Shown here: positions 1 to 23,061 of the stretch, one piece after another
Numbering within the stretch: the stretch's first letter is position 1
How the letters are laid out: every line of letters starts with the position of its first letter
Source of the DNA: Methanobacteriota archaeon
GTDB lineage: Archaea > Thermoplasmatota > Poseidoniia > Poseidoniales > Poseidoniaceae
Assembly (NCBI GenBank): GCA_018650165.1
Contig: JABIGM010000026.1
Coordinates: forward strand, 1 to 23,061
Direction of reading: 5' to 3'
Length of the DNA stretch: 23,061 nucleotides
Notes under the pieces: generated by a model
The model's input: the letters and a program-made list of their open reading frames with translations, nothing else
Databases searched by the model: none
Told to the model about the DNA's origin: nothing
Program-made: the position numbers and the translations under genes

Positions 1-280
1 AAGGTGTCATGGAATAACCACGTACACCAAGTACACGCATTTTTGGTACTTCCACAACAGTAACTGGAATTCTTACTTCCTGTCCTGCGCTGTTCGATTT
101 AGGGTTCATATCACGAGCCATGATGTGGGTCATGCCTGCCTTCCAGCCTGCAAATCCCTGTACACGGACCTCACTCGCATCGGTTTCTGGCCACGACTTG
201 ACATGTCCAAAATGGCGTGCTGACCGCTTACGCGGGCTAAATGCCATGCTTCCACGTCGTGGGTGACTTCTCTTTGCCAT
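1..280 (-). CDS. rpl3: 50S ribosomal protein L3 (uL3), 5' part; runs off the window start
   Basis: Not in the ORF track. Hand translation from ATG at 280: MAKRSHPRRGSMAFSPRKRSARHFGHVKSWPETDASEVRVQGFAGWKAGMTHIMARD...PVTVVE. This matches the archaeal L3 N-terminus (PRRGS-x-AFSPRKR, GFAGxKAGMTH). SD AGGAGG lies upstream. Confidence 0.95.
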   Translation of the reverse strand, partial: MAKRSHPRRGSMAFSPRKRSARHFGHVKSWPETDASEVRVQGFAGWKAGMTHIMARDMNPKSNSAGQEVRIPVTVVEVPKMRVLGVRGYSMTP

Positions 281-288
281 TTGTTCGG

Positions 289-294
289 CCTCCT
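289..294 (-). promoter_or_regulatory. Shine-Dalgarno site (AGGAGG) for rpl3
   Basis: Plus-strand cctcct at 289-294, 8 nt upstream of the ATG at 280. Confidence 0.75.
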
Positions 295-299
295 ATGTT

Positions 300-525
300 T
301 TGTTACTCCGCATTGGCCCCCCGATAAGGGGCGTACAGAGGCTCTTCAGGCTGGGGAGAAGCCGTGACACCGGCTCTCAGTCCACGATTGGGACCAAGAG
401 TAATGGGATGCGGTGCATTGCCCACTGTGTCTGGCTGCTCACCTTCTGAGCAGTCTGCCGACTTACCTCCCGTATATGAGTGGTTCGGTTATTAACGGCA
501 CATAGGGCCGCTGGGCGTCTATGGT
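300..525 (-). ncRNA. Candidate structured 5' leader / cis-regulatory RNA of the rpl3 operon
   Basis: Region with no credible CDS and about six stem-loops (316-332, 357-377, 380-394, 402-426, 435-453, 501-523). Two of them gain G-U pairs only on the minus strand, the rpl3 sense strand. Confidence 0.45.
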
Positions 526-616
526 AATTGACGGTCTTCAAGCCTTTTGGTAGAGGGGTAAATCTGAACGACCTGTAATGCAAATCCTCTTGAGCCACCG
601 CCACACAAAGGCTGGC

Positions 617-3211
617 ATGACCCCGGTGCTTTCGCATCCACTCCTCGATGATGGGGTCGAAGCTAGGGCTTATCAATTGAAGGCTGCCAAAGAAGCAATT
701 TCGGGTTCAACACTCCTAGTAATGCCGACTGGTCTAGGGAAAACCGCTGTTCAATGGATGGCGATGGCTGAGGCAATAGATGGCCCTGGGAGAATTGTAT
801 TGGTTGCTCCAACAACAGGTCTTGTAGCCCAACAAGCAAAGATGGCTAAAGAATTTTTGAAAATAGATTCTGAAAGAATTGTAACTCTGACCGGCCAAGA
901 TCGGCCAATAAAGAGAGAAGAGATTTGGAAACATGCAAAAATTGTAATGGCTACGCCCCATGTAATTAGAAACGATGCCCGGAATGGAAGAATATTACTT
1001 TCGGAAATTGATTTACTCATTGTGGATGAAGCACACCATGCAACCGGTTCAGATTCAATGGCGCAATTAGGTGACATGTATCTTGAAGCATCTCCAAAAG
1101 CCCTAATCCTAGCAGCTACCGCTTCACCAGGCGTAAAGGCAGCCAAGGTTCTAGAAATTATTCAACGTCTCGGAATAGAGCGATTACATATCACAAAGAG
1201 AGACGACGATTTAGTTCAGCCATACATTACATCGATGGATATCGAAAAACATAATTTGAATCTGCCAGATAAATTATTAGAAATTATTAGACCTCTCAGA
1301 ATCTTAGAAGCTGAAGAAGGTGAACTACTAAAGCGCGGTGGTTTCCTTACCAGCCATGGTAGAATTACGACTGCTGCTATCGAAGAAGCACAACGCAGAG
1401 CAAGTGCGGCAATAGGCAAAGGGGATGCACGCGGTTATGATGCTGCCAAACGAATCGGCGACCTGAGAAGACTACACCGGCTGATCGATTTACTTGACAC
1501 GCAGGGCCTAAGGTGTGCAATAATGTATCTTGAAAGAGCTCGTGGAGATAAGGATCGGAAAACCAAACGGTTCCTCTCATTGCCGCCTGTTGCAAATCTG
1601 CTAAGAGAATCTGCCACCAAACAAGAGTGCCACCCCAAACCAGCACTGGTAGAAGAGTTGGTAAGTAGCGGACTAGAGAACGGAGGCAAGGTCATAATTT
1701 TCACTGAATATAGAGATACTGTGAACAACCTGATGGAGATTCTTGAAAAAATTCCAGGAATAAAACCAGGCCGTTTCGTAGGACAAGCAAGCAAAGGTAG
1801 CCAGTTGGGAATGAAACAAAAGGAGCAGATTGAGCAATTAGAACGTTTCAAAGAAGGTGAAATCAATGTCTTAGTTGCTACAAGCGTTGGCGAGGAAGGA
1901 CTTGATGTCCCTGCGGCCGATAGTGTGATTCTATACGAGCCGGTTCCCAGTGCAATAAGAGCAATTCAAAGGAGAGGTCGTACGGCCAGACAGAAGGATG
2001 GAGAAGTACATATCTTGATTGCGCAAGGTACGCGTGATGAGTATGTTCAACAAGCATCATTACGGCGCGAGGAACTGATGTATAGAACTCTAGACTCATT
2101 ACAAAAGCAATCACGACTACCTCGAAGGGCTGCTCCAAATGAAAATGTATTATCTGCATTTTCAGTTGATGGTGAAAATGCAGAATCTTTCATCGAATCT
2201 GAAGAAAAAAGACTATTTCGCGAAAAGAAAGTTGAACCACAAAAAAACCCAGTCCAGAAGAAATCAACAACCAGCACTTATTCTCCTGCCAACCGCCCAA
2301 GAGCACAAAGATCACTTTCGGAATTTAGTACATCTCCAGTGAAGGCGAAAGATGATGGTAAAAAAAGAGATGAAAAATGGTGGAAACCTGTTCTTGATGG
2401 AACAATTACGCATTCTAGAGATAAAGAGTCATCTACTGCTAGCGCAGCACAAACTGAATCAGATTCAATGAGTGAAGAAAAAGATTCTCAAACTATGATT
2501 GTAATCGACCATCGAGAAGCTAATTCGACTTTACCTGCAATGCTAAAATTACAGGGCCATGAAATCAGTATGCAGCATTTAACCGTCGGTGATATTCGAA
2601 TTTCAGATAGAATCTTAATCGAGAGAAAGAGTGCTAGAGACCTTGTCGACTCCTTAATTGATGGACGGTTGATTCACCAGGCAAGAAGATTGCACAGTGC
2701 TGCACCACGGCCGCTAATCATCATCGAATCAAATGAAACGCAAAGGGTTCATCCAAATGCAATTCATGGTGCAATGGCATGGATAACACTTGATCTGGGT
2801 CTGCCTGTAATAATGACTGGGTCTCCAGAACAAACTGCTCGTTTTGTATCGGTAGCTGCAAAAAGAGAGGCTCGGATTCTAGATTTATTGATGAGTCACC
2901 TTAGAAAGAAGCCTATCGATTCAGAAAAATCGGCAATTACTGCTGCATCTGCTGAAATTATGTCAATAATTAATGGTGAATCAGAGGTTGGGCCGCTCGC
3001 ACAGAAATGGTCAAATGAAGTCGTATCTCAAAGAACAAAAATACTAGCAGAATTACCGGGTATTGGAACGAAAACAGCCACGAAGATAATGAGTGTTGCT
3101 GGAGATATAATGGGGCTTTGTATGATTAGTGAGCATGAACTTACCCAAATAAAAGGTGTCTCGTCAATTCAAGCCAGAGACTTATTCAAATTTTTGCATG
3201 GCAATTCATGA
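617..3211 (+). CDS. hef: Hef / FANCM-like SF2 helicase fused to an ERCC4 (XPF) nuclease with C-terminal HhH motifs
   Basis: Helicase motifs MPTGLGKT, DEAHH, TASPG, VGEEGLD and QRRGRTAR; low-complexity linker; nuclease motifs IVIDHRE, GDI and ERKSARD (ERKx3D); HhH motif LPGIG. Start chosen at ATG 617 (MTPVLSHP); the ORF track opens at 578. Confidence 0.93.
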   Translation: MTPVLSHPLLDDGVEARAYQLKAAKEAISGSTLLVMPTGLGKTAVQWMAMAEAIDGPGRIVLVAPTTGLVAQQAKMAKEFLKIDSERIVTLTGQDRPIKREEIWKHAKIVMATPHVIRNDARNGRILLSEIDLLIVDEAHHATGSDSMAQLGDMYLEASPKALILAATASPGVKAAKVLEIIQRLGIERLHITKRDDDLVQPYITSMDIEKHNLNLPDKLLEIIRPLRILEAEEGELLKRGGFLTSHGRITTAAIEEAQRRASAAIGKGDARGYDAAKRIGDLRRLHRLIDLLDTQGLRCAIMYLERARGDKDRKTKRFLSLPPVANLLRESATKQECHPKPALVEELVSSGLENGGKVIIFTEYRDTVNNLMEILEKIPGIKPGRFVGQASKGSQLGMKQKEQIEQLERFKEGEINVLVATSVGEEGLDVPAADSVILYEPVPSAIRAIQRRGRTARQKDGEVHILIAQGTRDEYVQQASLRREELMYRTLDSLQKQSRLPRRAAPNENVLSAFSVDGENAESFIESEEKRLFREKKVEPQKNPVQKKSTTSTYSPANRPRAQRSLSEFSTSPVKAKDDGKKRDEKWWKPVLDGTITHSRDKESSTASAAQTESDSMSEEKDSQTMIVIDHREANSTLPAMLKLQGHEISMQHLTVGDIRISDRILIERKSARDLVDSLIDGRLIHQARRLHSAAPRPLIIIESNETQRVHPNAIHGAMAWITLDLGLPVIMTGSPEQTARFVSVAAKREARILDLLMSHLRKKPIDSEKSAITAASAEIMSIINGESEVGPLAQKWSNEVVSQRTKILAELPGIGTKTATKIMSVAGDIMGLCMISEHELTQIKGVSSIQARDLFKFLHGNS

Positions 3212-4066
3212 ACCGATGAGGATTGCACGGGTTCTTAATTGTGCAAAACGGTCGGTAAAGTGACCTAAAGCGAAGGCGATAATCTCAGTGAGATTAACTA
3301 CAGGAATACTAGTGTCTTTGTTTGCAACTCTTCCTGCTTTACCCTGATATGAATCAAGATTCGAATGTGATTGTGTACAAGCACTAACCAATACTTGTCC
3401 ACCAGCTTTCTTTGCATCATTTAGTACCCTAGCGGTCATCTTCATGACAGTATCTCCAAGCGAAAGCAGTGACGGATTTCCTACACTACTTGTCTTGGTC
3501 TTGTATTCGACAGGACGACCCCCAAGGGCAGTGATTAGTTGTTCCATGTATGTCGGATTCCAAGCATCGTCACCTCCACATGCACCTTTACGCTGCATAT
3601 GTGGTCCGTAGTAGCAAGCGATATCAAGATCTAGAGGGTTGACTACAGCGGCTTCCACTTTGTCCAACCCAATTTCATCTACAAGTACATGCAACAGATG
3701 GCTAGAAGAAATCTCTGATGCATTTAGTGTAAGTCCCGTGGTTTTTTCCAAAACACGATTTGCACTTGCTAGTGCGATTTCATCATTCTGGAAAGTGTCT
3801 AGAGATTCATGGAGAATACCTTGGGCGGAAGCGCAAGCAGTGATTATATCATGGCCTTTTTTCTCAGCAAGTGCTAGATTACGAGCGTTTAGGGCAAGTT
3901 GTAATTCTCTATTTCCTTGCTTGATTATATTTCCACCATCGCTGTTGTAGCCAACGATTTCAATCAGTTCGATCCCAAGGGTTTTGCAAAGCGGTTGAAT
4001 TGTATCTTCGACCTCTCGTGATGATTGGCGAGCTACATTTCCGGGATAATAAGAATATTTTACCAT
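3206..4066 (-). CDS. HdrB / SdhE-like CCG-domain protein with degenerate cysteine motifs
   Basis: Two CCG-like repeats: YYPGN...YNSDGG...TACASA and YYGP...TSSVG...SACTQSHSNLD, ending IPVVNLTEIIAFALG. The spacing fits the CCG family, but most ligand cysteines are substituted. SD GAGGTGA at 4071-4077. Confidence 0.8.
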   Translation of the reverse strand: MVKYSYYPGNVARQSSREVEDTIQPLCKTLGIELIEIVGYNSDGGNIIKQGNRELQLALNARNLALAEKKGHDIITACASAQGILHESLDTFQNDEIALASANRVLEKTTGLTLNASEISSSHLLHVLVDEIGLDKVEAAVVNPLDLDIACYYGPHMQRKGACGGDDAWNPTYMEQLITALGGRPVEYKTKTSSVGNPSLLSLGDTVMKMTARVLNDAKKAGGQVLVSACTQSHSNLDSYQGKAGRVANKDTSIPVVNLTEIIAFALGHFTDRFAQLRTRAILIGS

Positions 4067-4070
4067 GCTA

Positions 4071-4077
4071 TCACCTC
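4071..4077 (-). promoter_or_regulatory. Shine-Dalgarno site GAGGTGA for the HdrB-like gene, overlapping the upstream stop codon
   Basis: Plus-strand tcacctc at 4071-4077; upstream TGA at 4076-4078; ATG at 4066. This suggests translational coupling. Confidence 0.75.
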
Positions 4078-6046
4078 AGAATCTCCCATCTAATTCATTG
4101 AATATTGCAACAACCTCGTGATGGTTGGCAATTTTGGAGTTGAACATGTTTGGTATTTTTCCAATTCCAGCAGGTGGAACAAGCATTCCTTGGAATCCAC
4201 GCATCATTGGACCACCATTGCGTGTAAATCCTAGCATCATCCTGAGAGATATACCATTCATTATGTTAGAACCAAGCCCCAAAGGACCTAGCACTGAGCG
4301 ATAAAGTGTAGTCTCGTTAACATTACCAGACATCTTTACTGAACGTGCGTATGTTTTGACTAGCCGACCAGTCTTTCCGACAAATTTGTATTCAGCCAAT
4401 AGACGTGCTCTTGCAGCGTATAGTGAATCTGCGGCTTGTGACCCATCGATTCCATGGCGGTGTATCGAGGAAATATCTGCCTCATCCCATACGCCACCTT
4501 TGCCTTGCATCAAGTCAAACATCTGCTTGATGTGCGCCTTTCCTGAACGAGGGTCTTGACTTCTAACCCATCGCTGGAGAGCGAGACCTGGGCCAGAATA
4601 TACTTCATCGACGTCATAGGTATCCGACATAGCATTTACCAGTTGGAGTGAACCTACATCTGCTAAAGTGTGAAGATAAGTAGCTTCAGATGATGACATT
4701 ACACCGATTGGAGAGCCATTAGCCAATCTTTCACCTTGGCGTGGGTCTGCTTCCAACCAAGGTTTAGAATCTGCACGAGCATAGTCATAGCGGTCATATG
4801 AGACCATCAGATCTTTCACTACCTCATATCCTGGGACTGGTTCGAGAGTGAGAGTTTCTCCATCGCTTACTAGATCACAGATTCTGGTAGTATCTGCAGG
4901 TAAAATTCTGCCATTTGCCTTAATTCCTGAAAGTGGGTTTTGGCCTACTAGCCCACCACTACGGAATGTAAGAGAACCATCCACTTCCCGCTTTACGGCG
5001 ACCAGTGCATCCTCAATACTAGCATGACCAGGGAGATTTACTGCCACTGTATCGTATCCAGACTGGGCCAGTATAGGGTCGTATCTGAAAATACGCATTG
5101 TGAGAGATATTGCTGGCTGAATGATATTTGCAGGGGTGAAATCTCCGGCATCTACGCCGTCGTCTTCTTCGCCAGCGCCATAAGCAATCATTGCTTCAAC
5201 TAAATCTTCTTGGAATACTCCACCTGAATCGACACAGGCAATTCTTGGAAGAACTTCGCCAACCCATTGACTCCATGGCTCATCAAAGTCCACATCGCAC
5301 AATTTAATATCCAAAATTGATGTTGCACCGAGAGATGCAAATTTACCATCCCAGTCGGTACCTGCTTTGCAGAACTCATCGTACGATGAATCTCCGATTG
5401 CACAAACAGAGTAGTGTACTCCTGAAAGTCCAGGATTAGAACTGCAAGTTGCATTCCAAAGTTCCTCTGCATTATCTGGCATTTCGCCTTCGCCCCACGT
5501 CGAGGTAATAATCAGAATTCTCTTGTGTGTTGCAAACTTGGTTTGATCATAACCATCCATATCGATAACAGATGCCTCCAAACCATACGCTGCTGCTTTC
5601 TTAGCGGTCTTCTCTGCTAAACCTGCTGCGTTGCCGGTTTGTGAACCAAAGAAAACTGCAAGACTGCGGTCTCCAGAAAGAACTCCGGCAAGAACTCCAG
5701 AATTATCTCCCGTATCAGCGGAAGCCGCTGCTGGAGCAGGAGCGGCATCGACAACAGGTGCAACTTCTTCGCTGACTACCTCTGCGGTGCCACCCTCGTA
5801 TTCGAACTTGATAATCTCGACTGGGCAGGCATCTGCAGCCTCTTCGATTAGTTCTGAGTATTCTGCTCGAAACTGAGTTTTAATTGATGAGAAACCAGTG
5901 TTCCTATCGAAAGCACCGTCTTCGCGAACATCCGACTTTATCTGACTCGTATCATCAGTTACCTCGAAAACCTCGGGCAAAATATCTTCACAAGCATCAC
6001 AGGTGATGCAATCTTCCTCTATCCAGACCTTAGCGACGGTTGGCAT
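4076..6046 (-). CDS. Fusion of a single-cluster ferredoxin, a flavodoxin and a cysteine-less SdhB/FrdB-like domain (656 aa)
   Basis: Start at ATG 6046 (MPTVAKVWIEEDCITCDAC) with SD GGGGTGA at 6051-6057. Ferredoxin: CxxCxxC...ACPVEII. Flavodoxin: FFGSQTGNA, ITSTWGEGEMPDNA, AIGDSSYDEFC. SdhB-like: MRIFRYDP, DAL...DGSLTFRS, LEPVPGYEVVKDLMV, KPWL, YSGPG, DPR. Confidence 0.85.
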   Translation of the reverse strand: MPTVAKVWIEEDCITCDACEDILPEVFEVTDDTSQIKSDVREDGAFDRNTGFSSIKTQFRAEYSELIEEAADACPVEIIKFEYEGGTAEVVSEEVAPVVDAAPAPAAASADTGDNSGVLAGVLSGDRSLAVFFGSQTGNAAGLAEKTAKKAAAYGLEASVIDMDGYDQTKFATHKRILIITSTWGEGEMPDNAEELWNATCSSNPGLSGVHYSVCAIGDSSYDEFCKAGTDWDGKFASLGATSILDIKLCDVDFDEPWSQWVGEVLPRIACVDSGGVFQEDLVEAMIAYGAGEEDDGVDAGDFTPANIIQPAISLTMRIFRYDPILAQSGYDTVAVNLPGHASIEDALVAVKREVDGSLTFRSGGLVGQNPLSGIKANGRILPADTTRICDLVSDGETLTLEPVPGYEVVKDLMVSYDRYDYARADSKPWLEADPRQGERLANGSPIGVMSSSEATYLHTLADVGSLQLVNAMSDTYDVDEVYSGPGLALQRWVRSQDPRSGKAHIKQMFDLMQGKGGVWDEADISSIHRHGIDGSQAADSLYAARARLLAEYKFVGKTGRLVKTYARSVKMSGNVNETTLYRSVLGPLGLGSNIMNGISLRMMLGFTRNGGPMMRGFQGMLVPPAGIGKIPNMFNSKIANHHEVVAIFNELDGRF

Positions 6047-6111
6047 GAGTTCACCCCTGCTCAGATGTGAGCAATACGCTCGACTCGTATGTAGTCTTTG
6101 AAGGTTCCTCG

Positions 6112-6131
6112 CCTCTCCCTTTAGGGAGAGG
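6112..6131. terminator. Perfect inverted repeat downstream of the thermosome gene (possible terminator or processing hairpin)
   Basis: CCTCTCCCT-TT-AGGGAGAGG, 30 nt past the thermosome stop. No clear U-tract follows. Confidence 0.35.
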
Positions 6132-6161
6132 GGCATTATTCATGTTTAGACAGGGTGAACT

Positions 6162-7784
6162 TCACATGTGGAAGTCGTCCATTCCACCCATCATATCTCC
6201 GCCAGAGACACCCTTGGATGAAATTACATCATCAATTCTTAGAATCATAATTGCTGTTTCTGTGGCCGACTGTATAGCTTGTTCAACGACACGTAGTGGT
6301 TCCAATACATTTGCAGCACGCATATCCATAACGCCTCCGTCTTCAACATTAATTCCAGAGAATGCTTTACCATCTGCATGGGATTTGCGTAATTCGATAA
6401 TTGTGGTAACTGGATCTAATCCTGCATTTTCCGCAAGAGTTCTTGGAACTATTTCGAGTGCGCTAGCAAAGGCTTCGATCGCCATTTGTTCACGCCCACC
6501 TATCGATTCAGCATAGGCTCGCAGGTCACGTGAAAGGGCAGCCAGAACACTGCCACCTCCAGTCAGAACCGCTCCGTCTTCCCAAGCGACTGAAACCACA
6601 CCGACTGCATCATCGAATGCACGACGGATTTCATCGACAACATGTTCGGTTCCACCACGAAGTAGAACTGAAACTGATTTTGCTTCTGGGCATCCAGTAA
6701 AGAAAGTCATGTTAGACTCTCCGATTTTACGCTCTTCTACTTTCGCCGCTATTCCCAAATCATCCGATGTTAAATCATCGATAGTGGTGACAACTCGTCC
6801 ACTGGTTGCTTTTGAAAGAGCTTCCATGTCGCTCTTTTTAGCACGACGGATAGCAAAAATTCCAACTTTCGACATGTAGTGTTGAGCAAGGTCGTCTATT
6901 CCTTTTTGACAGACGACCACATTTGCCCCACTGGCATTGATTTTGTCCACTAATCCTCTGATGTAGTTTTCTTCTTCATCTAGGAATGATGCTAGCATTG
7001 AGGGATCAGTAATCTGGATTTTCGCATCTACCTCAGTTTTCTTAACTTCGATAGCGCTGTTGATAAGAGCAACTTTTACTCCAGAAATCGAACGAGGCAT
7101 TCCTGCATGGACGCGCTCCTTATCGAGAATTATTCCATCGACAAGAGTACTGTCCTTGATTGAACCACCCTGGCGCTTTTCGACCTTAATATCTGAAAGG
7201 TCGACGATTCTTTCACCATCATCAATAGTTCCTACTGAATTTACTGCTCTGACACAAATATCTGCCAAGAATGACTTAACTGCTCCTGCAGACTTCCCTG
7301 TTAGAGAGGTCTTAGCAACCTCCATCAATACTTTGTCATCATTTTGGGTTGAAATTTCATGAGATGCAAGGCATCCTACTGCCTTTTCAGCAGCCAAACG
7401 GAAACCCTCGCAGATTACAGTTGGATGAACATTCTGTTCAATCAAATCTTCTGACCTCTTTAGCAATTCACCAGCGAGAACTACAGCAGTGGTAGTTCCG
7501 TCATAGCAATGCTGCTCCTGAGTTTTTGCAACTTCTATAATCATCTTAGCAGCAGGGTGCTCTATATCCATTTCTTTGAGAATTGTAGCACCATCATTGG
7601 TGATTACCACATCGCCCATACTGTCAACCAACATTTTGTCCATTCCTTTAGGGCCGAGAGTACTCCTTACAGCATCTGCAACAGCCTTAGCTGCTGCTAT
7701 ATTGTTTGACTGTGCGCTACGACCTCGAGTTCTTTGAACTCCGTCCTTTAGAATAAAGATTGGTGCTTGTCCATTTCCATACAT
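6162..7784 (-). CDS. ths: Thermosome subunit (group II chaperonin)
   Basis: Motifs [47 protein letters not shown] and RIDDVI, plus a GGM-like tail. ATG at 7784 with SD GAGGT at 7792-7796; the ORF track opens at a TTG at 7790. Confidence 0.97.
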
Positions 7785-7847
7785 ATGCAAAACCTCTGCA
7801 GTTCACCGGCACGGGGGGTATGACTTCAACCCATCGTCGATGCAACA

Positions 7848-10800
7848 TCACTGTTGATTATCAAGCCATTGCTGGCCATAGTGTCCCCATTGTTCCATAG
7901 TCCATCCATCTGGAAGGCCTGCTGCGGGCACAGGAGGACCAGAAACGACTTCAGGTGGAGCAGCGATTTGAGGTGATTCTATGACATCTGGGGCTGGCAT
8001 TTGAACTTCAGGGGCACCTATTGTCGGGGCAGCCGCAACCGCACCATATGTTGCCGTCAAGTTGTCTTCATATCCATCCTCGGCCCAATTCTGTTCCTCT
8101 TCTTCTTCAGTACCATTCAGGACCATTAACAACGCTCCGAGTAGAGCAATGATAAGAGCTGTTCCAACGACCCATGTACTAATCCCAACCCAATCGAAAG
8201 AGTCGCTGTCTGAAGAGGATACTACGTCATTACTATCTGATGTTCGTTTCAGGGTAACTGGGAGTTGTAGGGATGCAGCATCTTCTACTGAATTGGAAAC
8301 TGCCCAAATTGTAACTTCGGTATTAATGAATTCTTCATCTAGGGTCAGTAGGATTGAACTTTGTACTTCGAAGACAATGGTTACTTCCCTTTCCCCCTCC
8401 AATTCTAGCCAGAAATCTCTGTCACTAGATTTGATAGAAGAACTATACCAACGGTTGGTTCCTTGCTGATCCATTGACATAGTCACGGATTGGCCTTCAG
8501 TGTACTGGTTTCTAACACGTACAGTAATTTCATACTCGCCTGCCTCATCAATAATCGTTGATTCTGTGGAAATGATTCTTATCCAATTTTGGGAGCCGAC
8601 TCTGTATGTACATTTTCCGTAACTAGAAACACTATCATCGTTTACACTGGTTGCAATGACTTTGAGAATTAATTGTCCATTAGTTCCATCAGCGAAGGTA
8701 AATGTAACGGTGACATTGTAAGATTCACCCGGCTCTAAGAGCGGAGTGGTTTCGCCTTCAACCAACAGCCCAAAGCTTGCATCCATTCCTTCAGGTATAT
8801 CCATGGACATATTGAAGCGATCCGCTTCATTGCCATTGTTGCGTACTTCAAAGCGCATTGATTGCGCTACATCTCCAGGAATGTAGGATTGGTCTGCATC
8901 TTCATCAGAAACCCAAACCGCTGCAGTATCTGTAACATCGATATTGATGGTTATCTGTTCTTTTGCCATTGGATCGTCAACACTAGTTGCGGTTATTCTA
9001 GCAGTGTAAAGCCCCGGAGCCAATCCAACAGGCATTGGCAGATTTAGGGCGATGCTAGTTTCTCCATCCCATGCATCAAGCATTGGTGTTTCAGCTGCAG
9101 AAAGGTAAGCTTCTAATTTCCAATTAGATTGAACTAATTCAAGCGAATAGACTTCATCATCATTACCAAGATTTAGTAAATCGATGTAAACTACTCTAGA
9201 ATTACCATTTGCTGCTGCTTCGATTTCTAACTCCTCTGCAGTCATTGTGAATTCCCTTAGGACAGGGACATCTATTTTCTTTGAAATAACATCATTTCCA
9301 AACAATGCTTGGCCACATGATGGACAAACTGCACGGAGAGAGAATGGAATTTCACCAGGTGTTGCTGTAGAAGGCGCTGTTACATTCAGTAGCAATTCGA
9401 TTTGTTCACCTCTAGCTAATGGCATTGGCATCTGAACTATACTGTGATTCAAATCGGTAACGAATGAAACCCAATCATCGCCTTGGAAGTTAGATGTAAC
9501 GGTGTAGCCTGCTTCACGGTTACCCGCATTCTGTAACTTGAATGGGATGTCAGTGGAAGAGCCTGGAGCCAAGGAAGCCGCTAGTAGTGGCGCTGTTGAT
9601 GATAAGTGAACGCCATATTGTTCTGTGATAGCAATATCGGCAGAGATTCGGCCCATTTCTCCTAATTGTGTGCCTCCAGCATCTGCCCACCATATTTGCC
9701 AAACTTGTTGCTGTACATCTGCACCAGCAGGTATTGAAAGATTGATCCACATTTCAGAAGTGTTACCCGCAGGAATTGCCGGTAGAATTACGCTGGTACC
9801 ATGTTGCGTTGGGTGCTGGCTATCGATTCTAATCATCGGAAGACTTGGGTTCATCCAAGATGCATTTGATACATTTGATTCGATACGGACCTGTGCAGAC
9901 ATGTATCCGTTGTTCTGTATTGAACAGAACATTGGTACAATTGTATTTGGCGGTGTTGTGTAACCGCCGGAAGGATTGTCGCAAGAAATACTCAGAGTAT
10001 ATTCACTAACCTTCTCGATTCCAAACATTACGAAATCGTCAACATGCATTCCGCTAGATGCTCCCGAACCATCGGACTGGAATAAGATTCCATAAGACCA
10101 TGAATGACCACCTAACTCTTCAGTAGGGTCCCAAGAAATATTACTCCATGCGCCTGCAGTAGTGCCTGGAGCATCTTCAACGAAATTGTGAGAAATTGTA
10201 CTTGCTGGTGCACCGTTACCTCTCCATAACTCTAGTGCTACAAAGTCTCCTGCACCCATTTGACCCCATGTTTGAACGTGCATTTGAGCAGAAACTAATC
10301 CTGCAGAGTTTAGTTGCATTTTACACATCCATTGGATGTATTGTTGCGATAATCCCCCATCGAGAGAGGCGCCATTTCCACAGTTACTATCTGCGCCACG
10401 GAAAGCGAAGACTAAACGGCTACGTGATGCTGAAGGATAATCTGAACCTGAGTTCGCATGCCTCCAATTTGCAGTCCCGACCGCGGAAGCGGAATTATCT
10501 GCTTGCCAAATCCCGATTCCATTAGCATCGCTACCATCAAGTGGGTATTCTCCACCATAGAATGTTGGAATCGAAGCGGTTGGTAGTGCTTGGTCACGAG
10601 GATCACCTTCTGCATCCATCTTATCTTGCGACAAGGCTACTGGAAGAGTGTACTCTAAGATATCATTATCGTTTCTATCGTCTGCGGAATTGTAAACTGA
10701 TGCACGAATTATTACTCCGCCCGATAGTTCGTTGGTTGCAACATCTAGGTAAGAGTGAGCCACAAAGGCTTCCCAGTTGAATGTGTCAGTGTAGGACTGC

Positions 10801-11153
10801 CCACCCAGCATAGGGACGGTTTGCCATGAAGTTGAATTCATCACAAAGCCAATCGGATGAACCATTTCAACTGTAACTTTGGCAGTTGAACCTTGTAGAG
10901 CATTTCCTCCTCGCTTTACTTCAACCGAAATATCAACCATGTCGCCTTTAGCGATGTAAACAACTACGCTTCCGTCTGGCTGGATCCAATGATTTGCTTC
11001 TGATGAATTGACTTCTATTTCTGACACCGAGAAATCATCAGATGAACCACCGCGACCCGAGGTTGCCTCCGCATTATCCACAGTTAAACTAAGAATAGAT
11101 TGCATTAGAAGAATGGTCACCAATAGGAATGGTATCGACTTGCGCATATTCAT
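7848..11153 (-). CDS. Large secreted, C-terminally membrane-anchored surface protein with repeated Ig-like (CARDB/NEW3-type) modules
   Basis: N-terminal signal peptide (MRKSIPFLLVTILLMQSILSL). Repeated N-x-GN-x2-D/A-x-Y/F motifs (LQNAGNREAGY, LNLGNDDEVY, VRNNGNEADRF). Many N-x-S/T sequons. TM helix near the C-terminus, then an acidic/Pro-rich tail. Domain names are inferred from motif resemblance. Start could be 11153 or 11147. Confidence 0.75.
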   Translation of the reverse strand: MNMRKSIPFLLVTILLMQSILSLTVDNAEATSGRGGSSDDFSVSEIEVNSSEANHWIQPDGSVVVYIAKGDMVDISVEVKRGGNALQGSTAKVTVEMVHPIGFVMNSTSWQTVPMLGGQSYTDTFNWEAFVAHSYLDVATNELSGGVIIRASVYNSADDRNDNDILEYTLPVALSQDKMDAEGDPRDQALPTASIPTFYGGEYPLDGSDANGIGIWQADNSASAVGTANWRHANSGSDYPSASRSRLVFAFRGADSNCGNGASLDGGLSQQYIQWMCKMQLNSAGLVSAQMHVQTWGQMGAGDFVALELWRGNGAPASTISHNFVEDAPGTTAGAWSNISWDPTEELGGHSWSYGILFQSDGSGASSGMHVDDFVMFGIEKVSEYTLSISCDNPSGGYTTPPNTIVPMFCSIQNNGYMSAQVRIESNVSNASWMNPSLPMIRIDSQHPTQHGTSVILPAIPAGNTSEMWINLSIPAGADVQQQVWQIWWADAGGTQLGEMGRISADIAITEQYGVHLSSTAPLLAASLAPGSSTDIPFKLQNAGNREAGYTVTSNFQGDDWVSFVTDLNHSIVQMPMPLARGEQIELLLNVTAPSTATPGEIPFSLRAVCPSCGQALFGNDVISKKIDVPVLREFTMTAEELEIEAAANGNSRVVYIDLLNLGNDDEVYSLELVQSNWKLEAYLSAAETPMLDAWDGETSIALNLPMPVGLAPGLYTARITATSVDDPMAKEQITINIDVTDTAAVWVSDEDADQSYIPGDVAQSMRFEVRNNGNEADRFNMSMDIPEGMDASFGLLVEGETTPLLEPGESYNVTVTFTFADGTNGQLILKVIATSVNDDSVSSYGKCTYRVGSQNWIRIISTESTIIDEAGEYEITVRVRNQYTEGQSVTMSMDQQGTNRWYSSSIKSSDRDFWLELEGEREVTIVFEVQSSILLTLDEEFINTEVTIWAVSNSVEDAASLQLPVTLKRTSDSNDVVSSSDSDSFDWVGISTWVVGTALIIALLGALLMVLNGTEEEEEQNWAEDGYEDNLTATYGAVAAAPTIGAPEVQMPAPDVIESPQIAAPPEVVSGPPVPAAGLPDGWTMEQWGHYGQQWLDNQQ

Positions 11154-11311
11154 CAACACCTATGCGACATTGATTCCGCATATGAATGTCCCCGTCCCAT
11201 GTCCCCGTAGGGGACAGGGGGTAATGGCTGAATCTAAGCACTGTTTTAATCGCCTTGAAGGGGTGGTAATGAAGCGCAACCTTTGACATAGTGAAGGGGC
11301 GGGATACTGCT

Positions 11312-12586
11312 GTGAGTGAGTACGCGGACAAAGGGCCGTTGGCGGCTAGACTCTGGTTAACAGGGCTCGTTTTCTGTCAGATTTTCCTCACTCCAATGGC
11401 TGCTTTTTCAATTACTTACTTGATAAATTTTGAATTTGCATCAGAAAATTTCACCATGTCATTCCGCTTAGAGATGATACCTTGGATAGTTGCTGCATCC
11501 CTTGCATATGGAATGCTTGCATTGTTACTGGCGCTATTATCGGGGGGATTCACTCCAATTTATATCGTTGAAAAAGGAGGATGGCTAGCTGCTATGGGGC
11601 TAACTCGGTCGAAACGAGATGCTGCTGTTTTACGTAATTCCAGAAAAAGACATGCCCACTCACCTCATGCACGAATGACTGTTATGGTCAGTGATAGAAT
11701 CAGTAAACGTCACTCTCTTCTTTCTACTCATGGGGGACTAGTATTGTTGGCAATTCCATTTCAACTATTGCTAGTAATTATCCCGCTTGGCTTTGTGATT
11801 TTTGTACCAGAAGAATGGCTAAGACCGAACCGCAGGTTGGAAGTTGCACTGACTTGTTATCTTATGGTTCTGATAATGGTCATGCGAATCTTTCCAAAAT
11901 TTGCACGAAAGCATATTACAATCGCCGCTTTTACAAGACGGTGGCTAGTTTCAATGACAAAACTGTCTTGGTTAGCACCAGTTCTGGTACTATGGATGAT
12001 GGGGCGGCTTGCAAGTGTAATCGTACTATCTTGGGTAGGTGCTGATGTCACTCACAATTTACACTTAGAACAATCTTTCATGGAAGATTTCCTTCGTATT
12101 GGGAGTGTTCCTGATACTTCATTCCTAGATCTTCTAACCGCACTTGCGGTAATGCCACTTGCCGCATTCACTACTTTGGCATGCTTGGGCGGAGCATCGG
12201 GTAAACCACCAGAATGGATGAGGCTTGGCGATGAGGCGGAACTCAAAACACCAGAGCAAGAAGGCGACAGAGGAGCACTTGTAGCAACTGGAAGAGTTGT
12301 TGGCACTGTTACAGGAGCCGCTGTAGGAGTGGGCATAGGAATTGCCGCAACTACATTATCGGGAGTCGCTGCGAAAGCACAAGCTGCTGGTTCGACAACA
12401 ATTGCAGCCGCAAATGCTGCGCCACAATCCATTGGCAGCAGCATGGAGGCTGCCTCAGCAGCATCAGACACATTTTCATTCGTAGATAATGCCGGAATTG
12501 CTGAGGATGTTTCTGCAAACCTAGACTCTACTTCTTCGGAAAATGAAACCTCTGAATTTGAAGGACTAGGCTCGATGTTTGATTGA
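11312..12586 (+). CDS. Hypothetical multi-pass membrane protein with an Ala/Gly-rich C-terminal tail
   Basis: Long ORF with about 6-7 hydrophobic segments. Start uncertain (GTG 11291 or GTG 11312). No family recognised. Confidence 0.7.
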   Translation: MSEYADKGPLAARLWLTGLVFCQIFLTPMAAFSITYLINFEFASENFTMSFRLEMIPWIVAASLAYGMLALLLALLSGGFTPIYIVEKGGWLAAMGLTRSKRDAAVLRNSRKRHAHSPHARMTVMVSDRISKRHSLLSTHGGLVLLAIPFQLLLVIIPLGFVIFVPEEWLRPNRRLEVALTCYLMVLIMVMRIFPKFARKHITIAAFTRRWLVSMTKLSWLAPVLVLWMMGRLASVIVLSWVGADVTHNLHLEQSFMEDFLRIGSVPDTSFLDLLTALAVMPLAAFTTLACLGGASGKPPEWMRLGDEAELKTPEQEGDRGALVATGRVVGTVTGAAVGVGIGIAATTLSGVAAKAQAAGSTTIAAANAAPQSIGSSMEAASAASDTFSFVDNAGIAEDVSANLDSTSSENETSEFEGLGSMFD

Positions 12587-13168
12587 TTACTCTTCTTCTT
12601 CACTAGCAACAATTGGTTGGCCATCGGTAAGCAGTAACCTGACAAATCCTCGTATCCAACCATCACTTCGAGGCCGACCTAGATCTGGCCTTGGTATATT
12701 GAGTAGATTTTTGCCACAGGTAGTGCACCGAACTGCAGAAATTTCCCATACGGGATTTGAGAATGTACAACATTGGTCATCTGATTCTGATTCATTCTTC
12801 ACCAATTGCAAACGCATTGCAAGTTGTTTAGTCCATGGATGCTCTTCACCGGCGATAAATGCTGTGACACGAGAGAGTACTAGCCACCCGGAAACAGTCC
12901 ACATCCCAAAACCAATTGGGGCTGAACCATACGCTAGACTAAGCCATCCAAACACCAAAGGGATCAGAGCAAAAAACAAACCGAGCCAATAAAAAGCACG
13001 CATGTGTAGTATTCTTTGAATGAGGTGGCTGCCAACATATACAGGTTCAGGGTGAGGTGCGAATTGTACATTCCATGCGCGAAGTCTTGGAAATGTTAGT
13101 AGCGGTATGCGGGTAATCAAATGCGCTAGTATTGCACCTACAAGAAATTCAATCAATATAGCCCACAT
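12587..13168 (-). CDS. Hypothetical membrane protein with a C-terminal zinc-ribbon-like motif
   Basis: Three hydrophobic helices, then CCTFSNPVWEISAVRCTTCG and a PRPDLGRPR motif. ATG 13168 follows the aminotransferase stop (13170-13172); alternative GTG at 13180. Confidence 0.75.
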   Translation of the reverse strand: MWAILIEFLVGAILAHLITRIPLLTFPRLRAWNVQFAPHPEPVYVGSHLIQRILHMRAFYWLGLFFALIPLVFGWLSLAYGSAPIGFGMWTVSGWLVLSRVTAFIAGEEHPWTKQLAMRLQLVKNESESDDQCCTFSNPVWEISAVRCTTCGKNLLNIPRPDLGRPRSDGWIRGFVRLLLTDGQPIVASEEEE

Positions 13169-13169
13169 C

Positions 13170-14318
13170 TCACTCGCCACGCAATCTATTCAACACTACT
13201 TCGGTCTTATCCATACCCTTAGAGATATCTTCTCTTGAGATAGTATATGCAAATCGCAAATGACCTTCTCCAGATTGGCCAAAGGCACTACCTGGTGAAC
13301 ATAAAACACCACCTTTTAGCAACTCAATAGCCACTTCTTCACTTGACATCCCAGGGACTTCCACTTTGGGAAACACATAGAATGCACCTTCGGGGACATG
13401 GCATTGAACGCCCGGCATAGAATTTAGTCGAGTGCATATCAGGTCTCTTCTTGCTTTGAACTCAGCACACATCTCATCAGGATAGTCATTTGCATGTTCA
13501 AATGCAGCTAGTACTGCATACTGCATCGCATCATTGGAACATGCTGTAATGTAATATTGGAGTTTAGTCATCTGCGACATCGCTTCTTTATTAGCAGACA
13601 TAATGTATCCAATTCTCCATCCAGTCATTGCAAATGTCTTTGAGAAGGAATTGATCAAAATTACTCTTTCGTCATCACTTCCAACAAATGAGACATGTTC
13701 TCCATCGAATACAATTCGGTCATACACTTCATCGCTAATTATCCACAGATCGTGTTTTTGGGCAAAGGCAAGTAATTCATCTCGTTGTGTAGTAGTAATT
13801 GTAGCGCCCGTTGGATTAGAAGGAAAATTATACAATATCGCTACAGTGTTCTCATCAACTAAACTTTCTAGATGGTCAATCGTAGGAACAAATTCATTCT
13901 CAAATAAGCATTCATAAAATCGAGACTCGCCACCCCACAATTCTACATCTGGACCATATAATGGGAAGTATGGTTCTGGAAGTAATACATTTTTCCCGGG
14001 GTCTACCAATGATGCAAAGATGTTCAGCAATGCATTTGTGCCACTCATGGTCATACAGACATTGCTTTCATCAAGTCCAGGACATAATTCGCTCCAAGAT
14101 TGAGCAATCTTGAGCCTTAGTGCAGGTAGTCCTGCTGTTGTAGTATACTTGTTATGGCCATCTTTCATGGCTTGATACATAGCTTCAATTGCGACCTCAG
14201 GAGGTTGGAAATCAGGTTCGCCTAGACCAAAAGAAATGACATCGTCTCCAGCCATATCAAACATCTTGCGGACGCCTGTAGGCTGTATGTTCAAAGTTCT
14301 CTTAGAGAAGCCACGCAT
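13170..14318 (-). CDS. Pyridoxal-phosphate-dependent aminotransferase, class I/II (aspartate aminotransferase family)
   Basis: Motifs ISFGLGEPDF, NFPSNPTGA, ISDEVYD, NSFSKTFAMTGWRIGY (PLP lysine), PEGAFYVF and GHLRFAY. Confidence 0.93.
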   Translation of the reverse strand: MRGFSKRTLNIQPTGVRKMFDMAGDDVISFGLGEPDFQPPEVAIEAMYQAMKDGHNKYTTTAGLPALRLKIAQSWSELCPGLDESNVCMTMSGTNALLNIFASLVDPGKNVLLPEPYFPLYGPDVELWGGESRFYECLFENEFVPTIDHLESLVDENTVAILYNFPSNPTGATITTTQRDELLAFAQKHDLWIISDEVYDRIVFDGEHVSFVGSDDERVILINSFSKTFAMTGWRIGYIMSANKEAMSQMTKLQYYITACSNDAMQYAVLAAFEHANDYPDEMCAEFKARRDLICTRLNSMPGVQCHVPEGAFYVFPKVEVPGMSSEEVAIELLKGGVLCSPGSAFGQSGEGHLRFAYTISREDISKGMDKTEVVLNRLRGE

Positions 14319-14343
14319 AACTGCTCGACTTCGAACTCACATT

Positions 14344-16506
14344 TCAAGATGAGGTGCTTTCAGGCACATCATCTACCAGTGTAGCCTCTAAAGGCTCATC
14401 GTCAACCGGTGGTGGTAAACTTTCAACATCACTTGCTATAACAGATAATTCAAGAGGGTCGTCAGTCTTTTGCTGTACAACAACCCAAGCCCCAAATACG
14501 AGGATCGATAAGGCAAATATTGCAATAAAAATAATTCTGCCAAGCGATTCAGCACTTGCATAGGTTTCGACGTTTCCTCCACCGATTACTGAATCCCATG
14601 AGATCATTGAGGAAGCGCCGGTTTCGTCCACACCTCTGACAATTACCATATTGTATCCTTCTGGAAGTATGTCAGTATCTACTGTAAATTGGAATTGGAA
14701 TGATTCGTAGGTACTCATCGAACCATTCACCGATTCATACATTACTTCAGTCCAAGTATCTCCTCCATCGACAGAATATTCGATTTTATCCATTACTGCA
14801 CCTCGGCTCCATGCTTGCCCAGTGTATGTATTCACTGTACCCTCTGAAGAGATGTTTTCAATATGTACTTGAAGATCAAGATTCATTGTTGAAGTATTGA
14901 TTCCAGTATCATTTAGATAACGTGCAGTCCAAACAGCATCATGTGCATCGACTAGACCCCATCCATAATCCACATTCCAATGAGGGTCATGTTCTGGCTG
15001 AGAGGCAGGACCCATTCTAGTTGCTGTTGAGCGAAGAATTTCCCTTATTGTAAGCGGGCCAATTTCGTCATTCACTTCCATCATCAATGCGATAACACCA
15101 CTGACAGCAGGAGTTGCATAAGAGGTACCTGAACCACGGCCTGTGTAGCCATTTTCTGATGCATCACCATTAACGGAATTGATACAGGAACCTGTAGTTA
15201 CACATGCCTCTGCCTGAATTATATTCGAACCAGGTGCAGTAACATCTGGTTTCATTTCATTGATTGGGTTTGAGTCACCATTGTCCCTGCGTGGGCCACG
15301 ACTTGAATAGCCTGCAATAGTATCATCATCTCTGTTAACGGTGTTCATATCATCGGTTGCGCCAACTGTGATTGAGAGTGATGAAGAGCCCATACCAGAC
15401 AATCCATCGTTGCTTGGCCCGTCGTTTCCTGCTGCCACGCTTACGGTTACACCTGCTTCAGTTGCGACGTTAAGAATACGAGAATGCATATCTTCGCCAT
15501 CACTTCCACCGCCTTCGTGGCTTGTAATTCCCCAAGATAGCGAGATAATGTCAATTCCGTAGAACCTTTCATCCACTCCTTCCCATTCAGTATCTTTGTT
15601 ATCTATAATCCATTCAATACCGTTAACTGCAGATTCATAGATACTTTGCTCAAGAGCATAATTTTCAAAGGGACCTGCGCCAGCATCAGTGCCAATTCTA
15701 ACATCGATTAAACTTGCATTTGGAGCGCTGCCCTCAAATCCAGTTTGTTCTCCGCTTGCATCAAGTCCAGTTGCACTGGCCATTCCCATACAGGCTGTTC
15801 CGTGTTGATTTCCGTCATCTGGATCAAAGGAACCATCTGTTTCCCTATTTCCTAAATTAGAATTGGCAATACAAGTCAATAGCCCTGTATGAAGATAACA
15901 CACAGCATCATATCCTGCTACGAATTTACTCTCAAGTACCGGATGTGAGTTTAGTCCAGGGTGCTCGTTATCGACACCTGTGTCGACCATTGCGATATTG
16001 ATTCCAAGCCCACCCATTGGTGAGTGGTTCCATGCAGCGTGAGGATAATCCTCTGATGGTTCGGACTTAATATTTGGAGTTTGAATATCTCCCCAAAAAA
16101 CCACTTTACCATATCTTTCAACCATCACAACTCCATCGAGTTCTGATAGGGTCCAAACATCTGAAGAATCGATTACCCCGAGTAGTATAGCATCAACTGA
16201 TTCGATGACATCTGTTATTTCATAGCCCATTGATTCGAGTAATGCAACATCTGAATCAGTTACATCACGACCATAAGAAAGGCCGACGCCAACGGGACCT
16301 TCTAGGGTTTCAAGAGAGTCAAAGATTCCATTTCTATTGGAATCCATTGTTGTTCTTTCCCACCAATCTATATCCTCATGAATTACAGGAGTCATTTCAG
16401 GTATTACTGAGGACCACTGAGAATCCGTGTGGACAGGATTACCAAGTGAACCGGTAAGAGGTGCCATAAATAGAACCAAACAAAGGAGTGTGAAACCGCG
16501 ACGCAT
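14344..16506 (-). CDS. Subtilisin-like S8 serine protease, secreted and C-terminally membrane-anchored
   Basis: Catalytic Asp (MVDTG), His (QHGTACMG), Ser (GSGTSYATP) and oxyanion Asn (AAGN). Signal peptide and propeptide region; C-terminal TM. Start chosen at ATG 16506 (MRRGFTLL). Confidence 0.92.
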   Translation of the reverse strand: MRRGFTLLCLVLFMAPLTGSLGNPVHTDSQWSSVIPEMTPVIHEDIDWWERTTMDSNRNGIFDSLETLEGPVGVGLSYGRDVTDSDVALLESMGYEITDVIESVDAILLGVIDSSDVWTLSELDGVVMVERYGKVVFWGDIQTPNIKSEPSEDYPHAAWNHSPMGGLGINIAMVDTGVDNEHPGLNSHPVLESKFVAGYDAVCYLHTGLLTCIANSNLGNRETDGSFDPDDGNQHGTACMGMASATGLDASGEQTGFEGSAPNASLIDVRIGTDAGAGPFENYALEQSIYESAVNGIEWIIDNKDTEWEGVDERFYGIDIISLSWGITSHEGGGSDGEDMHSRILNVATEAGVTVSVAAGNDGPSNDGLSGMGSSSLSITVGATDDMNTVNRDDDTIAGYSSRGPRRDNGDSNPINEMKPDVTAPGSNIIQAEACVTTGSCINSVNGDASENGYTGRGSGTSYATPAVSGVIALMMEVNDEIGPLTIREILRSTATRMGPASQPEHDPHWNVDYGWGLVDAHDAVWTARYLNDTGINTSTMNLDLQVHIENISSEGTVNTYTGQAWSRGAVMDKIEYSVDGGDTWTEVMYESVNGSMSTYESFQFQFTVDTDILPEGYNMVIVRGVDETGASSMISWDSVIGGGNVETYASAESLGRIIFIAIFALSILVFGAWVVVQQKTDDPLELSVIASDVESLPPPVDDEPLEATLVDDVPESTSS

Positions 16507-16585
16507 ATACTTCCCCAATCTAATTCGAGTGTGCATCAACCATCAATATGTTGGTTAGTCGATTAGATGAATTGATAGTCAAATG

Positions 16586-16770
16586 TGGTGGGAGCACAGG
16601 GATTTGAACCCCGACCGGCTGGTATCTTCTGATCCGCCACTAAGTGTTTTTGTGTACGGCTGGTGCGGGAAAGAGTTCGTCTTCAATGACTTTTACATCA
16701 GTATCAGACATTACTACTTTTGTTCCGTGCATTTGGAGCCAGCAATACTACCAGGTTATACTATACTCCC
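16586..16770 (-). tRNA. tRNA-Trp(CCA) with a 109-nt intron at 37/38 (intron 16624-16732); CCA end encoded
   Basis: Acceptor stem GGGAGTA/TGCTCCC; anticodon stem GCTGG/CCAGC; anticodon CCA at 16736-16734; T-arm CGGGGTTCAAATCCCTG; 3' ACCA. The intron 3' end GAAG-AT fits a relaxed bulge-helix-bulge (3 of 4 central pairs). Confidence 0.92.
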
Positions 16771-16791
16771 CTGTTCGTTTACCGTTCAGCT

Positions 16792-16899
16792 TCATTGCTT
16801 AGCCTGTCGGCGAGCACGCTTACGACGGCGTAGCTTCTTCTTGCGCCACTTCCATCGCTGATTACCAGTCTTCTTCCACGCTCTGGAACCTCGCTTCAT
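16792..16899 (-). CDS. rpl41e: Ribosomal protein L41e (eS32/aL41), 35 aa
   Basis: Below the ORF track cut-off. Hand translation MKRGSRAWKKTGNQRWKWRKKKLRRRKRARRQAKQ matches the archaeal L41e pattern (WKK-x-G-x2-RWKWxKKxLRR). Confidence 0.88.
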   Translation of the reverse strand: MKRGSRAWKKTGNQRWKWRKKKLRRRKRARRQAKQ

Positions 16900-16961
16900 G
16901 GTGAACAGTCCGCCGACTGACCTTTGCTATATGAGGACTTCCCAAAGGTAGACTGGTTCTT

Positions 16962-17798
16962 TCAAGCTAAGATTCCGTTCTGATAGTCTTCAATGGCCTG
17001 AATAATCTCTTCACGGGTATTCATTACGAATGGGCCATATCGGGCAATCGGTTCCCCTATTTCTGGACCTGCAAGAATTAGAAACTCTGATTCTTGAGTG
17101 GCGTTGACTTGGACTGTTGTGCCATTGGATAAGAGTGCAAGAGACCCATCGGAAACTGATTTCCCTTCAACTTCAATTTCACCCTTGAAAACATACAGCA
17201 TACCATTAAGGTCTAGATCTAAAGCTTTGTTTAGAGTACTACCTTGTTCCATTTTAACATGAACATAGGTTATGGGGATGACAGTATCAATGGATGATTC
17301 AACGCCTAAGCATTCTCCAGCAACAACTCTTGCCCAGACTCCATCCTCTTGAGCAATTGGAGATTCTGAGGCCGAGATATCTTGATATCTCGGATTCATC
17401 ATTTTGTCTTTGGCAGGAAGGTTAACCCAGATTTGGAAACCATGCATCATACCGCCCTCTAACATCATTTTTGAAGTGGGCATTTCTGAATGAATAATTC
17501 CTTTACCTGCAGTCATCCATTGAACATCGCCGGGTGTTAGAGTCCCTTTGGCTCCAGAACTATCCTCGTGTTCCATCTCCCCTTGGAGAAGATATGTTAC
17601 CGTTTCAAAGCCACGGTGCGGATGCCATGGTGCACCTACTGCTTTTCCAGGCGCATAATCAACCGGGCCCATTTCATCAAGCAGCAAAAATGGACTCATC
17701 AAAGAACCCATGGCCGCAGGCCTTCTTACTTGGAACCCTCCTCCTTCCATTACAGTGTGAGTTGGAACGATTGTTTTGACTGACCTGACTTCTTGCAT
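16962..17798 (-). CDS. Pirin family protein (bicupin)
   Basis: Motifs PFLLLDEMGP, HPHRGFETVTY, DVQWMTAGKGIIHSE, GFQIWVNLP and GPFVMNT, with metal ligands intact. Start chosen at ATG 17798. Confidence 0.93.
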   Translation of the reverse strand: MQEVRSVKTIVPTHTVMEGGGFQVRRPAAMGSLMSPFLLLDEMGPVDYAPGKAVGAPWHPHRGFETVTYLLQGEMEHEDSSGAKGTLTPGDVQWMTAGKGIIHSEMPTSKMMLEGGMMHGFQIWVNLPAKDKMMNPRYQDISASESPIAQEDGVWARVVAGECLGVESSIDTVIPITYVHVKMEQGSTLNKALDLDLNGMLYVFKGEIEVEGKSVSDGSLALLSNGTTVQVNATQESEFLILAGPEIGEPIARYGPFVMNTREEIIQAIEDYQNGILA

Positions 17799-17884
17799 GA
17801 CTGTTCTAAACGGTCTAATGATATAGACCATTTAGTACCATGTTTGAGATTACCCATTCAATACAATATTCGAATAGATGTGAG

Positions 17885-17958
17885 CGGGCGTACGGGGATT
17901 TGAACCCCGGTAATCGGCTTAGAAGGCCGATATGATATCCAAACTACATCATACGCCC
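17885..17958 (-). tRNA. tRNA-Arg(TCT)
   Basis: Acceptor stem GGGCGTA/TACGCCC; anticodon stem TCGGC/GCCGA; anticodon TCT at 17923-17921; GGTTCAAATCC T-arm; no intron; CCA not encoded. Confidence 0.95.
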
Positions 17959-17990
17959 GACCCCACGGGCGCGAATCTCCTCTATCAGCC

Positions 17991-18479
17991 TTACAGTTGC
18001 CGAGCACACTTGTGGCATCGGTGTGGTTTGCGCACAGTAGAGCGTTTCCACTCATATCCGCAGTATGAACAGGTCCATGACTTGACTCGCGCCGTACCTA
18101 GAAATTCATCACGCTTTTCTTGGAGCATTGGGGAATCGGAAATTGAAACTCCTGGAGCAATATTGTCCACTGCATCGTGAAGTTCTTGTGAATGGGTTAG
18201 GGTACCAGATGCATGTATCAATTCATGAGCCAATGTATGTCTAAGCAAATCTGACTCTTCGATTAATCTAGGATGTAATCCAATTGTGATTTCACCAGGG
18301 TCTAGTTTGAGTCTTCTTCGACGAACTAATTCGGCGTTACCTTCCTCGAATCTAGTCATACCAAGACGGTCATCTTCAGAATCCAACCAGATGACTGAAA
18401 CCCGTTTTGATAGCCATTTTGTAAAGACATTTGTGGGTACTTGCGGAATCAATTCCGCCAACATTGTTCCCACGTTCAT
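17991..18479 (-). CDS. SprT-like zinc metallopeptidase with a C-terminal zinc ribbon
   Basis: HExxH motif in TLAHELIHASG; upstream LGMTRF and TIGLHPRL; C-terminal CSYC...CHKC. Confidence 0.75.
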   Translation of the reverse strand: MNVGTMLAELIPQVPTNVFTKWLSKRVSVIWLDSEDDRLGMTRFEEGNAELVRRRRLKLDPGEITIGLHPRLIEESDLLRHTLAHELIHASGTLTHSQELHDAVDNIAPGVSISDSPMLQEKRDEFLGTARVKSWTCSYCGYEWKRSTVRKPHRCHKCARQL

Positions 18480-18555
18480 GTTTGGCCGAGAGATTAGTCA
18501 TTGACAACTGTTATGATTGGGCGATTGATGGGCGGCTTGCTTGAAGCAGCATTTA

Positions 18556-18628
18556 GGGCGCTTAGATCAGTTGGAAGATCGCTTGAGTGGCACTCAAGAG
18601 GCCGGGGGTTCAAATCCCCCAGCGTCCA
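18556..18628 (+). tRNA. tRNA-Ala(GGC)
   Basis: Acceptor stem GGGCGCT/AGCGTCC with the G3-U70 alanine identity pair and A73; anticodon stem CTTGA/TCAAG; anticodon GGC; T-arm GGGGGTTCAAATCCCCC. Confidence 0.95.
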
Positions 18629-18736
18629 CCTCCCCCCAAACGCGATACTGAATCGCAGTTGTTTGACGCCACCCGGTTCCATTGAAAAACAGAAGACTGT
18701 TTTCGCTCACAATACAGGAAATTCTGCTAGTCATCA

Positions 18737-19846
18737 TTATCTTAGTGAGACAAACTCGGCTTTGGAGATGGCATCCAAGGATGTAATTTCTTCGCTTATA
18801 TTTTGAAATTTAGAGTCATCTAATTCAGATGCTACGCGCAATACAACTTCCACTCCAGAGTGCAGGATGTGTAGAGTAACTGCAAGTAAATCACTGGATT
18901 CATGATGTGATGACCAAATTTGCTTAATCTTTTGTTCTAAATGTGAACAGTTAGGAAGTTGGGGGGATTCAAGTTCATCATCTTCGGGGTCGATATGAAC
19001 TGTTAACTCTTTCAAAGCAGGAACAACATTCTCTACTCGCTCTACAATTCTATGAGCTATTTCATGTCCCTGTGTTACCGAAAGGTATGGATTGACTTGA
19101 GCATGGGATTCGGCATATATCTCTCCACCGATTGTTTTGGTTCTAAGTAAATGCATATCAACAACACCTCCTGTTTCACGAATCGTCTTCACCATGAGAG
19201 CATATGTATCTGAGTCTACACCAGCCTCACTAATCTCCAAGAGAGCCTCATAGACAATTTTCAGTCCAACTCTCGTAAGCATAAATGATACGACAAGAGC
19301 GGCCGCTAAATCCCCTACTGTAAATCCAAATTCTGATGCGATTAAACCTGTAAATACAACGAGCGATGAAAGAGCGTCTGTTCTGTGGTGAGCTGCATTT
19401 GCTTGCAATAGTGTATGATTGTGCTTAGCTCCTGCTCGATGGGTATAGTGATAGAGAATCTCCTTTATGATGATTGAAGCGGCTGCTGCTGCTAGCGCCA
19501 TATGACCTGGACTGGTCCACGAAGAATTATCTTGGATTCTATTGATCATCTCATATCCAAGGCCAAGGCCTGCGACTATTACCAATAATCCAACCATCAG
19601 AGATGCTAATGTTTCGTATCGACGATGGCCATACTGGTGATTATCATCTGCTTCCTGTGAACCGAATAAAATCGCTATGTAAACAACTACATCAGAGGCG
19701 AGGTCGCTTATCGAGTGTATTGCATCGGCAATCAGTGCTACACTGGCTGTAAGATAACCTACAACCCCTTTCAGACCAGCAAGAAAAACGTTGACGATGG
19801 CTCCAACCACTGTCACTCGCTTTGCAACACTATCGCGCTCGGTCAT
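18737..19846 (-). CDS. Cation diffusion facilitator (CDF) family metal transporter
   Basis: Motifs SVALIADAIHSISDLASD (HxxxD), HQYGHRRYETLASL and NAAHHRTDALSS (HxxxD); cytoplasmic domain with GHEIA and LTVHIDP; additional C-terminal domain. Confidence 0.93.
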   Translation of the reverse strand: MTERDSVAKRVTVVGAIVNVFLAGLKGVVGYLTASVALIADAIHSISDLASDVVVYIAILFGSQEADDNHQYGHRRYETLASLMVGLLVIVAGLGLGYEMINRIQDNSSWTSPGHMALAAAAASIIIKEILYHYTHRAGAKHNHTLLQANAAHHRTDALSSLVVFTGLIASEFGFTVGDLAAALVVSFMLTRVGLKIVYEALLEISEAGVDSDTYALMVKTIRETGGVVDMHLLRTKTIGGEIYAESHAQVNPYLSVTQGHEIAHRIVERVENVVPALKELTVHIDPEDDELESPQLPNCSHLEQKIKQIWSSHHESSDLLAVTLHILHSGVEVVLRVASELDDSKFQNISEEITSLDAISKAEFVSLR

Positions 19847-19990
19847 GATTGTCGCTCATTGTCATTGATAATGAACCTGTACCAATTTGATAAAATCAAT
19901 TTGAATAACAACAAAACACTTCACATTAGATACAAAATTCCATTTGTTAGAACAAAGGATAAAACTACACCCATTCAGGAATTGGTAAAG

Positions 19991-22507
19991 GTGTTAGTGT
20001 TGCTGAGCAATCGTAAGTTTCGACAGGCAATCCTTGCTTTCGTGCTAATTGCTTTGCCATCGCTATTTGTAACTGGCTCATACATAATTTCAGATTCTCC
20101 TGCTCCAAAAGAAGGAATGGAAGAAAATCCTTACCCTGAGGACCCATTAAGTGAAGGTTTGCTCTTTGTGGTAATAGATGGCGGGCGCAGGGATATGATG
20201 AGTAATCCGGAGTTTATGCCACATCTAAATTCACGTGTCGAAGAGGGGGCGTACCTGGAAATTCAAACAAATCCAATGACAATGACTGCGATTTGCGTAA
20301 AGGAATTAGCAACTGGCGTACCGTCAAGACCGAATGAAGCTTTGCAGAACTTCCATCCGACTCATCCTGGAACTCCTGATGGATGGAATTTAGCGAGCAC
20401 GCATGATGCAGATGGCGATGGCGAATATGACCACCAAGTCGGAATCCTTGGCGATTATGTTTGGAAGGACCTGTATCCCAATAGAGAACTAATTCCATTC
20501 TCCCAACACCGCTACGGCCACGCAGATTTCTATCAAGGTGATGAAGAAGCTTTTGTTACTTTGAATTCATGGCTTGGTGGAACTGTTCCTTATGGTGCTG
20601 AAAAAGCACCGAACATCATTATCGCACATATTTCTGGCCTAGATAGTGTGGGCCACCGATCTGAGGCCAAGGATTCACCAGAATATGAAGAAAAACTACG
20701 TTGGTTAGACGACAATTTAGAGATCGCATTTCAGTTAGTTCCTGATAACTGGACTGTTGTTGTAACTTCTGACCATGGTTTGACCGATACTGGACAGCAT
20801 GGTTCTCCAGAAGAGGTTGTCCGAGAGACTGCAGCATTCATGTGGGGTCCAAATATCGCACACGGAGTAACAGTAGAAGGAGTTGCACAAAGAGACCTTG
20901 CAACACTACCTTCAATACTATTCTCGCTTCCATTCCCGCACGCGATTCATGGAAGAATCCCCTTAGAGGCTTTCAGCCTTAGTGAAGAACAGCATACTGC
21001 ATACGAGCAATGGAATTGGGATGCTGCAGTCGAAAGAAATGATTGGATGGAAGAAGAAGGCCATTCGCACATTGATGGATTGAGTAAAGATAAAATCGAA
21101 TGGGACGAGTTACAGGGTGATGAAATCGGAATGAGGAATCTCGATTTAATCATCACTGTACTGGCAGTTTTATTATTCAGCGTAGTGCTTTATAGAATTA
21201 TTAACCCTACTGCAATACAATCGAAAACAGCATACAAAGCGATAGGTTTGTTTACAGTATTATTTGCATTATCTGCATTTATCTCCTACAGCAGAGATTG
21301 GCTAGCTATAATCTATTATCCGCTAGGTCTATTCGGATTATTGACCGTATTCGCTATGAATGAAAAGTCATTGAAGAAAAAAGGAGATGACGAGGTTGAT
21401 TTACGTAATTTGTGGATTATTCTAGCTGCATTTATTTTTGCAGTGATTTATCCCGAAACCCGATTTACGATTATCATGGCGCCAATTTTGGCATCTCTTT
21501 TGTTGCGTAAACAGACCTATCGTGATTTCCTTGGAGGCCCCGATTCAACTTCAAAAGTTCTCCTATATCCATTGATGCTAATTCTAATAACCGCTATTTT
21601 ATTTTCGGATTACAGAGTTTATGGCCTAGCAGTGCCTCGATTCATGGTAATGTTTACCCAATCATATGAAACTGATGCCTTGATTTGGTCTGTTGTAATT
21701 GCATTTGTTTTTACTCTAATTTATGCTACAAGGAATCGCGATTTACCATTAGTCGTAGCTATTGCAACCGCCGCTACAATGGCAACAATACCTGTAATGA
21801 TTAGCCAGAATTCTGATTATGTAGATTGGATCTTAATCTATGGATTATTATCGGGACTAGCAATTTCGATTTGTCTGAAAATTATTGGAAACAAACATTC
21901 GTTTACTGTATTCCAGTACTGTGCTTTTGCTTGGGCTACAATGAGTTGGGGTGCATGGGGCGGCGGTGTTTCGATGATATTCTTTGGTTGTGTAGAATCT
22001 CTAATGAATAAGGAATGGAGTTTCCTTAAGGATAAAAATGATAATCTGCAAGCAGAAATCGTTCGCCATATGATGTTAGGACTAATTCCAATCGGCATTT
22101 GGTTTGCATGGTGGGCATCTCTTGGCCAAACAGATGGCATTCTACACCCTCGAGACATAGACCCCGGCAATCTTTTCTTGAAAGGAGGATACATCGGAGA
22201 CCGACTCTCCCCTAGCAATACTTGGGTTGGATTCATGGGTGCAGGTCCCGTGGTACTAGTCGGCATTCTTTGGTGGAATCTCTTCCGCAAGGTCGGATGG
22301 CCATTACAGATGGCATTTGCAATTCTTATTGTGAGAATTTCTGCACTTGCAATGCAGTTATCGGTATCTCCAAATCTTCCACGTTTAGTCTTCAAAATCT
22401 CTTGGGACATGATATTTTGTCTGATGATTGTGACAGTTGTAGGATTGTATATACTTCATGAAAAGTGGTTGAACCGAGATTTCAATACAGAAACTAGTGA
22501 AGTGTGA
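19991..22507 (+). CDS. Alkaline-phosphatase-superfamily membrane phosphotransferase resembling GPI ethanolamine-phosphate transferases (PIG-O/PIG-G/PIG-N type)
   Basis: N-terminal TM. Catalytic domain motifs FVVIDGGRRD, PMTMTAICVKELATG, LGDYVWKDLYP, HISGLDSVGH, TSDHGLTDTGQHG and QRDL. More than 10 C-terminal TM segments. Start uncertain among GTG/TTG codons at 19982-20000. Confidence 0.75.
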   Translation: MLVLLSNRKFRQAILAFVLIALPSLFVTGSYIISDSPAPKEGMEENPYPEDPLSEGLLFVVIDGGRRDMMSNPEFMPHLNSRVEEGAYLEIQTNPMTMTAICVKELATGVPSRPNEALQNFHPTHPGTPDGWNLASTHDADGDGEYDHQVGILGDYVWKDLYPNRELIPFSQHRYGHADFYQGDEEAFVTLNSWLGGTVPYGAEKAPNIIIAHISGLDSVGHRSEAKDSPEYEEKLRWLDDNLEIAFQLVPDNWTVVVTSDHGLTDTGQHGSPEEVVRETAAFMWGPNIAHGVTVEGVAQRDLATLPSILFSLPFPHAIHGRIPLEAFSLSEEQHTAYEQWNWDAAVERNDWMEEEGHSHIDGLSKDKIEWDELQGDEIGMRNLDLIITVLAVLLFSVVLYRIINPTAIQSKTAYKAIGLFTVLFALSAFISYSRDWLAIIYYPLGLFGLLTVFAMNEKSLKKKGDDEVDLRNLWIILAAFIFAVIYPETRFTIIMAPILASLLLRKQTYRDFLGGPDSTSKVLLYPLMLILITAILFSDYRVYGLAVPRFMVMFTQSYETDALIWSVVIAFVFTLIYATRNRDLPLVVAIATAATMATIPVMISQNSDYVDWILIYGLLSGLAISICLKIIGNKHSFTVFQYCAFAWATMSWGAWGGGVSMIFFGCVESLMNKEWSFLKDKNDNLQAEIVRHMMLGLIPIGIWFAWWASLGQTDGILHPRDIDPGNLFLKGGYIGDRLSPSNTWVGFMGAGPVVLVGILWWNLFRKVGWPLQMAFAILIVRISALAMQLSVSPNLPRLVFKISWDMIFCLMIVTVVGLYILHEKWLNRDFNTETSEV

Positions 22508-22512
22508 ATTGG

Positions 22513-22749
22513 ATGACTGAATCACGACTTCAACGATTACTTTCTAGTAATGTCTTCAAGTCATTCCTTCTATTCGCTATTTTCCGAGCATTCTACGGAG
22601 CAGGAATACTCATTGTAACATGGTTCTTAGCAACAGAATCAGAAGGCCCTTGGTGGCTTTCTATCATATTCCTAGCGTGTTCAATGGTTTTCTCAAGGAT
22701 TCTATTCAAGTGGATAAAGAAAGGCGGTACTGCTGGAAATACCGTGTAA
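22513..22749 (+). CDS. Small two-TM hypothetical membrane protein
   Basis: ATG 5 nt after the upstream stop (alternative GTG 22504 overlaps it); two hydrophobic helices; probable operon partner of the phosphotransferase. Confidence 0.65.
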   Translation: MTESRLQRLLSSNVFKSFLLFAIFRAFYGAGILIVTWFLATESEGPWWLSIIFLACSMVFSRILFKWIKKGGTAGNTV

Positions 22750-22817
22750 TGAAGTGAATCCATACTTATCACAATTGTAGCGCTAACATCTATCTATTGC
22801 TAAAACCTCGCAATAGC

Positions 22818-23061
22818 ATGGCGAATCCTTCTAAAGTGTGGGTTGTGATATTTTTATCTGTTCTTATGATAGGAATGACTCAAAATTCATACGTGAATAA
22901 TGATGAACAATTTGTCAATGAAATTTCGGATTCTAATAATATCAGTTCTAACTCATCACCACTCAATCTTAGTACAGGATTTAATCCAAAAACGTTCGTA
23001 GATGATGCAAAATTCTTTGACAGCGTCAGGGCGGAATCTGTATCAGTTGGGTTCTATAATT
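22818..23061 (+). CDS. Secreted hypothetical protein, 5' part; runs off the window end
   Basis: Open frame from ATG 22818 to the window end: MANPSKVWVVIFLSVLMIGMTQNSYVNNDEQFVNEISDSNNISSNSSPLNLSTGFNPKTF... Signal-peptide-like start and N-glycosylation sequons. Confidence 0.7.
   Translation, partial: MANPSKVWVVIFLSVLMIGMTQNSYVNNDEQFVNEISDSNNISSNSSPLNLSTGFNPKTFVDDAKFFDSVRAESVSVGFYN

Follow-up and report, generated by a model that had tools for sequence, protein, structure and literature searches.

The window analysed in this study, a stretch of 23,061 nucleotides from an archaeon of the order Poseidoniales, raises the question of what becomes of a CCG-domain protein once most of its cluster ligands are gone. 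Non-cubane clusters are the defining feature of CCG-domain proteins, and a full-length, strongly conserved member without clusters is apparently undescribed, as far as our literature searches show; these searches returned no description of the protein studied here or of its gene pair. MGII are the ocean's most abundant planktonic archaea. In databases the pair carries the labels "heterodisulfide reductase subunit B" or "succinate dehydrogenase cytochrome b subunit", by which metabolic reconstructions of MGII are fed a wrong function. The features of the gene are as follows.

3206..4066 (stop codon included), minus strand: HdrB/SdhE-like gene encoding 286 amino acids (P0001), start ATG at 4064-4066 and stop TGA at 3206-3208; recognised by open reading frame, NCBIfam, AF2 model and Z score.
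3824..4039, minus strand: vestigial CCG motif 1, with N10 (4037-4039), S42-D43 (3938-3943), retained C78 (3833-3835) and A81 (3824-3826); from alignments, codons checked.
3368..3604, minus strand: vestigial CCG motif 2, with P155 (3602-3604), S194-V195 (3482-3487), retained C230 (3377-3379) and S233 (3368-3370); from alignments, codons checked.
3365-3367, minus strand: codon of H234, immediately outside the span of motif 2.
3578..3580, minus strand: C163, a lineage-specific, non-CCG cysteine in a G-A-C-G loop; from ortholog conservation.
3209..3256, minus strand: clade-specific C-terminal tail R273-x-A-x-L-[RK]-T-R-...-V-I-G, which does not vary within MGII and is not shared by canonical relatives.

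An earlier note on this DNA had reported that only two of the ten CCG cysteines are left, and the motif strings that it quoted are exact in the translation (YYPGN at 6-10, YNSDG at 40-44, TACASA at 76-81, YYGP at 152-155, TSSVG at 192-196 and SACTQS at 228-233). Alignment of P0001 to the solved HdrB chains 9sfi_C, 8rvv_B and 5odc_B by phmmer (E 4e-28 to 6e-24), together with MAFFT, placed N10, S42, D43, C78 and A81 in the ligand columns of repeat 1 and P155, S194, V195, C230 and S233 in those of repeat 2. The two complete CX31-39CCX35-36CXXC motifs are thus absent, and the cysteines kept, C78 and C230, are each the first of a CxxC, as the note had also claimed. In the MAFFT alignment with 133-134 relatives, nearly all sequences outside the clade of P0001 possess ten of ten ligand cysteines and a few possess seven to nine, and a count of two to four is restricted to this clade; on this distribution the 2/10 retention is far from chance. 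The claim that the protein cannot bind the clusters is likewise supported as far as sequence can tell, the eight other ligand positions being N, S, D, A, P, S, V and S. Replacement ligands were also sought, and no conserved cysteine or histidine was found nearby. Three cysteines lie outside the motifs: of 121 close orthologues, all have C163, 105 have C27 and 110 have C151. C163 is a cysteine in 100 of 120 further representatives and missing in about a quarter of the genera, and C151 is limited to the genus of P0001, so these two, being not conserved across the order, were rejected as alternative ligands restoring a cluster. Residues S194, V195 and G196 are kept in all 21 genera.

Family profiles recognise P0001 at scores far under their curated cut-offs. 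The best NCBIfam match is NF042965, the SdhE (formerly SdhC) of type-E SQR and methylmenaquinol:fumarate reductase, at E 4e-35 and 121.7 bits against a cut-off of 500, which falls short of equivalog assignment; the HdrB models TIGR03288 (E 2e-32, 112.8 against 345.15 bits) and NF041780 (50.8 against 450 bits) also remained below threshold. The Pfam CCG domain PF02754 gave a borderline whole-protein score of 23.4 bits against a gathering cut-off of 20.6, over residues 7-80 only; no single stretch passes the threshold alone, and the genome-wide family scan missed the protein. The fold is nevertheless that of a two-domain HdrB: the AF2 model (pLDDT 93, pTM 0.90) superposes on 5odc_B with Z 35.6 and an rmsd of 2.1 A over 278 residues.

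All 155 Poseidoniales genomes sampled (89/89 and 66/66 in the two families of the order) carry exactly one copy of the gene, and dN/dS is 0.03-0.06 for the four pairs with unsaturated dS. The view of the earlier note that the two cysteines are under selection largely holds; the candidate roles that it named were a redox thiol, a single-metal site or ligand binding. Every one of the 262 sequences compared (121 + 20 + 120 further sequences) has C230, and C78 is invariant except in one 90%-identity cluster, P0394 (13 member sequences, three contigs), which has serine at C78 and also at H234. An obligatory C78-C230 redox pair is hard to reconcile with this serine variant. Seven non-ligand residues retained family-wide (R62, H123, D166, D167, H234, D238 and Q241) are present in P0001. 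Another protein of the same genome keeps intact CCG motifs, so the motif loss is specific to P0001. The gene is strongly selected and not decaying, and its product is read as a working derivative that is predicted to be cluster-free. This gene and its upstream neighbour are covered by seven short, exactly matching contigs from four metatranscriptome studies of seawater, which hint at expression of the pair, although they carry neither strand nor depth and DNA carry-over is possible.

In all 20 genera compared, the upstream neighbour is adjacent to the P0001 gene and has the same orientation. Its features are as follows.

4076..6046, minus strand: partner gene, a ferredoxin-flavodoxin-SdhB-like fusion (Pfam Fer4_13, Flavodoxin_1, Fer2_3); probable start M31 at 6044-6046, since orthologues begin at this position, with the longest open reading frame starting from 6136.
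5807..6019, minus strand: single-cluster ferredoxin domain, CxxCxxC...CP (Pfam Fer4_13, 3.7e-9).
5279..5656, minus strand: flavodoxin (FMN) domain (Pfam 9.5e-30; CysJ and CPR FMN domains 4e-20), motifs GSQ[ST]GN and STWGEG conserved.
4079..5134, minus strand: SdhB-like half, residues 335-686, all three Fe-S motifs erased; from SdhB profile matches and Foldseek.

The SdhB-like half matches whole SdhB chains in profile comparison (2e-14) with every cluster cysteine replaced, and its model matches SdhB in Foldseek (1e-8). It contains no conserved cysteine across 21 genera, and E552 and D554 occupy the former motif-II cysteine sites. A search for cluster-bearing stand-alone relatives of this half gave only fragments of the same family. 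The flavodoxin is the only redox module of the partner found in every lineage. Three genera have a second flavodoxin in place of the ferredoxin and a fourth lacks the ferredoxin, so that no Fe-S site is left in these four.

Comparison across the order shows that the symmetric retention of one cysteine per repeat is not a single designed feature. In basal genera repeat 1 still has all five cysteines, with C230 alone left in repeat 2, and repeat 1 holds two cysteines in most genera on the Thalassarchaeaceae side and one in the genus of P0001; the D43 column is a cysteine in the sister family. Read from these sequences, the two repeats lost their ligands separately, with repeat 2 stripped in the ancestor of the order and repeat 1 later. 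Living lineages preserve a series of ten, six, three and two ligand cysteines, along with the change from ferredoxin to flavodoxin, and the same motif position was spared at every degeneration of a repeat. An SdhE allele predicted to be cluster-free is common to both families, which would reflect either parallel loss or replacement of the SdhE gene alone.

Modelling of P0001 with its partner gave an ipSAE of 0.91 in three runs against 0.00 for the best control, the runs sharing at least 88% of contacts with a partner pLDDT of at least 92; of 80 solved complexes, 58 attained the ipSAE mark, as did 2 of 110 mismatched pairs. The model supports, short of proof, binding of P0001 to the SdhB-like half, and part of the high score may come from likeness to solved HdrB-HdrC. 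The predicted interface of P0001 (residues 10-11, 38-55, 80, 83, 155-160, 192-199 and 238-243) coincides with the former ligand loops. In the model the invariant D505 and D554 of the partner contact S194/G196, and the partner covers both vestigial pockets, an arrangement equally compatible with a catalytic site and with an interface of purely structural function.

Comparison with known systems identified the type-E SdhB-SdhE pair as the closest ancestor type. The nearest ten-cysteine relatives, from Nitrospirota, show the same order of SdhB (324 aa) followed by SdhE (295 aa). Like SdhE, P0001 has the two-CCG-domain architecture, follows directly on an SdhB-type subunit and possesses a predicted interface to it. 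Unlike type-E SQR, it is devoid of eight of the ten ligand cysteines, its partner SdhB has no Fe-S ligands and hence no working Fe-S wire, and no SdhA flavoprotein is encoded in the locus. Likeness to HdrB (5ODC, 8RVU and 9SFI) extends over the full-length fold, at 24-27% identity and with several non-ligand conserved residues in common. In contrast to HdrB, the non-cubane ligands are missing except C78 and C230, the partner is SdhB-like and not HdrC/HdrA, and the host lives as an aerobic heterotroph and not as a methanogen.

Loss of one CCG cluster has precedents in DsrK, HmcF and TmcB and in the EtfD homologues FadF and DgcB (PMC10861901, PMC13083937). In DsrK, HmcF and TmcB one CCG motif is joined by a single, strictly conserved cysteine left over from the other motif, for which a catalytic role has been proposed (PMC10861901), and direct transfer from flavin to the CCG cluster is proposed for EtfD homologues without cluster D1 (PMC13083937). 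The basal Poseidoniales orthologues, with five cysteines and C230, have this DsrK-type layout. P0001 itself differs from the one-cluster type, having no complete motif and no DsrM-type membrane partner; furthermore, the surviving cysteine of DsrK comes from the CC pair and those of P0001 are the first of CxxC.

A possible further counterpart is the H. pylori structure 3KWL (Pfam DUF5644 + HdrB-like_C; HP0468, annotated DUF5644). Its C-terminal half, residues 232-493, has the same fold as P0001 (Z 24.5, rmsd 2.7 A) and is matched by the family profile at 1.8e-8. A match to 3KWL was also obtained with the model of the SdhB-like partner (Foldseek 1.5e-3, prob 1.00; matched chain range not reported). 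Since both models match, 3KWL seems to be a bacterial counterpart in which the two members of the pair are fused. It is unlike the pair in being a single chain without flavodoxin or ferredoxin, at only about 15% identity. No match to PF22196 or PF18712 occurred at E <= 1 in the whole genome, the likeness to the Campylobacterota DUF5644/HdrB-like_C proteins being structural only, and the literature searched gave no function for HP0468/3KWL.

The reading that we favour over a pure scaffold, at about an even chance, is a functional cluster-free descendant of SdhE/HdrB that forms a tight heterodimer with the SdhB-like half and bears a thiol site fed by flavin. The ancestor of both proteins would be the SdhB-SdhE pair of an enzyme resembling type-E succinate:quinone reductase, and in the genus of P0001 the whole Fe-S wire (three SdhB clusters and two non-cubane SdhE clusters) would be gone, with the former cluster loops serving as subunit interface. 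The redox cofactors left would be the tethered FMN of the flavodoxin and one ferredoxin [4Fe-4S]. The SdhB*/SdhE* body would act as the docking and substrate-binding part, and the mobile flavodoxin domain might pass electrons directly to whatever occupies the SdhE* cleft. C230, at a helix N-terminus in the old active site, would be the reactive thiol, assisted by C78 in most lineages, and basal relatives would still use one non-cubane cluster together with C230 in the manner of DsrK. Against this reading, C78 is dispensable as a thiol in the P0394 lineage, where serine replaces it, packing could by itself explain why a first cysteine of CxxC is kept at a tight turn between strand and helix, and the cassette-like variation of the N-terminal carriers fits a passive tether.

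The strongest competitor is a pure scaffold or pseudoenzyme in which the SdhB*/SdhE* dimer would catalyse nothing itself and would only hold the carriers and dock them on another complex, with the cysteines kept for packing. We regard it as possible though doubtful. The wiring is wholly lost in both subunits, the old ligand loops are the interface in the model, the carriers are exchanged like cassettes and a natural C78-to-Ser variant exists. Such a scaffold does not readily account for an invariant C230 in 262 sequences at about 45% overall identity, for the sparing of the same motif position each time or for the retention of family-wide non-ligand cleft residues, and the analysis revealed no complex on which the dimer might dock. 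The conserved C-terminal tail was considered as a membrane anchor, which is unsupported: its hydrophobic moment is only 0.1-0.4, so that it is not amphipathic, and it lies outside the predicted interface.

Another metal site, either mononuclear Fe/Zn or a small cluster built from C78/D43 or from C230/H234/C163 with D505, E552 and D554 of the partner, is improbable in our estimate. D43 does stand in a ligand column, a CCG ligand is aspartate in many DsrK proteins (PMC10861901), the invariant D/E of the partner are predicted to contact S194/G196 beside C230, and H234 and D238 are conserved. Nevertheless, D43 is a cysteine in the sister family, C163 and C151 are not conserved order-wide, H234 is serine in P0394, and no conserved four-ligand constellation was found.

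A far smaller chance is given to a cofactor-independent acid/base enzyme with two thiols, one per domain at a helix N-terminus across the cleft, like the superfamily of Asp/Glu racemase, maleate isomerase and arylmalonate decarboxylase. P0001 and this superfamily have in common two pseudo-symmetric alpha/beta domains, and the local motifs of P0001 may resemble racemase motifs. The non-CCG structural matches are all Asp/Glu or hydantoin racemases or arylmalonate decarboxylase, cover both domains (Z 5.2-7.6) and are joined by a marginal profile match to aspartate racemase (E 0.014). However, Z below 8 with an rmsd of about 7 A lies in the range of common arrangements and denotes resemblance only, basal orthologues carry a full cluster motif and not a lone cysteine in repeat 1, C78 is serine in one lineage, and a racemase would not need a fused flavodoxin. 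A decaying pseudogene or annotation artefact, suggested by the lost defining motif and the low profile scores, is refuted by the intact frame, single-copy universality, low dN/dS, the confident AF2 fold and the conserved partner and interface, and its probability is negligible.

A bolder extension of the favoured reading, which we consider fairly unlikely, holds that Poseidoniales converted a five-cluster SdhB + SdhE oxidoreductase module into an iron-free enzyme of flavin and thiol, that the clusters were given up as an adaptation to scarce iron or to oxygen in surface seawater, and that C230 (with C78) is the catalytic thiol of a new flavodoxin-driven disulfide/quinone reductase. If true, this iron-to-flavin replacement along resolvable lineages would be a clear case of cofactor economy. 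The gene pair belongs to the universal core genes of MGII. Its one-cluster close relatives are natural controls with which the role of the HdrB/SdhE fold beyond cluster-holding becomes directly testable, as does a role of its own for the first cysteine of CxxC.

The order of surface protein, thermosome, gene pair and Hef is conserved throughout Poseidoniales and seems to reflect the general synteny of MGII and no functional link. A second SdhA-like gene was considered as the partner flavoprotein and proved to be NadB, which nothing ties to the locus. The real SDH of the genome lies on another contig (C5), where a 285-aa hydrophobic protein without Pfam match, likely the SDH membrane subunit, is directly followed by SdhA and SdhB.

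The SdhE-like protein combines an intact fold and strong selection with the loss of eight of its ten cluster ligands, a loss that proceeded stepwise and left C230 invariant, and its gene stands in an obligate partnership with that of an equally stripped SdhB. The two genes are:

3206-4066, minus strand, SdhE-like gene (ORF of 286 residues)
4076-6046, minus strand, partner gene encoding a ferredoxin-flavodoxin-SdhB-like fusion (probably read from M31 of an ORF of 686 aa, which ends nine bases upstream of the SdhE-like gene)

The earlier note claimed that only two of the ten CCG-motif cysteines remain, and the six strings quoted for it are all present in the translation of the 3206-4066 ORF. Solved structures matched by phmmer were HdrB chains only (E 4e-28 to 4e-13, over residues 3-269), and in these alignments the CCG columns are occupied by N10, S42, D43 (or a gap), C78 and A81 in repeat 1 and by P155, S194, V195, C230 and S233 in repeat 2. 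When 1.84 billion representative proteins were searched exhaustively with HMMER, 1472 relatives emerged, and the 134 near-full-length best matches among them were aligned with MAFFT. Ten cysteines occupy the CCG columns in nearly all of the 134 sequences, and counts of two to four are confined to the window's clade; the ligand loss is therefore real and not due to chance. Both alignments thus bear out the count of two in ten.

By the NCBIfam models, the protein falls between SdhE of methylmenaquinol:fumarate reductase (4e-35) and HdrB (2e-32), with both scores far under the cut-offs; the Pfam CCG score slightly exceeds its threshold. Public annotations name the protein 'heterodisulfide reductase subunit B', 'succinate dehydrogenase/fumarate reductase cytochrome b subunit' or '8-methylmenaquinol:fumarate reductase membrane anchor', and none of these names can be correct in that form. 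The SdhE-like gene converges with that of the Hef nuclease-helicase (578-3211, plus strand), and the two share six bases at their 3' ends (3206-3211). The gene order surface protein, thermosome, SdhB-like/SdhE-like pair and Hef is kept in 15-20 of 20 genera.

The longest partner ORF begins at 6136. The true start is probably M31, 30 codons downstream at 6044-6046, because the orthologues and the ESM Atlas record begin there. Three parts make up the partner: a ferredoxin for one cluster, in which all four cysteines are present, a flavodoxin domain of CysJ/CPR type and a region resembling SdhB. A profile built from 20 genera for the C-terminal 352 residues hits whole SdhB chains at 2e-14. In this half every cysteine of the [2Fe-2S] motif is replaced, as is every cysteine of the two [4Fe-4S]/[3Fe-4S] motifs (E552 and D554 occupy former positions of motif-II cysteines), and no conserved cluster cysteine was found in it in any of 21 genera. 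The two genes are adjacent and co-oriented in 20/20 genera sampled from both families. Among ten-cysteine relatives, those nearest to the window's protein are SdhE proteins of Nitrospirota, whose genes directly follow that of a 324-aa SdhB in the same order as in the window; the origin of the pair is therefore a type-E SdhB-SdhE module.

Comparison of cysteine states, using one genome per genus, revealed three patterns. In state A (seven genera, both families) all five repeat-1 cysteines are present (PGC, CCGAG, CxxCQG) and repeat 2 is already degenerate (YYG[ASVT], SVG, ACPLSH). State B comprises nine second-family genera, with repeat 1 reading N, S-C, C, T; in state C (the window's genus and four others) this repeat reads N, S/G-D, C, A/S. 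Among 120 further cluster representatives, 44 are in state A and about 72 in state B, with rare intermediates. On this distribution of states among genera, the repeat-2 ligands were lost first, in the order's ancestor, and those of repeat 1 later; the alignment indicates that the first cysteine of CxxC was spared each time. The symmetry seen earlier, one cysteine per repeat, thus holds for the position spared and fails as a single event, being the outcome of two separate losses. In genera g11, g19 and g21 a second flavodoxin stands in place of the ferredoxin domain, and g20 has a single flavodoxin only; in these four genera neither the partner nor the three-cysteine SdhE-like protein has a recognisable Fe-S site. 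Partner loci without the ferredoxin domain are:

L045:2794-4995
L053:2713-4992
L055:2809-4995
L054:5855-7459

Gene trees were compared for the following loci:

3206-4066 of the window (SdhE-like gene) against 4076-6046 (partner gene), both minus strand
L036-L055, the corresponding loci of the comparison

In the partner tree the two families separate cleanly (100/99), each with state A at its base, whereas the SdhE-like gene tree joins states B and C (100/99) within a paraphyletic A. For the SdhE-like gene the AU test rejects monophyly of the families (p-AU 0.0063); with 43 columns around the repeat-1 ligands removed, the rejection persists marginally (p 0.032) and B+C is retained at 99/99. Two histories would fit: repeat 1 lost its ligands twice, with convergent change on a wide scale, or the resident copy was replaced across families by a stripped allele of the SdhE-like gene alone.

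Complex prediction for the partner's SdhB-like half and the window's protein, with three runs and three controls, gave an ipSAE of 0.91 in three runs and 0.00 for the best control; contact agreement between runs was at least 88% and partner pLDDT at least 92. Among solved complexes 58 of 80 attain the same mark, and among mismatched pairs 2 of 110. The model thus supports binding of the two, and likeness to solved HdrB-HdrC may contribute to the score. The predicted interface on the window's protein (residues 10-11, 38-55, 80, 83, 155-160, 192-199 and 238-243) consists of the vestigial ligand loops, and the partner's invariant D505 and D554 touch S194/G196. In the model, the interface is made from old ligand loops, and the old electron-transfer junction appears to be now a conserved polar protein-protein contact.

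Analysis of the retained residues found C230 without exception in 121 close orthologues, in 20 other genera and in a further 120 representatives. C78 is likewise invariant save in P0394, a 90%-identity orthologue cluster (13 member sequences, 3 contigs) with serine there and at H234, which keeps C43, C163 and C230. The expectation that both cysteines are conserved thus stands for C230 in full and for C78 with this exception, and P0394 constitutes a natural 'mutant' for the role of C78. C163 is an extra, clade-specific cysteine, invariant in the genus and lacking in roughly a quarter of genera; C27 and C151 occur locally, in the genus only. Family-wide non-ligand residues R62, H123, D166, D167, H234, D238 and Q241 are retained. 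A C-terminal tail motif, R-x-A-x-L-[RK]-T-R-x-x-V-I-G (residues 271-286, window 3209-3256), is invariant in the clade and absent from canonical relatives; it lies outside the predicted interface, is not amphipathic and may be a contact for a third component.

We propose that the SdhE-like subunit of the window's genus would bind no cluster, that the tethered FMN domain would be the electron source, and that C230, with C78 in most lineages, would serve as a thiol in a remnant active site. For a functional thiol-bearing site in the SdhE-like protein we regard the chances as evenly balanced. The main rival, an inert scaffold, is possible but rather unlikely in our judgement; the predicted burial of the vestigial pockets, the cassette-like carriers and the serine variant of C78 in P0394 would all fit it.

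Among the 201 genomes of the class that were searched, the SdhE-like gene is present as a single copy in 89/89 and 66/66 from the order's two families, absent from all 43 of a third family, and represented in a fourth only by weak matches of canonical type. Homologues bearing names belong to Candidatus Poseidoniales, i.e. Marine Group II, and the genes adjoining the pair (thermosome, Hef) are archaeal. Pairwise dN/dS within the genus is 0.03-0.06 (four pairs with unsaturated synonymous sites). The AlphaFold2 model, built on 82 sequences, has a pLDDT of 93 and a pTM of 0.90 and superposes on HdrB over 278 residues (Z 35.6, rmsd 2.1 A). The protein is folded and under purifying selection; the copy number, dN/dS and confident fold rule out a pseudogene.

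Partial cluster loss is reported in the literature. In DsrK, HmcF and TmcB, one CCG motif is accompanied by a single strictly conserved cysteine of the lost motif, proposed to be catalytic (PMC10861901), and the EtfD homologues FadF and DgcB miss the ligands of one cluster, with direct electron uptake from flavin proposed (PMC13083937). State A resembles these layouts; state C of the window's protein exceeds any ligand loss that we found described. After HdrB, the structural matches are H. pylori 3KWL (Z 24.5, residues 232-493), a LutA model (Z 23.3) and EtfD (Z 19.0). Since the model of the partner's SdhB-like half likewise matches 3KWL, the latter looks like a fused bacterial counterpart of the pair. 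An Atlas lead gives DUF5644 and HdrB-like_C as the Pfam domains of 3KWL, and neither model has a match in this genome. All other matches are to members of the Asp/Glu racemase superfamily (Z 5.2-7.6, rmsd about 7 A), whose enzymes use one cysteine per domain; this resemblance is intriguing, though weak.

The canonical succinate dehydrogenase of the genome (SdhA and SdhB) is encoded on another contig, and a second SdhA-like gene proved to be NadB. Directly upstream of the canonical genes lies a 285-aa hydrophobic protein (L015:3176-4033, contig C5) with no Pfam match and several conserved-looking histidines and cysteines; it is likely the membrane subunit and may be an undescribed type of complex II anchor. 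Another protein of the same genome retains its CCG cysteines, so the ligand loss is specific to the SdhB-like/SdhE-like module. A contig-truncated HdrD/EtfD-like protein of this genome (L002:3-803, contig C41) keeps 4 + 5 CCG cysteines, and its first motif has a single cysteine where CC is expected, the arrangement that in mycobacterial EtfD binds a linear [3Fe-4S] cluster.

What the first reader, a model, noticed from the sequence alone, without database searches (positions are those of the whole stretch)
4076..5110. SdhB/FrdB-like domain with every Fe-S cluster motif erased
Seen: by manual comparison with the SdhB consensus, RSCREGxCGSC...LAC reads RSGGLVGQNPLS...LPAD; ECILCACCSTSCP reads DVGSLQLVNAMSD; and RCHxIxNCxxVCP reads DEADISSIHRHG. 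Flanking motifs (RIFRYDP, EPVPG..VVKDL, KPWL, GP, DPR) persist. Only one Cys (TRICDL) remains in about 345 aa, and the frame is intact. The tail (YARSVKMSGNVNE) resembles HdrC-type C-termini. Inference: concerted loss of all three clusters without frame disruption points to a maintained pseudoenzyme, not decay.
Basis: partly seen in the sequence, partly recalled or inferred. Interest (0 to 1): 0.8.

Follow-up and report, generated by a model that had tools for sequence, protein, structure and literature searches.

The report
Iron-sulfur-free SdhB scaffold with tethered carriers
Marine Group II archaea keep, under strong selection, a copy of the iron-sulfur subunit of succinate dehydrogenase that has lost all of its iron-sulfur ligands. 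It is fused to a ferredoxin and a flavodoxin and paired with an equally stripped HdrB/SdhE-like partner, so it looks like a conserved scaffold, not a decaying gene.

Summary
Window 4076-5110 (- strand) encodes the C-terminal 344 aa of a 656-aa protein whose likely start is M31 at 6046. The domain order is [4Fe-4S] ferredoxin, FMN flavodoxin, then an SdhB-like domain.

- **Homology:** the last domain is a true SdhB homologue. Pfam Fer2_3 scores above its cut-off, the model matches FrdB/SdhB at VIA-align Z 23, and Foldseek gives E 1e-13.
- **Ligands lost:** none of the 12 cluster-ligand cysteines of its nearest relatives, type-E SdhB, remain. The region holds one Cys.
- **Not decay:** strong hits occur in 249 of 255 sampled genomes of the order. 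All 37 loci examined are intact, and dN/dS is 0.01-0.04, as low as in the live ferredoxin and flavodoxin domains.
- **Partner:** the gene directly downstream (3206-4066) is an SdhE/HdrB-like protein that keeps 2 of 10 CCG cysteines. It is adjacent in 37 of 37 loci, and a modelled heterodimer passes its controls.
- **Trend:** basal lineages keep one intact CCG motif, and the N-terminal carriers swap between ferredoxin and flavodoxin. This suggests progressive shedding of iron.

My reading is a redox-inert SdhB/SdhE fossil that holds mobile electron carriers. Its acceptor is unknown.

I found no paper on it in the held library. The scan found the same module earlier on another genome (e1-3203474), with the same conclusion. 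I rate it a new variant of a known kind, interest 0.62.

The parts
4076..6046 (-). CDS of the ferredoxin-flavodoxin-SdhB-like fusion. It is 656 aa from M31. The open frame runs on to 6136, and the stop codon is at 4076-4078.
   Evidence: Homologues of 655-659 aa begin at the equivalent of M31.
5792..6046 (-). Single-cluster [4Fe-4S] ferredoxin domain (residues 31-115). Its four Cys ligands are C43, C46, C49 and C104.
   Evidence: Pfam Fer4_13 E 3.7e-9. All four Cys are invariant in 38 homologues.
5681..5791 (-). Ala/Pro-rich flexible linker between ferredoxin and flavodoxin.
   Evidence: pLDDT below 50 in the full-length model. dN/dS 0.24, against about 0.02 for the domains.
5237..5680 (-). 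FMN flavodoxin domain of the CysJ/MioC type (residues 153-300), with motifs GSQTGNA, STWGEGE and GDSSYDEF.
   Evidence: Pfam Flavodoxin_1 E 9.5e-30. NCBIfam cysJ FMN region E 1.7e-36. The FMN-loop residues are invariant.
5111..5236 (-). Acidic linker joining the flavodoxin to the SdhB-like domain.
   Evidence: Part of it has low pLDDT (292-308 in model numbering). This is what the sequence shows.
4787..5110 (-). SdhB-like N-terminal beta-grasp domain, the former 2Fe-2S domain (residues 343-450). G395, N400, S403 and D415 stand where the four Cys ligands were.
   Evidence: Pfam Fer2_3, residues 347-448. Alignments. Fold match.
4382..4786 (-). SdhB-like helical domain, the former 4Fe-4S and 3Fe/4Fe-4S sites (residues 451-585). 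V494, L497, V500 and S504 replace the first motif; E552, I555, I558 and G562 replace the second. S504, D505, E552, D554 and R560 are invariant or nearly so.
   Evidence: The fold aligns to residues 1-251 of the domain model. These residues lie in the modelled interface with the partner.
4079..4381 (-). C-terminal extension (residues 586-686), shared with type-E SdhB. It carries a family-specific, highly conserved insertion loop (GFTRNGG at 4211-4231) and the tail HHEVVAIFNELDGRF.
   Evidence: Alignment with 315-330 aa type-E SdhB. It is the most conserved part of the SdhB-like domain: 87% identity at a distance where the rest is about 60%. It makes most of the modelled contacts with the partner.
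3206..4066 (-). Downstream partner gene: a 286-aa SdhE/HdrB-like protein with two CCG domains that keeps 2 of the 10 motif cysteines (C78, C230).
   Evidence: NCBIfam MFR_anch_SdhE E 4e-35 and HdrB E 2e-32. PDB HdrB chains E 4e-28. Cys table. Adjacent in 37 of 37 loci.

Best explanation
The region encodes a genuine descendant of a type-E succinate dehydrogenase iron-sulfur subunit (SdhB). It keeps the whole SdhB fold and its C-terminal extension, but it cannot bind any of the three Fe-S clusters.

It is a maintained pseudoenzyme. Together with the downstream SdhE/HdrB-like protein, which is also stripped of its cysteines, it forms a stable and redox-inert heterodimer. That heterodimer acts as a scaffold for the two live electron-carrier domains fused to its N-terminus on flexible linkers: a [4Fe-4S] ferredoxin and an FMN flavodoxin.

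Shown here: homology, fold, loss of every ligand, purifying selection, presence across the order, invariable adjacency of the partner gene, and intact cofactor motifs in the ferredoxin and flavodoxin.

Inferred:
- the two proteins bind each other;
- electrons no longer pass through the SdhB-like domain but are carried by the tethered domains, a swinging arm in place of a wire;
- the stepwise shedding of Fe-S sites is an iron-sparing trend;
- the conserved surface loop GFTRxGG, or the rebuilt polar site at the interface, docks the still unknown acceptor.
For: **Homology and fold.**
- Pfam Fer2_3 scores above its cut-off.
- The family profile matches PDB SdhB chains at E 6e-16.
- The domain model has pLDDT 85.8.
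- It matches 1kf6_B at VIA-align Z 23.2 and SdhB chains at Foldseek E 1e-13.
- The nearest Cys-bearing relatives are 315-330 aa type-E SdhB (NCBIfam PRK12576/PRK12577). One of them lies in an sdhA-sdhB-sdhE operon.

**Loss of ligands.**
- None of the 12 ligand positions keeps Cys in the window protein.
- None of 11 keeps Cys in 37 loci.

**Selection and distribution.**
- dN/dS is 0.012-0.037.
- Strong, stop-free hits occur in 249 of 255 genomes of the order.
- Other families of the class have only a canonical SdhB.
- The same genome has a complete canonical sdhCAB with every Cys motif, so this is an extra paralogue.

**Partner.**
- It lies directly downstream in 37 of 37 loci and is fused in one MAG.
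- The complex model scores 0.93, against 0.00 for the best of 3 controls. That mark was reached by 58 of 80 solved complexes and 2 of 110 mismatched pairs. The runs agree in at least 92% of contacts, and the partner's pLDDT is at least 92.
- The interface brings D505, E552, D554 and R560 against the partner's former CCG loop S194-V195-G196.

**Carriers.**
- Ferredoxin Cys and FMN-loop residues are invariant.
- The linkers are disordered, and the full-length model has pTM 0.34.
- The N-terminal modules vary between lineages: Fd-Fld, Fld-Fld, Fd-Fd, Fld alone and Fd alone. The SdhB-like domain is constant.
Against: - No acceptor or donor has been identified, and the neighbouring genes (thermosome, Hef nuclease) give no functional hint.
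- The complex model may pass merely because HdrB-HdrC complexes are solved. It shows likeness, not binding.
- Invariant polar residues sit exactly at the former distal-cluster/CCG interface: S504, D505, E552, D554 and R560, plus the partner's C78, C230 and H234. These could form a new ligand or metal site, which would make 'inert' too strong a word.
- Basal lineages keep a complete first CCG motif in the partner, so at least there the heterodimer may still hold one cluster.
- dS is 0.9-2 and near saturation, so the dN/dS values are rough.
Confidence: 0.75

Rival explanations
1. Neo-enzyme. The former distal-cluster site and the degenerate CCG loops have been rebuilt into a new substrate or metal site. 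The candidates are a quinone, a disulfide, or a mononuclear metal held by the two surviving Cys plus His/Asp/Glu. FMN of the tethered flavodoxin would reduce it directly. This overlaps with the main reading and would upgrade 'scaffold' to 'active site'.
For: - The replacements at two ligand positions are invariant (Ser and Glu), and D505, D554 and R560 are invariant or nearly so.
- In the partner, C78, C230, H123, H234, D238, Y240 and Q241 are invariant.
- These residues meet at the modelled interface.
- Sulfolobus SdhE was reported to hold a zinc site as well as a cluster (PMC2754724).
Against: - No ligand or activity is known.
- Conserved polar residues at a buried interface can be purely structural, as salt bridges replacing a cluster.
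- The tools returned no model coordinates, so the geometry could not be checked.
Confidence: 0.3
2. The domain still binds Fe-S clusters or other redox metals through non-cysteine ligands (Asp, Ser, Glu, His), and so remains an electron wire.
For: D415, S403, S504 and E552 occupy ligand positions. From general knowledge, single Asp, Ser or His ligands occur in some Fe-S proteins.
Against: - All 12 ligands are replaced.
- The 2Fe-2S positions vary between the two main families of the order (for example D against G, N against D).
- The middle cluster site is filled by V/L/V or other hydrophobic residues.
- To my knowledge, no Fe-S cluster is known with no Cys ligand at all.
Confidence: 0.04
3. 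The Cys-less SdhB-like domain is an alternative, non-conducting partner of the canonical SdhA flavoprotein. It would act as a regulator, or as an adaptor that brings flavodoxin or ferredoxin to the FAD site.
For: - The N-terminal beta-grasp domain is the part that contacts SdhA in complex II (general knowledge). It is well conserved at short range (dN/dS 0.012).
- The genome has one SdhA.
Against: - sdhA is on another contig with its own intact SdhB and membrane subunit.
- At greater divergence the N-domain is the least conserved part: 59% identity against 87% for the C-terminal extension.
- The flavodoxin is fused where SdhA would sit.
Confidence: 0.06
4. Decaying pseudogene or assembly artefact.
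For: None beyond the missing cysteines.
Against: - Every locus examined has an intact frame.
- dN/dS is far below 1.
- The gene is found across the order.
- It recurs in hundreds of independent assemblies.
Confidence: 0.01

Closest known systems
Type-E succinate:quinone reductase / methylmenaquinol:fumarate reductase SdhB with its SdhE partner (Sulfolobus SdhABEF; Wolinella/Campylobacter SdhABE; NCBIfam PRK12576, PRK12577, MFR_FeS_SdhB, MFR_anch_SdhE)
   Same: - These are the nearest sequence relatives: 22-28% identity over residues 36-335 of the domain, including the C-terminal extension.
- The gene order is the same, with the SdhB-like gene directly followed by a roughly 286-aa two-CCG-domain gene.
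- A heterodimer is modelled.
   Different: - No cluster ligands remain in the SdhB-like domain, and only 2 of 10 in the partner.
- There is no sdhA in the operon.
- Ferredoxin and/or flavodoxin are fused at the N-terminus.
- An extra conserved loop (GFTRxGG) is inserted in the extension.
- Scores fall far below the family cut-offs (41 against 344 bits; 122 against 500 bits).
Canonical SdhB/FrdB of complex II (E. coli 1nek_B, 1kf6_B; Wolinella 2bs2_B; M. smegmatis 6lum_B, 7d6x_B)
   Same: The two-domain fold superposes at Z 22-23, rmsd about 3 A, over 234-239 residues. Fer2_3 is recognised by Pfam.
   Different: - Identity is 13-21%.
- All 11-12 Cys are gone.
- There is an extra extension of about 100 aa.
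- The partner is soluble and HdrB-like, not a membrane cytochrome b.
- A real SdhB of this kind exists elsewhere in the same genome.
HdrB (with HdrC) of heterodisulfide reductase (PDB 5odc, 8rvu, 9sfi)
   Same: The partner protein matches HdrB chains at E 4e-28 to 6e-24 over its full length. The extension clasping it in the model is analogous to HdrC wrapping HdrB. That analogy comes from my knowledge of the 5odc structure and was not tested here.
   Different: - The partner lacks 8 of the 10 cysteines that ligate the two non-cubane clusters.
- No HdrA is present, and the host is an aerobic heterotroph.
- No sequence match of the tail to HdrC was found.
Tethered FMN domains of diflavin reductases (CysJ, cytochrome P450 reductase) and MioC-type flavodoxins
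   Same: The flavodoxin domain's best matches are the CysJ FMN region (E 1.7e-36) and MioC. It sits on flexible linkers like a swinging carrier.
   Different: There is no FAD/NADPH domain. It is attached instead to a ferredoxin and to a dead Fe-S subunit.

Membership tests
SdhB/FrdB iron-sulfur subunit (TIGR00384; Pfam Fer2_3 + Fer4_8) | Homologous two-domain fold: beta-grasp plus helical dicluster domain | tested here: met
   Fer2_3 33.9 bits against a cut-off of 27. VIA-align Z 23.2 over 238 residues. Foldseek E 1e-13.
SdhB/FrdB iron-sulfur subunit (TIGR00384; Pfam Fer2_3 + Fer4_8) | Four Cys ligating the 2Fe-2S cluster | tested here: not met
   G395, N400, S403 and D415 stand at these positions. 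No Cys is kept in 37 loci, apart from one stray Cys in L006.
SdhB/FrdB iron-sulfur subunit (TIGR00384; Pfam Fer2_3 + Fer4_8) | CxxCxxCxxxCP and the second Cys motif, ligating the 4Fe-4S and 3Fe/4Fe-4S clusters | tested here: not met
   V494, L497, V500 and S504 replace the first motif; E552, I555, I558 and G562 replace the second. No Fer4 family is detected by Pfam in this part.
SdhB/FrdB iron-sulfur subunit (TIGR00384; Pfam Fer2_3 + Fer4_8) | Score above the curated family cut-off | tested here: not met
   TIGR00384 scores 32 bits against a cut-off of 88.
SdhB/FrdB iron-sulfur subunit (TIGR00384; Pfam Fer2_3 + Fer4_8) | Encoded next to the SdhA/FrdA flavoprotein | tested here: not met
   No FAD_binding_2 gene lies in the window. 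sdhA lies on contig C5 with its own SdhB.
Type-E SdhB (PRK12576/PRK12577) | C-terminal extension of about 80-100 aa beyond the canonical SdhB | tested here: met
   The extension aligns with 315-330 aa type-E proteins.
Type-E SdhB (PRK12576/PRK12577) | Adjacent CCG-domain SdhE gene | tested here: met
   Found in 37 of 37 loci. The same arrangement occurs in the Cys-bearing relative L011.
Type-E SdhB (PRK12576/PRK12577) | Score above the curated cut-off | tested here: not met
   PRK12576 scores 41.4 bits against a cut-off of 344.
HdrB/SdhE CCG-domain proteins (PF02754), for the partner gene | Two CX(n)CCGX(m)CXXC motifs, 10 Cys in all (motif as given in PMC2754724) | tested here: not met
   The window protein keeps 2 of 10. 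Other lineages keep 3 of 10 or 6 of 10.
HdrB/SdhE CCG-domain proteins (PF02754), for the partner gene | Sequence homology over the full length | tested here: met
   MFR_anch_SdhE E 4e-35 and HdrB E 2e-32. PDB HdrB chains E 4e-28. Pfam CCG 23.4 bits against a cut-off of 20.6.
HdrC | Sequence similarity of the tail to HdrC | tested here: inconclusive
   No HdrC chain appears among the PDB hits of the family profile or of the tail alone. Fold was not compared for the tail alone.
Maintained pseudoenzyme | Catalytic or cofactor residues lost while purifying selection and phyletic retention persist | tested here: met
Flavodoxin (PF00258) | FMN phosphate loop and ring-binding loops | tested here: met
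   E 9.5e-30. The GSQTGN, STWGEG and GD..Y residues are invariant in 38 sequences.

The most novel reading that the evidence does not exclude
Marine Group II archaea have replaced a fixed Fe-S electron wire (up to about 11 Fe in SdhB plus the CCG clusters) by flavodoxin and ferredoxin domains swinging on tethers from the emptied SdhB/SdhE shell. The result would be a low-iron oxidoreductase, completely iron-free in the Fld-Fld lineages. It would pass electrons from ferredoxin-dependent 2-oxoacid oxidation to a membrane acceptor, either quinone or the complex I that lacks NuoF in this genome.
Probability: 0.15. Interest if true: 0.85.

Novelty: new variant of a known kind. Interest (0 to 1): 0.62.

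Why it matters
- **Abundance and annotation.** Poseidoniales are among the most abundant archaea of the surface ocean. This two-gene module was found in almost every sampled genome of the order, and it has no described function. Public records name it 'flavodoxin domain-containing protein' and 'heterodisulfide reductase-related iron-sulfur binding cluster'. The second name is misleading, because most of the ligands are gone.
- **A dead electron wire.** This is a clean natural case of a whole electron-transfer chain being erased while the fold, the subunit interface and strong selection persist. Intermediate states are still alive in basal lineages.
- **Iron economy.** If the loss is an iron-sparing adaptation, it bears on how plankton economise iron. 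The repeated ferredoxin-to-flavodoxin swaps fit this idea.
- **Electron entry.** It may also point to the unknown route by which these archaea feed low-potential electrons into their respiratory chain.

Tried and rejected
1. **Intermediate hits in a sister family.** G031 and G049 gave E 1e-22 to 1e-25, and I hoped they were ancestral forms. They are ordinary 237-aa SdhB proteins with all Cys, in sdhBCD operons.
2. **A Cys-bearing SdhB fused to flavodoxin.** I looked among the 150 best representatives and found none. The longer hits are SdhA-SdhB read-throughs, TfrB-like SdhB-CCG fusions or Rieske fusions.
3. **Other low-Cys SdhB-like hits outside the family.** These are fragments or frameshifted gene calls with junk C-termini.
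4. **HdrC likeness of the tail.** No PDB HdrC match appeared.
5. **Cytochrome c likeness of the insertion loop.** It weakly resembles the Met-loop region of small c-type cytochromes (E 0.8-1.3). I treat this as chance, because the Met residues are not conserved in the family and there is no CxxCH.
6. **The fused ferredoxin as the genome's only ferredoxin.** Rejected. At least three other small ferredoxin-like ORFs exist: C21:2819-3019, C16:28573-28902 and C43:13402-13779. The flavodoxin is the only Flavodoxin_1 hit, in a genome that is 80% complete.
7. **Full-length model.** It gave no confident arrangement between domains (pTM 0.34). The flavodoxin cannot be placed relative to the empty cluster sites.
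8. **Cluster cavities.** They could not be inspected, because the tools return no coordinates.
9. **Literature.** Four searches found nothing on this protein.
Full report
**What is there.**

The finding lies inside one intact ORF on the minus strand, 4076..6136. Homologues are 655-659 aa and begin at the equivalent of M31, so the real start is most likely 6046. Pfam and NCBIfam give three modules:
- a single-cluster ferredoxin (Fer4_13, residues 40-110);
- a CysJ/MioC-type flavodoxin (Flavodoxin_1, residues 161-286, E 9.5e-30);
- an SdhB-type Fer2_3 domain (residues 347-448, E 3.4e-8, above the gathering score).

The finding's coordinates, 4076-5110, are residues 343-686 plus the stop codon. 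That is the whole SdhB-like part.

**Check of the observation.**

I aligned the region with its nearest cysteine-bearing relatives and with the genome's own SdhB. Every ligand position is substituted:
- 2Fe-2S site: G395, N400, S403, D415.
- First 4Fe-4S motif: V494, L497, V500, S504.
- Second motif: E552, I555, I558, G562.

One cysteine (C420) remains in the last 350 residues.

The similarity is not chance:
- The family profile hits PDB SdhB chains at E 6e-16.
- A model of residues 337-686 has pLDDT 85.8 and pTM 0.78.
- It superposes on FrdB/SdhB with VIA-align Z 22-23, rmsd about 3 A over 234-239 residues.
- Foldseek gives E 1e-13 and target TM 0.75-0.84.

It is not met.

**Where it comes from.**

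An exhaustive HMMER search of 1.84 billion representatives found only about a dozen 50%-identity clusters of the Cys-less family. The next hits were 315-330 aa SdhB proteins with all cysteines, which align through the C-terminal extension.

NCBIfam places those proteins nearest the type-E SdhB models PRK12576/PRK12577. One of them lies in an sdhA-sdhB-sdhE(CCG) operon. I found no direct sequence match to HdrC.

The window's genome also has a complete canonical sdhC-sdhA-sdhB set on another contig, with all three Cys motifs intact. The Cys-less domain is therefore an additional paralogue, not the cell's SdhB.

**Is it maintained?**

Source names place the homologues in Candidatus Poseidoniaceae, Thalassarchaeum and Poseidoniales.

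A profile of the Cys-less domain gave strong hits (E 1e-93 to 1e-163) in 249 of 255 sampled genomes of the order. The six genomes without one are 80-86% complete MAGs. None of the listed matches had in-frame stops. The other families of the class had only canonical-SdhB-level hits.

In 37 diverse loci, none of 11 ligand columns keeps Cys, apart from one stray Cys in L006. Two replaced positions are themselves invariant: Ser at the last Cys of the first motif, and Glu at the first Cys of the second.

Against a 91%-identical orthologue, dN/dS runs as follows:

| Part | dN/dS |
|---|---|
| SdhB-like N-terminal domain | 0.012 |
| SdhB-like helical domain | 0.037 |
| C-terminal extension | 0.023 |
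| Ferredoxin | 0.027 |
| Flavodoxin | 0.021 |
| Inter-domain linker | 0.24 |

dS is 0.9-2 and near saturation, so these values are rough. The reading 'maintained, not decaying' is supported.

**The partner.**

The gene directly downstream (3206-4066, 10 nt after the stop) is a 286-aa SdhE/HdrB homologue:
- NCBIfam MFR_anch_SdhE, E 4e-35, and HdrB, E 2e-32;
- PDB HdrB chains, E 4e-28.

It follows the fusion gene in 37 of 37 loci. In one MAG the two genes are a single 997-aa frame.

At the ten CCG-motif cysteines (motif as defined in PMC2754724), three states occur:
- The window protein and its family keep 2 (pattern NSDC[SA]-PSVCS).
- Most of the sister family keep 3.
- Several basal genera keep the whole first motif and one Cys of the second (CCCCC-[AS]SVCS).

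On a tree of the SdhB-like domain rooted with type-E SdhB, the CCCCC state sits in the basal lineages and in the basal clade of the sister family. The first motif was lost in two changes (quick method, SH-aLRT support only).

A model of the heterodimer scored 0.93, against 0.00 for the best of three controls. That mark was reached by 58 of 80 solved complexes and 2 of 110 mismatched pairs. The runs agree in at least 92% of contacts, and the partner's pLDDT is at least 92. HdrB-HdrC complexes are solved, so this pass shows likeness, not proven binding.

The modelled interface uses the whole C-terminal extension. It sets the invariant D505, E552, D554 and R560 against the partner's former CCG loop S194-V195-G196.

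**The carriers.**

The four ferredoxin cysteines and the FMN-binding loops are invariant in 38 homologues. Both linkers are disordered in the full-length model, which has pTM 0.34.

The N-terminal modules differ between lineages, while the SdhB-like domain is constant:
- Fd-Fld in most;
- Fld-Fld in at least three places on the tree;
- Fd-Fd in one basal lineage;
- Fld alone or Fd alone in single cases.

In Fld-Fld lineages whose partner keeps 3 of 10 Cys, the module has no recognisable Fe-S site left at all.

**How it most likely works.**

Shown: the SdhB-like domain cannot carry the three clusters, and it is conserved as strongly as the live domains.

Inferred: it forms a redox-inert shell with the SdhE-like protein. 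That shell holds one or two mobile low-potential carriers. Electron transfer is done by those tethered domains and no longer by a wire through SdhB.

The flavodoxin is fused at the SdhB N-terminus, where SdhA sits in complex II. That placement comes from general knowledge and was not tested here.

Two places are candidates for docking the unknown acceptor or substrate:
- the most conserved feature that lies outside the modelled interface, the family-specific loop GFTRxGG;
- the rebuilt polar site at the interface.

The direction of change is toward less iron. Clusters were lost first in SdhB, then in one CCG domain, then in the other. Ferredoxin was repeatedly replaced by flavodoxin. This fits iron sparing in surface-ocean plankton, but it was not tested against environmental data.

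Context in this 80%-complete genome:
- one 2-oxoacid:ferredoxin oxidoreductase;
- NuoD present and NuoF not found;
- no other Flavodoxin_1 domain;
- other small ferredoxins do exist.

**Comparison and novelty.**

The module works like, and descends from, the SdhB-SdhE half of type-E succinate:quinone reductases. It fails the defining tests for membership as an iron-sulfur subunit: ligands, family cut-offs and an adjacent sdhA.

I found no paper describing it. Database names are generic or misleading.

The scan had already found the same module on another genome, and a follow-up there reached the same conclusion (e1-3203474). My results were obtained independently and agree with it.

I class it as a new variant of a known kind, interest 0.62.

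Noticed in passing
L042:1871-4831 (+) (G048:C27): In one MAG the fusion gene and its HdrB-like partner are a single 997-aa open frame. The last 35 or so codons of the first gene, the otherwise highly conserved HHEVV...RF tail, are missing at the junction. This is either a real Rosetta-stone fusion or an assembly deletion.
   Followed up: partly
L006, L043, L017, L044, L045, L046 (partner genes): Basal lineages of the order keep all five cysteines of the first CCG motif in the partner but only one of the second. These are living intermediates in the loss of Fe-S sites. Both derived states share Asn and Ser at the first two positions, although the tree needs two losses.
   Followed up: partly
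L028, L005, L027, L030, L042 (Fld-Fld); L006 (Fd-Fd); L021 (Fld only); P0135 (Fd only): The N-terminal carrier modules of the fusion protein are swapped repeatedly between ferredoxin and flavodoxin, while the Cys-less SdhB-like domain stays constant.
   Followed up: partly
window 4190-4270 (-), residues about 623-649: The family-specific insertion loop (GFTRNGGPMMRGFQGMLVPPAGIG) weakly resembles the axial-Met loop region of small c-type cytochromes (PDB 6u97, 5mcs; E about 0.8). This is probably chance: there is no CxxCH, and the Met residues are not conserved.
   Followed up: partly
PDB 3kwl_A (not in the window): An uncharacterised 498-aa Helicobacter pylori protein shares the SdhB-like two-domain fold with the model (VIA-align Z 11.3, 194 residues). 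It is still listed as of unknown function in PMC3397514.
   Followed up: no
L004:4176-5033 (+) (G000:C5): The canonical sdhA-sdhB pair of this genome is preceded by a 285-aa hydrophobic protein, rich in Trp and Tyr, with no Pfam match. It is presumably an unusual membrane anchor of complex II.
   Followed up: no
window 6162-11159 (-) and 578-3211 (+): The gene order is: 1103-aa CARDB-like surface protein, thermosome, fusion gene, partner gene, then Hef helicase-nuclease on the opposite strand. It is conserved even in the most distant family member (34% identity, L006/L007).
   Followed up: partly
P0207, P0218, P0252, P0259 (representative library): Several 'SdhB' representatives have a normal 2Fe-2S domain followed by Arg/Pro/Ser-rich junk. 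These are frameshifted gene calls in metagenome assemblies. They could be mistaken for partial cluster loss.
   Followed up: yes
window 17884-17958 (-), 18556-18630 (+): tRNA-Arg(TCT) and tRNA-Ala(GGC) genes.
   Followed up: no

Follow-up and report, generated by a model that had tools for sequence, protein, structure and literature searches.

The 838-residue protein P0001, encoded in a 23,061-nucleotide stretch of a Poseidoniales genome (the window), joins an alkaline-phosphatase-superfamily (AP) catalytic domain, which by its sequence is specifically akin to GPI-EPT2/3-type enzymes, to a large C-terminal membrane domain. With modest confidence, this architecture is read as that of an outward-facing integral-membrane zinc-type phosphotransferase, which would move a phospho-headgroup from a membrane lipid to a surface glycoconjugate. 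Carried by only some Poseidoniales, the enzyme gene is accessory and stands alone, and its product is not an orthologue in GPI-anchor synthesis. GPI ethanolamine-phosphate transferases (GPI-EPTs) are, to our knowledge, regarded as eukaryote-specific. Literature searches found nothing on this enzyme family in Marine Group II archaea (MGII), to which the source organism belongs, and on archaeal GPI-EPT homologues nothing beyond a general proposal that GPI synthesis arose in Asgard archaea.

The gene and the region preceding it are placed as follows.

19847..19990, + strand: presumed promoter or 5' region, AT-rich intergenic by its sequence, common to the divergent CDF gene
19991..22507, + strand: gene for the AP-fold, multi-TM enzyme P0001, 838 aa, with a GTG start and a TGA stop at 22505-22507

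The reading frame is open from 19715 (+), upstream of the GTG at 19991, and this start agrees with the N-termini of homologues of 826-840 aa; one database entry (P0003) places the start 40 codons upstream, but the extension is absent from all other homologues. Full-length homologues, with 46-98% identity, come from Poseidoniales metagenomes, and the gene is single-copy in the source genome. Frame, start and homologue lengths thus agree that the ORF, described in an earlier note as encoding a multi-TM enzyme, is real.

The catalytic half of the protein contains the following elements.

20132..20983, + strand: predicted extracytoplasmic AP-superfamily catalytic domain of the NPP/GPI-EPT type, residues 48-331
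20279..20281, + strand: codon of T97, the predicted catalytic nucleophile
20627..20656, + strand: metal-binding motif H213-x4-D218-x3-H222 (HISGLDSVGH)
20771..20800, + strand: metal-binding motif D261-H262-G...G-x-H270 (DHGLTDTGQH)

The motif series comprises VVIDGGRRD, which contains D63, the nucleophile motif NPMTMTAICVKELATG with T97, GDYVWKDLYP, HISGLDSVGH with H213, D218 and H222, TSDHGLTDTGQHG with D261, H262 and H270, and QRDL. In a 32-sequence family alignment, with identities down to 22%, D63, T97, N120, H213, D218, H222, D261, H262 and H270 are all invariant. The protein matches Pfam PF01663 (E 3e-12), and its AP alpha/beta fold, Thr nucleophile and Asp/His two-metal site are those of the NPP/Phosphodiest branch (PF01663); T97 pairs with the first Thr of PT.T in PIG-O/G and shares its segment with the ENPP7 nucleophile region. 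Invariance of the nucleophile and of every metal ligand across the family makes it barely credible that the protein is a non-catalytic, regulatory or lipid-binding AP-fold membrane protein like YejM/PbgA, and the domain order of YejM is the opposite of that in the enzyme.

Kinship with GPI-EPTs was assessed using PIG-O/Gpi13- and PIG-G/Gpi7-type genes taken from metagenomes by the DNA pattern H-x-L-G-x-D-H-x-G-H-x-x-G-P (120 loci), so that the comparison set consists of environmental PIG-O/G-type ORFs only. The hhalign comparison of the enzyme family with these ORFs gave a probability of 99.6% and an E of 1.4e-23 over 263 columns at 24% identity. All motifs listed in the earlier note, the Thr nucleophile included, are present, and each was paired by hhalign with a PIG counterpart (IDALRxD, PPTxTxxRLKGLTTG, GDDTW, HxLGVDHxGH, GDHGMxxxGxHGG and QIDL), the first metal-binding motif pairing with HfLGVDHaGH. 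The family HMM scored 35-84 bits over 120-300 columns on the PIG-O/G-type ORFs (best E 6e-23), against 48 bits over 72 columns, at the same Z, on ENPP7, the best solved NPP chain. The 11-residue DHG...HG spacing is identical in 31/31 PIG-O/G-type ORFs, and beyond prokaryotic clusters the ESM Atlas neighbours of the enzyme are GPI-EPT3, 2 and 1 (score 0.92-0.93), not ENPPs. The comparison of PIG with NPP profiles that had been proposed as a check therefore came out in favour of a catalytic domain that is GPI-EPT-like rather than generically NPP-like (up to 84 vs 48 bits).

PIG-O/G also have the domain order of the enzyme (an N-terminal TM helix, a lumenal or extracytoplasmic AP domain and a large C-terminal multi-TM region), with collinear motifs: the D of IDALR, the PT.T segment, GD..W, H-x4-D-x3-H and DHG-x5-G-x-HG. 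The two differ in that GDDTW is replaced by GDYVW and VDHxGH by LDSVGH in the enzyme, which is without the GP after GH and is shorter (838 aa vs ~900-1065 aa in PIG-O/G); moreover, PIG-O/G are universal pathway enzymes, whereas the archaeal gene is accessory within its order. Sequence and fold searches returned no GPI-EPT entry in the Protein Data Bank. PIG-N/O/G have been suggested to be zinc enzymes (PMC9168625), and the present enzyme is predicted to be of the same type.

Other members of the superfamily are less similar. The NPPs (Xanthomonas NPP; ENPP4, 6 and 7; PF01663) are soluble or single-pass hydrolases without a multi-TM domain, and the residue equivalent to H213, which is also His in PIG-O/G, is Tyr in ENPP7. 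The last metal-binding His lies ~100 residues past DHG in NPPs (aligned GSHG near residue 360), whereas this distance is 8 residues in the enzyme and the PIG-O/G-type ORFs. EptA/MCR-1 and LtaS (PF00884) belong to the sulfatase-type branch, match the enzyme structurally less well than NPPs do and have the reverse domain order, in which five N-terminal TM helices precede the catalytic domain; the enzyme does not have this architecture.

The membrane-embedded parts of the protein are as follows.

20012..20089, + strand: N-terminal TM helix, or signal anchor, spanning residues 8-33 and preceded by a basic R8-K9-x-R11 stretch (hydropathy; AF2 helix 8-33)
21137..22501, + strand: C-terminal bundle of ~14 helices, residues 383-837 (hydropathy, alignment and AF2)
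22121..22216, + strand: loop 711-742, the best-conserved stretch of the membrane half, with the family consensus GQxDGxxHPRDxDPGNxFLxGGYIGDRxSPS

Hydropathy predicts a single TM segment at the N-terminus and 12-14 in the C-terminal part; in the AlphaFold2 model (pLDDT 86.8, pTM 0.81), helix 8-33 is followed by an alpha/beta domain, a linker helix at 332-355 and, over 383-837, ~14 further helices. The topology claimed earlier, with one N-terminal TM, an external catalytic domain and a large C-terminal TM bundle, matches both; its external side is suggested by the positive-inside rule, which would place the N-terminus in and the catalytic domain out. Alternating 15 helices across the membrane gives inconsistent sides for loops 674-685 and 711-742. 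Folded alone, the C-terminal bundle reaches a pLDDT of 85.3 and a pTM of 0.86; no solved fold resembles it in Foldseek (best E 0.08, TM-score 0.12), which does not imply a novel fold, and it has no match among solved transferase membrane domains. Conserved polar residues of the bundle include R491, R542, D612, W653-G654-x-W656, Q713 and R738, while in loop 711-742 G732 and G733 are invariant and P741 and W745 are conserved by its end. Such invariant polar residues are expected of a substrate-handling domain rather than of a plain anchor.

The nearest family outside Poseidoniales is that of the 'alkaline phosphatase family' membrane proteins of Myxococcota (Polyangiaceae/Myxococcales), which are ~800-950 aa long, have the same layout, occur in GC-rich bacterial genomes and are uncharacterised as well. 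This family aligns with residues 11-327 of the enzyme, that is, the N-terminal TM and the whole AP domain (hhalign E 1.8e-61, 26% identity), but its motifs differ (HFVxPDHQGH, DHGA) and the bulk of its membrane half is unalignable. Its C-terminal signature loop, RxGxQGGLDFxxIDxxAGxFGDP, aligns weakly with loop 711-742 (score 30.7 over 112 columns, P 0.0013, against P 0.5-0.6 for reversed controls). The protein search with P0001 returned Poseidoniales only, the profile of distant matches returned Myxococcota-type proteins only, the motif-rich region of P0191 as query matched itself only, and the best 150 matches listed in an exhaustive search of representatives were all prokaryotic-looking.

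Whether the kinship with GPI-EPTs extends to the membrane half was approached in several ways. For the membrane half taken by itself, the ESM Atlas ranks GPI-EPT membrane regions first among named clusters, though the scores, 0.76-0.80, are weak. Neither PF19316 nor PF04987 was matched in 32 family members at E up to 10 or in a six-frame search of the source genome; PF19316 is likewise missed by 6/10 genuine PIG-O/Gpi13-type ORFs, 4/10 of the PIG-O/G-type ORFs examined being positive. When full profiles are compared by hhalign, the alignment is confined to the AP domain and the TM helix at the N-terminus, and direct alignment of the membrane halves of the enzyme family and PIG-O/G is not significant (P 0.15-0.26). 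A weak transitive link runs through the bacterial family, from MGII to Myxococcota at the P given above and from Myxococcota to PIG at P 0.0011. It is a tentative and rather doubtful idea that the prokaryotic MGII and Myxococcota families are homologous to GPI-EPTs over the entire protein, in the membrane half as well as the catalytic domain, with the C-terminal loop and the three helices after it in common.

The enzyme gene is found in 41/151 Poseidoniales genomes and in 6/10 of its own genus, and no full-length copy was found elsewhere in the phylum outside Poseidoniales. In a tree of AP domains, the MGII clade stands beside bacterial sequences, not with PIG, and horizontal transfer probably links the enzyme to the large Myxococcota family. 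The special bearing on the origin of the GPI machinery proposed earlier is not upheld by this accessory distribution, by closest outside relatives in Myxococcota or by a tree position near bacteria.

A more far-reaching reading would make the protein a true PIG-N/O/G orthologue serving a GPI-like anchor pathway in the archaeon, and the product of the adjoining small gene a PIG-F-like subunit. PIG-O and PIG-G require the small hydrophobic subunit PIG-F, and the small gene lies directly downstream.

22513..22749, + strand: gene for a small conserved 2-TM protein (P0002), 78 aa from ATG 22513 or 81 aa from GTG 22504

The architecture and motif series agree with this orthologue reading, as do the weak ESM Atlas matches of the membrane half and the position of the small gene, 5 nt downstream of the enzyme gene when read from ATG 22513. 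We nevertheless consider it highly improbable. In the source genome, which is 1.75 Mb long and 80% complete, searches with Pfam models (PF08288, PF02585, PF05007, PF04188, PF03901, PF01650 and PF01658 among them) matched none of PIG-A, -L, -M, -V, GT22, PIG-F (PF06699), the C13 transamidase, PF19316 and inositol-1-phosphate synthase; PIG-L and inositol-1-phosphate-synthase searches did match in control genomes. A GPI-type pathway around the enzyme is thus unsupported, with eight GPI-pathway families and the synthase all unmatched in this 80%-complete genome. Most Poseidoniales are without the enzyme gene, and the placement of the MGII clade in the AP-domain tree also argues against orthology.

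The small gene weighs against orthology as well. It is a real gene whose 2-TM product is 90% identical in its closest relatives, and a start at GTG 22504 would give a 4-nt overlap with the last codon and TGA stop of the enzyme gene; the pairing is specific to this genus, the only one in which the two genes adjoin. Of 151 Poseidoniales genomes, 86 have the small gene, 56 of these lacking the enzyme, and a further 11 carry the enzyme but not the small gene, whose product has no PF06699 signal. The suggestion of a PIG-F-like partner therefore fails, and the small gene neighbours the enzyme gene without being its dedicated partner. Like the small gene, the divergent CDF zinc transporter, an SprT-like gene and a giant downstream ORF are conserved only within the genus; flanks vary between genera, and no conserved neighbours indicating an acceptor pathway were found. 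A convergent CDP-alcohol phosphatidyltransferase gene lies beside the enzyme gene in a single relative.

Given the GPI-EPT-like catalytic domain, the PIG-N/O/G domain order and the first His in common with PIG-O/G, lipid head-group transfer is the best functional guess. In the proposed mechanism, the multi-helix C-terminal domain would present a membrane phospholipid, most likely an ethanolamine phospholipid, to the two-metal site. T97 would attack the phosphodiester, releasing the lipid core and leaving a covalent phospho-headgroup-Thr intermediate, from which the phospho-headgroup would be handed to a surface acceptor at one of its hydroxyls; the acceptor would be a glycan of the envelope or of a glycoprotein, or else a glycolipid. 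The same transfer chemistry operates in PIG-N/O/G, EptA and LtaS. A phosphoethanolamine donor lipid is plausible because genes for a phosphatidylserine decarboxylase (E 1.9e-38) and for a CDP-alcohol phosphatidyltransferase are present in the source genome. The earlier proposal of lipid head-group transfer onto surface glycans or glycolipids therefore survives as the best guess from catalytic-domain kinship, but is not accompanied by any matched GPI-type pathway. Outward orientation, the identities of donor and acceptor, and transfer rather than hydrolysis are all inferred.

The intermediate could instead be passed to water by a membrane-anchored hydrolase, an outward phosphodiesterase or, in the manner of ENPP7 and ENPP6, a phospholipase C/D-like enzyme, which would cleave phospho-headgroups from the membrane or from dissolved organic phosphorus for phosphorus scavenging or lipid remodelling. 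The complete two-metal NPP-type site speaks for such a reaction, and acceptor-pathway genes are not linked to the enzyme gene. The patchy distribution fits a dispensable, niche-dependent role, and phosphorus scavenging would fit it too, the gene being accessory and patchy, as genes for nutrient acquisition often are, in a heterotroph of the surface ocean. Large membrane domains are, in this superfamily, carried by the lipid-dependent transferases PIG-N/O/G, EptA and LtaS, and a conserved ~450-residue, 14-helix domain with invariant polar residues is at odds with the soluble or single-pass build of NPP-type hydrolases. Since the catalytic domain also lies nearer to GPI-EPT-type proteins than to ENPPs, we regard hydrolysis as possible but unlikely, and transfer as the preferred reading.

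The enzyme, being accessory, closest to bacterial genes and stand-alone, is not to be taken as an archaeal GPI pathway. If the doubtful idea of homology over the entire protein is true, the enzyme type used on eukaryotic GPI anchors pre-existed in prokaryotes as a stand-alone transferase adding phosphoethanolamine to surface glycoconjugates, and gene-carrying MGII cells would show a zwitterionic surface modification so far undescribed in Archaea. Compact prokaryotic proteins with the GPI-EPT layout and a homologous catalytic domain could be tractable models for the GPI-EPT mechanism. In the surface ocean MGII are one of the most abundant groups of Archaea, and the enzyme points to an envelope modification, as yet undescribed, in these organisms.

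The source of the window is an archaeon of Marine Group II (MGII; Poseidoniales); the named P0001 homologs in protein searches belong to Poseidoniaceae and Poseidoniales, and genes for a Hef-type helicase-nuclease and for a thermosome are among the neighbours. The reading frame of P0001, a membrane enzyme of the alkaline phosphatase (AP) fold, is open from 19715 on the + strand, and the GTG at 19991, taken as its start, yields an N-terminus resembling that of homologs of 826–840 aa. The features of the window considered here are:

3206–4066, − strand: CCG cysteine-rich domain protein, adjoining the 686-aa fusion
4076–6136, − strand: 686-aa fusion of 4Fe–4S ferredoxin, flavodoxin and 2Fe–2S domains
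7848–11159, − strand: 1103-aa protein with a weak CARDB match alone
14344–16539, − strand: 731-aa S8 subtilase
18737–19846, − strand: CDF-family zinc/cation efflux gene, divergent from the P0001 gene
19991–22507, + strand: P0001
22513–22749, + strand: P0002, small two-TM protein, real and conserved
22797–23060, continuing past the window end, + strand: first part of a very large protein, secreted or at the surface, whose N-terminus is signal-like

P0001 comprises 838 residues, with one N-terminal and 12–14 C-terminal TM segments by hydropathy. AlphaFold2, given an alignment of 32 sequences, modelled it with confidence (pLDDT 86.8, pTM 0.81): helix 8–33 is followed by an alpha/beta domain that ends near residue 331 and by a long linker helix, and residues 383 to 837 form about 14 helices. 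All the motifs that an earlier note had listed were found in P0001, and the nine catalytic/metal residues (D63, T97, N120, H213, D218, H222, D261, H262, and H270) are invariant throughout the family, in which identity falls to 22%.

The Pfam scan of P0001 returned PF01663 (Phosphodiest) alone (E 3e-12); PigN and PIGO_PIGG (PF19316) matched neither P0001 nor any of 32 family members, and Protein Data Bank searches found no structure of a eukaryotic GPI ethanolamine-phosphate transferase (GPI-EPT; PIG-N/O/G). Protein searches had not reached PIG sequences, and the PIG-O/G-type comparison set was drawn from metagenomes with a DNA pattern for H-x-L-G-x-D-H-x-G-H-x-x-G-P, which gave 120 loci, 31 of them carrying ORFs of 700–1065 aa. 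One of these, an uninterrupted 1059-aa PIG-O/Gpi13-type ORF (L029:2271–5447, + strand; contig G+C 74%), holds the full GPI-EPT motif set, yet PF01663 is its sole Pfam match. DHGMxxxGxHG is present in all 31 ORFs, GDDTW in 29, and the IDALR-type motif (D-A-[L/F]-R-x-D) in all 21 that extend to the N-terminal part. Among the ten ORFs scanned with Pfam, those of Gpi7/PIG-G type matched PF19316 (E 1.7e-139 and 2.9e-147) and six of Gpi13/PIG-O type matched PF01663 alone, so that the absence of PF19316 is uninformative and no exclusion criterion.

The P0001 family HMM scored these ORFs at 35–84 bits (E down to 5.9e-23) over 120–300 columns; at equal database size, the best solved chain, the NPP-type enzyme ENPP7, reached 48 bits over 72 columns. 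The alignment by hhalign of the family with 16 PIG-O/G-type ORFs (residues 48–313, probability 99.6%, E 1.4e-23, 24% identity) matches every motif in the pairing that had been proposed. H213 is common to the PIG-O/G-type ORFs and the bacterial family, whereas ENPP7 has Tyr, and the DHG-to-HG spacing is identical in P0001 and the PIG-O/G-type ORFs. In the ESM Atlas, the neighbours of P0001 are prokaryotic clusters first, and then GPI-EPT3, 2, and 1 at 0.92–0.93. Taken together, these scores, alignments, and residues show by comparison with PIG-O/G-type sequences that the catalytic half is a real GPI-EPT relative, more than a generic NPP. A rival reading of P0001, as a membrane phosphodiesterase or phospholipase, is on the sequence less likely than a transferase role but has an appreciable probability.

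An exhaustive search yielded 978 proteins at E ≤ 0.001. Among the matches listed, the non-Poseidoniales relatives are metagenomic proteins of 800–1000 aa with the same layout and PF01663 alone, the named ones being Polyangiaceae and Myxococcales, and hhalign aligned the P0001 and Myxococcota families at E 1.8e-61 over residues 11–327. A tree of the AP domain separates an MGII clade (support 99) from a PIG clade (support 100) and puts MGII beside the bacterial rows, a placement that carries a long-branch warning. The gene occurs in 41 of 151 sampled Poseidoniales genomes (36/74 in the window's own family, 4/74 in the other large family), in 17 of the 58 high-quality ones, and in 6/10 of its own genus, at times in two copies; the rest of the phylum gave short generic AP-core matches only. 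The gene is thus accessory, and is most simply explained by horizontal exchange with bacteria.

Modelled by itself, the membrane half is confident (pLDDT 85.3, pTM 0.86) and matched no solved fold, and profiles of it compared directly with the membrane regions of PIG-O/G fell short of significance (whole domain, P 0.26; tails, P 0.15). The ESM Atlas ranked GPI-EPT membrane regions at the top for residues 381–838, with weak scores (0.76–0.80). The most conserved stretch is a loop, GQxDGxxHPRDIDPG...GGYIGDR. Together with the three helices after it, hhalign pairs this loop with a region of the Myxococcota proteins, RxGxQGGLDFxxIDxxAGxFGDP (112 columns, score 30.7, P 0.0013), and pairs the Myxococcota region in turn with FFxTGHQ...QW..AF of PIG-O/G (score 33.2, P 0.0011). 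Controls with reversed sequences scored 10–13.5 (P 0.43–0.9), and the hhalign probabilities of the C-terminal alignments are 12–21%. This transitive, weak link is suggestive and no more, and is the best new lead.

No GPI-type pathway was found in the genome: profiles for PIGO_PIGG, PIG-F, PIG-M, PIG-V, GT22, PIGA, PIG-L, C13 peptidase, and inositol-1-phosphate synthase had no match in this 80%-complete genome (1.75 Mb, 66 contigs, P0001 gene single-copy), and the PIG-L and inositol-phosphate-synthase searches gave matches in control genomes. Since the genome encodes phosphatidylserine decarboxylase and CDP-alcohol phosphatidyltransferase, an ethanolamine phospholipid donor is plausible. ZNT5-6 and ZNT7 are proposed to provide zinc to PIGN, PIGO, and PIGG in vertebrates (PMC9168625); the adjacency of the CDF and P0001 genes is probably coincidental, as it is kept within the genus only (L002, L003, L009, and L010). 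The flanking genes vary between genera. Beside a 47% identical relative on a 1.2-Mb contig, a CDP-alcohol phosphatidyltransferase gene (L006:6563–7435, − strand) is convergent to and abuts the enzyme gene, a single case in which a head-group lipid synthase adjoins a putative head-group transferase. Homologs of the 22797–23060 ORF in L002/L003 span >1400–1798 aa and have no Pfam record. Elsewhere in the window, the 686-aa fusion and its CCG-domain neighbour are an unusual electron-transfer module, and the 1103-aa protein and the subtilase are both probably secreted or located at the surface, as is typical of the proteolytic heterotrophy of MGII.

P0002, which matched no Pfam family, is 90% identical in relatives whose P0001-type enzyme is 72% identical, and its gene occurs in 86/151 Poseidoniales genomes from both large families (45–79% identity). 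Both genes are present in 30 of the 151, the enzyme alone in 11, and the P0002 gene alone in 56, and outside the window's genus the P0002 gene is located elsewhere in the genome. The proposal that P0002 is a PIG-F-like partner is thereby refuted; it is a widely conserved Poseidoniales protein.

The observation in the earlier note is confirmed, and its interpretation in part: it holds for the catalytic half as GPI-EPT kin, the P0002 partnership is refuted, and a GPI pathway finds no support. New here are the direct test of the P0001 family against real PIG-O/G-type sequences, the demonstration that PF19316 absence carries no information, the weak C-terminal connection by way of the bacterial family, and the refuted partnership. 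The likeliest reading, somewhat more probable than not, is of P0001 as an outward-facing, lipid-dependent phospho-headgroup transferase, its catalytic half related to GPI-EPT2/3, which would act on a surface acceptor outside any GPI pathway.
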